This document shows positions 1 to 64,000 of a DNA stretch of 64,000 bases, piece after piece; position 1 is the first letter of the stretch, and every line of letters begins with the position of its first letter. The notes beneath the pieces were generated by a model, which ran no database searches, had not been told where the DNA came from, and saw nothing but the letters and a program-made list of their open reading frames with translations. Source of the DNA: Mantamonas sphyraenae STR306 (taxonomy: Eukaryota > Protista > CRuMs); the NCBI GenBank assembly GCA_026936335.1, contig JAPMXV010000040.1, forward strand, positions 124,001-188,000, read 5' to 3'. The position numbers and the translations under genes were made by a program.

Positions 1-3
1 ATT

Positions 4-2349
4 GTGGACATGTGGGAGGTGCAGACACACGCATACCAGCAGGCGCTGTTTGATGACGAAGAGTGCCATGAGCAGGAGATGTTGGACGCAGCAGGTCTGT
101 CCCTGCTGTGTCTCAAGTCGTTGCGGCGGCTGATTGCGCGCGGGTTCCAAGACTACACACAGGACAAGGATGCCATGCGGCTTATGGATCAGGTGGTGGG
201 CCACCAGGTGAATGACCTGTGCGAGCTGATCGATAGGGTGCCGTACGACTCGCCATTTGCCAAGGTGCTGCAAAAGAGTTTGTGGACGGTGATGAAGATG
301 CTGGTGGAGCTGCAGCGGGTGCAGCCCATGGCGTTTGGCGACGCCCACCTGGTGTCTGCGTTGGAGGTGGCCCACGATGCGATCGACAGCTACGAAGGGC
401 CCGTGTGTGCAGCCAAGGTTGCTGACGGCTACCCGGAACGCTTCATTATTCACTGCATGTCGTTGATGGGCAGCGTGCTGCACTGCATCGAGTACAACGA
501 GGACAAAGAGAGCAAGGTGCATCACACTCTGCAGGAGCTGTTTGACGAGGAGTTTGCCTCGCAGTTCCTGTCCATGATGCTGCACAAGTACTTGGCTCTG
601 CAGGAGGACGATTTTGAGGTGTGGGCGGAAGACCCAGAGATGTTTCTGTTTGAACAAAAGGTGGATGGGGTGGAAGAAGTGATGCGTCCGTGTGCAGAGC
701 ATGTGTGCACACAGCTGGTGCGCAACTACAGCCAGGCGTGCACGCCGTTTCTGAACTGGGCCATCGAAAACATCAGCACGGCGGGAGAGTTGGAAGGCCA
801 TCACGAGGAGATGGAGATGGCGGATGCTATGCTGCGATTGTTGAGCATCTGCTACGATGACCTGTGGATGGTGTTGGACTACCGCACGTGGGTGGTGGAC
901 ACGTTGGTTCCGTTGCTGCGCAGCAGCAGCGACGAGCTTCTTGTGCTGCGCTACCGTGGGGCACACATGCTGGGCACATGGAGTGCCGAAATGACCACAA
1001 AGACCAAGCTGCGGCCAAAGGTGTACGCACTGGTGATCGAGGAGCTGATGGAGAGCCGCGATCTGGTGGTACGGCTGACCACAGCCATGGCCATGAAGCT
1101 GATGATCGACTGTGGCGAGTTTCAGGCGTCCGAGTTTGTAGAGTACACAGAAGAGTGGATGAACCAGCTGTTTGAGCTGCTGAACACAGTGCACGAATAT
1201 GACAGCAAGCTGGAGTTGCTGCAGATCCTGTCGCTGTCCATCTTCCGCTTGGGCCGCCAGGTGGACGCATGCACGCCTCGTATCATGACCATCCTGGAAG
1301 ACTGTTGGCAACAGGAGGAGCTGATGAAGTGCAACGTGGTGGTGGCCCTGTTCCGACTTGTGGACGCGATCGGCGAGCGCGTGGTGGATTACTACGACGC
1401 CTTGATCCCGCTGCTGGACTTTGCGATGGATGTGGACGAACCGGAACATCCGCTGTTGGTGGAAGATGCCCTGACGTTGTGGAGCAGTGTGCTAAAGGCG
1501 TCGCCCGAGTACACGCCGGAGTTGGCGGATCTGTTTGAGCGGCTGCCGACGGTGCAGGAGCACAACTTGGACATGACGATGAGCTGCATGAGTTTGGTGC
1601 AGAGCTACCTAAAACTGGGCCAGAGCGACTTTCTTGACAGGCATGCAGACGCGGTGCGTGACATGCTGGACTTTATTCTGCCGATGGTGCAGGATGAGGC
1701 GATGCACACGATTCTGCAAACGCTGGATATTGGCGTGCAGCTGTTCCCCGACGACATGGCACACGAGTTTGGGGGAGTGCTGGAAATGTTGCTGGAGAAC
1801 CTGCTGGACAAGGACAACCCGCCGCTGCCCAACAGCATGGGCGCGTACGTCTCGCTCTTCGCTCGTCTGGCTGTACAGAACACAGAGGTGTTTGAAGAGT
1901 TGATGGGAAGCATGGGCGAGGACGCGTTGACGGTGTTTGTGGAAGTTTCGCTGGAGAGCTTCGACCTGTTGTTCAGTGAGGTGCACCGCAATATCACGGT
2001 GCTTGCGCTGCTGGGTCTGCTGCGCTACGATGCAGCGCTGGACCAGTTTGCAGGCATTGTGAACGCGGCTGTGGACGTGCTGGCAGGTATTGAGACGGTG
2101 GATGGCAGTGCAGCAGACACGCACGAGCTGCTGGAGTGGCAGAGTGGGAGCACGGGCATGAGTGCCGACGGCAAACGACACGAACAGTTGTTTCGGCAGG
2201 ACCCAGCCATTGTGACGGATATTCCACGGGCAGCACGCGAAAGCATGGACGCCCTGGAGGGTCGTGTGGGCGAGAGGGACTTTGAAGCGCTGGTGGCGAG
2301 CGTGGACGAGCGTGTGTGGAGTGATTTTGAGCACATGGCGTCGCAATAG
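4..2349 (+). CDS. IPO11: Importin-11 (Kap120)-like importin-beta family protein, 5' end outside window
   Basis: Long acidic all-helical HEAT-type ORF open from the window edge; motifs WAEDPEMF, LRYRGAHMLGTW and LLVEDALTLWSSVL are typical of importin-11. Confidence 0.75.
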   Translation: MDMWEVQTHAYQQALFDDEECHEQEMLDAAGLSLLCLKSLRRLIARGFQDYTQDKDAMRLMDQVVGHQVNDLCELIDRVPYDSPFAKVLQKSLWTVMKMLVELQRVQPMAFGDAHLVSALEVAHDAIDSYEGPVCAAKVADGYPERFIIHCMSLMGSVLHCIEYNEDKESKVHHTLQELFDEEFASQFLSMMLHKYLALQEDDFEVWAEDPEMFLFEQKVDGVEEVMRPCAEHVCTQLVRNYSQACTPFLNWAIENISTAGELEGHHEEMEMADAMLRLLSICYDDLWMVLDYRTWVVDTLVPLLRSSSDELLVLRYRGAHMLGTWSAEMTTKTKLRPKVYALVIEELMESRDLVVRLTTAMAMKLMIDCGEFQASEFVEYTEEWMNQLFELLNTVHEYDSKLELLQILSLSIFRLGRQVDACTPRIMTILEDCWQQEELMKCNVVVALFRLVDAIGERVVDYYDALIPLLDFAMDVDEPEHPLLVEDALTLWSSVLKASPEYTPELADLFERLPTVQEHNLDMTMSCMSLVQSYLKLGQSDFLDRHADAVRDMLDFILPMVQDEAMHTILQTLDIGVQLFPDDMAHEFGGVLEMLLENLLDKDNPPLPNSMGAYVSLFARLAVQNTEVFEELMGSMGEDALTVFVEVSLESFDLLFSEVHRNITVLALLGLLRYDAALDQFAGIVNAAVDVLAGIETVDGSAADTHELLEWQSGSTGMSADGKRHEQLFRQDPAIVTDIPRAARESMDALEGRVGERDFEALVASVDERVWSDFEHMASQ

Positions 2350-2379
2350 ACCATTTGTGATTTGTGATGATGCACACTT

Positions 2380-2955
2380 TCAATCTCCCTCTTCTGCGTC
2401 CTGCATGTCCCGGATGCGCGTGCGCTTGATGGCATCCTGCTCCATGTCAATCTCCTGCAGGGCGCCCTGGCACATCTGGATCATCTGCTTGTCGAGGGTG
2501 TAGATCTTGTGGTCGCCACTGTTGCGTATGGGGAAGGGCAGACGGCGTGGGTTCTCGCACATGAAGCCGTATTGGCTGACAATGAGTGCACGCGGGTTGC
2601 GCTTGAGGATGGTTTCGCGCTCGAGGACGTCGACGACGTCGACACATCCCAGCACACAGCCAATCGGGTAGGAGGAGGGCATGCCGAGGCCTCGTTCGAG
2701 AGCCTGTTCCCTGTGCTCGTCCTCCACCTCCAGGCGAAGATCTTCCTCGAGTTCACGTACGGTGCTGGCAATCCACAGCCTGCCCCTGTGGTTGCTGGGC
2801 CAATTGCGTCCTTCGATGCGCTTGATGCCGTGCACCAACAGACTGGCCCAGGGCTGGTGCATGGAGAGACACCGTCCACGGTCGTCTTCATCGACACTCA
2901 ACACACGCGCGGCGGTGATCAGATTCAGTCTCTCCTGCTTCGCATTGGCGTTACC

Positions 2956-2992
<37 letters not shown>

Positions 2993-4567
2993 CCTACCAC
3001 ATCATCATCCATCTCCAGATAGTCCACCTTTGCGCCGTCGATGTCACGGCCTCGCAGGATGCGCTCCACCTTGCGCTCGCCGGCCTCGCTGAGCAGCTTG
3101 CGCTTCTCCTTCTGGAGCAGCTTCAGTTGCTTCTTGCGCTTGTACAGCTCCTTTGTGCGATGGCTGTTTTCGTTGGCTGTGCGTTTGCCCTGCTGCATGA
3201 GCTTGACGAGTTCGTCGGCACCCATGAAGCGCGGACCGGTGCCTACGCTGGGGTTGGCGTAGTACCCTGTGGACACAAAGCCTTCGGAAGCACTCGAGGA
3301 GGACGAGGACGACGTGTTTGACGACGTGGATGTGCGTGACGGACCATTGCCATGTTCCAGATCGCCCGATTGAAGGGTCTCCTGGTCCACGATGTCGATG
3401 GTTTCGCCGCTGAGGACAAGCATGCGCCTGCGGTCTGATCTGCGTGCATGCAGTTTCTCCTTGCGTGCTCGCTCCCGTGCCAGGGCTCGCTTGCGTTCTT
3501 CCTTGCTCACCCACATGTCGTTTGCATCGTAATAGTCCGACTGGTCGTCGATGACCGAGGTGCGTGCTGCCGAGTTGCGATCAAACTCCAGCAGCCTGTC
3601 ACGATGAGCCTGTGCCCTGTCCAATGCCTCCTGCTCCTCTTCCTTCTCTTTGGCCAGATCGTAGTTGAGTTTGCGTGTCTTTTTGCTTGCGCTTGTGCGT
3701 CCGTCCTTGCTGGCCACAAGTTCGCCGCAGAACATGCACGGTCCTGCACCCTCCTGTTCGCACACCACTCGTCCACACCGTGTGCAGTTGTTCACCAGTC
3801 GGTGTCTGCGTGCCTGACATTCACACGCAAACCGAGGCACATCCTGCGGCCCTCCCGACGCGTCGCCGTCGTCGTCCCCGTCGCGATTCTGCTGCTGCTT
3901 CTTCTTCTTGTTTCGCCGCTTTGTGTTGCCCTTGCCCACCAGACGCAGGGTCAGTGGCCCCTGTCGGTCGTCCTTTACCGAGCTGCTGTCCACCTCAAAC
4001 ATGCGCTTGTCTTTGATGATGTCCTCACCCACCGCATCTGCCCACGAGGCGCCCTTGTCAACCTGCGAGCCGCCTTTCTTCGCCTCCCACTTGCTCAGCC
4101 CAAACAGATCGTCGCTGTCCTCGCTCACCAGACCCTCCTGCAGCTCCTGTGGCTTGCTACTCGGTTTGGCAGCCTTGCTGCCTCCCTTTCGCCCTCCCTG
4201 CATGCGTTTGCTCTGTGCTGGTGTGGCCCAGATGTCGTCGTCGTCGTCTTCGTCGCCGTCCATCCAGCCCCGCTTCCTTCCCAGAAATTCACGCACAAAT
4301 TCGTTCACCACGCGCGAATCTCCACACAGATCACGCACATACTCGCGCAGGTCCTCCTCGTCGTCCTCCCCAAACGTCACCAGGTACTCTGCAATCGCAC
4401 TGTTGTCCGTGAGGCCCACTCGGTCGGCCAGAAACTCTTCGGCCCAGCGCTTGAGATCCGACGACTGCGTGCGTGTCAGCGGGTTGGTGGAAAGGAGTGG
4501 AGTGGAACACACAAGGGTACGCTTGGTGCACACCAGGGTGGGAGCTGCCAACCAATGTACTCACCAT
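2380..4567 (-). CDS. TRIP4: Activating signal cointegrator 1 (C2HC5 zinc finger + ASCH domain); predicted first exon is ATG only, intron 4564-4465
   Basis: CECQARRH..NNCTRCGRVVCEQEGAGPCMFCG zinc finger; RTSVIDDQSDYY; ASCH motif CLSMHQPWASLLVHGIKRIEGR. ATG|GTGAGT...GCTGAC...CAG|TCG gives MSSDLKRW. Confidence 0.9.
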
Positions 4568-4630
4568 GTGGGATTGTGTTTGGCTGGAGCAGCGCCCGTG
4601 GAGAACCAAACGAAACCCACCCACGCGTCG

Positions 4631-5470
4631 ATGAGTGGCCCAAGCCCGTCTTCCGGGGTCATTGACGTGCCCTGGTATGTGTACGTGCTTCTGGTGGTGG
4701 CTGTGCTTGTGTCTGGGATGCAGCTGGTGCGCACTGTGTGGTACTCTGCCCAGTGGAAAACCCTGCGCAATGCCGTCCTGTACATCACCTTTGAGGACGC
4801 AGTCAAGTATCTCATCATTGTGCTTGTGTTTGACTTTGTGCAAACACCGCCAGCAACGACGGTGGCGCTGCTGGTGGTCTGGAGCTGGCACGGCTTGCTG
4901 CAATACAGCATGATCATCCTGTGGTTCGCACGCATCTACCTGGACCACCGTCACGCGGACTCGTGGGTGGCTCGCAACCTGTACAGCATCTTTGCGGGCC
5001 TGATGGGCATGTTGCTGCTGGGCATGATTGTTGCGGCAGCAGTGATGGGCCCTGCGTTTGGCACAGCCCACTTCCAGACCGTGTGGGTCACCGGGGTGCT
5101 TGTCATTTCCCTCCTAATCATGTTCATTGGCACATACTACGTGGCACGCGTGTTTGTCATTCCCGAGCTGGAGCTGGACCGCGAGACGTACCACGTGGTG
5201 CGCAAGAGCAGGCTGGTGGCTGCCGTGACGGGGGCCATGCTCATGGCTGTCATTGTGTTTGGCATCCTGTGGCTGGCCGGTGTCAGCAGACCCGTCATCT
5301 CCGAACTCATCGGCACCAGTGCGTATACGCAGTTGTTGCGCATTGCCTTCTTTGACACCGTGCCCGTCCTTGCCGTCGCCTTTGCCTTTGGCGAGAAGAA
5401 GCGCACCAAGGGCGACCTGTTCATGAGTGTCCAACATGACACCAACTATGAATCGTTGGACAGCCGGTGA
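4631..5470 (+). CDS. Multi-pass (~7 TM) membrane protein of unknown function
   Basis: ATG 4631 followed by about seven hydrophobic segments; the upstream part of ORF 3908-5470 is only the antisense shadow of TRIP4. Confidence 0.7.
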   Translation: MSGPSPSSGVIDVPWYVYVLLVVAVLVSGMQLVRTVWYSAQWKTLRNAVLYITFEDAVKYLIIVLVFDFVQTPPATTVALLVVWSWHGLLQYSMIILWFARIYLDHRHADSWVARNLYSIFAGLMGMLLLGMIVAAAVMGPAFGTAHFQTVWVTGVLVISLLIMFIGTYYVARVFVIPELELDRETYHVVRKSRLVAAVTGAMLMAVIVFGILWLAGVSRPVISELIGTSAYTQLLRIAFFDTVPVLAVAFAFGEKKRTKGDLFMSVQHDTNYESLDSR

Positions 5471-5518
5471 GAACGGGAAGGGGCCCACCCCGCACGCACG
5501 CACGCAAAACAAAGAATA

Positions 5519-5623
5519 TTGTATTGGCCACATGGCTGTGCACATGGCCTTCGGCTAGTCGATGCACCACATGGTGCGACAAGGTAGTATGGGTAAGCCT
5601 GTGGATTTGGATCTGTAGGCCGA
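5519..5623 (-). ncRNA. Candidate Fanzor omegaRNA scaffold
   Basis: 105-nt non-coding tail between the Fanzor stop and the element end with three consecutive hairpins, the last (GGCCAUGUG/CAUGUGGCC) pairing fully only on the Fanzor strand via G-U; the position matches known Fanzor/TnpB omegaRNA loci. Confidence 0.55.
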
Positions 5624-8600
5624 TCATTTGCCTATCCTTGGTCGCTGTACCCTTTGTCGCTTGGGAGCATGCTGTTGTGGTTGTGACCCACCCGAATCCT
5701 CTTCTTCCCCCACTTCCTCATCTCTTCTCTTCTTGCTTCTCTTGCCCGCCTTGTCTGCTGCCTTGCGTTGCACCTTCCTTCGTCGCTGTACCCTTTGTCG
5801 CTTGGGAGCATGCTGTTGTGGTTGTGACCCACCCGAATCCTCTTCTTCCCCCACTTCCTCATCTCTTCTCTTCTTGCTTCTCTCGCCTGCCTTGTCTGCT
5901 GCCTTGCGTTGCACCTTGATTTTCTTTGTTGGCTTCTCCATCCAGACGCCTGTGACAAAGAAGAGCATCTGCCGCCAGAAGATGCAGTGTGCAGAGCCTC
6001 GGTCTCTCTGAACTGCCTGGTGCAAGTTGTGCTCACCCTCGCCCTCCATCTCTTTGCATGCGTGCCGTTGTGCAAAGCGTTTGAGCTGCTTGGTGGCGTC
6101 AAACATGTTGGAGTCGATGTCCGACAGGCAGTGGCTGCTGCACGTCCGCCATCGCCCAAACTTCTCAGCGCCAAAGTCGTCCAAGTTGTCGACAGCGCTG
6201 CCACAGAAGCACTGCTGCGATGTATACCTCTCGTCTGCTGCAATGACCACAAAGTGGTTGGCCAGCATCTCCCGCATCTCCTGCGATTTCCCGCGTCCGC
6301 CAAACGTCTTTGTCGGCTGCAGCACAATCACTTGCTTCAGGCCCAGATGCGCGCGGAACCTGTGGATCACTGAGATCATCTCACGCACGCCTGCCATCCT
6401 TCGTTTGCGAAACGTCGCGTACTGCGCACGCATGTGCTTCGCATCCTTGTGCAAATCTTTTCCGAAGACACGTTGCTTGTACTCCTTCTTGAAGTCCGTG
6501 TACGACGCCAGCACTCGGTCCTGCCCTGCCTTGTGTGCCTGCACATCGTGGCTGTCCAGGGGCAAGGTGGCCACATACAGCTGGCCGTCCCGCACAAAGA
6601 TCGCCTCGACCCAGTCGCGTCCACGACCAGGGTCAATGCTGATCCACAGCACCTTGCGTGCATGCTCAAGGACTGCGTATCCATTCTTGGCAAAGGCCTT
6701 GACGTGCTCGACCAAGCCACGCTTCGGAACAGGGCAATCCGGAAAGCCAGGCGCGATCTGCTGGACGGCTTCCACCAGCGCGTCTGGCATGCCCGTTGGG
6801 TTCAGTACGGCAAGGGCAATCAGCGCGTTCTTCTTGGGGTCCAGCAGAAGGGGCAGGAGATGAGCCATCCTTGGCCTGATCAATGTTGCGAGGCTCGCCG
6901 GTGAAGGCAGGAGAGTGTGAACTCTTGGTGGCTGTAACACCAAGGCTCGCCTGTACTTCCCCTGAGCGGCGATTCCACCAGAGAGCATGCGCATGCTGCT
7001 GGCGCTGACGTTCTTCAGCAGGCACCTTGCGTTTTTCGTGCCAACGCCGCGCGTGAGCATGAGTATTGACTTCAGAGGCACGGTTTGCAGCGGCCGCTCT
7101 CCTGCCCAGTGTTGGACTGGCTGAGTATCCTCGTCATTGTTTTCTGGCATGCGACGAGCATACCGACACCGATACACTGCCTGCTTGAGCCATTTAGGGA
7201 GACTCGGGATGGCCTCATCCGTCAAAACCCACTCGCGTTCTTTCAGTGCATTCCACCAACCCGGGTTGGCGTCCGACTTGGCGTTCGGGTTGGCGTCTGG
7301 GGGGTCGTTTGGGTTGGCGTCCGGGTTGGCGTCCGGGTTGGCGTCCGGGTTGGCGTCCGGGTTGGCGTCTTGGGGGTCATCTGGGTTGGCGTCCGGGGGG
7401 TCATCTGGGTTGGCATTCCCGTTCGGCGTTCCATGTGCTTTCCACCTTGCTTCCATGGTGTTCACAAAGATCTTAAACGCGTACGTCTTGACGGAGTACG
7501 CGCCGAAGACGAACTGGCCGCCAATGTCAACCGGACCGGGAAACATCGCGTCAACACAGTCCAATGATGCTGCTGTCGATGCAATGGCGCGCTTTGCTTG
7601 TGTGCTTTTGAGATTGGTCTTCAGGTCGGGCTTGAGCATCACATCCAACAGCACAGACAACGCGTCCCGTTTGCCACGCACGTGCTTGCCGAGTTGATCC
7701 GAGAGACTTGTGCACACGTCCTCGTACGGGTCCCATGGAGATACACCTTGTGGGCGCTGCGCATCCACAGAGAGCTGCGCATCCACGGAGGACTCCTGCA
7801 CATCCATGGATGACTCCACATCCACAGAGGGCAGCACATCCACGGAGGACTCCTGCACATCCATGGATGACTCCACATCCACAGAGGGCAGCACATCCAC
7901 GGAGGACTCCTGCACATCCATGGATGACTCCACATCCACAGAGGGCAGCACATCCACGGAGGACTCCTGCACATCCATGGAGGGCCCCTGGACCTCCACT
8001 GAAGAGTGAGCAGCAGCCGCGGCAGCAGCCTTTGTGGCCTTGTGGATGGGCTGAGAGAACACAAAGTCACGTGTGTCCTTTGTCGACACCTGGTGGGTTT
8101 GGAACGCCTTCTTGGTCTTTGCATAGCTTGTACGCATGAGCGCGGCGACGCTGGCCACGATGGCGGACATGGGCAGCTCGCTGGGCGCCCCGTTCCTCAT
8201 CAGCGCCACGATCATCGGGTAGGCACACAAGGAGATGGCCGACTGCAGGCTGCCATTGAAGGCACGAGCGATGTCATTGGCCATGCTCGACACGGGCGCC
8301 TCCGAAAGATCCACCTTCAGACGCGTGACCATGAAGGAAAAGTCGAAACCATGTTGACCATCGCCCGCCTTCTGTATCCCGTTCCTGGTAAATCGTACAG
8401 ACTTGAGCTCCTCTGGGGTGTCCACGTTCTCCTTGAGTACCTTGAGGTTGTGCGTCGCGACTTTGCGCAGGGCCGTGAACGCTTCGAGCAGGTAGAAGGG
8501 CTTCACGCGGCTGTGAACTTCCACCATCCCGTCGACCACCATCCCGTCAATCATCGTCTGATCCTCTGTTGGCAGCTCCGCCTCGTCCAGCTCCGCCTCA

Positions 8601-11600
8601 TCCAGCTCCGCCTCATCCAGCTCCACCACATCCAGCTCCGCCTCATCCAGCTCCACCTCATCCAGCTCCGCCTCCTCCTGCTCGTCGCTGCCATCCACCG
8701 ATTGCTGGCGTCCATGGGGCGCAGTGAACCATGCAGTTGGGTCCTTTTTCACCTCTGGAATCACCTGGTCGACGAACCATGCTCGAAGCAAGGCTGTTTG
8801 CACGAGCATACAGTCCGCCAACGCTCCAAGAACGTCAGCCTCGCTCTTTCCAAGCCCACGCACGTTCGCCTCCAGCTTCAGATTCTTCTTGAGATCGCTC
8901 TGGTACTCAACAAAATCGTGCTCCCTGATCGCCGTGGCCGAAGGCAGCAGCGTGGTGAAATCAAACCCGTGCGGGATCCAGACGGGTCGCCCCCGCCGGC
9001 TTCCCTTCACGTCATCCTTGTCATAAAAAGCATCCTTGAGCGGCGTCAATGTCTCGCCCTCTGTTGTTGCCCCTGTCTGGAGCGCCACCTCGAACTGGTC
9101 CGCACGGGTCGCTGATGATAGCGTCGCAGGAGGGCGAAGCACCTGGCCATCCTTCCGCACGAGCACTGCCAGTTGTTTCTCGTGCCGTGCTGTGATCACA
9201 TGTGGAACAGATGTCCACCTTTCAACGGCCTCACGGGAACCGAGTGACTCCTCCTTGTTCTTTTTGAAGACAGATGCATCAAAGCCAGCAGGAATCTCCT
9301 CCACAAGCTGCGCGATTTCGGCTTCAGTTGCCGTCAGCAGGTAGGGCACCGCACAGTCCTCCTCGTCCGGCTCCGTGGCGTCCTCCTGGCCCACCATGGC
9401 CTTCGCAACATCCTTGTGAATGCCCTGTGCGAGATGGAATGGCAATTCCTGCACGTGCAGCGTCCCTTCCCGTGCACTGTGGCCACGCCCGAGCGTGTAC
9501 TCCATATGCATACGGGTGTCATCGGTGTTCTTCAGCTCTGGCTTGTGGTTGTAGGTGATGTTGACCTCAGTCAAGCCCAATGCTTGTGCCAACTCCTCCA
9601 CTGAGCGCGGTTTCGGCTTGGCCTGCGTACACAGTCTGCTGAACGACTCCATCACGGTCTGCGCGCGTTGATGATCGAGACCATGCACTCCTCCAAGTCG
9701 CTGGCAGACTGCTTGCGCCAAGGCGACGGCCGACATGGGACCATGGTCACGTTCGGTCTCCTCCAGACCCACCGTGAGCAGCTGCTTCCTCAGCGCTTCA
9801 GTCTCTTCTTCCTTCTTTTCGTCGTCACTCTTGATCGATGTTTTCCCTCGCGATTTGGTCTTTGTCGTCTTCCCCTTTTTGGGCTTCTTCTTGACTCCAT
9901 TGGCCCAGGTTATCAGTTTCCATGACGTCGCTTTGGCGTGCACTTTCTTCGTGTCCACCACATGGGCGTTGAAGATGTTGACAACCCGCAGCCCCGGAGC
10001 TGACCCATGGAGTGCGAGGCCAGCCATGAGACGCCCCTCGCGGTGGCACAGAACGACATCGTCCTCGGCCTTGACCTGGTTTTTGGCGGCCTGGTTTCTG
10101 ACGGCCTTATTTCTGACGGCCTGGTTTGTGACGAACTCGTCCAGTGACATCGTTGCCACTTGATGGGCAGCAAGGTAGTCGCGCATCACTGGCGCCAGGG
10201 TGGTGACAGTGGCACGAGCGGCGAACGCTCGCTGCTTGGCGTTGGAGAAGGTGTCCTGGGACGCAGCTGCACTCAGTTGCTGGTAGAAGCGTTGCAGCTC
10301 GGCTGGCGTGGCTCGACCTGCAAACAGTGCGGCTGTGGACACGACGTCGTCCACAACCACAACCGTGCGAGTCGAAAACAGCTTGCTCAATCTGGGCAAC
10401 ACAGTGTCGAGGATCGTGGTGACCCATTGCCAGGCAGAGGTGAACGTGGCGGGATGCGTGATGGTATGGTCGGAGAGGTGCAAGTAGCGAGCGGCGAGGC
10501 TGCTGAGGCCAACGTACACTGCGGCAAGGCGGGTTCCCCCCGACCCAGCGACGCCACGCTGCACACCACCCTCCACGCCCTCGTTGACAGCAGAGTCAGC
10601 CAAAGGTGGGGGTTGCCAGTTGTCGTTCAACACGTCCAGATACTTGGCGGTCACTGGCGTCTTGTCGCCGGCTGAAGTCGGAAGCTGTGTCAGCTGCCCT
10701 GCTGCCGATGTCTGCGTAGCGGGCACACGGTTGAAACGGAGCCCACGCACAGATGCGGTTGACCCAGCAACCTGCACCCGAGTCGAAGGGGGCCTTCCTT
10801 GAGGCGCTGGCGTTGTCCCTCGAGCCCGTGCAGCGTGCGCGTACAAACGCCTTCTAGCAGCTGAGGTGGAGCTCTCCTTGCTCTGCATCACAACTCGCGG
10901 GCCCTTGATGGCCATGGGCTTGCGGAACACGTTTGATTTGTTGTCGAGAGCCACGGTGCCCATGGCAGACGGCAACGTCCAATCCTCTTCCGGTTGAGAC
11001 TTGAGGAAAACCAGCCTGAAACCCGTGGGCGCACGCTCAGGCGCGGGCCACTCCTCGTCAGTCAGCTGCTGCGCAAGGTCATTGTACACACGGAATTTCC
11101 CTTCCGCCAGTGGAAGCCATGCCGTGTAGTGGGCCCCTTTGAAACAGAGCACCCCGAAGGGCACTTGCTGGTTTTGCTCCGGCAGGCCCTCGCCCACACG
11201 CTGCTGGAGTGCTCCTCGCTCCGCAAGCTTTGCAACCCCTGCGGCGTCCGCTGGCGGGGGGGTACCACCATGCAACATCTGGATGGGGAAGTCAGAGTCG
11301 AATGCGACCTCGAGGCGGTGATGGAAATCTGCCGAGTCACCCCACAGGTCGTCGCCCCCCGCGAGCGCTGTAGCGGCAAGGAAGAGATCGTTGCAGGCCA
11401 CGGCATACATGTCGTCGTCACAGAACATGGCCATGCACCAGGTCTGCCGCAGAAGGGCCGTGTTGACGACGCTGGGGTCTGTGTGTGCCGGCGCAAAGAA
11501 GAGGGGGCGGGTTAGCACTCTCCTGTCAGCGGGATTGAGTGCGGTTTGAGCTTACCTTGCTCCCCAGGCTCAGGCCCCAACTGGGTCGGGTCGTTCCCGC

Positions 11601-11931
11601 CTGTCGTTGCCTCCAGCCATCCGAGAAGGTACTTGCACATGGACGTTCGCAGAGGTGGAGAGGCGCGCACAGCAGTTGAATAGGACGACACCCAGCATGC
11701 CACCTTCGCGGTGTTGACACCGTTGACGTTGGCGTACCCTTGCATGTCACCTTCGGGCTCGCCCAGATTTGCAGGTAGTCTTGTTCGTGGTGTGTACAGG
11801 GAAATCGACTCGTTGTCGGCCACACAGGTCGGACACACCAGCGACACGTGAGATGGGGCTGACGTTACCCAGCACACCATGAGCACTGTCTCGTTGTTGC
11901 AGCTATGGTGCTGACACTTCAGAATCGACAT
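5624..11931 (-). CDS. Giant Fanzor (TnpB-family RNA-guided RuvC nuclease) with N-terminal USP-like protease and PIN-like region; exons 11931-11556 and 11478-5624, ~2076 aa
   Basis: RuvC-I WISIDPG (D 6634-6632), RuvC-II AADERYTSQQC (E 6232-6230), Zn ribbon CFCG...RTCSSHC, RuvC-III VQRDRGSAHCI (D 6004-6002); phase-compatible GTAAG...CTAAC...CAG intron. Confidence 0.85.
5641..5917. repeat. Near-perfect 141-bp tandem duplication (5641-5776, 5782-5917) encoding a basic NLS-like tail
   Basis: Two copies of KVQRKAADKAG[KE]RSKKRRDEEVGEEEDSGGSQPQQHAPKRQRVQR. Confidence 0.95.
7262..7416. repeat. 12-bp-based coding minisatellite (ANPD repeats) inside Fanzor
   Basis: Repeated gggttggcgtcc units. Confidence 0.9.
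7762..7981. repeat. 57-bp coding tandem repeat (SMDVQESSVDVLPSVDVES) inside Fanzor
   Basis: catccatgga recurs at 7801, 7858, 7915 and 7972. Confidence 0.95.
8573..8674. repeat. 15-bp coding repeat (ELDEA) inside Fanzor
   Basis: About seven cagctcc(g/a)cctcatc units. Confidence 0.9.
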
Positions 11932-11996
11932 TCTACACTCTTGAAACTATTGACTCCACCCGCGCACTTGGGCCAGCCGCCGCTTTTCAGAGCAGG

Positions 11997-12434
11997 TCAG
12001 TTGTCAAACGTCAAGCCTCGCGCCTCGCTGTCAAATGCCGCAGAAAGCTTGTTGCCCTCTCCGACGCCCCCGAGCACTTGCACACAGTTCACAAGCCCCA
12101 TCCTACACAGTCCTACGCACATCACTTGCTGCTCTGGAAGGGCCCCGCGCACGCCGTTGCCGACGAGAACATCGAAACGCACGTTGGCCGTTTGCCGGCA
12201 CAGAGGGTTGAAATCCTGCAGTTCACACTCACTGAGGAGCACAGTGGCCCATGTAACGATGTTGAGGAACAGAGGGAACAGAGCCTGGACCTGGACGACC
12301 AGGAGGGCGAGGAAGGTGGGGTGCTGCTTTCGCAGGCGTTGCACGTCACAATAGAGTCTCGGCTGTTTTGTACCTGGCAAACTCAATCCAGCAGGAGATA
12401 GATCACCGAGGAGGGGTTGAAAGGTAGGAGGCAT
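11997..12434 (-). CDS. Possible small accessory ORF of the transposon (~145 aa, MPPTFQPLL...), unknown
   Basis: ATG at 12434, same strand as both element genes, stops 65 bp upstream of the Fanzor ATG; no recognisable motif. Confidence 0.35.
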   Translation of the reverse strand: MPPTFQPLLGDLSPAGLSLPGTKQPRLYCDVQRLRKQHPTFLALLVVQVQALFPLFLNIVTWATVLLSECELQDFNPLCRQTANVRFDVLVGNGVRGALPEQQVMCVGLCRMGLVNCVQVLGGVGEGNKLSAAFDSEARGLTFDN

Positions 12435-13248
12435 GGCCACAACGCCAAGAAAAATTGATGAGTGGCTAGAAGTTGCCGCGTCGTCGCGCTGCGTCGTCGC
12501 CTCTACATGCAAATGTGGGTGTGATGTGCTGTCCCCGTTTTCAGTATGCTCCCTGTACGACGCCCGATTGCCCACCAAACCGGCAGACGCAGCGCTGGGC
12601 ACCGCACGGGCAAAAGAGTGATGCTTCGTTGCCGTCGCGTGACCAGCAAGTGGCACACGTCCACAGGAACCAAACAGAGTCAAGTGGAAAGGCTGTGCGA
12701 CTACACCAAGACACTACAGCAGGAAGCGCCCCTTGCCGTGGGGCCTTGGCCGTCCTCTACGACACAAAGAACCGCCTTGTCAGGCTACGTGAAAATCAGG
12801 TTGTGAATCCACGGTATCGGGCTTCACACGCTGTCTCATGGTGTTTGTAGATACATATTGGGACATGGGTCTGCTGAGGGGAGACGCATGTGCACAATAA
12901 TTGTACTGGGTGTCAAGGGGTGCATCTCAACGGCGTCAACCTGCATGCTGCTCCTCCCACGGGTGTTGGAGCCAAAACCAGAGGACCATGTGGCATGATG
13001 ACTGTATGCAGGCGTTCCATGGATTGTTTATGCACGGGGCGCATGGTACTGTTCGCAAAGCCCGGTTGCAACGGGGTCGCTCCTGACTGAGGAGACTGCT
13101 GCCAGGGGAGGTGGGCACTATCCACGCCTTGTAGGTGCCCCACTTAGCCCTCCCTGCTTCTCTTTGAGCCCCCCCGACACAAAGATGGCAATGGGAGTAC
13201 GGGTTTTTCAGCACCAGCGTGCGCCCTGAATGGCTACGCTCCACGATC

Positions 13249-14268
13249 CTACATGCGGTACCCGCAGTGATGGACCCAGTTCCTCACATCAGCAGCCGTA
13301 ACATGCCCCAATGCAGTACAGATCGCCGCGAAAGTGCAAATGTCCACTCGATGAAATTCCCTGCGGAGGACCGCCTTGAACTTGCTAAACATGAGCTCGA
13401 TGGGGTTGAGCGTAGGTGTGTAAGGCGGGAGAAACTCGACATCCACCCCATACCAGGTGCACAGCTGGCGTACAGCATCGCCTTTGTGGATGGAGCAGTT
13501 GTCCATGACCAGAACTGTTTGGCGGCAATCTCGCATGCGGGGCAAGAGGTCTTGCTCCAGGAACTCCATAAACAGCTGCCGGTTGTATGACCCCTCTCGC
13601 ATTGTGTACGCTACCAGTGGCGAGCGCCCACCGGTGCTGATGGCCGCCAGCACGCTGATGCGCTTTTGCTTGGGATGGTTCTCCACAACGACCGCTGGTT
13701 GCCCACGTTTCGCACGACCATATCTCCTGTAGCACACTCTGTTGTTCACTGCAGTTTCGTCCAAGAAGACCACGTTCGGCGCTCGGAACACACCGCGAAT
13801 CCTCATTGCTCGAGTAAACTCGCGTGTGCGCGCCACGGTGGATTCCCTGAACCGTTGCTTGGCGATAGCACTCACCTTCTTGCGAGTCAGTCCCATGCGC
13901 GCACAAGAACGGCGAATTGTGGACAGAGATACCACCTTGTTGCGATGAAGAGCAACGGCTACTTGCAACTCGTCCAGGTACAGTCGCGGATCATCGGCCA
14001 CCTGTTCAGCAATGAATTGGTCGTCATTGGCATCCAGGAGACGCCTGAACGGTGGTTGGGCCACAAGAGGGCGTACATGGCCCATGGCTCGGTGTTGACG
14101 TACAATCTTGGACACGACGGAAGGAGACACACCGAGAGCCTCCGCTGTGCCTCTGCACGAAGGACGCAAGCTGGATTGGTAGTGAAAGAGAATGCATTCT
14201 CGTTTGTCCGCCGAAAAGGCTTTGCCGTGGATGTATGACCCACCCGTTGCATTCGTTTTGACGGTCAT
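13249..14268 (-). CDS. IS630/Tc1-like DD34E transposase with paired-like HTH N-terminus (339 aa)
   Basis: VVFLDET, VLVMDNCSIH, FLPPYTPTLNPIE with 34 residues between the second D and E; HTH segments TAEALGVSPSVVSKIV and VSLSTIRR; uninterrupted frame from ATG 14268. Confidence 0.95.
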   Translation of the reverse strand: MTVKTNATGGSYIHGKAFSADKRECILFHYQSSLRPSCRGTAEALGVSPSVVSKIVRQHRAMGHVRPLVAQPPFRRLLDANDDQFIAEQVADDPRLYLDELQVAVALHRNKVVSLSTIRRSCARMGLTRKKVSAIAKQRFRESTVARTREFTRAMRIRGVFRAPNVVFLDETAVNNRVCYRRYGRAKRGQPAVVVENHPKQKRISVLAAISTGGRSPLVAYTMREGSYNRQLFMEFLEQDLLPRMRDCRQTVLVMDNCSIHKGDAVRQLCTWYGVDVEFLPPYTPTLNPIELMFSKFKAVLRREFHRVDICTFAAICTALGHVTAADVRNWVHHCGYRM

Positions 14269-14322
14269 TTTTGTTTTGCGTTGCTGACCACAGCGCGCGG
14301 AACGCCACAATACAGCAACCCA

Positions 14323-15642
14323 ATGAGCAGTTCGGGAGGGGTCAAACGCACCTTTTCGTCCATTTCGACACCCAACTCACCCGCGTTGCACTTTGAAGTG
14401 ACAGCAAGGTGGCGCAAGGCGCGTGTGGGGCGGTTGTTCCTGCCGAGTGTGGCTGCAGAGACGCCGCTGTTCATGCCTGTGGGCACGCAGGGGAGCATCA
14501 AAGGAATGACCACGCGGCAGTTGGAAGACTTGGACTGCCGAATCATCCTGGGCAACACGTACCATCTGGGCCACCGGCCTGGGGCCGATCTGGTGGACGA
14601 ACTGGGAGGCCTGCACACGTTTATGAACTGGAAGCGAGGCCTGCTGACAGACTCGGGTGGCTTCCAAATGGTGTCTCTGCTTGACCTGGCGCACATCACA
14701 GAAGAGGGGGTCCTGTTCAGGTCGCCGCACAACGGGGAGGAGATGATGCTGACGCCCGAGAAGAGCATCCAGCTGCAGAACGAGATTGGAGCCAACATCA
14801 TCATGCAGTTGGACGATGTGGTGTCGTCCAAGGTGCGTGGGAAGCGTGTGGAGGAGGCCATGGAACGCAGCACGCGGTGGTTGGACAGATGCATGGACGC
14901 GCACGAGAAGAAGCAGACGCAGAACCTGTTCCCCATTGTGCAGGGGGGACTGGACGAGGCTTTGCGTGCACGTTCGTTGGAAGAGCTGATTGCACGGGAC
15001 GCACCCGGGTATGCCATTGGCGGACTGAGTGGAGGGGAGGCGAAGGAGGACACGGCAAGGTGCATCGACCAGTGCACAAGCAAGCTTCCAAACGACAAGC
15101 CCCGGTACGCCATGGGCATTGGGTATGCCATCGACTTGGTTGTGTTTTCGGCCCTGGGCGTGGATATGTTTGACTGTGTGTTCCCCACGCGTACGGCGCG
15201 CTTCGGGCGTGCGCTGCTGATGTCTGGGGCCATCAATCTCAAGTCGTCGCAGTTTGCGGATGACTTTGAACCCATCGACGCAGAGTGTGGCTGCATGGTG
15301 TGCCAACAGTACACGCGTGCATACGTGCATGCCCTGGCAAAGGGCGAGGGAGCTGGCCTGCAGTTGATCACCTACCACAACATTGCCTTTCAGATGCGCC
15401 TCATGCGCACCATCCGTCATCACATCACCGAGGGTACCTTTGTCTCCTGGGTTTGCTGGTTTGTGCGCCAGCAGTACGGCGAGGACCCGGAGCAGTTTCC
15501 AACGTGGGTTGTGGATGCGCTGGCCACCGCTGGCATGGATGTGGTCAACCAGTGCGAGATTGATGAGGATGATGAGCAGGAGGGTGATGAGGAGGGTGAC
15601 AAGAAGGAGGGTGGTGATGACATGGAGCAGGAGACAATGTAG
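14323..15642 (+). CDS. QTRT1: Queuine tRNA-ribosyltransferase catalytic subunit
   Basis: TPLFMPVGTQG, ILGNTYHL, LTDSGGFQMVSL, GVDMFDCVFPTRTARFG, Zn site CGCMVC...H. Confidence 0.95.
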   Translation: MSSSGGVKRTFSSISTPNSPALHFEVTARWRKARVGRLFLPSVAAETPLFMPVGTQGSIKGMTTRQLEDLDCRIILGNTYHLGHRPGADLVDELGGLHTFMNWKRGLLTDSGGFQMVSLLDLAHITEEGVLFRSPHNGEEMMLTPEKSIQLQNEIGANIIMQLDDVVSSKVRGKRVEEAMERSTRWLDRCMDAHEKKQTQNLFPIVQGGLDEALRARSLEELIARDAPGYAIGGLSGGEAKEDTARCIDQCTSKLPNDKPRYAMGIGYAIDLVVFSALGVDMFDCVFPTRTARFGRALLMSGAINLKSSQFADDFEPIDAECGCMVCQQYTRAYVHALAKGEGAGLQLITYHNIAFQMRLMRTIRHHITEGTFVSWVCWFVRQQYGEDPEQFPTWVVDALATAGMDVVNQCEIDEDDEQEGDEEGDKKEGGDDMEQETM

Positions 15643-15843
15643 AAAACAGGGCACGAACCAGTTTCGCATCCATCTCGACCTGCACGTTGTCCTCTGTGGT
15701 GACCACAACTTGGAAGAAGAAGGTTGATTGATGCAAACCCGTGCAACACCGAAAGGGCATGCTGGGCATGTCCTTCCACCCACACCCACAACCAAACACC
15801 ATCTTCACTCCCTCCCCTGGACCCGTGGGAAGACCCGACGTGA

Positions 15844-17541
15844 ATGAAACGAGCACACTTGGTCCTTGTGCTTTCACTGGGTTTGTTGATTGTGTTGCCT
15901 GTGGTGATTGTGCACTCGCGGCCTCGCATGGTGTCCGTTCCCAGCGATGCCGACCAGGCACACACCGATGGATACCGAGAGGAGGACGCTGGTGATGATC
16001 ACACGCCCCATGCCCGAGACGACGACGACGACGACGACAATGACGACAAGACCCAACCAGCCCCAACCATTGGCGACGAGGTCCGTGTGCGCAAGCAGTA
16101 CCGTGAGTGCAAATGCTTGGCGGGCAAACCCAGCAGTCGCCTCGCCGATGAGCGCTGTGCACAATGTTTTGTAAGTGGAACACACTCCCATTCGCTTCGC
16201 ATGTGGGTCATCTGCATGGCAGTTTGTGGCACGTACATGAACGAGTGTGTGGGGTGACAACCCCGAAAGCGCGTAGTGAATTGACACGCCCTCCTTCTGC
16301 CACAGCGCATCGGCAGTAGCAGCAACGCACAGCGGGCAGGGTTCTATTTGGACCATAAGCCATGGGCAAGCGAATCTGAGGCACAGGATTTGCAGCGGGA
16401 ACAGTGCCAGTCGACACAGCGAGCAGTCGTGGCTGCACGAGCACTCAACCTGGGCAAGGAAGCTTCCGACCTGGACCAGGCCAATGAGGACCTAAAGAAG
16501 ACGTGGCCCCTGCATGCCATGTCGCCCCCACGTGTGCCGACACGGGTGACGGACCTGCGAGAGGCACTGAAGGCCAACGATCCCGACCTGCAGCGCATCT
16601 ACGAGGGCACAAGCGAAGCCCAGAGTGACGCTGGCAAAGTGGCCATGAACAAACGAGGACTGACGTTGAATTGGCACATGGTGGATGGGGTGGAAAAGCA
16701 CAATGTGCCCATTTGGCTGCGTGTGTTTTCCCGCACGCAGCCCTTGGACAAAGTCATCGACGGCCTGCGTTCCATGGAGGGCAAGGAACGCACCGTTCTG
16801 TACATTTCTGTGGATGGAGCTCACAAACACGTGTTGCAGTTTATTGCTCAGCATGTGGACTTTATGCCCGCACGCATTCTCTTCCACGCCTTCACTCACG
16901 ACGTCGAATCCTTCCCCGAACTCAAGACTATGGACCCACGTGTGGCCCGCCTCAACTCCCACTTTAACTATGGCATGCGTTTGCTCTTTGACGTCTTTGG
17001 CTACGGGTACGTGGCCTTGCTGGAGGACGACATCATGCCTGGACCCGATTTCTACATGTACCACAGGGACATGATGCCCTACGCCCTGCTCAAACCCGAC
17101 AAAGTGTTTTCTGTGGGTGCCATCATGCACGGGCCCATCAACGACTGTGATTACATAGCCAACAAGCTGCTGAACCGTGGGTCGTGCCGCCTTGAGTCCA
17201 TGAACCATCTTGTGCTGGAGCAGTACTACACCACATGGGGCTCAGGCATGCCCAGACACACCTTTATGGAATACTGGCCCCATCGTTGGACAAACATCTA
17301 CGACGGCATCTTTTCAGGCCTCATCGGCAAGCGCTGGCATGTGACGCCGTGTTCGCACAGGGCCAAGTGGTTGCCCAACTCGGGCACCAACGGCACGGGA
17401 GGCAAACGCTGGAACCATGACTTGCCTCTGCTCAAGGGCGAACACAACACAGTGTACCACATTGAGCAGGTGGACGGCTTTGTCCAGACACAGGTGCTTC
17501 GCCGTCGCCATGCAAAACACACGTGCAGCAGCAAGCCCTAA
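15844..17541 (+). CDS. Type II membrane GT-A glycosyltransferase, GlcNAc-transferase (GT13/GT16)-like; intron 16171-16305
   Basis: N-terminal signal anchor, acidic stem, YISVDG and ALLEDDIMPGPDF (EDD metal motif); a phase-0 GTAAGT...CAG intron joins the two ORFs. Confidence 0.7.
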
Positions 17542-17645
17542 TGGCGCAGCATCGCACACACACACATCACAGTAAAATGGGTGGAGGGGGAGAAACCGCG
17601 GTGCATTCCATTGCTCGTGCATCAGCATCACCCGCGCAGTCTGCT

Positions 17646-20600
17646 TCAATCGCTGGTCTTGCGCTTGTCGTAGCGGACGACGCCGCCGCTCATGACGAGT
17701 TTGACACCCAGGTGCACTTCGCTGAGGGCAACCAGATCGGCGTCCATGCCTACCTCGATTTGGCCCTTGTTGGGCAGCTTCAGGTAGCGTGCCGGGGTTC
17801 GTGTGACCAGAGGCAGGAGTTCTTCGACAGCCCATTCGTACTTGCGATGCAGGGCATGCAGAGTCTGCAGGATCGAGTCTGGGGTGCCCATGCCATACGA
17901 AATGACCTTGCCCTGGTCGTTGAACTGCGGGCGCGACCCAAAGGCGTCGCTGCTCATGATCAGGCGGTCGATGGCGTATCCGTCGGCCTTGGCACGGTGC
18001 AAGCACATGGCCGGGATGTTGGGGCCAGCGGTGATGTCAATGTATCCACCCTGGGCCAACCAGTCCAGAGAATCCTCAAAGAGCTCTTCCGTCTTGCTGC
18101 AATGCGTGGGCAGGATCTGGTCGATGGGCACCATGCCCTTGTTGACCAACTCGCGCAGGGGACCCAGCATCTGCTCGCCGCGGCCCAAGTGTGCATAGAG
18201 CACACCCTTCTTGCCCGAAATCATGCCTCCCACCATGCACTGCTTGGTCACCTCCATCAGCTGCTCAAACGACGGGTTGGAACCGCGGTGATCGCTGATG
18301 GCAAGTTCACCCACTCCAATGACCTTGTCCACCACGCACAGATCGCTCTGCACGCTTCCGGTCAGTGTCACGGGCGGCACGGCGTACGAGCCACAGTACA
18401 TCCAGGACGACACGCCCTTGGCGTCCATCTCCCTGCACTTCATCAGCAGCGTCTCCAGCTTGCGCGAATAGTCATCTGTGCCCAGCACACCCACGGCCGT
18501 GGTGATGCCACTCTCCAGAATCATCGATGCGCTGGCCTCCGACGTGCGAGACCACGGGCCGGCCTCGCCACCGCCTCCAATCAGGTGCTGGTGGATGTCC
18601 ACGAAACCCGGCACAAGCAGCAGACCATCCACGTCGATTTCGTTGATGTCTGCCAACGAGCGCAGGAGATCGCGTTCGTTCTCCTCCAGAATGCCCACAA
18701 TCTTGCCACCACCCAACAGCAGACTCACTTCTCCCAGGTCGGAGGGAGAGTACACACGCTTGGCGTTCAGCACCAGGGTCAGCTCCTTGTTCACCGGCTT
18801 GGGGCCAGCCGACGGGCCGCTCATGTCCTGGCGCGTGCTCGAGACCTGCTCGTGAGCCTCAAGCGGCTTCTGCAGCAGACGCGTCGTCTTCTCCTTGAGG
18901 CCATGCACGTGCAGCGTGTCGCGGCCAATGGCCACGTACTGGCCACTGCGTCCGGGCAGATGCACCATGGGGAACACACCAAAGGGCTTGCCCGCCTGCA
19001 AGGCAATGTTGGCGTTCACCAGGCGGTTGAACAACGCAAACGCAGTCAGGTCCTTCGAGGGCTTGATCTTGAATGCAATCCAAGCGTAGTTGCCGTCCTC
19101 GGGCGCATGGTTGGCCACAAACAGCTTGGGGAAGTGGGCGCCGTTGAAGCGGGCCGTGTTGACGTCCGACAGGTACGGCTCGCCGTTGACCATCAGGAAA
19201 TCAACGCCACCAGGGCCACGCGGCTTGGAGCCACGCAGAAAGGCCTTCATGATGCGAGTGCACCTGTCCTGGCACTTTTCGTCAATCTCACTGGGGCGCC
19301 AGCCGGCATAGCCTGTGCCCACCATGATCTGGTCCACACACGGGGTGCCGTAGATGCGCGAGCCAAAGTAGTGGCACGCCGGCGACAGGATGACACCGTC
19401 GGGCGCACGGTCGATGTCCAGCATCTCTTCCAGCAGGACGTCACCGTAGCCAAAGTCGTACACCTGCAGCTCCTCCACGGAACTGACAAACATGATGCCC
19501 TCACCTGCGGCTCCGTTGACAGGCTTGATGACCACCTTTTCGGCGTCCATCAGCTCGTAGGCCTTGAGCAGGTCGTCTCGGGTGGAGCACGTGTATCCAT
19601 CGGCCACAGTGATGTCACCCAGCTGCATCTGTTCCAACACACTGGGGGTCTCCAGGTCCTGCACGTGACGGTGCAGAATCGACTTGTTGCCGTATTGGCT
19701 CTGCCACACAGGGTCCTCTGCAAAGATGCTCACACCCAAGCGCTCCAGGCGGCTCATCCAGCGCATGCCGTTGTCGCACGGCGTGTAGGGGACAATCATC
19801 CAGCCCTGCGGGCCGCACTCGCTTGTCACCACCAGCGACTCCAGCTTGGCCAGCATGGCCTCGTCGATTTCGTCGTCCATGAGGTACTTGGTGCCCGACG
19901 TAAAGAAGAATTGGTCGGGACTCAGCTCCAGCGTCTCGCACAGGAAGCGTGCAAACTCGCGGCCCTCGGGGAACTCACCCGGGAGAATGACAACATCCAT
20001 GCCCGGGCGCACGAGTGCTGCCACGCGGTGTGACAGGTTGACACGCTGCGAGATGCGACGGTACGACGGATGGCACGACTGCACCCAAATGCGTCGCATG
20101 TGCGTCTCGCTCAGCGACACAAACTTGGCTTCCTCGGTCACCGAGCCGCGGCCGAGCTCGTCGCAAAGCATGTCCATGCGTTCCATGCTGTCCTGCAGGC
20201 CGTTCTCGGTCTTGTTCACAGCCAGGAACGCGCCGCTGTACGGCTCCACCGACAGCGGAAAGATGCCGCCGCGTGAGCTCTTGCTGTGCTTGGGCAACAA
20301 GGCAAGCTTCTCCTCGCGCATGGCCGTCCACAGACGCCAAAAGTCGGTCTCGGAGGGGAACACGCGCAGGAACATCTGCACAAAGGGCAGCTTGCGCACG
20401 TAGGTCTCGTGGAAGCGGCAGACAAAGTGTTCGAGGATGAAGCGGTTGACGACAACCTCGGACAGCACAGGCTGGTTGTTGCGCACGTGGAACGACACAA
20501 ATCCGGCACCCTTGAACTCAGCCAGCTGCACGATGCTCTGGGCCACCTGCACGGCCGTGTTCAGGCAGGCCTTGGGGCAGGTGGCGTTGCGGATGCCCAG

Positions 20601-23600
20601 AAGAGTGCCACCCTGGCTGCACAGACGCTCCAGCAGCACAGAGGTGAGCACGCTTCCGCCCAAGAAGGGCACATTGATGTTGAACAGGAAACCGTCACGC
20701 GTGTTCTGCAGGCCGGCTCCGTCCTGGATCAGCATCATGCCCGGCTTGGCCGTGAGCAGCATGTTGATCTCTGCCTGCGAGCTGACCACGTGCATTTCCT
20801 GCTCTGCACCGTGGCGCTTGACAAGAAAGATGTCTGTGTTCAGCTTCTCGATGGCTGCGTTCGTGGCCTTCTTGTTGCCACTGCGCGTGTAGAACCCGTT
20901 GAGCGTGGGCACGTTGTACTCGTTGGCTGCCATCTCCTTGACCCCCTGTGCATCGATGGCCAGGCGGCGCGACGGCTTCTTCACCTTGGGCGTCTCCCTG
21001 GGCGACGACGGTTGCGAGTTGGCCGGCGACGGCGAGGCGGACGACGAGGAAGAGGAGCTCGACGAGGAGGACGCTGCCTCGACGTCGTCGGTAAACGCCT
21101 CTTCGTCCTCCACCTGCACCTGCGGCGTGGTAGCCTGCACGGAAGGAGGCGAGGGGGGGCACAGCGGCAGCAGCAGCAGCGGCAGCGGCAGCAGCCTGCG
21201 TGGACTCTGTCATCTTGCGCGCAAGCACTTCGTTGACAGTGCCAAAGCGACGCTCGATGTCCATATCCTCAGTAAAGATGTGCAGACGAGACGAGCCGAC
21301 GCGCTCGATGAGGGCCTGGAGCATGCGGTCGCGACGCTGGGGCACAAGGGTCACCTGACGGCTCTTGTGCTGACTCATGAAGCGCTGGACGGCGTCGGCA
21401 CACTCGTCGAGGTCGGTCTCGAGGTCGGCGACGACGATCTGCTCGATGTCCAAGGACATGACGGTGCGCACAAAGTCGACATAGTCGCTGCGGTCCTTGA
21501 CGAAACGAGAGGACATGATGACCATGTCACGCTCGGTACGCAGCATGCACAGAGTGGCCACGGAGCTGATGGGCGACTCCTCGTCGTTCATGATCCAAAT
21601 GCGTGCGTCGCTTCGGCGAGACAGATCGCGGCGACGGAAAAAGCTGACGTCCTTGTTCTCTGCACGCTGGGTGATCTCGCGCTCGGCCTCGGTGAGCATG
21701 TCGTTGAGGGTCGTGTTGAGGGTCTTGAGCGAGGACACCTTGTTGCTGGCGCACACAAAGACGGTGAGGTCTTTGTTGAGAAAGACGGGCATGATTCCCT
21801 TCTTGTTGGAGCTGCCGAGCTTAAAGTCGACTGCGGCGGTGTGCAGGCCTTCCACCACCGACCAAGGGGGCAGCTTCTGGCCAGACAGCAGGCAGCGCCA
21901 CAGTTTCTTGCCCAAATCCATGCGTGCAATGAGCTGGAGCATCATGTGGGTCAAGGTGATGGTACCCACGTGCAACTCGATCAGCTGCAGCTTGCCCGAC
22001 GGCTTGACCTGCTTGGATTCCTCGGCATCCCCTTCCGAGGAAGAGGATGAGGAGGACGACGACGACGACGACGCGCTCTTGTCTTCCAGCACCTGGAAAA
22101 CAAACTCGGCGTTGGTCACCTTGAGCTTCTTCTGCAGCTGGGAAGCAATTTCGTTGGAACGCTGGAGGAGCTCCGGGGCAATCTTGTCGGTGACGTTGGT
22201 GATGCCCGAGCCGTTGTGTGCAGCAAAGTGCACGGGGGTGTTGGGCATGACCTTGGTCTGCCACACCAGGACACTCCAGCGCTTGTTGGAAACGAGCGGG
22301 GTCGGGCGTCGCAGGACAACCTCGTCTTCAGGCAGGATGGGCAGCATGGACAGCTGGTGTGCGTTGTCGATGGTGTAGCGGCTCTGTTCGACGCTGCTGT
22401 TGACATGCACCTCCACGCTGCTCTGCACACCCAGGGCCTCGTAGGCCTCGATGAGATGGTCGTTGCCCGTGCAGACAATGCCCTCGACAGTTTCCAAGTC
22501 CTCGGCCCACGACGAAATGGTGGTGTTGGATGTCTTGCTGCCGAGCTGGCGGTAGACGAGGGAGGAGCCCGTGACGTCGGTGAAGGGAGCCAGGACAGCC
22601 GGGCGATACAGCTGGAGGGCGCTGAGGACATGGCTAAGGAGGTCGTTCTCGTCGCTGACCAGGAGCACAGACGGGCGCTGCTTGGTCTCTGTCTCGAAGG
22701 AAAGGAGGAAGGCCTGGAGGGGAGCGAGGCTGTTGCTCACATCCTGCTCGTCGATCCACATGATGCTGGAGCTGCTGAGGCCCATGATCTTTTCGATGGT
22801 GTCGACGAGCTGGCGGTTGGCGGTGTCGTCATGCAGGAGCACAACCTGGTTCTCGCCGAGCAGATGCAGACCCGGGTTGCCGAGGAAGCTGCTGTTGACG
22901 CTGCCTGGCACGTTGCAATGCAAGGTGATGGGCATCCAGACGGTGACGTTGAACTGGTCCGGGGACTTCTTGGTCAACTGATGGCTGATTGTGGAGCGCT
23001 TGATGGGCTTGCTGAGCTGCTCCATGACAGCGGCCTTGAGATCGTCGAGATCGTTGGGGGTCGAGGCAAAGGCGTGCATGAAGCTGGAGGACGAGCTCTC
23101 GATGAAGGAGAGGGGAACGCAGGCGGAGAGGCCAGCCTGGATAAGTCGCATCCAGGCGTTGAAGACATCCAGGGAAGGATGTGCGTTGGCAAACCAGCAG
23201 GTGCTGTAGGCGTCGGGAGCGTTGCGCTGGTGGAGCAACTCTGCAGCGTGTGCCTTTTGCAGGGGACCAAACTGGGCATCGATAAGCTTGAGAGAGCCCT
23301 TGACGACAATGAAGCAGAGCTGGGCAAAGGCACAGGACTGGGCCTTGCCCGAGAGGGACTCGACGAGTGTGCGTGCGGTGTCCTGCATGGTCTCGCGTTC
23401 CTCCGCCGTGGACATGGTGGAGGGCAGTCCGTAGCCCACAGTCTGGTTACCGATGCTGAGCACGTCAATGACAATGTCGCTGACCTTGCCGTCAAAGATG
23501 TTGACGAGGAAGCGCTTGCTGTAGCCATTCTGCTCGCGGTCGGGTTCGTACATGGAGCGAAGGATGCGAGCCGAAACACTCATGTTGACGAAGCGCAGCT

Positions 23601-24159
23601 CGCCTGCGCTGACGGCAGTGGCGACAACGGCACTCTCTGTAAGGTGGACAGGGAATTCGAGGCTGGCCTGGTCGCATTCGAGGGCACGGTTGGCGACGAG
23701 AAGATCTTGGGCGGTGCGACACAGGTAGCCCGGGGCAACGGTGACACCTTCGGGCAGATTGAGCGAGGTATAGCGGGGCTCGTTGGAGGAACCCACACGA
23801 CTGACGAGGAGGGTGCGCACGGTCTTGTCATTGCTCAGATCCTCGAAAATGGGCAGGATACGTGAGTTTTGGTTTTCTTTGGCGAGAGTGTCCAAAATGC
23901 TCTCAAGATCGTCCTCGATGGCGACGTGCACCTGAGCGGCGGTGGTCTGCTGGGTGGCCATGTAGAATTCGGCATAGGAGTCGGACCAGAGCTCGGCGCA
24001 TTGCGGGCCAAGGACGAGGTGATCCTTTGCAGTGAGGAGGGAGAGGGCCACTTGCAGCTGCTCGCCAACCTGTCGCTTTCCGAACACGTGGCTTTCGGGC
24101 AGCTCGGCCACGTAGATAATCGGGTTTTGGGCAGTAGATTCAGAAGAAGAAGACGCCAT
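17646..24159 (-). CDS. Multidomain protein: four tandem ATP-grasp-like units + C-terminal isoaspartyl dipeptidase (IadA); frame break near 21135-21162
   Basis: IadA motifs VPGFVDIHQHLIGGGGEAGPWSRTSE, GITTAVGVLGTD, GELAISDHR, ILPTH, SSDAFGS; ATP-grasp VIKPVNGAAGEG...LLEEML...GGVDFL...LSDVNTARF; related GYxCxT..DL motif in upstream units. Confidence 0.8.
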
Positions 24160-24602
24160 GGTGATGTGCAATTGTGGTTCCTAACAGCACGCTACGGGGG
24201 TGTCCTTCTTTTTGATGTGGTGAGGGGTGCGCAATGGGAGGGGTTTCTTGTGGAAGTTTTTTTGGGCGGCCTGACCAAAAGCTGCCGGAAAACTCAGGAA
24301 GTTGACGGCCGCATGGACGGGAAAAGAGTGATGCAAACGGTGCGGAAATTGATGCAAGACATACCTGGGGATGCATGGGAACGTGGGGAAACATGGAAGG
24401 GGGTGAGAGAAGGCGCAGTGAGCGTGAGGAACGATTCCTGAGAGGGCAATCTGTGGGGACGGGAACAGAGGCGGGAAAGAGAGCGACACGCAGTGGGAAG
24501 TTGCGCAAATGGAGTGCCAAGGACCAAAAGGGCACGGAGGTCGTGCAAGGTAGGTGGAGAAGGGGCAGGCAAAGGTGTGTGGAAGGCCGGTTGCATTTTT
24601 TC

Positions 24603-26382
24603 TCACTCGGCCTTGCCCGCCTGGAGCTTTTCATATTTCTCGCGGGCCGTGTGTGGCGACGGGGTGGGCAGGTTGTCCACCTTGTCGAGGGCGGCAGCGT
24701 AGCGCTTGTAGGTTTCGTAGTTGCGCATCTGGATCTGCCAGCTGGTGTCCATTCGGTACTCGATCCCGTTCTCCTTGGCCCATTTTTGGACGATGGGGCG
24801 GAGGGACGGGTAGTAGTAGCGGGGGATGGTGGGGAACAGGTGGTGCTCCAGTTGGTACTGCATGCCACCCCACAGGTACTCATCGATGGGGTTGTGTGTC
24901 TGCACGTCGCGTGTGGTGCGGAACTGGTCTTGGACAAAGGCGAAGCTGACTTCCTCCAGAAGCTCCTCGCTCTGGTGGGTGACCGTCACAATGATGGCGA
25001 CACCGTATCCGGAAAGCAGAATGGAGCCGAGGGCAACCTTCCAAGGCAGCATGAGCATCCAGGCGCTGTTTGCGCTCATCAGGAAGAGCTCGAGGTAGTT
25101 GTTGGTGGCGAGTGCAAACTGCCACGATTGGATGCGCCACGAGACGTAGAGGAAGGAGAAGACCTGCAGAAGAGGGCACGAGAGGGGGAAAGGGGGGAGG
25201 GTGGGGGTGTTAGACAGAGGCAGATCGGGTGAAGGTGCGAGAGGCAAGGGAGGCGGTGCAAGAGAAGGGCACACGTACAAAGTTGTAGTAAACGTGCTGG
25301 AAACGACGGAACCAGACATCCTCGCTTTCACGGGGCAGCCACAGGTGCAGGATCTTGTCGTTCTTGAGGTCGTCGTCGTAGAGGAGCGAGTTTGTAAGAA
25401 CGTGGTGGGTGTTGTGCTTGCGCTCCCACCAGCCACGGGAGAAGCTGGGCAGGAAGGCGAGGGCATAGCCAAGGATAAGGCTGCCCTTGCCCCGGCCATG
25501 GATGTAGTCATGGGCGGTCCAGCCAGCCTGCTGCTGGGCAAGGCCGAGGAGAAGCAGGGCCCACCAGGGATGGGACCAAGCAAGATAGGTGCCCAGGATG
25601 GCCATGGCATAGATGTGGCCGACATTGAGGATGTCCACAAGCCAGTTGCGCTCAAACCAGCCCTGTTGAGTGGTGGGCAGAGGGCCAACAGGTGGCAGGG
25701 GAGGAGGGTCAGCAAGGGAGCCACACATGCGAGCGAAGTGCAGCTCGAGAAGGGTCGATGCGCATGTTCCGTGTGCGCTAGACCCCGGAGGGGAGACTGG
25801 CACCACACAAAGGAAAGGCAAGGGCAATGAGGAGGCGTGGGGCACAGGATGTGGGAGTTGCAGGCCATGTGTGACGCGCAGGGAGGGAGCAAGGTGGGAA
25901 ACGGCCCGGCGGACAAAAGAAAGGGGCCTGCGGCAGGATTGTTCCAGCACGTACGTCCTTTTCCAGCTGCACACGCAGCTTGCGGAAGCTCTTTTCCACG
26001 CTGCCGGACTCGGGCAGGGCCAGAGCAGCAGCAGGCAGGTCCTCGTCGGCCACAATCTTCATGCCCGCGAGCTTTTCGCGCGCATCCATCGAGTGGAGCG
26101 AATAGAAGGCGTCCGTGGCGTCCTGCAAATGCCAGCGCTCAATGCTCTCTGCGAGGGGCGGGGTGGATGTAAGCACGAGCACAACATGGACAGATGTGTG
26201 GCGCAGTCATGCAAGGTGATGACGGTGTACATGCAGCGGTGTACAAGGTGCACAGCGTGGCGAAAGGGCAAACACGTACCAGCACCGCCGGGATGCGCAG
26301 CAACCCAGTATTTGCAGTCGTACCAGTTGCCGTCGATACGGATAAGCACAGACTTTTTCGCGTCAAATGTGTTCTTGGTCAT
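24603..26382 (-). CDS. Cytochrome b5-fused front-end fatty acid desaturase, copy 1 (introns 26279-26149, 25954-25663, 25278-25164)
   Basis: HPGG haem motif; His boxes HDYIH, HNTHH, QLEHH; three GTACGT...CAG introns restore the frame. Confidence 0.9.
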
Positions 26383-26448
26383 GATGGGTGGAATAAGCGT
26401 GTGGGGGTGTTGGGCAAAATGCAAGTGTTTCTTGATGGATGCCGTGCT

Positions 26449-29073
26449 TCAGCCCGCGTGAGCCAGGACGCGCGCGTACAAACGCATGCGCTCGTCGTCG
26501 GATTGATCGCCGTGGCGTTCCTGGCCCTGAATGTCGAAACTAAGGCACATCCATCGCTCGGCTTCGGCCCAGCGTTCGAAAAGAACACATCGCAGGGCGA
26601 GATTCCAAGCCGTGCCGGCAAGCCAGCGCAGCTGCAGGTCTGCGTCAGCTCGCAGTTGTGGCGACTCGTTGAGGGCCGCCATTTCGTCACGTGCGTCGCA
26701 AAACCCGGGCCACAACTGCTCTGTGCTGGCCTGGTCGAGCTGGGCGGCCAGGGAGAGAACGAGCAGGTGAAGACGATCCAGAGGCGAATCATCCATGGCA
26801 GCACGCATGTGGTCCACAAGCAGCTGGTGGACGACACCTGTCCGCTTGTACTCTGTGCAAAGAGCATGCATGCCTTGCCAGCAATCTGTCCGGCGACTGG
26901 GCGTGGGAATGTGCGCCACGTCGTCCAGTACCTTGCGCAGGTCGTGTTCGGGGCCGTTGAGCAGCAGGACGCATTCGAAACGCATCAACAAGACGTCTGT
27001 ATGCTCGTGGTGTTGCTTGCCGACGTCGCACTGGAGCAGCTGAGCCTGCAGCTGATCCACCGCGGATGGATCCGCACCACCATGCCGCAGATCGTCCATT
27101 TGCACGTGCAACAGCATGACCAAACTCTTTCGCGCAGAGGCATGGTCGCCACAGAGCAGGCTGAGATCCTGGGAACAGCTGAGCAGGTCGACCGCGTCCT
27201 GAACGTTTGACGCGGCACGGCTGATGTTCCACAATGCATCTGCCATCCACTTGAGAACTGAGTTGTCACTTGACGAGGCTTCCAGGCGTGCAATAGAGTC
27301 TTGAGCACAGTGGGCAAGGAGAGAGTAGTCCAGCAGCAGCGTGGACGTGTCGGGGACGCGAACCCACGCCTGAAGGAGACAGTGGAGACGATCCAGTGCC
27401 TGTGTGGCGTCGGCTTGCAAGGACAACTGCAGCGCACGGATTGCCACATGCAGTGAATTGCTGCGCAGAGCGGAGTGGACAATGCGGGCAAGGCAGACGG
27501 GATCGTAGGAAGGAGCTTGACTCAAGCGTCGAAGCAGATCGAGCAGCATCGTGTGGTCGTGCTCGTCGTCCTGATCATGCTCAGCCGCACCCAAGTGTGC
27601 CAGGAGTGCCATGTAAAGAGCATGGGCGTCTTCCTCGTCTTCATCTCCATTGGACGGCTGATTCAGCAGGACATTGGCGCATTCGAGGGCGTCGTTCCAG
27701 TGTTGCAGGGCAAGGAGGCCCTGCATGCAGCCAAGCCGAGCCATGTGTTGCAAATGAGGGTAGTGGCCTTCACCCAAAAGGTGACTGAGCATCTGGTACC
27801 ACTTGAGGCCCTGGTCGTGGTGTGTGCGCTGGTAGCAACGGCTCGCGTGGGCCGAAGCGATGGATGCGAGCTGGTGCATCTGCTCAGCCTCCAGGCGCAG
27901 CGTGCCGTCCATGTGTCCTGCACCGCAGGCGCTCATGCACTGTACGGCCTCCATGTCCATATCGCGTTGCAAGAAGCAGGCCATGGCGCGGAGCAGCAGG
28001 GCTTCGTCGCGGTCCACAAGCTCCTGCAACCGCTCACGAAGCGTGTCGTTGTCCAGATGGTGCATGTTCTGCTCAACGACATGCATGCAGGGCGTGGCAT
28101 CCCACGGGAGGCCTTGCAGGGACCCACAGGCAACACTTTGCAGGAGTTGCTGAGCTTCGTCGTGTCCATCGGTGTGCAGAAAGAGCAGTTGGATGAGGTA
28201 CGCCACATGTGTGTATGTGGATTGCAGACGCACGCATTCGCGTGCGTTTGATACGGCCAGCTGCCACAGGTCCTGTGCCTGCTGGCATTGGCTCAACAGT
28301 CTTCGTGCGAGCGCATCCGAGCGCCGCTCCATGTCCACGTTTGCATCCAGGCCTGCCTGAAGAAAGTCGGCGCTGACCTTGTATTCGCCTTTGTCGTGCA
28401 GGTGCTGACCTGTGCTGTACAGCTGGTCGACGAGAGCGCGACGCATGGCAGAGACGGCTGGAGCTTCATGCGCCTCGCGTCTTTGGAGCAGCTCCTCGCT
28501 GGCGTCATGGAGTGCATTGAGGGCTTGTTGTGTGGATGTGGCGGCGCCCACTTGGATGGCGAGGCGGTGAAAGGCAAAATCCTGCTTGTCAGGATCGCGC
28601 GGTTTTGTTTCTGCCAGCCATTGTGATCGCACGTCCCGTGCGTCTTGCAGAGCGTGCACAGCGTCATCATGCTGATCAGAGCGCACACAGAGGGTGCCAT
28701 ATTGAATGTGAAAGTGCAGAATCTGGGCGAGGTGGCTGGGTGAGTGACGCGCTGGTTTGCTCGAATTGCGGTCGATTCCCGAAAGGGCGAGACGTCCCAG
28801 CGTGCATGCAGCACGCCGCAAAGCGAGCATAGCAGCTGCGTTGGATGGAAGGGACGAAGTGGAAGAGGAGGATGCAGACTGCGCACTGGACAGGCTGGAC
28901 AGGCGAACGCTGCAATTCCAGGCTCGGCCTGCAGCACGGTACAGCTTGTTGTGGCCAAACGACGAGCTGTTGTCGTCCATGGCATCTTGCAGGGCCTGCA
29001 GCTGGGTCTCTGTGGGCACCATCTCCTTTTGGATGTGTGCTTCAATGCGCTGCAGTGCAGTGTCGAGGGACAT
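26449..29073 (-). CDS. ZIP4/SPO22/TEX11-like meiotic TPR protein
   Basis: 874-aa helical repeat protein with WMADALWN and C-terminal WLAGTAWNLAL...AERWMCLSF, a pattern I associate with the Zip4/TEX11 family. Confidence 0.6.
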   Translation of the reverse strand: MSLDTALQRIEAHIQKEMVPTETQLQALQDAMDDNSSSFGHNKLYRAAGRAWNCSVRLSSLSSAQSASSSSTSSLPSNAAAMLALRRAACTLGRLALSGIDRNSSKPARHSPSHLAQILHFHIQYGTLCVRSDQHDDAVHALQDARDVRSQWLAETKPRDPDKQDFAFHRLAIQVGAATSTQQALNALHDASEELLQRREAHEAPAVSAMRRALVDQLYSTGQHLHDKGEYKVSADFLQAGLDANVDMERRSDALARRLLSQCQQAQDLWQLAVSNARECVRLQSTYTHVAYLIQLLFLHTDGHDEAQQLLQSVACGSLQGLPWDATPCMHVVEQNMHHLDNDTLRERLQELVDRDEALLLRAMACFLQRDMDMEAVQCMSACGAGHMDGTLRLEAEQMHQLASIASAHASRCYQRTHHDQGLKWYQMLSHLLGEGHYPHLQHMARLGCMQGLLALQHWNDALECANVLLNQPSNGDEDEEDAHALYMALLAHLGAAEHDQDDEHDHTMLLDLLRRLSQAPSYDPVCLARIVHSALRSNSLHVAIRALQLSLQADATQALDRLHCLLQAWVRVPDTSTLLLDYSLLAHCAQDSIARLEASSSDNSVLKWMADALWNISRAASNVQDAVDLLSCSQDLSLLCGDHASARKSLVMLLHVQMDDLRHGGADPSAVDQLQAQLLQCDVGKQHHEHTDVLLMRFECVLLLNGPEHDLRKVLDDVAHIPTPSRRTDCWQGMHALCTEYKRTGVVHQLLVDHMRAAMDDSPLDRLHLLVLSLAAQLDQASTEQLWPGFCDARDEMAALNESPQLRADADLQLRWLAGTAWNLALRCVLFERWAEAERWMCLSFDIQGQERHGDQSDDERMRLYARVLAHAG

Positions 29074-29207
29074 GGATGGGCAGGATTGAAAGGGTTGCTT
29101 TTCATTCGCCAGCGCTCGCTCGGCATGTCCAGTCGGTTACGGTGCAGGGCAGCCACGTGGGCGACAAATGATTGAGGGATCTTGACAGGGATGGTGAGCC
29201 AGCGACG

Positions 29208-30952
29208 TCACTCAGCCTTGCCAGCCGCGAGTTTGAGGAACTTTTCGCGGGCAGTGTGGGGCGACGGGGTGGGCTTGACGTCGATCATGTCGATGACAGC
29301 AGCGTTGCGCTTGTACGTGTTGTAGTTGCGCACCTGGATCTCCCAGCTGGTGTCCATGCGGTAGTCGAGGCCGTTCTCCTTGGCCCACGCCTGGATGATG
29401 GGTCGCAGAGACGGGTAGTAGTAGCGGGGCATGGTTGGGAACAGGTGGTGCTCCAGCTGATACTGCATGCCGCCCCACATGTACTCGTCGATGGGGTTGT
29501 GTGTCTGCACGTCGCGTGTGGTGTTGAACTGGTTGGTTGCAAAGTCAAAGTCGACACCCTCCACGAGCTCCTCGCTCTGGTGGGTGGCCGTCACCACAAT
29601 GGCCACAGCGTAGCCCGAGAGCAGAATGGAACCGATGGCCACCTTCCAGGGCAACATGAGCATCCAAGCGGTGTTGGAGGCCATCAGGACGAGCTCGAGG
29701 TAGTTGTTGGTTGTCAGTGCGTGTTGCCATGACTGGATGCGCCACGAGACGTAGAGGAAGGAGAAGACCTGTGGTTGGGTTGGGCGGGTTTGCGGGAGGT
29801 TAGAAGAAGAAGAAAAGAGAGCAGGGAGCAGGGAGCAGGGAGCAGGGAGCAGGGAGCAGGGAGCAGGGAGCAGGGAGCAGGGAGCAGGGAGCAGGGAGCA
29901 GGGAGCAGGGAGCAGGGAGCGGGGAGCACGTACAAAGTTGTAGTAGATGTGCTGGAAGCGACGGAACCAGACATCCTCGCTCAGGCGTGGCAGCCACAGG
30001 TGCAGGATCTTGTCGTTCTTGAGGTCGTCGTCGTAGACGAGAGAGTTTGTGAGGGCATGGTGGGTGTTGTGCTTGCGCTCCCACCAGCCACGGGAGAAGC
30101 AGGGGATGGTGGAAAGGGCGTAGCCAAGGAAGTAGGCCACCTTGCCACGGCCATGGATGTAGTCATGGCCCACCCAAGCGGCCTGCTGTTGGGCAAGGCC
30201 AAGGACGAGGGTGGCCCACCAGGGATGGGACCAAGCGAGATAGGTGCCAAAAACAGCCAGCACGTACACGTGGATCACCGTCAGCACGTCGATCAACCAC
30301 ATGCGCTCAAACCAGCCCTGCGAGGAGAGGTGCCCGGAAGTAGGACGCGCCGTGGCGGTGTGAGTGGCCGGTGGGAAGGGAAACTCACGGCGGGAGCCAA
30401 AAAGCGCAGTAACGAAAAATCCACGTCATGGATCCTTCCCGAACTCTGCACACGGCGTGTACAGGTGCGTGCGTGGCCCTTTTTACGACCACACGTACCT
30501 GTTGTTCCAGCTGGGAGCGCAGAGTGCGGAAGTTCTTCTCGGCAGCCGGCATCTCGGGCAGCGCCAGCGCAGCAGCCGGCAGCTTCTCCTTGGGCACCTC
30601 GGGCATGCGAGCGAGCCGCTCGCGGGCCTCATCAGAATGCAGGGCCAGAAACACATTGGTGGCGTCCTGCAGATGCCAACGCTCGATGCTCTCTGATGTA
30701 CAATAGTACAGGAAACATGGGACACGTGTGCGTGAAACGTGTAAGCAGCTCAATGCAGCGGTAGCGCGGCGTGCGTGTTTAGGAAGCGCTCATTTTTTGT
30801 TGATGTGAAGCACGACGCGGACCGCAGCACTCACCAGCGCCTCCCGGGTGCGAAGCAACCCAGTGCTTGCAGTCCACCCACTTGCCGTCGATGCGAATCA
30901 GCACAGGCTTCTTGGCATCGAATTTCGAGTCAGCGTTTGCCACGTCGCTCAT
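29208..30952 (-). CDS. Cytochrome b5-fused front-end fatty acid desaturase, copy 2 (three introns at the same positions as copy 1)
   Basis: HPGG, HDYIH, HNTHH, QLEHH; ATG 30952 (MSDVANADSKFDAKK). Confidence 0.9.
29818..29928. repeat. (GCAGGGA)n heptamer satellite inside intron 3 of desaturase copy 2
   Basis: About 15 near-perfect units. Confidence 0.95.
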
Positions 30953-31046
30953 TGCAGTGGACGAAAAGGTTTCTCTTTTGTGGTGGGAGGTCTGGCGTTC
31001 ATTTCGCAGAATCCATTCAAGTGTGTTTGGATGCTGTGTGGAGCAG

Positions 31047-32207
31047 CTACGATTCCCTCTTGGCCTTCTTGCTCTTCTTGTCCTTCTTGTCCTTCTTGGC
31101 GCTCTTGTCCTTCTTGGCACTTTTTGCGCTTTTGTCCTTCTTGGCCTTCTTGGTCTTCTTGTCCTTCTTGTCCTTGGGTGTGGTCGACTCGCTGCCTGTG
31201 CTGGGCGCAGCCATTCGTGTGTTGGGTGCCTTGAGGGGCACCCCGCCCGGGCGCAACACGCGTGGGGTGGGCCCACTCCCCAGTGGCCTGTGGATGCTCT
31301 TGAGGTCGTCGATCTGCTGGACTGTCTTTTGAAGGCCCTCGATGCCTTCGTAGTCGACGGCTGGCACGTCGTAGGAGCGTGTGATTGTAAATTGGCGTGC
31401 AAAAGGAGGGCACACACTCAGCTGGCCTCGTTCGGCGTCTGGAAACAGATTCACAAGCTGGTTGGCTTCGTTGTTGTCGGGTGACACATACACAGAATAC
31501 TTCTCCACGCCCCGTTTGGTTTCCAACTCAAAGCTGGCCGCTGTGCTGCTGGACTCGCTCAACTTGAAGCGGATTTTCTGGTCGTGAAGCAGCTGCGGGT
31601 GAAACTGTGCTCGTGGGCGTGTGTGTGTGAGGATTGGGGACAGCAGAAGCCTCTGTGTGGTGCACTGCACACATGTGCATGCCGCAAGTGATGTTCTGAG
31701 TGTGCAGATGGGCCTTGTCCATGGCGGCAGGCGTACCTTTTTCGGAGCGACCATGAGCCACAACTCCTTGCCGTCTGTGGATGACGACGACGACGACGAC
31801 CCCCGGCCCAGCTGGGCAATGTCGTGCTTGCAATCTGTGTACTCCACCTCTACAAATCCCTCGGGCACGCGTTGTCTGTGTGTCCCGTGCCCCAGTGTCA
31901 GTGTCGGCGGGTGGCTGTGGCTGATGCATGTCCGCCACCGCACCTCCCACTCCACGCCAGGATACGGCCTCGTGCGTGTTTGGGCACACACAATGTTGCA
32001 ACGTAGGCATCCCTTTACTCGCCACCTCCCCATCTGCTGGGACCGAGTCCTTCCTGCAACGTACTCTGCTTCGACACGTGCTCTCTTGCTTGCCTGTCCT
32101 TCAGTCTGGTCCTCCTCGTCCAGAACATCGGCCCCCAATTCCTGGTCATCCACGGATGACGAGCGTGACGACACGGACAGAGATCGCTTCCTCGACATGG
32201 TCGACAT
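31047..32207 (-). CDS. RNA polymerase I subunit RPA34-like, two introns
   Basis: KELWLMVAPK motif, PPFARQFTI and a long Lys-rich C-terminal tail; GTACG donors near 32063 and 31736. Confidence 0.6.
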   Translation of the reverse strand: MSTMSRKRSLSVSSRSSSVDDQELGADVLDEEDQTEGQASKRARVEAEYVAGRTRSQQMGRWRVKGCLRCNIVCAQTRTRPYPGVEWEVRWRTCISHSHPPTLTLGHGTHRQRVPEGFVEVEYTDCKHDIAQLGRGSSSSSSSTDGKELWLMVAPKKVRLPPWTRPICTLRTSLAACTCVQCTTQRLLLSPILTHTRPRAQFHPQLLHDQKIRFKLSESSSTAASFELETKRGVEKYSVYVSPDNNEANQLVNLFPDAERGQLSVCPPFARQFTITRSYDVPAVDYEGIEGLQKTVQQIDDLKSIHRPLGSGPTPRVLRPGGVPLKAPNTRMAAPSTGSESTTPKDKKDKKTKKAKKDKSAKSAKKDKSAKKDKKDKKSKKAKRES

Positions 32208-32281
32208 GATGGCAATCCGACGAGTGAGTGACTTCTGCTGTTTGTGCTGCATTGTGGAGCGCCGTGCACACTGTTCATTGG

Positions 32282-32827
32282 TCATTTTCCACACCCGTCT
32301 GCCAATCCCCGTTCCAATGCGTCCAATTGATATTCCAGGACACGCACATTGTTCATACGCACCGCCTGCGCGTCGGCTACGTCCTGTTCGCTTCGCAGCG
32401 AGCGTAGCTGCTCGCTCAGGTCGCCCCGATGGCACCTATCCTCCAGAGCTGCCAGGTAGTGGTACATACAATCGTCAAGAGCCGTCTTTGCCACGTCGTA
32501 CTGATCGTACAGGTCGCTTTGCTGTTGAATAAACGCCTTTTGTTCGGCGGTTCCGCTCTTTCTGCGCCGGGCCAGCGCTGCGTCCACCTCGCCGTGCATG
32601 CGCAGAAGCATTTGGTGGCGACGCAACAGTTCGTAGTGTTGTTCATTCAACCCCTGAAGATCCAGCGCAGATGCTGCTTCGGTGCCCAGCAGCCGTCTGC
32701 GTCCACCTGAAGGTGGTTCCTCTTGCACCTTGTGTGCTGTGCGCACCCACAGCACACACAGCAAGCCCAGCAGCGCTGTAAGCACGACGGCTAACCTTGG
32801 TCCATTGCCAACGACGGTGTTGCGCAT
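32282..32827 (-). CDS. Small signal-anchored coiled-coil protein, unknown
   Basis: ATG 32827, hydrophobic LAVVLTALLGLLCVLWV, then heptad-like sequence. Confidence 0.55.
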   Translation of the reverse strand: MRNTVVGNGPRLAVVLTALLGLLCVLWVRTAHKVQEEPPSGGRRRLLGTEAASALDLQGLNEQHYELLRRHQMLLRMHGEVDAALARRRKSGTAEQKAFIQQQSDLYDQYDVAKTALDDCMYHYLAALEDRCHRGDLSEQLRSLRSEQDVADAQAVRMNNVRVLEYQLDALERGLADGCGK

Positions 32828-32900
32828 GCGTGGAATGCTGTGGCTCACCGGTGGCACGCACCCCATCCCCTCCACACGCCAACACAAGCATTTCCACACC

Positions 32901-34121
32901 ATGCATCCGGGTCTCGTCACCGGACTCCAGCTCCTGGGTCTCGTGGAAGCGGTACGTCAGCGCTTCGTGTGTGTGTGTGTGTGTGTGTGTGTGCTTGTTG
33001 TGGTCGCTTGCTAACACTCGTTTCCCCCCCCCCCCACATCTGCCTTTGCCCTCTGTGGTGGCCTCGTGTCTGTGATTGTCTTTTCCGTACCGCATGTGTG
33101 CAACCGCCCATTGTGGTGTGATCCGTGTGCCCTTCAGATTGTCGGTGTGATGTATTTGATTGTGCCCGACGACCTGTTTGCCATGGTCATGGGCATTCTA
33201 GCCATTGTCCTCGGCATCGGGGCGATGTTTCTGCTTACACGTGAGGCCGACTGGGCCAACAAGACGCTCGTGGGTACCCAGATTCCGTTCTGCTTGGCCA
33301 ACGGGGCCCTGGGCATCTACTTGTACGAAACACAGGCCGAGTGCGTCAAGGCCAACTTTCTGCGCCAGGCGGCCGCCTCCTACGACTGCTCCCTGTGGGA
33401 GATTGTGGGCACCGCTGCCCTCGCCTGCATGCTGCCCGCTGTAAGTACAACCATGACGTGACCCCTTTGTTCCGTCCGGCCTGCCTGTGTCTCTACTCCG
33501 GCGCGCAAACCGCGCCCAGTGACTTTGAGAGGGAAAGGGGTGATCCGCGCCACCTTGGGGTTCGCCAACCGCCCGTCGATCCTTCGTGCACTGCGTTCCC
33601 CACCTCCCACTCCACTGCCTCCCCAAACCCTTGCCCTTACACAGCACTCCTCGTCTCCCGTCACCATCACTTGACTCTCTCACACCCCCTACCCAACCTT
33701 TTCCTCGGCGCAGGCAATTCTGGCTGGCGTGGTCGCTTGGAAAGGAGATGAGACTGGCGGTGGAGGCAGTGGCTGCTGCTCCATGCCTACTGTCAACATT
33801 CCCTCCAGGGGTGGTGGCGGAGGTGCACCTGCAAGCAAGAGCGCAGGCCGCTTTGGCAAGAAGAAAAAGGACACGGCCGAAGCAGCGCCTGCAAGCTCGC
33901 CTGCAGCTGGCGGCGGTGGATACAACCCGCCTGCAGCCCCGTCCAAGTCCATGTACGTTGCCCTCTACGACTATCAGGGCGATGCATCGCAGGGAGAACT
34001 GTCCTTCAGCGAGGGAGACCGCATCGAGCAGCTTGGCCCGCTCGACGGCAACGGCTGGTTCCAGGGCAAGTGCAAGGGTCGCCAGGGCCTGGTGCCATCC
34101 AACTACGTGCAAAAGTCGTGA
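32901..34121 (+). CDS. Four-TM membrane protein with C-terminal SH3 domain (exons 32901-32951, 33138-33440, 33714-34121)
   Basis: Two phase-0 GT-AG introns; four hydrophobic segments; SH3 ALYDYQ...ELSFSEGD...GWFQG...GLVPSNYV. Confidence 0.8.
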
Positions 34122-34252
34122 CCGGGGAATGGGAATGTGGGAAAAGCAATGCAGGCTTTTTTTCGGCAGCTGCTGTGTGCAGGGGATGAGCACGAGGCGC
34201 ATGCGTATGTGTGTGTGTGTGTGTGTTTGAGTGTGCTGCGTGTGCTGTGCGA

Positions 34253-35579
34253 TCACAGGTCACGCGACCCTGCTTGCAGACCACTTCCCAGGTTGCCACT
34301 TGCATCGTCGCCTGCCTCGAGACTGGCTTCGCGATCCTTGCGTTTCTGGTAGCGTTGCAGGACGCCCGGCAGGATGTGTGTGGCTGTATCTTCCAGTACG
34401 TCCGACACGTCCATGTTGTCCATGATGGAGCTGAGCAGGGGCGTCTGTGCAATCTCGCCTTCGTCCTTCTCGCTGTGATGCACAAACTCTTCCCACGGGA
34501 AGGCGTAGATGTGCGCCACAGCAATGAGCATCATTTCAAAGCAAATCATAAAGTCTTGCAGTCCCGTCTGCACGTCACTGGCCGTGTACGAGCCCACCTG
34601 GTGGATGACGTCGATTTTGGACAGACCGGACAGCACCACTCCCTGCCAGAAAGAGAGAAAGAGCACTGCCTTGATGCAGGCAAACTTCCACAGGGGCGAA
34701 TAGTCGTGCAGCAGGTGCTTCGTGGCCTTGTAAAAGATCACCAGCGAGTACATGGCCCAGGTGATACTAATGTTGTCCAGGAAAGCCACATAGACCCAGC
34801 CCGAGGACCAGGCAAAGTGGCCCTCGTGGAAAACGCCTGCCAGCTCAAGTATGAGCGTCGTCACAGCAAGAATGGGCTTGACCAGCACAAACTGGAGGGC
34901 GCCGCGTCGGCAGGTACGGACAAACTCTGCGTCTGGGATCATGGGTGACATACACCAGCCACAGGGAGGCGGGTGGTGCACAGGGTCTTCGTCACGCATC
35001 TTTTCCTCGACTCCTTTTTCCGAGCCGAGAAGGCACACGAGCAGGCTGATGAAGCTGTACAGGGCCCACGATTCGTACGCGCCACGGATGGCGTCAATGT
35101 ACACCGCCACGTCTTTGAAACGCAACGACAACCAACTATCGATGGCATAGATCTGTGTTTGACGTGTGGCCCCGCACAAAGACGTGTGTGTCAGTGCCTG
35201 GGGCGCTGGGGCGGGAAACCACCGTATTTCGCAAATTACCCGCGCTGCCCGTGTACGCACACCGCTCGCCACACACACACACAAGGCACAGACGGGGAGA
35301 CAGACACCACGGGTGCCGAACGCATTGTCCATCACTTACCGGAACCATGAGTAAAATGCGCACGACGTAGCGTTGTGCCCTTGGGTAAACCCAGTGTGTC
35401 AAGTGCTGGTAGATGAGCACGCAGCTGGGTCGCACACGAAGGGTTAGCCAACATGCCCGCACACGCACACACACACACACGCTCTCTGAGGTGTCGACAA
35501 CATACCTCACCACTACGGCCACCGAGCTGAACGATAAGCCGAGGTACCACGCAATGATGTGGCGTTCCACGTCGACCAT
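34253..35579 (-). CDS. TMEM184: TMEM184/OST-alpha family transporter, two introns
   Basis: QRYVVRILLMVP|IYAIDSWLSL, YESWALYSF, GALQFVLVKP, KFACIKAVLFLSFWQ, QDFMICFEM. Confidence 0.9.
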
Positions 35580-35650
35580 GGGAAACGCAGCAGGTTTTGT
35601 TGGTGGTGCTGGTGGGCATCGCGTCTTGACACACTCTCACTCACTCACAC

Positions 35651-38600
35651 TCAGAATCCCATCCACCCAGTGACCACAGCCAGCAGCTCACACACACGCA
35701 TGCCGGCATGCATGATGAACCAACCGAACCAGGAGCCGTCGCCGACACCCATCTCGTAGGCCATCTGCTTGGCCCAGGGCAGAGCCAACAGAGCTGTAAA
35801 CTGCGTCACCAGAGCGCTGCTCTTCATGAGCTTGACCCAAGTGGGTGCCCACAGTGCATAGCCCATGTATGCCAGGGGACGTTCACGCTGGATGCGCTGT
35901 CCAAACTGGCCGTCCAAACGGTACACGTCACTGGACAAAAGGCCCTGCGCATGCAACTCGGTGCAAATGAACGTAAACACAGGTTGCGGTGATCCTGCGC
36001 CCGTCTGTGACCACATGCGCAGCCTGTGGCGCAGGTTGACAAGGTGGTCGCGCACTTCCGTGTTGGTGATGTTCTGCGACAGGGCAGTCTGCACTTCCGT
36101 GTACAGGCTTTCCAGCGTTGCTGTGATCTCCGACTGCATGGCAGGGTGGGCAAACGTCCACTGGAACAGCATGAACTGCACCCACATCGTTTGTGTGTCG
36201 CGCTGGAAGCTGTTGGAGGCGGTCATGTTGGCAAACACGGCGTTGTGCACCGTGTCAAACACCTCACGCACAGTAACCACGTCTGTGTTGGCGCCATACT
36301 GTTGCTTCTGCATCCAGGCGTCGTCGCGCAGGCGTTCCATGCGAGTGGCCTGGAACAGCTGGGCAACGACAGCACCACGCAACGACGTCACAGCCTGGTG
36401 GATGTTGACCGACACCAGACCCAGCATGCCCGTGCGTTGCATCATATAACGGAAGACGTCCGAGTGGGGCACAATGTCGTCGGAGCTCAGCACCTCGGCA
36501 ATGAGGGCCAGAGCTTCACGCTGCTTGGCCACACTCACTGGCGTGATGGGCGGCTTGTTGTTGGGCAGTTGTGCGTCGCCACGGTGTGCCTTGGACACAA
36601 CCTGGCCACCCACGTACTTGGTGGCGTAGTACCCGCTCAGGGTCACGTCAATCATCAGGGTCAGCCCTGCCGCTCCCAGATCCTCAAAGTTCTCGCCGGC
36701 CTCCACCGTGCGGTTGAGCAGCAGCGGCCACGTGGCCTTAACTGTCTCGATGCGTTCGCGGTAGAACCACAGTGGGTCGCTGCTCAGGTCAAAGTAGTTG
36801 GCGTACGGGTCCCATCCTTCTGCGCCAGCCACGTCCTCGTCGGTGTCAAATGGCTGCAGGTTGGCCTGCGCCATTGCCTTGAGTGTAGGATGTTGCACAC
36901 CCTGCACCTCGTCTGACAGCGGTGTGTACCCGTAGCGGATGCAAAAGATGTCATAAGCGCCCGGGGTCGAGGTGAAGAACTCACCTTGGGCACTGGAGTT
37001 GCGTGCGATGTTTGTTGGAAGGTAGTCCATCACCGAGGCAGTGAGACCGTTGGCCTGGGTGTAAGCCACGTCGTGCAGCTGTGCAGGCGTCACTGCCGTG
37101 CTGCCTTTGAAGTTGTGGCGCAGGCCCAGCGTGTGGCCCACCTCGTGCATGACCACGTCGCGCAGGCCCGCACGGATGTATTCAATCGGCAAGGGTTGTC
37201 CAGGATTGGCCACGTTGTTCGCCAGCAGAGCTGTGCGCAGTCGCATGGCGTTCAGCAGCCTGTGGGCGCTCTTGACATCCACTGCCGCACGGCGTTGCGG
37301 GTCCTGGGACAGCAGATCCCAAATGGACCACTGTGCTGCATCCGCTCCCTCGATGGCCTGCAGCTTCTCGTGCACCGACTTGATGAGTGGGTGCTCCATC
37401 TCGGCCGTGGCGGCGTCAAAGGAAAACGAGGACGAGGCTGGGGACGCGTAGGAAGCAGAGGGCGATGCGGTGCTGCTGCGCATGGAACCCTGCATGCTGC
37501 GCGGCACAAGCATGTTGCGCACACGCTGGTCATACTGGGACTGGTAGACACGCGACCAGCCGTTGGTGATGATGATGTCCGCGTTGAGCAGGCGAGCGTT
37601 GCGCGGGTCAGTCATGGACGCCCCAAAGCCAAAGGTGGCTGCCTGGGCCTCTGTCCAACTCAGCACACTGTACTTGAGCATGCCTGGGTTGTAGTCTGCA
37701 GGCCAGTCGGCGTCGCCAGGCAACACAGCCTTGATGGCGTTGTTGCCAAGTCCTGCAGCGGCAAAGGCCTTGTTCCATGCCTCGATGCCCTGCTTGAATG
37801 CGTCGCGGTATTCCACAGGCACGGTGGGATCCACGTAGTAGCGCAAGGGCTCGGTGCTGGTCACGTACCAGCGGTTGGCGTAGTTGACCTCCCTGTTCTC
37901 CGGACGAACCTCGCCCATGTCCAGGAAAGATTCGGAAAAGAAGCCGACACGTTCGTCAACCACGCGGCCCAGCATACGTGGCTGCTCTTCAAGCATGACC
38001 ACGCTGTAGTGGATGACAAGGCGCGAGTACTGAAAGGGCAGCTCCAGTTCCACTTCCATCGAGTCGGTTCCGGTCACGTTGGTCACGAAATCGTACAGCG
38101 GGTTGTTGCTCAGGCGTGCGGCGGAACCGTCGAGGAAGAGACCCAGGCGAAGGTATGCAGTGGCATCGATGAGCACCACGTCTTCGGTACGGCCTGGAGC
38201 TGGGGCAGCCGGGTTGTGCTTGTACGAGGCAACGACGGGGAACACGTACACGAGACGTTCCTGCTTGGCGCCGGCGACGTATGCATTGTACGCCGAGTCC
38301 TGCGTGCTGTTGATGCGAAAGCGAAAGTCGGGCTGGACAAGCTCGATGCGCGTGTCCACCTGGCGCCACATAAACCAGTAAGGGTTGCCAAAGTTGATGG
38401 GAAAGTGATACATGGCGTTCTGCGGTTCACCTTTGGTCACGGTGGCGTCGACAACAAAGAGACGCTCAAGCTGGCTCTTTTTGATCTCCATGTAGAAGCG
38501 GTCGCCGCTGATTCCCGCGCTGGCAGGAAAGGGTTTGTCGTACACAGTGAACAGAGTCTGGATCTTCTTCATGCCCGCCGTGATCTTGGCGATGGGGTCG

Positions 38601-38956
38601 GACGGGAGCGGTGTCGAAGACGGGGACGGGGAGTGGGACGGGGACGTGGACGGGGAAGCGGAAGGAGAGGGGGGCGTGGATGGGCTGCTGGCTGTGCTGT
38701 TGCTGTTGCCCTTGGCATTGCTTGCGTCGCGTGCATATGCGGCAAAGTCGGACTGCAGGGTAGCCATAAGGGCGACGAGCACAATGACCAGGATCACGAG
38801 GATGAGCTGGGAAAGGATGGTGATCTTGTGCGACTGCCGCTCCAGGGACGCGTTGCCCTTGCTGGCGGTGCTGTTGGCAGACGCGCCATTTTCGTTGTTG
38901 ATCAAACGCATGTCGTCTAGCTCCACGTCGTCGTGGTGCTCGTCCTCTCCATGCAT
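35651..38956 (-). CDS. Membrane-anchored zinc metalloprotease of the bacterial DUF5117/DUF4953-type Met-zincin architecture
   Basis: HEVGHTLGLRHNFKGS, SVMDY Met-turn, DERVGFF, YYVDPTVP...GIEAWNKAF; single N-terminal TM; intronless. Confidence 0.85.
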   Translation of the reverse strand: MHGEDEHHDDVELDDMRLINNENGASANSTASKGNASLERQSHKITILSQLILVILVIVLVALMATLQSDFAAYARDASNAKGNSNSTASSPSTPPSPSASPSTSPSHSPSPSSTPLPSDPIAKITAGMKKIQTLFTVYDKPFPASAGISGDRFYMEIKKSQLERLFVVDATVTKGEPQNAMYHFPINFGNPYWFMWRQVDTRIELVQPDFRFRINSTQDSAYNAYVAGAKQERLVYVFPVVASYKHNPAAPAPGRTEDVVLIDATAYLRLGLFLDGSAARLSNNPLYDFVTNVTGTDSMEVELELPFQYSRLVIHYSVVMLEEQPRMLGRVVDERVGFFSESFLDMGEVRPENREVNYANRWYVTSTEPLRYYVDPTVPVEYRDAFKQGIEAWNKAFAAAGLGNNAIKAVLPGDADWPADYNPGMLKYSVLSWTEAQAATFGFGASMTDPRNARLLNADIIITNGWSRVYQSQYDQRVRNMLVPRSMQGSMRSSTASPSASYASPASSSFSFDAATAEMEHPLIKSVHEKLQAIEGADAAQWSIWDLLSQDPQRRAAVDVKSAHRLLNAMRLRTALLANNVANPGQPLPIEYIRAGLRDVVMHEVGHTLGLRHNFKGSTAVTPAQLHDVAYTQANGLTASVMDYLPTNIARNSSAQGEFFTSTPGAYDIFCIRYGYTPLSDEVQGVQHPTLKAMAQANLQPFDTDEDVAGAEGWDPYANYFDLSSDPLWFYRERIETVKATWPLLLNRTVEAGENFEDLGAAGLTLMIDVTLSGYYATKYVGGQVVSKAHRGDAQLPNNKPPITPVSVAKQREALALIAEVLSSDDIVPHSDVFRYMMQRTGMLGLVSVNIHQAVTSLRGAVVAQLFQATRMERLRDDAWMQKQQYGANTDVVTVREVFDTVHNAVFANMTASNSFQRDTQTMWVQFMLFQWTFAHPAMQSEITATLESLYTEVQTALSQNITNTEVRDHLVNLRHRLRMWSQTGAGSPQPVFTFICTELHAQGLLSSDVYRLDGQFGQRIQRERPLAYMGYALWAPTWVKLMKSSALVTQFTALLALPWAKQMAYEMGVGDGSWFGWFIMHAGMRVCELLAVVTGWMGF

Positions 38957-39212
38957 GGTTTGGACGACGGTGGGAAAGCGTTGCTTTTTCTGTGGCTGCC
39001 TCAGCGTCGGAGGAGAGTGGGAAGCAAGCGATGGTGTGAGGAGGATAGGAGATCATGGAGGTGGTGTGGGAATGACGTTGACACTGTTTTCGAGGCAGGC
39101 AGCGATTGTAGAAGCCTGCGTCGCGTGAGCCCTCATGGTCGCGAGCCGGGTATCTGACATGGCCAACCCAAGACTGGATAGTATGTGTTTGAGGCGCGAT
39201 GGCAGGATACTT

Positions 39213-39297
39213 GCACGGGTGGCCGAGTGGTCTAAGGCGGCGGATTTAAGACCCGCTGACGTAACAGTCATCGCGGGTTCGAATCCCGCTCCGCGCA
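39213..39297 (+). tRNA. tRNA-Leu(UAA)
   Basis: Cloverleaf with A box TGGCCGAGTGG, anticodon loop TTTAAGA, long variable arm TGAC-GTAACA-GTCA, T loop TTCGAAT, discriminator A, downstream T5 terminator at 39315-39319. Confidence 0.9.
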
Positions 39298-39410
39298 GAG
39301 ACCTATGATTCTTCTTTTTGGCTCTTGCGCTTGTGCACCAACACAGGAGAATGCAGGGAGAATGCAGAAAACAACAATGCATTGTCTTGTTGAAGGTGTT
39401 CACTCTCGCG

Positions 39411-42400
39411 TCAGTCGTATTTGTCTTTCCAGGTGCCCGTTAGGCGCATTAGTAGCACAGGACTTCGATACACGTCCAACAGCTCGTGGTAGAGAGTCTC
39501 TTCGAGCATGAGGTCTTCGTCTTGGCGTGCAGCGTACAAATCGTCACACAGTTGCATGAGCGAGGTGACGTCGGGAAGGTCGGTAAACATCGCGTCGCGT
39601 CCCAGGCCCGTCAGTGACAGGCGCAGGAAGCGGCCCACACTGAGCACCACACCGACGTAGAGTCCCACCACACCTAGCGATGCAATCTGAGACACCACGC
39701 CAGACGGGAAACGTGCGCTCAGCGTCACCATGGTCAGATCTTCACCAGGAAACGCCGGTCCAGGTTCTTGCCGGATCACCCAGAAGGGCAGGCCTCGCGA
39801 TGACTGGTTCAGGCTGATGTATGCCGTCACGTTGAATGTGTAGTCACGGCGGTTGGACATGGGTCGCGGAACGCCTGTCGCGGGCACTTCGATGAAGCGC
39901 GGCAACAGGTCCGGCACAACCATCACCTCGTCGGACGAGCCCAGCTCCTGGGTCTCGTTAAGAATGCGGAACAGAGAATCACGCTGTTTCTTGTTCAGCT
40001 GGTGGCTGTATGACATCTTGATCACAGGGGACACAGGCGGACCCCTGCGCACAAAACTCAGCGTCGTCGTCAGCTCAAACGGCCGCGGGTCGGACATGCG
40101 TAGCATCATCGAGTCGTACGACGTTGGACTGATGTCCCATAGGTACTGTGAACCTTGTGTCATTCTCAATAGCTGCGAGTTTTCCAGTCCTTCCTCCGTG
40201 CCCAGCTCCGGCATCTCGTACTGTTTCTGCCAAACGTTCACCTCTGACTCGGTGGTATTTGTGATCCTTGCGGCCATTTCCAGCTGGTACAAGGGCGGAT
40301 AACCCGTGAGCAAACACGAGACATCGGTGCGAATAAGCAAATTCTTGCTCATCAGCGGCGTGCCCGTGCTCATGAGCAGCAGAGGCGACCACACAAGGAA
40401 CACCAACGCCACAAAGATGGCCACTCCCTGACCAATCTTCATGTCTGCACGCACTTTGTCTCCACGCGAGCGCGGGTAGCGCTTGTAGTAGTTGCGGTCG
40501 CACTGGATTGCGTACAACTGGGAGTAGATGTCCTCCAGCTTGAGCCACTCGAAAAAGGTCATGGTGGTCTTTGTGCAGATCCAGTCCAGGAGGGAGCGCA
40601 GCTCGTACACAAACGGGATCGAACGGTACACGATGTACGCGTACATCTCTTCCACTTGTTTGTATCGCATCAGAAACTGGCCGTATGTGTAGCGTGGGTA
40701 GCCATCTGCAACCTGCATGGCACTCAGCCACATGGCAATGGCCTTGAGGACGTACAGCGTACGCAGTGCGATATTGTTTGCAAAGGCCACACGTGCCAGA
40801 TCTGGCAGCCAGAATGTGATCAGCACGTGTTGCGTGATCACCATGCAAAAGTGCACCACTGTCTTGAGGGCAAGCGCACGGTACAGGTACAGCACACGAT
40901 CCACAATCAACAGGCCAAACTGCGAGAGCATGGCAAACACGAGCGGGCCCGGGATGCGGTTGTTCACCACAAAGTCGGTCAAACTTTCGCCCTGGCCGTT
41001 TGCGTTGGAGTCGGTGTACAGCGGAAAGAACGCAAGCAGGTAGATGAAGAGGATAAACTCGATGACAAACTGCCACACGTACCAGTCGCGGCCAGGCTTG
41101 TAGCCACTGTATCCGAGCCACGCCCACCAATCCCGCACAGGCACACGCGACCCCGCTTCTGTGCTTCCAAACAAGCTGTTGGACGAGCCCACGTTGAGTG
41201 ACGCCGCTCCCTTGCTTCTGCCCAGCTGGCCCAGTTTGGGCGCCACCGGACGCGCCGTCGACGCAGTGCTCTGGTTTTCGTTCATGTCGCTTGCTGTCCA
41301 CAACTCGCTTGGATGTGACGATGCATCGCTGGGGAACAACTCGTCCAGAAGGGCCATGCCTTTGCGTGTGGACGGCATGAGGTCCTCGGCTGCATCCTCG
41401 GCCGTCGCAGCTTCCATAGCGCGCACACGGTTCTGGTGGCGCTCAAACGCTCGGCGCACGTGTGTATCCATCAAGCGGGCAAGGGTGTCGATGCCCAACT
41501 TGTTGCGCATGTGTCTGTGGTAGCACAGCGCTGCCAGCAGAAGTAGATCCCAGTAGGTGGAGGCAAAGAAGGATTGTTCAAATTTGAACAGCCCGATCAC
41601 ACGCGGCATGGCCAGCTCTGCCGACCAGGTGCTTGTGGCTTGCGGCACATGACACACGTCTGGCCCACACGCCATCGTGTAGCGCCACAGGCCGTCGGAG
41701 CTGCGGCACGCGCACACAAATCCAAACTGGAAGAAGAACTTGAGCATGGTGCAACTCTGCGTGTAGATCAGCATCACGTCCCAGAAGCCGGCTGTGCGAA
41801 TACGCCGTGTCACACCGTACACCAGCATGGCCACAGGGTACATCACACTCAGCACGTCTGCGTCCGACGTGTGCACCATGATGAACAGCACAAAGCAGAT
41901 CAGCTGCGAGTTGAACTGCAGCCAGTGCCCCATAGCCTGCATCACATCCATCAAACCGTATGTCTTTGTCGTGCCCGCACCCTCCTCTGGTACCGATTCT
42001 GCGTCCGGACGGTCCACGTACACAACCTCCTCCTCAAACGCAGCCTCCAACAGTGCCTTGGCCTCGTTGCCCTTGCCCTCGCTCATGTTGTCGCTGCTGG
42101 TACTGCTTTCTTTGTCATCGTCGCCGCCGCTGTCGCTGTCGACTGGGAAACCACGCGTACTGGTGTTTTTGATGCTCATCTCCTCGCTGTCGCGGTCGTC
42201 GTCGTCAGAGAGTGCAACCACGTCTTCGTCTTCTTCGCCTGCACGCTTATTCGGGTGTGCGCTCATGGTGCCACGCCGCTTGCGCCACAAATAGTCGTCC
42301 AGGCGCTTCCACGGGTCTTGTGAGACGATCCAGTGTGCGAATTGCTGCCACTTGGATTTGTGCCGTTGCCTCTCGATTTCTGCCTCCACTTCTTCCTTGT

Positions 42401-45400
42401 GCGTGCGTGCCTCTTGTACCTTGCGTGCCATATCTGCTTCCCAGTTCATCACCGTCTCCAGCGTGTTGTCGCCTTCCGTAGCAGTGGCCGATCCTTGAAA
42501 GATGCGCAGTTCCTCCAGATGCTTCTTGCGCAGTGCCTTTTCGCGTGCCTGTTTTTCAAACTGCTCGCGCATGTCATCTTCCATCATTTCAAACTGGGCC
42601 TTTGCAATCTCGCGGCTCTTGATGCGGTCTGCGCGCACGGCCTTGAGCATGGTCTGGAAATCGGGATGCTGGACAATGGTACGCATGACTGTGATGAGCA
42701 CAAAGGCAGTGATGTCCAGCAGGGCACCATGGACGGTGAACGCGCTCCCATCGGAGCGGTTGAGCTTGTGCAGGCCCAGGCGCGGGATGCCCAGGTGGCC
42801 CACAAACGGGGCCTGATAGAACAGCTTGACCGTGAGCATGACGTACGTGAACACATGGATGTAGCGACACACCAGCAGCGGGTTGGTAAAGAACATCCTG
42901 TTCTGTTGAATGAACATCAGGGCGCCGCAGGCGTAGATGGCGCCGATGTACGTGTACGTGACGGTGCCCATGAGGAAACAAACCCAACAGATGGTGGGAA
43001 ACAGATAGCGCACAATCTTCTTGCGCAGCCATGAGCGGTGGTGCTCCTTGAGATGACCGTGCTTGTCGTACACCTCCTGCAAGGCGGCATCCGGGTGCTT
43101 CGGATGAGCAAACTTGACCTGCTGCCCCCAGCACATGAGGACAACGAAAAAGTCGGACAGGAGCTCGGTAGGGGTGGAGTTGTGCAGGCCGAGCCAGTCG
43201 ACGGTCTCGCTGCTCTGGATGTGATGCCAGGGCGGGTGGATGGGAGAGCCGGTGGCGTTGAGCAGGAGCACAGAGTACTGCCACAGCAGTGAGGTAAGGG
43301 AAAGGAAGCAAAAGCCAATCCAGATGCGTTTGATGGTGTTGCGTTTAAAGGCAACGCAGGCACCGCCAAAAGACAGGTTGATCAAGCCGATGAGGTCCAT
43401 GCGTACGTAACTGGCGACAAGCACGGTGAGAATGACAAACTCAAAGCCGTAGCGATGGAAGAGTTTGCTCACTCGTGTGAACAGGCGCGTTTCCTCCAGA
43501 CGAGCCAACTCTTGGCGCGAGCGCGTGCTGTCGCGGCGCAGTGTGGAATTGACGATGGCAAAGAGGAGCACGAGAAAGTCGGAGCGGAAAGCGTGCCAAG
43601 GGGTCGGGTAGTGCACGAGTCCGATCCAGGCGTCGATGAGGCCCGGATTTTCGTGCATGCCCTCAAACTGATAGACGTACTTGGCGACCATGATGGCCTG
43701 GTAGACGGAAAGGATGACCACCATGCGTGTGCGAGACAGGTGACGCAGAGGAACGCTGAAACAGGCCATGAGGACGACAATGGCCGAGAGTACAGACACG
43801 GAGCGCCAGTCGGTGACACCCGAGTAGAAAAGAAAGAAGAGGACGAGACGCGGGGTGTTGATCTCGAGCAGCCAACGCACAAACTGGATGGCGTAGGCGA
43901 TGCGCTCCCACGTGTCTGTGTCCTTGTCCTTGTCGGTGACCACCCATTGGCGAACGAGTTCGACGAGCTGGCCCGTGCTGTTGCGCATGCGGCGCATGGC
44001 TTGGTCGCGCTCGAGCAGCCGCCAGTACAGGACCGAAAACACAAAGACGGCAAGGTCGCCGGCAATGACGGGGTCAATCTGGCCCAGCGAGAAGCCCTTT
44101 GTGAGCCCGATGCCGAGATCGCCCGGTTCAAATGCACTGCCGTTTGCAGAGAGCGAGGCGGCGATGCCCCTGCTGACCACAGGGAACTGGAACACGTAGC
44201 GCATAAAGACGACGACGCTGGAGAGAAAGATAAACACAGGCCAGACGTGGATGAGGATGGGGCGCAGGTGGCGGTTGGCCTCGTGAAAGACGACGAGCAA
44301 GGCGCCCATGACGAGGTGGATGAGGCTGAGCACATTGGCGCGCAAAATCATGGGCACCAAGAGGAGAAGGAGGATGCATGCATAGAGGAGAAAGGCGTCG
44401 CTGAGCCATGCGAGCAGCTTGCTGAGTTTGTCAAACCAGACGGCTGCTTGCCAACGAGATCGGTCGCGAGCCGAGGCTTTCTCTGTTGCGGCATCGCGAT
44501 CATCGCTGTTGCCACTGTCTGTGGATTTAGGCATGCGGCGGGAGCGACGCGAAACGGAGGCCATAGCGGCCTGAGCAGGCGCGACGTAGCCGGCCGAGTG
44601 TTGGAGGAGAGTGTGTTCGACGTCGTCATCCCACGCGTCGGCACTGAGAAAGCGAAAGTGGCGGCCACTGCTGTCTGTGGTGCGCAGAGTGTCGTAGGTG
44701 CGTCGCATGGACTGAAAGGTGGCACTGCGAAAGGTGTTGAGTTGGACGGTGGCCAGAAGGAGGATGAGGAGTTCCCAAAAGATGCCTGCCCACAGGGTGG
44801 TGAAGTGGTCCAGGCCAATGTACTCGCTGACCTCTGTGTCCTTGAACCAAACCAACTGCCAAATGATGATGGTGACGACGACAGCCTGGCAGTAGACGAC
44901 GAGGCCGAGCCAGGTGCGCTCGGCAAAGTGTGGGAAGCAGAAGAAGAGAAGGCAAATGAAGAGAAAGACGGCGTTGAACACGGTGACGCGCTGGATGACG
45001 CAGAGGATGAGGCCGAGGACTGTGGCGCGAAAGGCGTGGACGACAATCATGCCCACAAACCACTGTGCGAGCATGATGAGGAACTCCTTGGCGGAGCCGA
45101 GGAAGGAAGTGAGCGAGTCGAGGAAGCGGTCAAAGAGGCCAACTTCCGACACGCGGCTGGCGGCACTGTTCTCGGTGGGGTCGATGGAGACGTTTGAACG
45201 CGCGTCATCGTCTTGGCTATTGCCTTCGCCGGTCATTTCCTTCCACCACTGCGGCGCAGCGGCCTTGTCGGCGGGTTGGGGCAATTGGTGGTCGCCATGC
45301 GGACCGAAGCCGTCGTGGCGGCCGTAGCGGTTGGCAATGGCGAGGATGATGGCGCCGACAAGCTGAAGGCCGATTGCCAAAAACGGGGATGCCAGGCGGC

Positions 45401-47114
45401 GCAGGCCAAACTGTTGGACGACAATGCTGGGAGCGACGACGTCAGAGTCCATGTTGACGATGTCCTGGAGGAGGATAAATGCGAGGACATAGGCGACAAT
45501 GGGAGCGAGGAGGGCGTGGACAAAGTGGTCGTCGACGCGAAGGACGGCGACAAAGGCAAGGAGGACGAGTGGGAGGGTGATGAAGCCCGGCAGCGAGACG
45601 CCCCAGATGATGAAAACCACATAGGTGATGTTGAGGGTCTGTTGGCGAGAGAGGGAGGCAAGGTAGGCGAGGATGGACCAGGCAAACTGGACCTGGCCCT
45701 GCTGCTTGGCTGAGTGTGCATAGGGCCTCTTGCTAGGGCTTGCGTCACTATCGCTGCGGCTTGAGTCACTGTCGTGTGCAGGGTGGTCGTCGTCGGCCAC
45801 GTCTGCAGTGTGGGAGGAAGCGTCGCTGCCTTTTCGATTTCTGCGGCGAGCACGAGGCACAAGGAGAGTGGACTGTCGGGGGGCCGCACTGCGCACAGAG
45901 GAGGAGGAAGCGGCATGGGTTGTCTCCATATTTGTTGCATCGGACGAGGAGGCGCCGTTGTCCTCGTTGAGGCGAAGAGAGGGCACGGTGGGAGGCTGGA
46001 AGGAACCGGCAATGGCAAAGTCTGAGCGTGCAGAGAGAGGACGTGTGCCTGGGTCGTGTTGGGGGTGGGAGGTAGCAAGGAGAGGCTGTGCGAGGTCGTT
46101 TGCAGTGCTGGCGGTCGTGAGGAAGCTGTCGTCTGCGGGAGGGGCTTCTCGTGTGGGTTTGCGAACCCGACCGATGGTTCGAGCGTACACACCGAGGTGG
46201 CGCATGCGGCGGTACATGTCGAGACGGGCGCGCTTCTGGCTCTGCTGGAACTGCACGTTGACGACAAAGAGGGTGAGGACGGAAAAGAAGTTGAGGAGTG
46301 CCTCGAGGTTGGAGGTGAGGCGGTCGTTGACAAAAAAGCGTACGACTCCGATCCACGAAGGGAGGAAGTGGTCGGACTCGTCAAACTGAGAGACGTAGAC
46401 GAAAATAATATGGGTAGGGCCGAGGAAAAGGTGTGCACGAAGCATGTTGCGGCGGATGCGAACAAGGCTGTTGTGTTCGGTGGTCCAGAGCCAGAGGAGG
46501 ACGGCAAAGACGGTGAGGTAGGCGAGGGAGAGGAGGGACGGCAGCGAGGCAGCAGCGACGCCAAGGAGGGAGAGGAGGATGGCAGTCCATGTGTTTGAAG
46601 AAACGCGCGGGGTGCTCGTGTCCTCCTTGGGGCCGTTGTCGGCCTGTGGATTTGTGTGCAGATCGGCGAGGGTTGTGCGCTTGACGGAGTAAACGAGGAT
46701 GGAGTCCACGGCGCGGAGGGAGTAGCGGCGCAACAGATAGTATGAAGCAAAGCTGCAGAGGAGGGCGAGGACGTCTGTGAGGACGTGGCGGACGTTGTTT
46801 GCGAGGTGTTTGTAAAAGCCGAGACCCAAGTGCCGGATGAGGTCGTGGTTGGCCGGTATGACGCCCTGGACTTCGAGGATGCCTGTGACAATGTGTGCCA
46901 CGATGGACGAGGAAGAAGAGAGACTCAGGAGGTGTGTGATGCGAGTGTAGGAGGCGAGACGGGGTGCTTTGCGTTCATGCAGCTGGACAGCGACCATGAG
47001 GATGAAGCAGAGCATGTATAGGATGGACGAGACACTGAGCTTTGTGCCGGCACTCACTAAAATGGTAGCAGGGACGACCACCTGCATAAAGAAAGCAGGT
47101 GAGCGGAGCTGCAT
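39411..47114 (-). CDS. PIEZO: Piezo-family mechanosensitive channel
   Basis: >2500 aa, many TM bundles; PFVYELRSLLDW...FFEWLKLEDIY, FLVWSPLLL, GVVGLYVGVVLSVGRF, YAARQDEDLMLEETLY...YRSP. Confidence 0.97.
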   Translation of the reverse strand: MQLRSPAFFMQVVVPATILVSAGTKLSVSSILYMLCFILMVAVQLHERKAPRLASYTRITHLLSLSSSSSIVAHIVTGILEVQGVIPANHDLIRHLGLGFYKHLANNVRHVLTDVLALLCSFASYYLLRRYSLRAVDSILVYSVKRTTLADLHTNPQADNGPKEDTSTPRVSSNTWTAILLSLLGVAAASLPSLLSLAYLTVFAVLLWLWTTEHNSLVRIRRNMLRAHLFLGPTHIIFVYVSQFDESDHFLPSWIGVVRFFVNDRLTSNLEALLNFFSVLTLFVVNVQFQQSQKRARLDMYRRMRHLGVYARTIGRVRKPTREAPPADDSFLTTASTANDLAQPLLATSHPQHDPGTRPLSARSDFAIAGSFQPPTVPSLRLNEDNGASSSDATNMETTHAASSSSVRSAAPRQSTLLVPRARRRNRKGSDASSHTADVADDDHPAHDSDSSRSDSDASPSKRPYAHSAKQQGQVQFAWSILAYLASLSRQQTLNITYVVFIIWGVSLPGFITLPLVLLAFVAVLRVDDHFVHALLAPIVAYVLAFILLQDIVNMDSDVVAPSIVVQQFGLRRLASPFLAIGLQLVGAIILAIANRYGRHDGFGPHGDHQLPQPADKAAAPQWWKEMTGEGNSQDDDARSNVSIDPTENSAASRVSEVGLFDRFLDSLTSFLGSAKEFLIMLAQWFVGMIVVHAFRATVLGLILCVIQRVTVFNAVFLFICLLFFCFPHFAERTWLGLVVYCQAVVVTIIIWQLVWFKDTEVSEYIGLDHFTTLWAGIFWELLILLLATVQLNTFRSATFQSMRRTYDTLRTTDSSGRHFRFLSADAWDDDVEHTLLQHSAGYVAPAQAAMASVSRRSRRMPKSTDSGNSDDRDAATEKASARDRSRWQAAVWFDKLSKLLAWLSDAFLLYACILLLLLVPMILRANVLSLIHLVMGALLVVFHEANRHLRPILIHVWPVFIFLSSVVVFMRYVFQFPVVSRGIAASLSANGSAFEPGDLGIGLTKGFSLGQIDPVIAGDLAVFVFSVLYWRLLERDQAMRRMRNSTGQLVELVRQWVVTDKDKDTDTWERIAYAIQFVRWLLEINTPRLVLFFLFYSGVTDWRSVSVLSAIVVLMACFSVPLRHLSRTRMVVILSVYQAIMVAKYVYQFEGMHENPGLIDAWIGLVHYPTPWHAFRSDFLVLLFAIVNSTLRRDSTRSRQELARLEETRLFTRVSKLFHRYGFEFVILTVLVASYVRMDLIGLINLSFGGACVAFKRNTIKRIWIGFCFLSLTSLLWQYSVLLLNATGSPIHPPWHHIQSSETVDWLGLHNSTPTELLSDFFVVLMCWGQQVKFAHPKHPDAALQEVYDKHGHLKEHHRSWLRKKIVRYLFPTICWVCFLMGTVTYTYIGAIYACGALMFIQQNRMFFTNPLLVCRYIHVFTYVMLTVKLFYQAPFVGHLGIPRLGLHKLNRSDGSAFTVHGALLDITAFVLITVMRTIVQHPDFQTMLKAVRADRIKSREIAKAQFEMMEDDMREQFEKQAREKALRKKHLEELRIFQGSATATEGDNTLETVMNWEADMARKVQEARTHKEEVEAEIERQRHKSKWQQFAHWIVSQDPWKRLDDYLWRKRRGTMSAHPNKRAGEEDEDVVALSDDDDRDSEEMSIKNTSTRGFPVDSDSGGDDDKESSTSSDNMSEGKGNEAKALLEAAFEEEVVYVDRPDAESVPEEGAGTTKTYGLMDVMQAMGHWLQFNSQLICFVLFIMVHTSDADVLSVMYPVAMLVYGVTRRIRTAGFWDVMLIYTQSCTMLKFFFQFGFVCACRSSDGLWRYTMACGPDVCHVPQATSTWSAELAMPRVIGLFKFEQSFFASTYWDLLLLAALCYHRHMRNKLGIDTLARLMDTHVRRAFERHQNRVRAMEAATAEDAAEDLMPSTRKGMALLDELFPSDASSHPSELWTASDMNENQSTASTARPVAPKLGQLGRSKGAASLNVGSSNSLFGSTEAGSRVPVRDWWAWLGYSGYKPGRDWYVWQFVIEFILFIYLLAFFPLYTDSNANGQGESLTDFVVNNRIPGPLVFAMLSQFGLLIVDRVLYLYRALALKTVVHFCMVITQHVLITFWLPDLARVAFANNIALRTLYVLKAIAMWLSAMQVADGYPRYTYGQFLMRYKQVEEMYAYIVYRSIPFVYELRSLLDWICTKTTMTFFEWLKLEDIYSQLYAIQCDRNYYKRYPRSRGDKVRADMKIGQGVAIFVALVFLVWSPLLLMSTGTPLMSKNLLIRTDVSCLLTGYPPLYQLEMAARITNTTESEVNVWQKQYEMPELGTEEGLENSQLLRMTQGSQYLWDISPTSYDSMMLRMSDPRPFELTTTLSFVRRGPPVSPVIKMSYSHQLNKKQRDSLFRILNETQELGSSDEVMVVPDLLPRFIEVPATGVPRPMSNRRDYTFNVTAYISLNQSSRGLPFWVIRQEPGPAFPGEDLTMVTLSARFPSGVVSQIASLGVVGLYVGVVLSVGRFLRLSLTGLGRDAMFTDLPDVTSLMQLCDDLYAARQDEDLMLEETLYHELLDVYRSPVLLMRLTGTWKDKYD

Positions 47115-47159
47115 TGCGTGTTGAGGTTTTGTTTTGTTGTGGCTTGGTGAGGGCGGCAA

Positions 47160-48649
47160 TCACCAGGGGTGGCAAACATCCAGGCCCCATTGCTCGTGGG
47201 CAGCACGTTCGAGGGATTCACGATCGTCGGGGTGGGCAATATCGATAAGGGCGCGAGCTCGCTGGGCGATGTTTTTGCCAAAGAGATAGGCAGCACCGTA
47301 CTCTGTGACGACCCAGTGCGTGTTTGCACGCGAGGTGACGACGCCCGCACCCGGCTTGAGGGTGCTGACAATGCGAGGGAGACCCTTGCCCGTGCGGGAC
47401 GGGAGGGCGATGATGGGCACGCCGCCGCGGCTGAGGGCAGCGCCGCGTTCAAAGTCAAGCTGGCCTCCAATGCCGCTGTAGATGTGTGTACCGATGCTGT
47501 CTGCGCACACTTGCCCACTGAGGTCGATTTCCAGGGCCGAGTTGATTGCGACGACGTTGTCGTTCTTGCGGATGGTGCTCGGGTTGTTGCTGGTTGTTGA
47601 GATGTCATGGAGGGGGGGGGGGGGGGGGGGGGTGCGGGAGGGTGTGAGTGGGTGGATGAGGGGGTAATCCGCGCTGTACACACGTACACAAAGTGGGACG
47701 AATCAAACTGGACGATGGGGTTGTCGTCGATAAAGTCCATGATGGCGCGGCTGCCCATGACAAAGCTGGTGAGGACGACGCCAGGACGGACGACCTTGCG
47801 CGAGTTGTCGACAGCGCCAGTCTTGATGAGGTCGATGACATTGTCGGCCATCATTTCTGTGTGGATGCCGAGGTGGCGGTGTTGACTGAGGTTGGAAAGG
47901 ACGGCGTCGGGGATGGCACCGATGCCCATCTGGAGACAGGCACCGTCTGGGATCATGCCTGCGATGACCTTGCCAATCTTGTCCTGCTCTTCGGTGCGCT
48001 TGCGAGGCTTGAGGAGAGGCAGGTCCTGGGTGAGCGAGACAATCGCGTCGATCTGGCTGGCGTGGAGGTTGCCTGCGCCATGGGTACGTGGAATGTTTTC
48101 GTTGACCTGGGCCACAACACAATGTGCATTCTGGGCGGCGACGAGGGAGGTGTCACAGCTGGGACCCAGTGAGTAGAAGCCGTGCTTGTCCGGTGGCGAG
48201 ACGCTGATGAGAGCAATGTCGACCTTGACGTGGCCGTCCATAAAGAGCTTGGGCACCTCGCTGAGGAAAATGGGCACAAAGCTGCCATTGCCCTGCTGGA
48301 GGCTGTTGCGTGTGTTGCCGCCGACAAAGAGGTTGTTGATTTTGAAGGAGTTTGCACACTCTGGTTCAGCATACGGGGCAGCACCTTCAGTGTGCAGATG
48401 GACGACGTGGACATTGCTGAGCTCTTTGTGGCGCCTGGCCATGGCAGCAGTGAGGGCAAGAGGCGTGGCGCAGGCCGTGTGCACAAAGACGGTGTCGTGG
48501 GACTTGATGCGTCGAACTGCCTCATCGGCGGACAATTCCATGGGGCGTGCGTCCCAGTCGAAGCGAGAAGCAAACGCACGGCGAGTTTGTGCGTGGAGGG
48601 CCGCTGCACATGTGGCTGCGGTTGTGGAGGAGGAAGAACGAGAAAACAT
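47160..48649 (-). CDS. Mitochondrial acetyl-CoA hydrolase/transferase (acetate:succinate or 4-hydroxybutyrate CoA-transferase type); intron 47687-47590
   Basis: Presequence-like MFSRSSS...TRRAFASRF; LQMGIGAIPDAV, LGIHTEM, AINSALEIDLSGQVCADSIG, SGIGGQLDF; the intron contains a G21/C21 run. Confidence 0.9.
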
Positions 48650-48771
48650 GGGGTGTGTACACAGCAGGGTGTTTTGCTGGTCGAGGGGGTGGAGGGGGGC
48701 GAGTGAGCATGAAGAATGGTGGTGGTGGTGGTGGTGATGATGATGGTGATGGTGTGTGCATTGCGTTGTGA

Positions 48772-50263
48772 TTACCACAGCTCGATGTAGTTGTCGACCT
48801 GGTCCTTGCGGTTCTGGGAGACGCATTCTGCGATCCAGACGACGTTGCGGATCTCTTGCTCCTTGAGCTTGACGTAGGCGTAGAAGACACCGTAGTTGAA
48901 CTGCTGGTTGAAGGCGTTCTTGAGGACCTCGACCTCATACTCGTGGAAAAGGTCATCGAGGCGGGTCTTTGCGTCGTCGTGGCCGAGGATGGAGGCGTAG
49001 GGCTCGTAGGCCTCGACAGCCTTGGCGACCTCCTCGAGAGACTCGGCTTTGGCCAGCTTGTCGGTGACGTGGGGATAGAGCTTGCCAAAGGACGGGTAGA
49101 GCTTGGCGCGGTCGTCCTTGTTGAGCTCCTTGGCAATGAAAGAGTTGACGGTGATGTTGATGGCGCGCTTGTCGGCCTCAAACTCGAGGAGCTCGCTCAT
49201 GACCTCTGCAGTGGTGCCGCCAAGCTCGTTGACGTAAGCGTAGAAGTCGTTGAGGTAAGCACAGCGGAGGGTGAGGCGAATGAGTTCGGTGGACACCTCG
49301 GTGAGGTCGTCCTCGGTGGTGCCGGACATCTGGAAGTACGGGGCTGTGTGGAGGAGGGTTACAAGTGAGGGCGGGAGGGTGTGAGTCTTGGGCAGGGAGC
49401 CCCGCAGAGAGCAAGGTGTCGCGGGGAGGAGAAAGCGTGGGATCGTCGCCGGGCTGGGATTTCCCTCCCACGGAGCGGGGCTGAGGCGAGAGGGGAGTTT
49501 TCCGCAGGCAGGAAGGAAGAAGGGCCAGTGTATGGCGGCTCCGGGGATATGTGTGACAAGGGAGGGGACGTACCGAGGGGCGTGTCTGCAAGGACCTCGT
49601 TGTAGAGCTCGGAGGCGGTGGTCGTGGCGGTGAGCGCATTCATGCTCTCAAACTTGCCGAGCTCGTGGGTCTTGGAAATCATCTCGCTGCTGTCACGGTT
49701 GTGCATGGTGGCCTTGATGAGGAGCATGACGTTGTCGATCATGTAGCTGTATGTGATGTAGTCGAGGAACTTTGCGAGAGGGTCGCCAATTTGGGCTTGA
49801 AGGAGGCGGAACTCGTCGACGAGTTTCTCCGTGCACTTGGTCTTGAGGGTGGCAGCAGAGAGAGGCGAGGGCTCGTTGGCGAGAAAGTTGCCATAGTCTG
49901 TGTTGGCCAGGTGGAGTTTCATGTCTGTGGGATGGGCGAGGAAGAGGTGGAGAGGGGGACAAGGGTGTGAGGGAGATTCAGGCGCGTGGACAATGGGCGC
50001 TTGGCAGAGAAAAGGGACGGGGACGGGAAGGACGGGCAGGGGAGGCTGAACAGGAGGACAAGCAAACAGGAAGGGGAGGTGGAGAGTAACGGACCATCGA
50101 TGGCGTCGCACTGGGTCAGGTTCTGGTAGTCGGCGGTGGTGAGGAGGCCGCCCTTGAAGCCGCGGACGAGGCCGTCAGCAAAGCCGTCGTCCATGTTGAA
50201 GGTGAGGGAATCGCCCACCGTCAACGCGTTGAGGCCCTTTGTGTAGTAAGCGGAATAGGACAT
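48772..50263 (-). CDS. ATP6V0D: V-type ATPase V0 subunit d (introns 50094-49925, 49573-49344)
   Basis: [67 protein letters not shown]. Confidence 0.97.
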
Positions 50264-50305
50264 GGGATGGATTGAACCGGAGATTTGTTGGGGAGGATGG
50301 AGGCG

Positions 50306-51495
50306 TCAGAGAACCTCGATGTCGAGGGAGGCCCGCAGGCATTCGAGGGATTTGTCGAGCATGGCTTCGGGCACAAGGACATAGTCGTCGTTGGCGGCGG
50401 ACATATAGTAGATGGGGATGCCATGGGCAGCAAGGATACAGGAAACAGGGGCGACCAGGGGAACGCCGCTGTCGCCCATGCCGCCAAATGTGACGCGGAG
50501 GACGCGCCAGAGGGTGTCGTTGACGGTGATACAGTCGCACACGTGCTCAAAGACGGCCACCTGGTCCTTGCTGCAAATGAGGGTGGCGTCTGTGTTGGAG
50601 ACGGTGTAGGAGAAGAAGACGTTGGGTTGCTTGTCGACAAAGAGCTGGAGGAGGGGGTTTGTGCAGGTGGCGAGGGCGTTGCGTTCAATGAGGACAAGGA
50701 CCATGTCGCCAGCAATGATTTCGAGGACCATGGATGGGAGCCCGGCCCAACGTTCGGACTGCAGCGAGTCGCGCTCGACAAGAGGCACAGTGCCGGTCTG
50801 AGATTCAAGGCCACGCAGACGATCCTTGAGGACGACCATATTTGCCTCGATGGTGTCGTAGGCGGATTCAAAGACGTCTGGGGAGGTGACGACGAGATCG
50901 GAGTTGAACACGCTGACATAGAGCAGGGAGAGGTCCTGAGGGGCAAGGGCGGCCACGAAGCCGGTCATGTCTGTGGGTTGAAGAGTCGGGTGTGGCACGA
51001 GGGAGCGTTAGGTGCATCGGAAAGGGGGAGAAAGGGGTTGAAAGGTTGGTTGTGGGCCCACATACCAATTGCTGCGGCGCCTTCGTGGATGTCAAGGGCA
51101 CAGAGACCCGAGTCGACGATTCGGACACGGTCTTTGTCGAACGTGTCTGCAGTGTCGTCGTCCATGAGGACGGAAATTGCGCCCTGGATCTCGTTGTAGC
51201 TGAAGAAGAAGGGTGCGTCGAGACGAGTGCCGGAGCAGCAGGCAACCAGGAGTAGGGCGCGGAGATCGAGGTCGTCACGGGACATTTGGCACATGCGCAG
51301 GGTGCAGTCGAGACGAGTGACAAAGAGGTCGTCTGCAGAAGCAAAGCCTGCGCTGTCGGTGCTTTTGTGGGAGGCGGCGGCGGCGACAACGGAGAGGCCA
51401 ACAACAGGGGGGGATGTGGACAGGGAGTCATCGACGTCGGCCGAGTGTGACTCGAGTGTGTCCGTGGAGGGCTCGAGCGGAGGATTGGAGGACAT
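50306..51495 (-). CDS. CASTOR/GATS-like tandem ACT-domain amino-acid sensor (intron 51065-50971)
   Basis: Two internal repeats FFSYNE..ISVLMD / FFSYTV..ATLICS and LAPQDLSLLYVSVFNSDLVV / LAAHGIPIYYMSAANDDYVLVPE. Confidence 0.75.
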
Positions 51496-51544
51496 GGGAT
51501 GGATGTGTGTCGCGGAGCGCAGGCAGGCAAAAAGCAACGTCATC

Positions 51545-54500
51545 ATGAGCAGCCGCGAGGAGAATGGACCACAGTACGAGACTCTGTTGGTGGTGGAGGA
51601 CAGCAAAGATGGCGGAGACACCCAACAGGGAATCGAGGTCAACTTTGGGCGAGTGCAAGGCGGGCTGAGATACCACGACGCGACGCCCAAAACGCCTGCG
51701 TTCCCAGCGGCCACGTATGTGCCGACGTCGACGTCGTCTCTGGACGAGCCACACGCACAGTCGAACGCCAAGGTGGACACACACGCAGCGTCGGCATCGC
51801 CGCTGTTTTCCACAATGCTGGTGAAGCCTGTGTTTAACGACATGTTTGGCACGTTGCTGCCTGCAGCGCCGCCGCCGCCGGAGGACACGCTGAGCGATGA
51901 GGAGAAGCGGCGACTTGAAGGACAACGGCTGCAGGCGGCAGCGGATGCAGAGCGCAAAGCACAGCAGGAACGGGCGGCAGCAGCAGCCGCAGCAGCCGAG
52001 GCCAAAGCCAAGTCGCCTCGGCACAGGTCGCGACGTGGGACAAAGACAAGTCTGGCATCGCCATCAGGCGGTTCAGGGAACAGCGGTGGAAGCACGGGAG
52101 GAAGCGTGGGATCGCCGAGTGGTAACCGGACGGCACGGGGCAGCAAGAGCGGCAAATCCAAGAAGAGCGCGAAGGAACGGGCCGCGGAAGAGGCGAAAGT
52201 GGCTCAGGAGGAAGAGGAGGCACGTGCAAAGGCAGAGGCAGAGGAGCGGGTGCGTGAAGAGGAAGCCAGGAAGCAAGCAGCACTGCTAATTGTGCCAGGT
52301 AAGTTGCAGAGGGTGGCGGGAAAGCGCGGCGGTCGTGTGCAACGGTCGCCCAGTGCAACAAAGAGCGGCTGGCTAACACACAGCGGGGATGGAATGGACC
52401 AATTGGGGACGCACACGGACATACAGCACATGTGGCAGAGACACGTGCGGCGAAGGAGTCAACCAAGGCTCTGGAAAAGATCGTGGCGTGGCTGGAGGGG
52501 CAGATTGCGGCGAGCGAGGAAGCGCAGGCGTCGCTGCAAGAGGCAGTGGACAAGGCTGTTCGGCTGGACCAACAACAGCGAGCGCGCATGAAGTCACGCA
52601 TCACAGGGTTGCCGCTGGGCAAATCGAACCTGGTGCTGGACGATGCGTTTGTGGCGAAACACGGCCTGATCCAACTGCCGCAGAACAGGTTTGCAAAGGA
52701 CAGGCCACAGAGCCCTGCGGGAGAAGTGACGAGTCCGCCGCCAATCAGTGTGCGTAGCACGGTTGCGGCGCAGGCGAATCTGCGTGCGGCAACAGAGAAG
52801 CTGGACAGGCTGGGCATCGACCCAACGGTTCACTTTACGCGCAAGCGGCTGGACACGATTTCGAACCGCGAGGCAACATTGCGGATGTCCAAGAAGAAGC
52901 CGTGGCTAAAGACGATGACGGACAAGCAGCGGGACGAAGAGCAGCAGGTGTGGTCGAGGATGCAGGAGAAGAACAAGTTTCTGTTGACGTCGCGGCACAA
53001 CCAAAGCTTGAACAAGACAACGCGGACGTTGGCCAAAAAGGCGACGGCGCGTGCAGACATGTCGTTTCTGGCAGAGCCGTCGCACATTGAATTTGTGGAT
53101 TTTGAACCGGGGTTGACGTACACGGCGACGGTGACGTTCCGCAACGTGTCTGCAGTGTCACAAAGCCTGCGTGTGTTGCCACCTAGCACAGAGCTGGCGA
53201 CACTGGAGGCTGTGGAGGGCGGGAAGCAGGGAGCCAACGGTGTGGTTGCGCCTGGCTTGACGCGAGCGTTCAGGGTGCACTTTCTGCCGATGGACGGGCA
53301 GGACTTTGTGGACGAGCTGCAGGTGGTGACGGAGACAAACCAGTTCTCGGTGCCAATCCGAGCGAGGCGAACGCCGCCGCAGTTGACTCTCCCTGCGGTG
53401 ATGGACGCAGGGTCTGTGTTGCCGTTTGGAGTGCGGCAAACCCAGTTTGCGTGCAGCAACACAGGCGGGCCGGGCTGGTTTGCATTTGCGCCTGCCTTGC
53501 AAGTCCCAGAAGACATCACGTCGCTGTTTGGAGGCGTGAAGGGAGAGGAGTACCTTCGCCTGACGCCGTTCTACCTTCATCCGCGGATGTTCCATCTGGA
53601 GACGGGCCAGACGCAGACGGTGACGGTTGCGTTCAACCCGGACGCGCAGCAAGAAAGTGTGTCGTCGTTTGACGTGGCGCTTGTGTGCGACAACGGTCAC
53701 GTGGCGACACACACGCTGGTGGGAAACGTGTGCCAGCCGCGGGTGCGGATCACACAGCTGGACCGCAACGCAAGCGTCGACATGGACAACCAGCCGCAAG
53801 GGATGCGGTTTGAAGAGATGACGGTGAAGGCGACCAACAGCAAGACCGTGTCTGTGCGGTCGGACTCTGCCATTCCGCTGTTTGTGCATTGGGAGCTGGG
53901 GCAGGAGATCGAGAAGGAATTTGTGATCGAACCGCAGCGTATCTCGCTGCAGCCGTTTTCGACGGTGCAGTTTGAGGTGACGTTTACGCCGCAGCAAGCA
54001 CGGGAGTCGATTGTGTGCGAGGCAACACTTGTGTTGGAAGATGTGCCGACGAAGCACAACATGATGCATCTGGGAGGAAGCAGCGGTGCGGGCGGGATGG
54101 CAACGTCAGAGTATGCGCTGTTGTCGCTGGATCTTCTTGGCAGTGCGCGTGCGTTGGAGGTGGAGTTGGATCCGCCTGCGCTGCTGTACGCAGGGCAGGT
54201 TCTAGTGGGCGAACGACACACGCGGACGATTCGGATTCACAATCGGGGAGACACGAGGCTGGAGTATGTGTTTCCTCGTCTGCAGGACGACCACTGTTTG
54301 CTGAATGTGACACCGAGCGCGGGCACGCTTGCGCCCGGAGGGAGCGCGTCAGGCAAGCTGCTGATGGTTGCGTACGCGGCAGGCATGCTGCAGAGTGCGC
54401 TTGTGTGCAAACTAAGTGTGGATGGGGTGGAGGAGGAACGTGTGGTGGCAGTGCGTGCAAACGTGCGGGGTGGGCGTGTTGTGTTTGATGTGCCGTGCAT

Positions 54501-56629
54501 CGACCTGGGCCTTGTGCAAGCGGGCGAGCCCGTTCAGGTGGAGGTGCCCTTGCGTAACACCAGTGGCGTGACCGTGCAATGGCAGCTTGCGGACGCCGCG
54601 CGAGCGGCGGCGGCGGCGGGGACGGCGGTGCAAGCAGGGCGGCCTGCGTCACGACGACGTTGGCGAAGCCAGAGACCCGACAGTGAGACTCAATTGGACA
54701 ACGTGGAATTTGATCCGGCGATGGGTGTGATGGAGGCGTACGGACAGGAGACGGTGGAGCTGACATTCCGAAGCAACAAGGTGGGGCGTGTACGCGAGGT
54801 GCTTGCATGCGTGGTTGGCAACGGGGGCGAAACGGAGTACATCGAATTGCGTGCGACGGTGGCACACCCGCGTGTGGCGCTGTCGCAGAGCTTTGTGGAG
54901 CTCGGGCAAACGTTCCACGGAGTCACGACGTTGGCCAAGTTTCGCATGCGCAACATGACGAAGCTGCCTGCGACGTTCCAGTGGGGTGATGAGACGGACA
55001 GGGACGACGTACAGGCCACGTTTGTGCCATTCCAGGGCACGCTGCAGCCGTTGCAGGAGATCAACGTGACCGCACGTGTGCGTCCTCTGCGTGTGGGCAC
55101 GCTGAAGCCGCTTTTCGTGTGCCATGTGCAAGGGATGCAAATGCCACTGGGGTTGGCAATGAGCACAGAGGCTGGAGGGCTGGACGTGCGATTTGACACG
55201 ATGGCGTTGGACTTTGGAGCGGATGTGCCAATCTTTGAGACGCACACACGTGTGCTGAGAGTGACGAACCACAGTGCGATCGCAACGAAGCTCGAGTTTG
55301 ACGCAGAGACGTTTGGCGAGGAGAGCGGAGGCAAACGCGTCGAGGCGGAACAAGGAGGTGGGGAGGCACTGACGCCGCGCAGCGGAGCGACGGGATTCAC
55401 GTTTGCATCTGCCACGACGACGAGCTCGTCTAGCAGTGGGACAAGCAGCGCCTCGGGGAACAGCATGTCGATTGCGTCGCAGCGGCAAGAAAAGACGCGT
55501 ATCAAGAAGCTTGTGGCAAAGGGCAAGGGGTTGGTGGTTCGAGTGGAACCAAAGACGCTGTCGCTGGGCAAGGGGGAATCGGCCGAGGTGGAGGTGAGTG
55601 TGCTGGCAGACATGTACGGCCAATACCGTGAACGCATTGTGTGCCATGTGGAAGGCCAGGATGAGCCGAGCGTGGTGGAGATGCAGGTGGGGGTTGTGGG
55701 GTCGCCGTTGACGTTTGTGCACGGGACGACGGGTCTTTCGGTGACGCAAGCGGTGCCGTTGCTGCAATGGGGCACGATTGTGCACACGGACGACCTTTGC
55801 AAGCCGCTGAAGGTGGAGAACCACAGCGGATTCGATCTGAACGTGTCGCTTGCGGCGTTCAACATGCCGTACGGACGACCTACGCTTGTGGACCTGCACA
55901 TGGACGTGGATGAAGATGGACACGTGGGAGTGCGTGTGGAAGAGCACGTGGAAACGGCAGACGACCATCCATACTGGATCGAGCCAACAAGCAAGGTTGT
56001 GCGCGCACGAGATGCAGCGACATTTGACGTGCATTTCGCAGGCGATGGAGACCAGTTCCACAGGGCGTACGTGAAGGCATTTACGTCTCTGGTGCGCAAG
56101 CATCCGTGTGCGGTGGTGCAGGGTCACAATGCAAAGCCCGAGCTGCGCCTGGACATGGTGGCACGTACGGTGGTGCCTCGGGTGAGCTTTGGCCGCAGTG
56201 CAGCACGGTTCGAGGTGGCGACGAGCGACGTGGCACGTGGAGCGGAAAAGACGGTGACTCTGACGAGCCAGGTGGACGCACAGCTTGGGTTTAGGCTGCG
56301 TGTGCCAGATGACTTTGAGTCGGACGTGGACGAGATGCGGCTGTACTCTCTGCGTCCTCACCAGAGTATGGATGTGGTACTGAGGTATGTGCCGCCACAG
56401 GCACGCTGGGAGCACGACCACAAGAGTGTGAGCCACCTGGGGGTGGAGTACACAAGTGGACACACACAGCACCTGAATGTGATTGTGAATGTGGTGCACC
56501 CTCACGTGGAGTTTGACAGGGAGAGGGTGAGCTTTGGGACGGTGCACGTGGACGCAACGAATGTGAAACGACACGTGGAGCTGACCAACAAGACGACCGC
56601 ACCTGCGAATTGGCGCATCGAACGGGTGT

Positions 56630-56660
<31 letters not shown>

Positions 56661-56898
56661 CGACGACGAAGGGGTGGTTCGGTTTATGCCGAGCAGTGGA
56701 TGGCTGGAGGGAGTGGAGAGCGGACGCAAGGCTGCGCCTCTGCACGTGGACGTGTTGTTCCATCCGCGCAAGGGACGTACGTACAGGCAGAGGTTCCGCG
56801 TGGTTGTGCAGCATGCCATGCTGAGCGACACGTGGAGCTATGTAGAAGTGTCGGGCACGGGAAGCCTTGAGGAGGAGCTTGCTGTTGTTGTTGTGTGA
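51545..56898 (+). CDS. DLEC1: DLEC1/FAP81-like ciliary protein with tandem ASH/Ig-like domains (intron 52299-52426)
   Basis: FLAEPSHIEFVDFEPG...LRVLPPST...GVVAPG...PIRARRTPPQLTLP matches the DLEC1 N-terminal ASH region. Confidence 0.8.
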
Positions 56899-56915
56899 GG
56901 GTTGAGGACGAGGAA

Positions 56916-58070
56916 TCAGGCGGTGGTGTTTTGCAGAAGTGTGGAGCCACCCTGGAGGTTGACGACAATGAAGAACAGTGAGAACATGAGGGAGCCAAGT
57001 TTGACGAGAAGGTCGGAGGTGATGTTCGTGCCGCCCATGCGCAGAGCTGTGGAGCGTTCGCGCATGGCGGTGAGAACCATGTTGATGTCTGCTGCGGAAG
57101 CATCGTCGTCATGGACGTCCAGGTCGGCAAGTTGAGCAAGGCGTTGACGCATGCGCTCGCCGTGTGTGTGGAGTGAAGTGGCAAAGGCGATGACGGGCGC
57201 AATGCCACCGAGGTTCTGGAGGAGCCAGAACATCTCGCCAAAGGAAACAACGGAGGGACCGCCGAGTTGGAGGAGACGCCTGCTGAGAAGGATGATGACG
57301 GCCATGATCTGGACGCCCGAAGCGAGAGCGAGGTAGGTGTCGAGGGTGTCGTTGACCCAGGTGAGCTGGGAGACGAAGGCACGGTGGTCGGTGTTCAATT
57401 GGTGAAGGTCTTTGGATTGGATGTGTGTCCAATTGCGGACGCGTTGATGGAGGCGCTTGGCGCAGGCGTGGAGCGCAAACATGATCTGCCAGACGCCCAC
57501 ATACGGAAGGAGCCAGAAGAAGTTGTTTGGAGCAGCGATGATTTGTTCAACGATGCGGAGGCCCATGAGGTTTGCGATGGGGTAGGCCATGGAGGGCTCC
57601 GAGGAGAGGTGGACGTCCATTGAGACGGCGGTGTTTGCCACGGAGAGAGCGAGGAGGCTGCAGAGGATCCAGGCAGTCCAGCGTTCGACATCCGCACGTC
57701 CTCGGCGTACCATGCGCAGGAGGACGAGAAGGTGCTCGACAAGGGCACGGACCCAGTGGGGGGGAAGGGAGTAAAAGAAGAGCTGGCTTGTGACGGTGGA
57801 CGACGTGTTCCAGAGACAATTGATGAGCAGGAAGAATTGTTCGTTGCGTGGGACGTCGCCGTGGAAAAGGGCGACCCACAGGCGAATGTTGTGGGCCCAG
57901 AGGAGGGCAAAGTAGGAGACGATCAGGACGCGAACAAGTGTGGGCTCTCTGCCAGAGCGCTGCTGGAGAAAGAGGGACATGGTGCGGTCGTAGCGCTTCT
58001 CCCAAGCGTTTGGTGGGTGGGGAGGGTCGTCATCTTTGTCGTCAGCAGGTGAGAGGAGGGCCTGCTGCAT
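56916..58070 (-). CDS. Gustatory-receptor-like 7TM ion channel (GRL/7TMIC)
   Basis: About seven TM segments, long helix before TM5, C-terminal ALRMGGTNITSDLLVKLGSLMFSLFFIVVNLQ resembling the GR TM7 region. Confidence 0.65.
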   Translation of the reverse strand: MQQALLSPADDKDDDPPHPPNAWEKRYDRTMSLFLQQRSGREPTLVRVLIVSYFALLWAHNIRLWVALFHGDVPRNEQFFLLINCLWNTSSTVTSQLFFYSLPPHWVRALVEHLLVLLRMVRRGRADVERWTAWILCSLLALSVANTAVSMDVHLSSEPSMAYPIANLMGLRIVEQIIAAPNNFFWLLPYVGVWQIMFALHACAKRLHQRVRNWTHIQSKDLHQLNTDHRAFVSQLTWVNDTLDTYLALASGVQIMAVIILLSRRLLQLGGPSVVSFGEMFWLLQNLGGIAPVIAFATSLHTHGERMRQRLAQLADLDVHDDDASAADINMVLTAMRERSTALRMGGTNITSDLLVKLGSLMFSLFFIVVNLQGGSTLLQNTTA

Positions 58071-58127
58071 GGTGTGGGAGTGTTTTGTTTGCGAACGCGG
58101 CGGCAATCACATTGCTGGAAGGCCAGG

Positions 58128-61100
58128 ATGTCGGGCCACAGGATGTCGCATGCACAACCATTCTCGATGCAACATCATTTTCACCGGATGGAACAGGAGA
58201 ACAAGCTGCTGGAGTATCGCATCCTGGAGCTGCGGAGAAGTGGACAGGAGGCGGAGGAGACGAGCGGAGCGCAACGGAAAGAATTGCAGGGTGCAAGGAC
58301 ACGGATCAGGCAGCTTGAGGAGCAGGTGGCAAGTTTGCAGGGAAAGGTGGAGCAGCTGGACACTCGGGCGCGGTCTGGAGAGGAGGTGGAAACTCTGGTG
58401 CGGGAAAACACACTTCTGCAGGAGCTGCTATCGATACCCGAGCAGCAGCTGGGGGAAGAGGAACTGGGGGGGCTGGTGGGCCAGTTGGTGGAGGAAGAGC
58501 AGAAGCGAGAGGAGGGGGGAAGCGCGGGGGTGGAGTGCGTGCGATGTGAGGAGCTGAGGTTACGTTGCCAACGGGTGGAGGCGGCGCTGGTGGCGAGCAA
58601 CCAGTGGCGGGAACGGTACCGAACACAGGTGAAGGAAGAGTTGGAGCGACGAAAGCACGACGTGGGTCAGCTGGAGAGCCAGGTGAGGGCGAAAGAGGAA
58701 CAGCTGGAGAGAGCGTTGGAGGAGCTTGACAACTTGCGCGAAGGGCCAGGGGAAGAACGGCGGCGGAGCCAGGAAAGTGAAGGGGAGGCAAGTGAGAGAG
58801 AGACGGAGGATGCAGGATTGTCCAACAGCAGCACAGACGCAAGCAAGGCGCTGCGTACGCTGAATCGTCGGCTGCAGAGTGAACTGGCGCGGGAGAGGCT
58901 AGAAAACAAGCGGCTGGCGCGTCGTTTGAGCAAGGCCGGGCTGCCTGCGCGCAGGCACAGCGAAAACGGAAGAGAGAGCGAGGCAGAGACGGAAGGGACA
59001 GGAAAGAATGGTACAGGGGCACAGGTGGAGAGCAAGGACGAGAGCACGGCGAGTGGAAAAGAGGCGGAGGAGGAAGAGGGGACAGGGAGCAAAACGGAGG
59101 TGGCCCTGCACCGGTCGGCATCATTGGACGTTGGGTCTCACGATGTATCCAAGGCGCAGGCGGCAAAAGTGGCGTACAGGAACAAGCGGATGGAGCAGAC
59201 GCAGTCGCGGAAGTATGCAGCGGACCTGTGGTCGATGTTTGAAAGGGAAGGATTCATGGACGAGAAGCTGTTGGGTCTGGCGAGTGGATCTGCAAAAAGG
59301 TCGTCGACAGCAATTGAGGCAATTGCACGGAGCATGTCGTCTCGGGATTACAGCAGTGGGAGCAGCGGTGGGAGCAGCAGCAGCAGGAGCGGAGGCGGCC
59401 ATTCGCTGCGAAAACTGGCGTCGGGAAACGCGATGAAGGAAGCATCGGGAAGCAAGAGCACAGGGCGTGTGCGACGCAACACGTTGACAAACAGACTGCG
59501 CACAGCAAGTGTGGCGTCGCATTCGGAAGACATCCGGCGGTTGAGCATCCGGACGTTTTCGGCAGCGATGGTGCGGCAGCAGATGGAACGGGATCAGTCA
59601 CGGAGGCGTGGAGGAAGTGTGGACTCGGATGGATCGGGAGATGAGAGCGAAGATGAAGAGGAGGAGGAGGAAGGAGATGTGGAGGGCGGGAGCAAGGAAG
59701 GAGCGTCGGACAACAGGGCAAGCAGCGTGATTGTGCGCGTGAACCGGAAAACGGGTGTGCGACACGTGGTTGCTGGGTCGTTTAGACGACTTGTGAACGA
59801 GCTGGTGAACCCAAAGGTGTCGAATCCGGAGTTTCTGTTTGCGTTTCTCCTGTCGTTCCGGCAGTTTTGCACGAGCATGGAGTTGCTGGTGGCGCTGCGT
59901 GAGCAGTTTGTGGGGCTGGAGGAGGAGGACGAGTATGAGAGCGACGAGGGGACACGAAACAACAGCAAGGGTGCGCAGATGGCCTTTGAGGCAAAGGTGG
60001 TGATGCCGCGGAGGCTGCGCGTGGTAAATGTGCTGAAAACATGGATCCAAGACCACTTTCAGGACTTTTACGACGATGAGGAGCTGATGCAGGCGTTTTA
60101 CGACTTTACGGACACGACGATGTTCAAGCTGGGGATGGAAAAGCCGGCGGAGCTGCTGCAGCGAGTGATGCAACGGAGCATGGCGGAAGCGGCGATGCGT
60201 CAGGAAGAGGATCAGGCGTACTCGTGGGCAGGGAACATTCTGGACGTGTCAAGATCGCTGTCGGGAGGGAGCGCGGGACAGGCGGCGAGTGTGGCGCAGA
60301 GACAGCACAGCAAATCTGTGTCTGGGACGCTGGACATCTCGTCGTCGATGGTTGTGACGAAACCAAGGAGCGGAACAAACATGCGGACGACACTGCGTGT
60401 GTTGACGGGCAAAGACCGTCCGCTGCCACACCTTACGTTTCGAAGACGGAAGGCGCCGAGCCACGTGCTGGAGATCCACGCGGAGGAGCTTGCGAGGCAA
60501 CTGACGCTGATTGAACACATGATGTTTGTGCGCATCCGTACGACCGAGTTTGTGAACACCAACTGGACGAGCGAGCAAGCGTCGTCTGAGGCGCCGCACA
60601 TCATGGCGATGATCAAGCAGTTTAACATAGTGACGCAGTGGGTGGCAACGACCGTGGTGTTGGAGGAGTCACTGAAGCGGCGGACGTCTGTGCTGGGCCA
60701 CTTTATCAAGGTGGCCGGGTACGCGTACAGGATGCGGAATTTCAACACGACGATGGAGATCATTGCCGGGCTGCTTATTTCGCCTGTGTGGCGGCTGGAA
60801 AAGACGTGGGAGAACCTGGGCGACGATCTGCAGCGAGAGTTTGACCAGCTGAGTGCGCTTACGTCGCCGATGAAGGATCACAAGCTGCTGCGGGATGAGA
60901 TGAATGTGGCGGTGACGCCGTGCATTCTGTTTATCGGCTTGCTTCTGGGAGACATTATGAATGTGGATGGGATGGATGCGACGACGAGCGAGGGGCTGAT
61001 CCACTTTGACCGATACTTCCGGAGTGCGATGCTGGTTCGGGATCTGAAGCAGAGCCAGTACGGGGAGTACGATTTGGAGCCCGTACCGGAGATTCTGGAG

Positions 61101-61184
61101 TGGTTGCGGAACGTGGTGGTGGTGAATGATGCCGAACTGAGCAGCGCGAGCGAGCAGCGTGTGATGGAGGAGGGATTTGGGTGA
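58128..61184 (+). CDS. Ras guanine-nucleotide exchange factor (coiled coil + REM + CDC25)
   Basis: FLLSFRQFCTS, RVVNVLKTWI..HFQDF, ELARQLTLIE, FNIVTQWVAT, NFNTTMEIIAGL, RLEKTW; start codon uncertain. Confidence 0.92.
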   Translation: MSGHRMSHAQPFSMQHHFHRMEQENKLLEYRILELRRSGQEAEETSGAQRKELQGARTRIRQLEEQVASLQGKVEQLDTRARSGEEVETLVRENTLLQELLSIPEQQLGEEELGGLVGQLVEEEQKREEGGSAGVECVRCEELRLRCQRVEAALVASNQWRERYRTQVKEELERRKHDVGQLESQVRAKEEQLERALEELDNLREGPGEERRRSQESEGEASERETEDAGLSNSSTDASKALRTLNRRLQSELARERLENKRLARRLSKAGLPARRHSENGRESEAETEGTGKNGTGAQVESKDESTASGKEAEEEEGTGSKTEVALHRSASLDVGSHDVSKAQAAKVAYRNKRMEQTQSRKYAADLWSMFEREGFMDEKLLGLASGSAKRSSTAIEAIARSMSSRDYSSGSSGGSSSSRSGGGHSLRKLASGNAMKEASGSKSTGRVRRNTLTNRLRTASVASHSEDIRRLSIRTFSAAMVRQQMERDQSRRRGGSVDSDGSGDESEDEEEEEEGDVEGGSKEGASDNRASSVIVRVNRKTGVRHVVAGSFRRLVNELVNPKVSNPEFLFAFLLSFRQFCTSMELLVALREQFVGLEEEDEYESDEGTRNNSKGAQMAFEAKVVMPRRLRVVNVLKTWIQDHFQDFYDDEELMQAFYDFTDTTMFKLGMEKPAELLQRVMQRSMAEAAMRQEEDQAYSWAGNILDVSRSLSGGSAGQAASVAQRQHSKSVSGTLDISSSMVVTKPRSGTNMRTTLRVLTGKDRPLPHLTFRRRKAPSHVLEIHAEELARQLTLIEHMMFVRIRTTEFVNTNWTSEQASSEAPHIMAMIKQFNIVTQWVATTVVLEESLKRRTSVLGHFIKVAGYAYRMRNFNTTMEIIAGLLISPVWRLEKTWENLGDDLQREFDQLSALTSPMKDHKLLRDEMNVAVTPCILFIGLLLGDIMNVDGMDATTSEGLIHFDRYFRSAMLVRDLKQSQYGEYDLEPVPEILEWLRNVVVVNDAELSSASEQRVMEEGFG

Positions 61185-61193
61185 GGGTGTGGT

Positions 61194-62414
61194 TCATTGC
61201 GCACCATCCATGCGGACAGCAAGGGAGACGGGGGACGAGGAGGCACCCAGCGAATAGATAGAGATGTGGTTGTCGCCAGAGATGGAGTAGGTGTGTGCAG
61301 TTTGGTCCCAGGCAGCTGGGGCGTCGTCGAAGCCCCAGAAGGAGAGGATGGCGGCACATTGTGTTTGTTGGACGAGGGAGTCGAGCATGTCGAGCCATTG
61401 AAGGGTGTGATCGCGTGTAAGGAAGCCTGTGAGTGAAACGAGGATGCCGTTGGAGGTGGTGGTGATGGTTGTGGTGGAAGATGAGAGAGCGGGTTGGACA
61501 AAGGCTCGGTGCTCGTCAGAGAGGTCGAGGGCACGGGAGGACGGGAGCGGGGTGGTGGACGACTCATGGAGAGGCTCGGGTTCAAAGTCGAGGAGGCGGC
61601 AATGGAGGCTGCCTGTCCATTGGAGGAGTTCAGTGAGGGGTGTTTGATCTTGGACGCCGAGGGTGGAGGAGTGCTTGGCCTGGACATGGGAGAGCAGTTC
61701 AGCAGCCCATTCAGCGTCGGTGAGATCCGGGGTGGGCTGGAGGGAGGCAAGAAAGGCAGCGTGGACGTCGTTGGCACAGAGGGTTGCCGAGTCGGCAAAG
61801 GAGGACGGGAGGTCGACAGGGGAGAGGTTGCCGTCTGTGTCGAGCCAGGCAAGAAGGACAGAGAGGTTGGGCTGGACAAAGCGGTCTGTGAGACACCAGT
61901 GGACACGGTCGTAGGTGGGCTTGCCGGGCTGGAAGGCGTCTGCACGCAGGTCGACGGCGACGTGGTAGCGCTCCGGGGTATCGTGCTTGCGCAGAAGGTC
62001 GCTGTTGCAGAGCTCGCCAGAGAGGCCGAGGAGTTCATAGGAGTCTTTGTCGAGGCTGAGGACGAGGACGCCGTCGGGAGTGATGCAGAGGCTGTTGCAG
62101 GAATCGAGGGGCGCGGGATGGAGAAGGAGCGAGAGAGAGCCTGTGTGGATGTAGGTGCGGACAAAGTCGATGTGGAGAAGGTCTACGATGGGACCGGTGG
62201 CATATTGATAGTGGCGGTGAGCATCAAGGGCATCCCAGTCGGCGAGGAGAGAGCGGGCAGTGTCGAGGTCGCCGCCTGTAAGGAAGAGCTCTGCGCGATG
62301 GGTGAATGTGTGGGAGGCGACGAGATCACGAGGCTTGGCAAAGGATTCGTGGTCGTCGGAGCCCCAGAGGTGGATGTGGGCCTTTGGAGAGGAGCCTTGT
62401 TGGAGCCACGCCAT
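61194..62414 (-). CDS. RPP40: Ribonuclease P/MRP 40 kDa subunit
   Basis: GVLVLSLDKDSYELLGLSG, VAVDL..FQPGKPTYDRVHWCL, SFWGFDDAPAAW. Confidence 0.8.
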   Translation of the reverse strand: MAWLQQGSSPKAHIHLWGSDDHESFAKPRDLVASHTFTHRAELFLTGGDLDTARSLLADWDALDAHRHYQYATGPIVDLLHIDFVRTYIHTGSLSLLLHPAPLDSCNSLCITPDGVLVLSLDKDSYELLGLSGELCNSDLLRKHDTPERYHVAVDLRADAFQPGKPTYDRVHWCLTDRFVQPNLSVLLAWLDTDGNLSPVDLPSSFADSATLCANDVHAAFLASLQPTPDLTDAEWAAELLSHVQAKHSSTLGVQDQTPLTELLQWTGSLHCRLLDFEPEPLHESSTTPLPSSRALDLSDEHRAFVQPALSSSTTTITTTSNGILVSLTGFLTRDHTLQWLDMLDSLVQQTQCAAILSFWGFDDAPAAWDQTAHTYSISGDNHISIYSLGASSSPVSLAVRMDGAQ

Positions 62415-62446
62415 GGTTGCGGTGGCGGGACCAGTGCGTTGCGAAC

Positions 62447-62794
62447 ATGAGCGAGGAGGAATGGAGCGTGCAGTATGCGCCGTACTTTAACTTTATGGGC
62501 CCGCTGCTGGAGCTGCTGGAGCAGGTGAAGGACGGGGAGGGGAAGGATGCGCTCAAGGTTGGACGTGCGACACAAGAGCTGAACGAGGCGATTGAGCGGG
62601 CGATTGAGATGGTGCAGGCGATGCCTGGGATTGAAATGAGTGTGGAAGAGCAGAAGGAGGCGTACGCGGCTTTGGAGAAGCGGATTGCGGACAAGGAGGC
62701 GTTGGTGGCGGGAGTCCAGGCAAAGTTGGAGGCGTTTGCAGAGGGTGAGGAGAGGACGGCGGGTGTGAAGAGGGAGGAGGAGGGGAAAGAGTGA
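62447..62794 (+). CDS. MED9: Mediator subunit 9-like
   Basis: FMGPLLELL...VQAMPGIEMSVEEQ...LEKRIADK matches the Med9 MPGI.xS.EeQ motif. Confidence 0.7.
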   Translation: MSEEEWSVQYAPYFNFMGPLLELLEQVKDGEGKDALKVGRATQELNEAIERAIEMVQAMPGIEMSVEEQKEAYAALEKRIADKEALVAGVQAKLEAFAEGEERTAGVKREEEGKE

Positions 62795-62810
62795 GGGGAA
62801 AGAGTGAGGA

Positions 62811-64000
62811 ATGGATGAGTTGTACAATTTTGAACGGTGTTTGTGCTGCGAGACCGTGGCCAAGAGGAGAGGGAGAGAGCGCGGGATGAGCTCGTCGTTT
62901 GGAGTCCGTAGGTTGGGGCTGAGTTGTCGGGAGGGAGGGACGGGGAAGGGCGGTGGGCAGGACGCTGACGTGAGGGAGGGTAGGGTCGGGGATTCAAGCC
63001 ATGATTCGGGAGCAGGTGGACACGGAGGTGATTCGTGCACACTTGGTGGCACGAAAGTGCATTGCTCTGCAGTGTTACTTCTTGGCACGGATGGTGAACG
63101 AGTTTCCGTTGGATGAAAATGGGTTGGAGGAATGCGGTGAGGTGCTGGAGCTGTTTGGAGCGCACGGGGCGCGGAAAGAGAACGAAATTGTACGTTGGGG
63201 GATTGTGGAAGGGGTTGGGGAGGGAGGAAGTTGGTGGGAGGGCGTGTGGGAAGAGGACTGACAGGGTGAATGGACAGCAAATCTTGATGCGGTCGACGTC
63301 GACCATGTCTGTGAGCTCGATGAGCAGCGTGGCGTCGTGGAAGCTGCAACGGTTCCAGTCGCAGCTGCAGGCTGGAGGGACAGGGCAGGGCCAGGGAGGG
63401 TTAACACGGCAAGGATCGCCCGGAAGCACGTCAAAGCGTGTGCGGCGTGATTCGATGAGCAGTTTCGGCAGCAGTGTGCGGCGTGGCTCGCTGGGGCGGA
63501 CGAGCAGCTTCGCGGTGGGCGGCAAACAAGGTACACAAGTGGTGTATCACCGGAGCAAGGACGATTGGCAGGGACTGTGTGCGCCACATGCTGTGGGGAT
63601 CATCGGGTGTGGGAGTGTGGGCAAGGTGATTGTGGGTGCGCTTCTGGACTCGGGCCAGTTTGCACCGGAAGACATTGTTGTGTCGTGTCGGTCGACGCGG
63701 ACTCTGAAACGTGTACAAAACAAGGGAGTGAAGTGTGTGACACAGAATGCGGAAGTGAGTGCAAGCGCAAACATGCTGATTCTGGCGGTGCCGCCATCGC
63801 AGCTGCAGCAAGTGGCCGAGAGCGTGCGCGGGACGATCCCAGCGGCGACGACAGTGGTGTCTGTGATGGCCGGGGTTAGCGCACACAAGGTGTGCAACCT
63901 GTTGGATGTGCCTGCGTGCATATGTACAGAGGTGGATGCGGATTTGATTGAGGAGCGGAAGGAGGAGCTGTACCATGTGTTTGAGGACGATTACCTGTTT
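62811..64000 (+). CDS. NOXRED1/pyrroline-5-carboxylate-reductase-like Rossmann protein, spliced, runs off the window end
   Basis: Frame from 63278 reads VGIIGCGSVGKVIVGALL...LILAVPPSQL...VVSVMAGVS (absent from the ORF track because there is no stop); intron 63190-63277; 5' exon structure uncertain. Confidence 0.7.

Follow-up and report, generated by a model that had tools for sequence, protein, structure and literature searches.

A 64,000 nucleotide stretch of contig JAPMXV010000040.1 from Mantamonas sphyraenae STR306 (the window) carries a transposon of 8,792 bp on the minus strand at positions 5519 to 14310; all features described here are on this strand. Its boundaries are exact, with common ends and differing flanks in 10 copies, and in the window it is flanked by TA at 5517-5518 and TA at 14311-14312. 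A genome-wide search found the 3' end retained in ten copies, with an eleventh copy truncated. Six copies are 97.6-99.3% identical. By copy, the target duplications are TA/TA (six), TG/TG (one), TT/TT (one), and TA/TG (one, a recombinant). The duplicated target is TN, not invariably TA, the TG and TT versions being matched at both ends. The terminal inverted repeat is approximately 4 bp, of which only TTGT is exact; the repeats of tens of bp of IS630/Tc1/mariner elements are absent and the terminal 150 nt of the two ends have no 7-mer in common. The first-pass annotation had placed a transposon at these positions between TA dinucleotides, which held with these refinements, and had judged it autonomous and probably still active. 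An autonomous and young element is supported by the six closely similar copies, the intact transposase, and the matching target duplications; present-day transposition has not been shown.

Ends of TGT...ACA with a 6 bp duplication were considered and rejected, as these suit one copy only, and in eight copies it is a 2 bp duplication that changes in step at the two ends. A decayed pseudogene was also rejected. An assembly artefact or chimera is ruled out because the ten copies are independent and on different contigs. The copies compared are mosaic, the first 1.2 kb and the last 1.2 kb being 93-100% identical and the middle 56-77%.

The transposase gene (13249..14268) encodes a 339 aa protein of the IS630/Tc1 type, matching PF13358 (E 5e-27) and the IS630 family NF033545 (126 bits against a cut-off of 100). 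Its catalytic residues are D170 (13759-61), D256 (13501-03), and E291 (13396-98), with a spacing of 34, and the intact DD34E transposase of the first reading therefore held. Both the DD34E motif with N-terminal HTH and the TA target duplication expected of IS630/Tc1/mariner are present. The two nearest transposases from outside the host are fungal (30-36%) and have no Fanzor neighbour among their listed genes. Between the transposase gene and the giant gene lie a non-coding spacer (12626..13248), approximately 80-84% retained between subfamilies, and two captured pieces of host DNA. One is from a coding region (12142..12464; 83-85% identity to contig C16) and is restricted to the subfamily of the window copy. 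The other is intergenic (11941..12135; 82% to contig C8), originating between divergent adaptin and cyclin genes, and stops approximately 9 nt upstream of the ATG of the giant gene. It is possible that this piece is a borrowed promoter.

The giant gene has two exons (11931-11556 and 11478-5624) encoding 125 aa and 1,951 aa, giving the 2,076 aa originally proposed. They are separated by a phase-1 spliceosomal intron of 77 nt (11479..11555) with GT-AG ends, a GTAAG start, a branch motif, and a terminal CAG, for which there is no RNA evidence. Intron position and phase are common to three subfamilies, with lengths of 75-102 nt, and the start Met is at the identical position in all three, which are approximately 60-70% identical in that region. 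Between the subfamilies dN/dS is 0.09-0.36 across every domain, with dS saturated and dN low in all modules, and the accessory modules are under constraint equal to that on the RuvC. The modules are separated by variable linkers. An in-frame insert of 56 nt (10536..10592) matches, in antisense and at 86-88% identity, a gene family repeated in the subtelomeres; it is missing from the other two subfamilies. Residues ~760-1045 (8723..9574) are conserved (dN/dS 0.22-0.28) and had no match in family searches.

No homologue of the giant protein, long or of normal size, was found outside the host genome by word-index searches or a full HMMER scan, nor was any found among viral and metagenome contigs. 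Profile searches returned zero matches among 1.84 billion representatives, PDB sequences gave chance antibody and repeat matches only, and the cargo had no match in PHROGs or NCBIfam. Queries for the sequence and fold searches were the separate exons and copy C17 read straight through its 75 nt intron, which has no stop; the joined spliced protein was never the query. Because no sequence homologue was retrieved from outside the host genome, there is no RuvC tree and no placement within the Fanzor1 clade.

By motifs and language-model features (Atlas), the C-terminal part is a Fanzor-type RuvC, for which RNA guidance and cleavage are inferred. The RuvC and Zn ribbon (5930..6634; PF07282 E 0.005) contain the triad first annotated as IDPG, DERYTS, and QRD, and the relocation of the RuvC-II Glu from VIVLQP to DERYTS was likewise upheld. 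The RuvC-I Asp is D1741 (6632-34) in IDPG, meeting the DPG criterion of Fanzors in the ten full copies. The canonical RuvC-II position is Q1846, with no Glu, and the alternative is E1875 (6230-32), six residues ahead of the Zn finger (C1882). The Zn cysteines span 1882-1909 and are followed by D1951 (6002-04) in QRD. Triad and cysteines are kept in 10 out of 10 full copies. The combination of a DPG with the relocated Glu occurs in <1% of TnpB homologues and is a Fanzor marker. The Bao-Jurka pattern D-X(125,275)-[TS][TS]-XX-C4 finger-X(5,50)-RD is matched, with intervals of 136 and 40 residues and ending at D1951. The strict CxxC..CxxC-x(4,8)-D pattern, a search pattern of Yoon et al. for Fanzor-like TnpBs rather than a family definition, is not met, the cysteines being CxC and CxxxC and approximately 40 residues before the RD.

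In Atlas the tail groups with Fanzor1-like clusters (0.95; 175-179 shared features), and the last 602 aa resemble such clusters of 700-990 aa. The AlphaFold model of the tail is of low confidence (pLDDT 33) and has a generic RNase H-like fold, with strands and helices in RNase H-type order; RuvC, Cas12, and IscB match it at Z 5-6, ranked below ASKHA proteins. No match reached E 0.001 in fold searches with either AlphaFold model (pLDDT 33-35). Residues ~1119-1740 (6635..8500) are the probable REC/WED of the Fanzor, inferred from position and from the Atlas resemblance; subfamily-specific repeats interrupt the region at 7757-8005 and 7249-7428. The protein ends in a basic tail (5624..5923; stop 5624-5626), inferred to be NLS-like, which contains a 141-nt duplication (5635-5916).

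The N-terminal module appears to be a USP-like Cys/His/Asn-Asp protease, on the strength of motifs and leads, with activity inferred from its sequence. Exon 1 (11556..11931), conserved in three subfamilies with dN/dS of 0.16-0.32, encodes Zn-finger-like cysteines (C6, C11, C33, C36) and a USP-like Cys box with the putative catalytic C79 (11695-11697). The second half (11000..11478) has H242 (11129-31) and N258/D259 (11078-83), so that the Cys and His boxes are on different exons. These residues are kept in all copies, with the register against the known USP motif judged by eye. The Atlas lead is to UCH/CYLD/C28/C70 clusters (0.85-0.87, below 0.9), and a piece from a second family matches a USP chain weakly (E 0.045). 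A Pfam search of the region gave no UCH match, and the AlphaFold model leaves the domain not folded. The cysteine protease of the first-pass annotation is thus refined to a USP-like one.

Residues ~446-760 (9575..10519) have the fold of a FEN/XPG-type 5'-nuclease, with a PIN core and helix-turn-helix and dN/dS of approximately 0.3. Nearly all of the top 22 Foldseek matches are T4 RNase H, ExoIX, T5 FEN, or XRN, weak and uniform at E 0.02-0.55, and VIA gives Z 4.4-5.9 to XRN1, GEN1, XPG, EXO1, and FEN1. The seven acidic metal-binding residues of such nucleases are not all present: there is a Gly after strand 1, HRE replaces DxD, and the ExE is not conserved. With the register against the family motifs set by eye, a pair of Asp on the second strand and a single later Glu are all that is apparently retained. 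The module is likely to be catalytically inactive, as inferred from its sequence and weak fold matches. The label 'PIN-like' initially given to it is better replaced by FEN/XPG-type, and the claim of extra enzymatic modules partly held: both modules are supported, and since most of the FEN acidic residues are lost, 'enzymatic' is probably true of the protease only.

A second family (B) in the host genome has the same overall layout as that in the window (A). Its protease is in the same place, with both the His box and the finger cysteines of canonical USP style, and the transposases of the two families share just 46% identity. No relationship was detected between the middle of family B and the FEN-like domain of family A. 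Approximately 15 further ORFs of 1,500-2,250 aa end in a related RuvC, many of them distant from any DDE_3 transposase; these more distant families were surveyed by coordinate-only searches. In total the genome has 25-30 giant ORFs. In copy C29 the protease is fused in frame to an unrelated protein.

The last 105 nt of the element (5519..5623) are non-coding, contain hairpins, and are 98-100% identical in 10 copies. They are likely to be the omegaRNA scaffold, although this is inferred and the RNA has not been shown. Fold stability is modest (z -1.85), Rfam gave no match, and covariation could lend no support. At the other end, the 5' TA duplication is preceded by a conserved TG (14311..14314). 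A G is ahead of the duplication at nine of nine independent sites and TG at seven of nine (P ~6e-5 against window TA sites); the mirror CA on the right flank occurs in none of ten, making the motif one-sided. In SpuFz1, CA precedes the element, also on one side only (PMC10432273). By this analogy, and without cleavage data, the predicted TAM is 5'-TGTA. The left-flank bias could arise from the transposase alone. Past the 3' end, the TA and next ~15 nt of host DNA (5502..5518) differ in every copy, and these ~15 nt are the predicted guide, again by analogy with SpuFz1 (PMC10432273).

Fanzor1 proteins are usually 600-800 aa (PMC11423790, PMC10711439), so the giant protein is approximately three times this size. 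An RNA-guided nuclease several times normal size had been claimed initially; the size held and RNA guidance remains inferred. In common with Fanzor1 (SpuFz1, GtFz1, PpFz1; PMC10432273, PMC11423790) are the DPG, alternative Glu, and RD of the RuvC, the Zn ribbon, the TA duplication, a pair of conserved bases that precedes the 5' end and has no counterpart at the 3' end, and a short conserved non-coding stretch 3' of the stop. Unlike Fanzor1, the giant protein carries a Zn finger, a protease-like module, and a FEN-like module ahead of the Fanzor part, the element lacks 30-bp inverted repeats, and there is no detectable sequence similarity. The DD34E-type transposase upstream of the Fanzor and the outer TA duplications are as in the Tc1/mariner elements PGv-1 and PUl-1 (PMC3627910) and IS630-linked TnpB (PMC10691335). 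PGv-1 also has a second nuclease (PMC3627910). In these known elements the extra enzymes are separate small genes, whereas in the window element the extra modules, a protease included, form one chain with the Fanzor, encoded by a spliced gene. Papain-fold cysteine proteases are also fused to transposon proteins as the OTU and VTD deubiquitinases of Helitrons/Helentrons, the VTDs being proven active (PMC9741609); those are OTU/VTD class on a RepHel transposase rather than USP-like on a Fanzor-type nuclease, RNA-guided by inference. The strand and helix order of residues ~446-715, then helix-turn-helix, is that of the FEN/XPG/XRN superfamily (T4 RNase H, ExoIX, T5 FEN, GEN1, EXO1), from which the module differs in having lost most acidic residues and being embedded in a Fanzor chain. 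No paper on a fusion of Fanzor, protease-like, and FEN-like parts was found in the literature searched, and within that scope the architecture appears undescribed, as first suggested.

The anatomy, copies, flanks, selection, and mosaicism are shown. The reading favoured here, at a probability of roughly 0.62, is a cut-and-paste IS630/Tc1 element whose Fanzor1 homing nuclease has grown by the addition of accessory modules at its N-terminus. What the protease acts on and what the FEN-like part does are inferred, as are the RNA, the cleavage, and the homing. The transposase would insert the element at (T)G-TN sites, and the omegaRNA would be a transcript through the right end with ~15 nt of flank. 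The C-terminal 600-850 aa would bind this RNA, recognise the TGTA TAM, and cut the element-free site, either the donor left after excision or the allele on the homologous chromosome of the diploid host (PMC10492846), with repair copying the element back. The USP-like domain would most likely strip ubiquitin or a ubiquitin-like tag, either to keep the element's proteins from being degraded or to edit the ubiquitin present at the break, and the FEN-like domain would most likely hold cut or flapped DNA without cleavage. Repair from other copies or from unrelated DNA is proposed to account for the uniform ends, the exchanged middle regions, and the uptake of host DNA. In favour are the Fanzor fingerprints, Atlas grouping, one-sided flank motif, near-invariant right end, invariant residues, low dN/dS, mosaicism, the second family with the same layout, the precedent of the Helitron deubiquitinases (PMC9741609), and the diploid host. 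Against it are the lack of outside homologues, the low pLDDT, the absence of a fold match at E 0.001, the ranking of ASKHA above RuvC/Cas12, the missing Pfam UCH match and sub-threshold Atlas protease score, the modest hairpin stability, and a flank bias that the transposase alone might produce.

It is unlikely, if conceivable, that the product is a polyprotein, which the protease cuts in low-complexity linkers to release a Fanzor1 of ordinary size together with a distinct DNA-binding protein, like viral leader proteases; the working nuclease would therefore not be giant. The N-terminal position of the protease, Atlas neighbours that include the viral leader protease C28 and C70, the variable linkers, and the fusion in C29 support this. 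However, the Cys/His boxes read as USP type, canonically so for the His box and finger cysteines of family B, and the linkers vary among subfamilies with no conserved site in them, as judged by eye only. Slightly more doubtful is an effector whose main job is not cutting, the Fanzor part of which takes a deubiquitinase either to the site of the element itself, for instance to relieve ubiquitin-based silencing, or to host loci. The constraint on the accessory modules, equal to that on the RuvC, and the many sister ORFs far from a DDE_3 transposase would fit. Domesticated non-cutting TnpBs usually lose catalytic residues, however, and here all three are invariant in ten copies; the predicted guide also matches only the element's own empty site.

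There is less still to recommend captured cargo, with the extra 1,100 aa in frame by accident, no joint function, and only the Fanzor tail of importance. The element does pick up host DNA, including the in-frame insert and in-frame fusion, and the FEN-like part of family A has no detected relation to the middle of family B. Against this, dS is saturated and dN low in all modules of three subfamilies, and the protease holds its place in family B despite the divergent transposase. A still more remote prospect is that the tail is a different, resolvase-like nuclease of the RNase H fold without RNA guidance, as the non-specific fold searches might allow, or that the ORF is an assembly chimera. The rare DPG and alternative Glu that mark Fanzors, followed by the Zn ribbon and RD, oppose the former, and the ten independent copies oppose the latter.

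Beyond the homing nuclease reading, it is possible that this is a single-chain RNA-guided machine that finds its site, cuts, holds the ends with a pseudo-flap-nuclease, strips ubiquitin, and steers repair to copying, and, together with this, a homing drive suited to eukaryotes, in which N-terminal cassettes can be exchanged on a common chassis of RuvC and omegaRNA and of which there are several families in one genome. The giant gene shows where effectors have naturally been joined to an RNA-guided scaffold. The host is a cultivable, deep-branching diploid protist, and the predicted TAM, scaffold, and ten guides are readable from its genome. Giant Fanzors went undetected by the profile searches, therefore more may be overlooked. 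The finding bears on the open question of the role of Fanzors for DDE transposons in their hosts. Known Fanzors are compact, and a lineage that has tripled in size through ubiquitin-protease-like and DNA-end-binding modules would, if true, parallel in eukaryotes the expansion of TnpB into Cas12 by a different path, one that leads to the handling of host proteostasis, chromatin, or repair.

The element occupies 8,792 bp of the minus strand (window 5519-14310), exactly the limits proposed in the first-pass annotation; its neighbours are a membrane-protein gene and, on the other side, a queuine tRNA-ribosyltransferase gene. The insertion is about 12 nt ahead of the apparent start of the latter (window 14311-14326), where a promoter effect is possible. 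The protist Mantamonas sphyraenae belongs to the CRuMs and is diploid; most of its genes have a single exon, and repeats, largely unclassified, make up 12% of its genome (PMC10492846). In the 25,061,354 bases (78 contigs) searched for copies, the 3' end is common to 10, an eleventh copy on contig C29 has the 5' 3.8 kb only, and no short ghost copies were found. Six copies, 97.6-99.3% identical to one another, form subfamily A1; the copy on C68 is A2, those on C52 and C71, with the transposase mostly deleted in both, are A3, and that on C57 is an A2/A1 recombinant. The end dinucleotides are TA/TA in six cases, TG/TG and TT/TT, with TA/TG solely in the recombinant; because the dinucleotides vary together at the two ends, they are a target duplication. 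The inverted repeat is TTGT only. The transposase is intact, of the IS630/Tc1 type with a DD34E triad, and its closest relatives outside the genome are fungal and bacterial (30-41% identity). An older, decayed relative, with 70-80% DNA identity, stops, deletions and no recognisable ends, is present on C34 at about 228-231 kb (L031). An open frame of 2,582 aa is also found on the minus strand at window 39411-47159.

In the giant gene a 77-nt intron separates exon 1, which encodes 125 aa, from exon 2, which encodes 1,951 aa; together they give 2,076 aa. The start methionine is common to all three subfamilies, as are the phase-1 intron and its donor, branch motif and acceptor. The intron is inferred from this sequence conservation alone, without RNA evidence for splicing. 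Most copies keep the long frame open, but those on C41 and C57 have a frameshift. Between subfamilies dS is close to saturation in the middle of the gene, and dN/dS is 0.09-0.36 in every domain; the giant frame is therefore a protein under selection rather than a chance frame. Searches and folds used the exons separately, never the joined spliced protein, and the protease queries were the natural stop-free read-through frame of the C17 copy, including 25 intron-coded residues. In that copy the intron is 75 nt without a stop (L021:3227-3301) and the unspliced frame is open too, with 2,058 codons between stops.

The Fanzor fusion claimed in the first-pass annotation is real. All 10 full copies retain D1741 (DPG), E1875, four zinc cysteines and D1951 (RD) without change; E1875 is six residues ahead of the first zinc cysteine, and the canonical Glu position is occupied by Gln. 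The combination of DPG and the alternative Glu has been described as the Fanzor fingerprint, both being present in <1% of TnpB homologues (PMC10711439), and the Bao-Jurka motif (PMC3627910) is also satisfied. Pfam detects the zinc ribbon alone, weakly (E 0.005). By language-model features in the Atlas of protein clusters, the final 602 folded residues resemble (0.95) fungal and giant-virus clusters that carry Cas12f1-like_TNB and hold proteins of 700-990 aa, a size class shared with Fanzor1. AlphaFold gave a poor model (pLDDT 33), in which strands and helices nevertheless follow the RNase H order; its fold hits are generic. Word-index, HMMER and viral/metagenome contig searches found no sequence relatives of the giant protein outside the genome, so placement in the Fanzor1 clade rests on no tree. 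The Fanzor1 sequence fingerprints are met; working like a Fanzor1 is inferred.

The extra ~1,100 aa start with four conserved cysteines within residues 6-36. Exon 1 encodes a Cys box (C79) and exon 2 a His box (H242, N258/D259), which match the USP protease register, as judged by eye. The Atlas neighbours of this region are UCH, CYLD-like, C28, C70 and C98 clusters (0.85-0.87), which is a lead only. The counterpart in family B, a second transposase group with the same layout, has a His box of textbook USP style, together with a weak match to a USP chain (E 0.045). The N-terminal module appears, on sequence evidence alone, to be a USP-like protease. The structure model of residues ~446-760 resembles a FEN/XPG-type 5' nuclease: nearly all of the top 22 Foldseek hits, and the majority of the VIA hits that are not helical, are to T4 RNase H, ExoIX, T5 FEN, XRN, GEN1, XPG, EXO1 and FEN1, all weak (E 0.02-0.55; Z <=5.9, rmsd ~5, over 160-220 residues). 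Because most of its acidic metal ligands appear lost, this domain is read, from sequence and model and without binding data, as a DNA-end-binding pseudo-nuclease. No identity was assigned to residues 760-1045.

The family B transposase is 46-48% identical to that of the element and is followed by a frame of 1,610-1,685 aa, starting with the protease, on C59, C11, C46 and C43 (broken in C43). RuvC matches the end of the C43 copy and of a 31% relative on C2. About 15 more frames of 1,500-2,250 aa end in a Fanzor-like RuvC (21-30% identity) with no DDE_3 transposase nearby, known from coordinate searches only (assembly G000, C52:522764, C1:307917, C30:283445, C56:207319, C51:197507, C34:646911, C42:121571, C52:75076, C45:157674, C18:224466, C43:546862, C29:561854, C22:94962 and C34:219988). 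Five more IS630-type transposases (46-48%; C2:226624, C44:317882, C44:207222, C11:277663, C57:110903) have no adjoining RuvC or family B cargo match.

The 105 nt between the stop and the element end are 98-100% identical across the 10 copies and fold into hairpins of modest significance (z -1.85), with no usable covariation. On the left flank, all 9 independent sites have G just before the duplication and 7 of the 9 have TG (P ~6e-5); the mirror CA on the right flank occurs at no site. Elements of SpuFz1, a characterised Fanzor1, likewise have a one-sided dinucleotide, in their case CA; the TAM of SpuFz1 is CATA, and its omegaRNA covers the right end and a further 14-15 nt (PMC10432273). The analogy predicts TGTA as the TAM, its last base perhaps relaxed, and the flank beyond 5517 as the guide, in the absence of cleavage or RNA data.

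The most likely reading (probability ~0.6) is a Fanzor1 homing nuclease that would cut empty sites, so that the element is restored or spread, as proposed for OMEGA systems (PMC13565253); both cleavage and RNA guidance are inferred. It is possible that a one-sided transposase preference made the flank bias without RNA guidance. Since this would yield the same pattern, the flanks support guidance and do not prove it. Under the main rival the giant protein is a polyprotein processed by its own protease, which is considered unlikely. In the homing reading, the deubiquitinase-like module, if a protease, would guard the proteins of the element or edit ubiquitin at the break. Helitrons carry deubiquitinases shown to be active (PMC9741609). 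Reported Fanzor1 sizes reach ~800 aa, from which the 2,076-aa protein differs sharply in size and architecture. The unusual size noted at first pass held; of the extra enzymatic modules proposed there, probably just the protease would qualify. No such fusion, nor any Fanzor report for Mantamonas, was found in the literature searched, which did not cover many subscription papers or Repbase.

Across subfamilies, identity is 93-100% in the first 1.2 kb of the element, with the transposase, and in the last 1.2 kb, with the RuvC and RNA end, but only 56-77% in the middle, which indicates old cassettes carried on a freshly homogenised chassis. The C17 and C41 copies (L021, L022) share a left flank for at least 1.5 kb and 6.5 kb of the element at 99%, while their right flanks differ; the two copies may have recombined, or the locus may be structurally heterozygous. 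Three pieces of host DNA are carried by A1: part of a C16 gene, an adaptin/cyclin intergenic region directly ahead of the ATG (window 11941-12135 vs L034:4627-4823), which is likely to be a captured bidirectional host promoter, and an in-frame segment of a subtelomeric gene family. In the C29 copy (L026:3269-8500; ~73.8-79 kb), the protease half is fused in frame, by way of exon 2, to a repeated gene of that subtelomeric family, giving a 1,902-aa frame with the protease and without the Fanzor. The subtelomeric family (L036:406-3654, L037:320-8571, L032) encodes proteins of 1,100-1,460 aa made of ~1.1-kb repeats on many contig ends, has no Pfam match and trades DNA with the element, 330 nt of whose tail is carried by C15. 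Break repair with template switching would yield the homogenised ends, flank swaps, captured host DNA and in-frame fusion, and this route suggests, as an inference, how the giant gene may have been put together.

Follow-up and report, generated by a model that had tools for sequence, protein, structure and literature searches.

The second gene of a transposon in Mantamonas sphyraenae, a deep-branching marine protist, encodes a conserved N-terminal domain that is joined across a short intron, in a single frame, to a Fanzor nuclease. Taken as a whole, we read this arrangement with moderate confidence as a fingerless USP-like ubiquitin-family isopeptidase spliced and fused to the Fanzor. The gene would be spliced once to give a predicted protein of 2,076 aa, in which a Cys/His zinc-binding segment would be followed by a compact protease of the fingerless USP type, then by a long middle stretch and, at the C-terminus, by the Fanzor RuvC. 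In the literature searched, introns and nuclear localisation signals are the eukaryotic adaptations of Fanzors, and fused enzymes are not described; no Fanzor-protease fusion was found, including by a term search of PMC3627910, PMC10530073 and PMC10711439.

Copy boundaries in the window (the whole 64,000-nucleotide stretch that was analysed) place the transposon at 5519..14310 on the minus strand (~8.8 kb; ends TTG...CAA), flanked by a 2-bp target duplication, here TA. Both ends were read in 9 copies, and in 8 of them the duplication was the same at either end (TA in six copies, TG in C14 and TT in C68); the flanking 2 bp of the exception, C57, differed. The insertion sites predict a TAM resembling GTA. 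With this TA duplication, an inverted repeat of merely 4 bp (TTGT/ACAA) and a DDE transposase gene at 13249..14268 on the minus strand (PF13358, E 4.9e-27; NF033545, 126 bits against a cut-off of 100), the element is of the IS630/Tc1/mariner type. Its 11 readable copies fell into three subfamilies, between which exon 2 protein identity was 46-56%. Copy comparison showed that ~550 bp located 5′ of exon 1 (11938..12486) are confined to the subfamily of the studied copy; the segment is missing in C57/C68, C52/C71 and C34, where a conserved upstream motif lies near the ATG. An orphan ORF upstream was ruled out as a homologue of the protease (E 28). The non-coding 3′ end (5519..5623, minus strand), the expected omegaRNA scaffold, is conserved at 96-99% identity among copies, with a folding z-score of -1.74.

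Fanzors are usually several times smaller than 2,076 aa. The RuvC centre of the studied protein (6002..6634, minus strand) comprises D1741 (6634-6632), E1875 (6232-6230), a C4 zinc ribbon and D1951 (6004-6002). The Fanzor motif D-X(125,275)-[TS]-[TS]-X-X-C4 zinc finger-X(5,50)-RD (PMC3627910) was found in full: D1741, Thr-Ser ~136 aa further on, four Cys and Arg-Asp1951. In Fanzor RuvC-II, the canonical Glu is replaced by Pro or Gly and an alternative Glu lies further along (PMC10530073). Inspection revealed this rearrangement here; Gln-Pro closes the canonical strand, and Glu1875 follows ~30 aa later, directly before the zinc ribbon. The 3′ part was read in 10 undecayed copies, and the RuvC motifs were intact in all of them. 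In the ESM Atlas, the RuvC scored 0.95 against Cas12f1-like/TNB clusters from eukaryotes and giant viruses; its PF07282 match (E 0.037) fails the cut-off. A word-index search limited to proteins of 1,070-3,400 aa found no others with such a RuvC. The genome has roughly 20 distant giant-Fanzor loci; at distant Fanzor loci there was no match to the protease alignment, and the idea that they carry the same protease was dropped. Fanzor1 of Tc1/mariner shares the D...TS..C4 zinc finger...RD order, the rearranged RuvC-II glutamate, introns, and a position at the 3′ end of an element of the Tc1/mariner type that duplicates TA (PMC3627910, PMC10530073), whereas the protein studied here is distinguished by its length and its putative N-terminal protease.

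Coding exon 1 (11556..11931, minus strand; 125 codons and one base) contains the Cys/His-rich segment, the Cys box and the first thumb helices, and coding exon 2 (5624..11478, minus strand) contains the remaining protease, a middle region of ~1,400 aa and the Fanzor RuvC. A first-pass annotation had joined them in phase across a 77-nt intron (11555-11479) with a GTAAG donor and a CAG end; recomputation of the coordinates and frame confirmed this phase-1 spliceosomal intron (11479..11555, minus strand), whose junction codon, GAC (Asp126), keeps the reading frame of the long ORF. A generic intron signature like this one arises often by chance (7 sites in the window vs 17.8 expected in shuffles). 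The signature of a single copy was therefore dropped as proof, and the case for the intron rests on comparison among copies. The intron position was identical in 11 of 11 readable copies from the three diverged subfamilies, with donor, branch and acceptor positions all kept. Each copy shows the features of a U2-type intron: a GTAA donor, a CTGAC branch-like site, a pyrimidine-rich end, a CACAG acceptor and a restored frame. Intron lengths were 74, 75, 77, 79, 92, 94, 96 and 102 nt. The donor and acceptor of the first-pass annotation held, but its branch site, GCTAAC, occurs only in the studied copy and C58 and was given up as the certain one; CTGAC (11529-11525, minus strand) has a counterpart in all copies and stands as the conserved candidate beside CTAAC (11515-11511, minus strand). 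Purifying selection acts on each of the two exons (dN/dS 0.12-0.36 at dS 0.7-2.6; exon 1 between subfamilies, 0.17-0.36). These comparisons support spliced exon 1 as real coding sequence, and the intron is predicted from them to be removed in cells almost without doubt.

The alignment revealed a probable zinc-binding segment (11824..11916, minus strand) with invariant C6, C11, C20, H28, C33 and C36. It is followed by a Cys box (11695..11715, minus strand) with Asn73, a candidate oxyanion-hole residue, and Cys79, the candidate nucleophile, directly before an invariant Trp. In the His box (11078..11131, minus strand), His242 precedes Tyr or Phe, Asn258 (Asp in C52/C71) lies at His+16 and the invariant Asp259 at His+17; Asn258 may serve as the third triad residue in place of Asp259. 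Asn73, Cys79, Trp80, His242, Trp246 and Asp259 are invariant across copies, and the residue after His is aromatic in all. The codons proposed earlier for Cys (11697-11695), His (11131-11129) and Asp (11080-11078) were found where they had been placed. Asn73-x5-Cys79-Trp and His-aromatic...aromatic-Asn/Asp-Asp correspond to the Cys and His boxes of USP-type enzymes. The Cys-to-His distance is 154-189 aa among copies (163 in the studied copy), and the His-to-acid distance is 16-17. By itself the Asn73-x5-Cys79-Trp pattern has 12 matches in the window; the His-box pattern, written post hoc from the motif, was found once in the six-frame translation of the window and in none of 200 shuffles.

A variable low-complexity loop (11165..11281, minus strand) appears to lie where USPs carry their fingers subdomain. 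Three-way identity in this loop is 8% vs 51-58% on its flanks, and its length differs by ~30 aa among copies. No CxxC pair occurs between the Cys box and the His box, so there is no four-Cys zinc site as in USPL1 fingers, and the fingers sheet is absent from both low-confidence models, each of which has one short strand there. GEQDPS, previously taken for a QQD-like box, did not withstand copy comparison: a QQD/QHD box is not conserved, the Gln being replaced by Lys in C57/C68 and by Leu in C52/C71, and Asp-Pro alone is kept.

Profile, sequence and structure searches were run exon by exon, the spliced join itself never being searched or folded; whole-domain queries used copy C17, whose stop-free 75-nt intron reads through and adds 25 intron-coded residues that may lower model quality. 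Pfam, PHROGs, NCBIfam and PDB sequences contained no match to either exon or to the C17 read-through copy. No protease relative was revealed by a profile search of 1.84 billion representatives or by word-index searches with exon 2 region 1-175 and the C17 copy, and viral and metagenome contigs held no sequence relative. These searches found no sequence homologue outside the M. sphyraenae genome. PF00443 and PF13423 had no match above the cut-off for the exons or C17, and the locus is missing from the genome-wide scans; PF00443 does detect many host USP genes in its scan, and the protease has no sequence link to them. PF15499 likewise matched neither exon nor C17, and its genome scan was blank, as was its control.

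Two models of the domain had mean pLDDT of 42.6 and 44.4, with the Cys segment below 50 in both. The predicted secondary structure consists of helices and then a beta-sheet that bears His and Asn/Asp; model 2 puts Cys79, at low confidence, within the opening turn of a predicted helix. The best Foldseek match for both models was TssM (E 0.059 and 0.024; TM ~0.23; not significant), followed by USPL1, USP2, USP54, USP14 and USP15. Foldseek independently recovered the resemblance to USPL1 that had been noted at first pass for the His-box region (probability 0.93-0.94, 21% identity over ~97 columns, E 0.07). VIA-align gave USP14, USP7 and PLpro at Z 5.1-5.2 over ~80-125 residues, where Z ~5 is within the background of that library. 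USP clusters ranked first in the ESM Atlas by features (0.83-0.88) and by shape (TM ~0.3). Four structure libraries were led by USP-like enzymes, with no significant match; the viral structure library was led by unnamed entries and by torovirus/enterovirus polyproteins, matches that we take to be papain-like proteases. Structural matches cover chiefly the exon-2 half, and the Cys segment was not docked with confidence.

These motifs and rankings point to a papain-clan Cys-His-Asn/Asp protease of the USP type. A papain/USP fold with an active triad is probable, and, given a protease, a substrate of the ubiquitin family is likely. The initial description of a USP/USPL1-like protease thus stands as to likeness; membership of either family was rejected, given the missing PF00443 and PF15499 matches, the absence of fingers and of a QQD box, and a Cys-to-His distance of 154-189 vs 220 in USPL1.

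Among the closest known counterparts is TssM of Burkholderia pseudomallei, a fingerless USP-type deubiquitinase that is nevertheless ubiquitin-specific and the only source so far, as a single bacterial effector, of structures of fingerless USP-like enzymes (PMC10719079). It shares with the transposon domain the short Cys-to-His distance (134, with His-Asp 15, vs 154-189 and 16-17), the lack of fingers and the aromatic residue after the catalytic His, which in eukaryotic deubiquitinase families has been described as the gatekeeper for Gly-Gly (PMC10719079). TssM is, however, secreted by a bacterium as an effector and carries an Ig-like domain, whereas the domain here belongs to a eukaryotic transposon, has a zinc segment at its N-terminus and is fused to a nuclease. 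The SUMO-specific USPL1 (Peptidase C98) also has His+16 to the third residue and gave the best local structural probability and identity, in the palm region (0.94, 21%); its fingers, which lie between the two boxes and hold a zinc site of four Cys, are needed for SUMO binding (PMC8983731). The transposon domain lacks these, its SUMO-binding residues are not identifiable, and its Cys-to-His distance is 163 vs 220. Canonical USPs (Peptidase C19: USP7, USP14, CYLD) have the same order, Asn-Cys...His...Asn/Asp-Asp, and a helical thumb followed by a beta-sheet palm; unlike them, the transposon domain has no PF00443 match and no fingers, and its QQD box is reduced to Asp.

Self-cleaving leader proteases are exemplified by the picornaviral L protease and the nidoviral papain-like proteases. 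The domain could likewise cleave itself from the 2,076-aa precursor and free or activate the Fanzor, with tag removal absent or secondary. Its N-terminal site on a polyprotein-sized product, its ESM Atlas feature match to Peptidase_C28 (0.83), the presence of PLpro among the structural matches and a less conserved linker C-terminal to the domain (27% three-way identity) fit this reading, as does the loss, with the fingers, of the customary ubiquitin-binding surface; TssM, however, shows that a fingerless USP can stay ubiquitin-specific. USP-type matches also rank above leader proteases, and a conserved Gly-Gly self-cleavage site was ruled out, none being found in the 260 residues past the domain. 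We consider this reading unlikely.

The spliced domain might instead be real but inactive, a zinc-binding or scaffold unit with motifs that resemble or derive from the papain fold. Ten invariant Cys/His residues lie within the first 160 aa, and a single conserved Cys-Trp is therefore not special; Cys79 is not confidently placed by the models, and no homology or fold match is significant. Against this, the oxyanion Asn, the aromatic at His+1 and all three presumed catalytic residues persist despite an overall identity of just 51-67%, the His-box pattern occurs nowhere else in the window, and independent searches converge on one protease clan, so that an inactive domain seems rather improbable. 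It is very improbable that exon 1 is dispensable, the intron being retained or exon 1 forming a separate small protein, and that a short C39-like protease starting at a downstream Met uses Cys145 or Cys154 as the partner of the His box: Cys140, Cys145 and Cys154 are invariant and C39 peptidases are among the weak fold matches, but Cys154 is mid-helix in both models, retention brings a stop or frameshift in all copies but C17, and intron phase, all splice signals and the junction Asp are kept over saturating divergence.

In the preferred reading of a USP-like isopeptidase, Cys79, His242 and Asn258 or Asp259 would form the catalytic set with oxyanion Asn73, and the protease would most likely cut behind the terminal Gly-Gly of ubiquitin or of a ubiquitin-like tag. 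As a guess at the cellular target, its role would most likely be counter-defence, in which tags are taken off the Fanzor RNP or the transposase and these escape degradation. Transposon-borne deubiquitinases are proven in Helitrons, where their proposed role is to prevent proteasomal loss of transposition proteins (PMC9741609). The Helitron VTD and OTU enzymes are also cysteine isopeptidases fused into the large protein of the element, but they belong to other protease families and another transposon class, and their partner is RepHel rather than an RNA-guided nuclease (PMC9741609). Tags might possibly be removed from chromatin near the cut as well, because the protease is tethered to an RNA-guided nuclease. 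A natural RNA-guided deubiquitinase or deSUMOylase is a tentative, rather doubtful extension: the omegaRNA would lead the Fanzor to chosen DNA, and the protease would strip ubiquitin-family marks from chromatin or repair factors, so that break repair is steered to copying the element back or silencing is lifted. If true, a eukaryotic transposon would have evolved a programmable eraser of chromatin tags.

The protease domain is small, and standard probes can test its activity. Because it has no detectable sequence relative outside the genome, it would represent a new branch of fingerless USP-like enzymes. Fanzors are the eukaryotic RNA-guided nucleases. Since the putative protease is under purifying selection in three subfamilies and in frame with an intact RuvC, our findings suggest that this element survives in part by coping with the ubiquitin system of its host.

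The putative protease exon fused to the Fanzor is a real feature, carried by a transposon on the minus strand of the window (14310 to 5519). The gene comprises exon 1 (11556-11931) and exon 2 (5624-11478). The host, M. sphyraenae, is a protist of CRuMs, a deep-branching group, and its own genes are mostly single-exon (PMC10492846). The first-pass annotation had placed a 77-nt, phase 1 intron (GTAAG to CAG) between the exons, and its coordinates were correct. Splicing would create Asp126 as the junction codon and a product of 2,076 aa. The intron signature alone is little proof, because shuffled window sequence yielded about 18 such sites vs. 7 in the window itself. It is the sequence comparison across copies that decides that the intron is real. 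All 11 copies showed a GTAA donor, CTGAC 44-65 nt before the acceptor, a CACAG acceptor, the same phase, and Asp at the junction. The introns were 74-102 nt long, with free variation in the linker ahead of the donor; between subfamilies, DNA similarity ended ahead of the donor and restarted at the acceptor. Intron retention would cause a stop or frameshift in all copies except that on contig C17, whose 75-nt intron (locus L021:8227-8302) is stop-free; a full-length protein is therefore possible in C17 with or without splicing. GCTAAC, previously read as the branch point, was limited to the window's copy (C40) and C58; CTGAC, upstream of it, is a better candidate. Splicing at the 77-nt intron appears nearly certain.

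In the alignment of copies, C6, C11, C20, H28, C33, and C36 of exon 1 were invariant, as were Asn73, Cys79, and Trp80; the segment from C6 to C36 is a probable zinc-binding module. In exon 2, every copy had His242 with Tyr or Phe directly after it, Asn or Asp at His+16, and an invariant Asp at His+17. The latter, Asp259, had been proposed as the third triad residue; the spacing in USPL1 (Cys236-His456-Asp472; PMC8983731) points to Asn258 instead, and either may complete the putative triad. The triad of TssM, a fingerless USP-type deubiquitinase of Burkholderia pseudomallei, is Cys308-His442-Asp457 (PMC10719079). Of the supposed QQD-like box, Asp-Pro alone was conserved. The Cys-to-His distance was 154-189 aa, and most of this variation came from a single low-complexity loop (8% three-way identity). 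No CxxC pairs were found between the Cys and His boxes in the aligned copies, which leaves hardly any space for USP fingers. The His-box pattern, drafted after the motif was seen, had its sole match here in the six-frame window and 0 in 200 shuffles; the Cys-box pattern had 12 matches in the window and alone is of little weight. A conserved block at 9790-10460 (exon-2 aa 331-620; 42% three-way identity) gave no Pfam match, and we take its strand-acidic pattern to recall PIN/FEN1 nucleases.

Searches were performed with each exon separately and with the C17 copy read through its intron. No sequence search with these queries revealed protease relatives outside the M. sphyraenae genome. No family model matched the protease; the domain would work like a USP while failing as a member of USP or USPL1. 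USP-like clusters came first in the ESM Atlas feature search (0.83-0.88, lead level only). Two AlphaFold2 models were both poor (pLDDT 42.6 and 44.4); at this low confidence, both had helices followed by a beta-sheet bearing His and Asn/Asp, and model 2 placed Cys79 in a helix's first turn. Foldseek gave no match at E 0.001 or better for either model. Among its matches, all above that value, papain-clan enzymes dominated; TssM was top for both models (E 0.059 and 0.024), followed by USPL1 (probability 0.93-0.94, model 1), USP2, USP54, USP14, USP15, PLpro, Josephin, VTD, and C39. VIA-align placed USP14, USP7, and PLpro at Z about 5, level with unrelated helical proteins in a wide library. When the Atlas was searched by shape, USP clusters were matched at TM about 0.3. 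The structural matches lay mainly over the exon-2 half of the domain, and the triad therefore stays putative. The lines of evidence agree with one another, though each is weak; an active papain/USP-type fold is predicted with good confidence.

The genome contains 11 largely intact copies of the element and one decayed copy (C34). The element ends are TTG...CAA, and 2 bp of target are duplicated around them. Most copies have TA here; in C14 both flanks carry TG, and in C68 both carry TT. In the left flanks of ten copies, sites read GTA through the duplication (once GTG, once GTT); this GTA-type insertion site is a candidate TAM for the Fanzor. A divergently oriented host gene (14281-15642, plus strand), which reads like a queuine tRNA-ribosyltransferase, starts no more than about 15 bp from the element's left end (14310-14323). 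An IS630/Tc1-type transposase gene (14268-13249, minus strand) lies within the element. Most of it is gone from C52 and C71 (loci L030 and L031), whose protease-Fanzor frames are open at 1,933 and 1,746 aa; these are non-autonomous elements keeping the fusion. Copies C17 (L021) and C41 (L022/L012) share a left flank and differ in their right flanks, indicating duplication or rearrangement of host DNA together with the element.

The copies fall in three subfamilies (C40-like, C57/C68, and C52/C71), with 46-56% exon-2 protein identity between them (first 1,150 residues). Some 550 bp before the exon-1 ATG (11938-12486) occur only in the C40-like subfamily and hold most of an orphan ORF (11997-12683), which showed no similarity to the protease. 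Both exons are evidently under purifying selection: dN/dS was 0.17-0.36 in exon 1 and 0.12-0.36 across the protease part of exon 2, at a partly saturated dS of 0.7-2.6. The RuvC part was 94-99% identical across subfamilies with half-diverged N-termini (5519-7340 vs. 8000-11931; L015-L018, L026, L028, L030, L031), and in C57 the sequence changed from C68-type to C40-type near 10840. The copies are thus mosaics, which suggests recombination or homing between them. Open frames of 1,750-2,060 aa are kept in most copies; the fusion is thus maintained.

The C-terminus carries the Fanzor/TnpB motif (D1741, E1875, C4 ribbon, D1951; PMC3627910), intact in 10/10 undecayed copies with the 3′ part read. 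The rearranged RuvC-II typical of Fanzors (PMC10530073) was present by inspection, and the C-terminus scored 0.95 to Cas12f1-like clusters from giant viruses and eukaryotes. In-frame tandem repeats enlarge the ORF (5635-5916, 7249-7428, 7757-8005, and 8558-8698; units of 141, 12, 57, and 15 nt); the C-terminal 141-nt unit is Lys/Arg-rich and could hold nuclear localisation signals. About 20 more loci (contigs C1, C2, C18, C22, C29, C30, C34, C41, C42, C43, C45, C50, C51, C52, C54, and C56) resembled the RuvC distantly (21-30% identity). Most lie in open frames of 1,500-2,250 aa, and they probably represent further giant Fanzor families; none matched the exon-2 protease profile.

Each ingredient has a precedent: Fanzors within Tc1/mariner elements, introns in Fanzor genes, and deubiquitinases carried by transposons. 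Term searches, incomplete in coverage, found no Fanzor-protease fusion in the literature, and the combination of Fanzor, intron, and protease in one element appears undescribed.

We favour, as somewhat probable, a putative isopeptidase of the ubiquitin family (ubiquitin, SUMO, or NEDD8), because the residue after the putative catalytic His is aromatic, a described Gly-Gly gatekeeper of deubiquitinases (PMC10719079); because TssM, fingerless as predicted here, achieves ubiquitin specificity without fingers (PMC10719079); and because Helitrons likewise carry working deubiquitinases, the VTD domains, proposed to protect transposition proteins (PMC9741609). A self-processing protease is doubtful, as no conserved Gly-Gly site was present, and a non-catalytic domain is unlikely. 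A protease formed from exon 2 alone is highly improbable. Because the protease is tethered to an RNA-guided nuclease, tag removal at the RNA-specified site would follow, but with low probability. In the favoured isopeptidase reading, the spliced transcript would encode a single large protein that opens with a fingerless USP-like isopeptidase and has an RNA-guided nuclease behind it, and the isopeptidase would serve the element's own survival.
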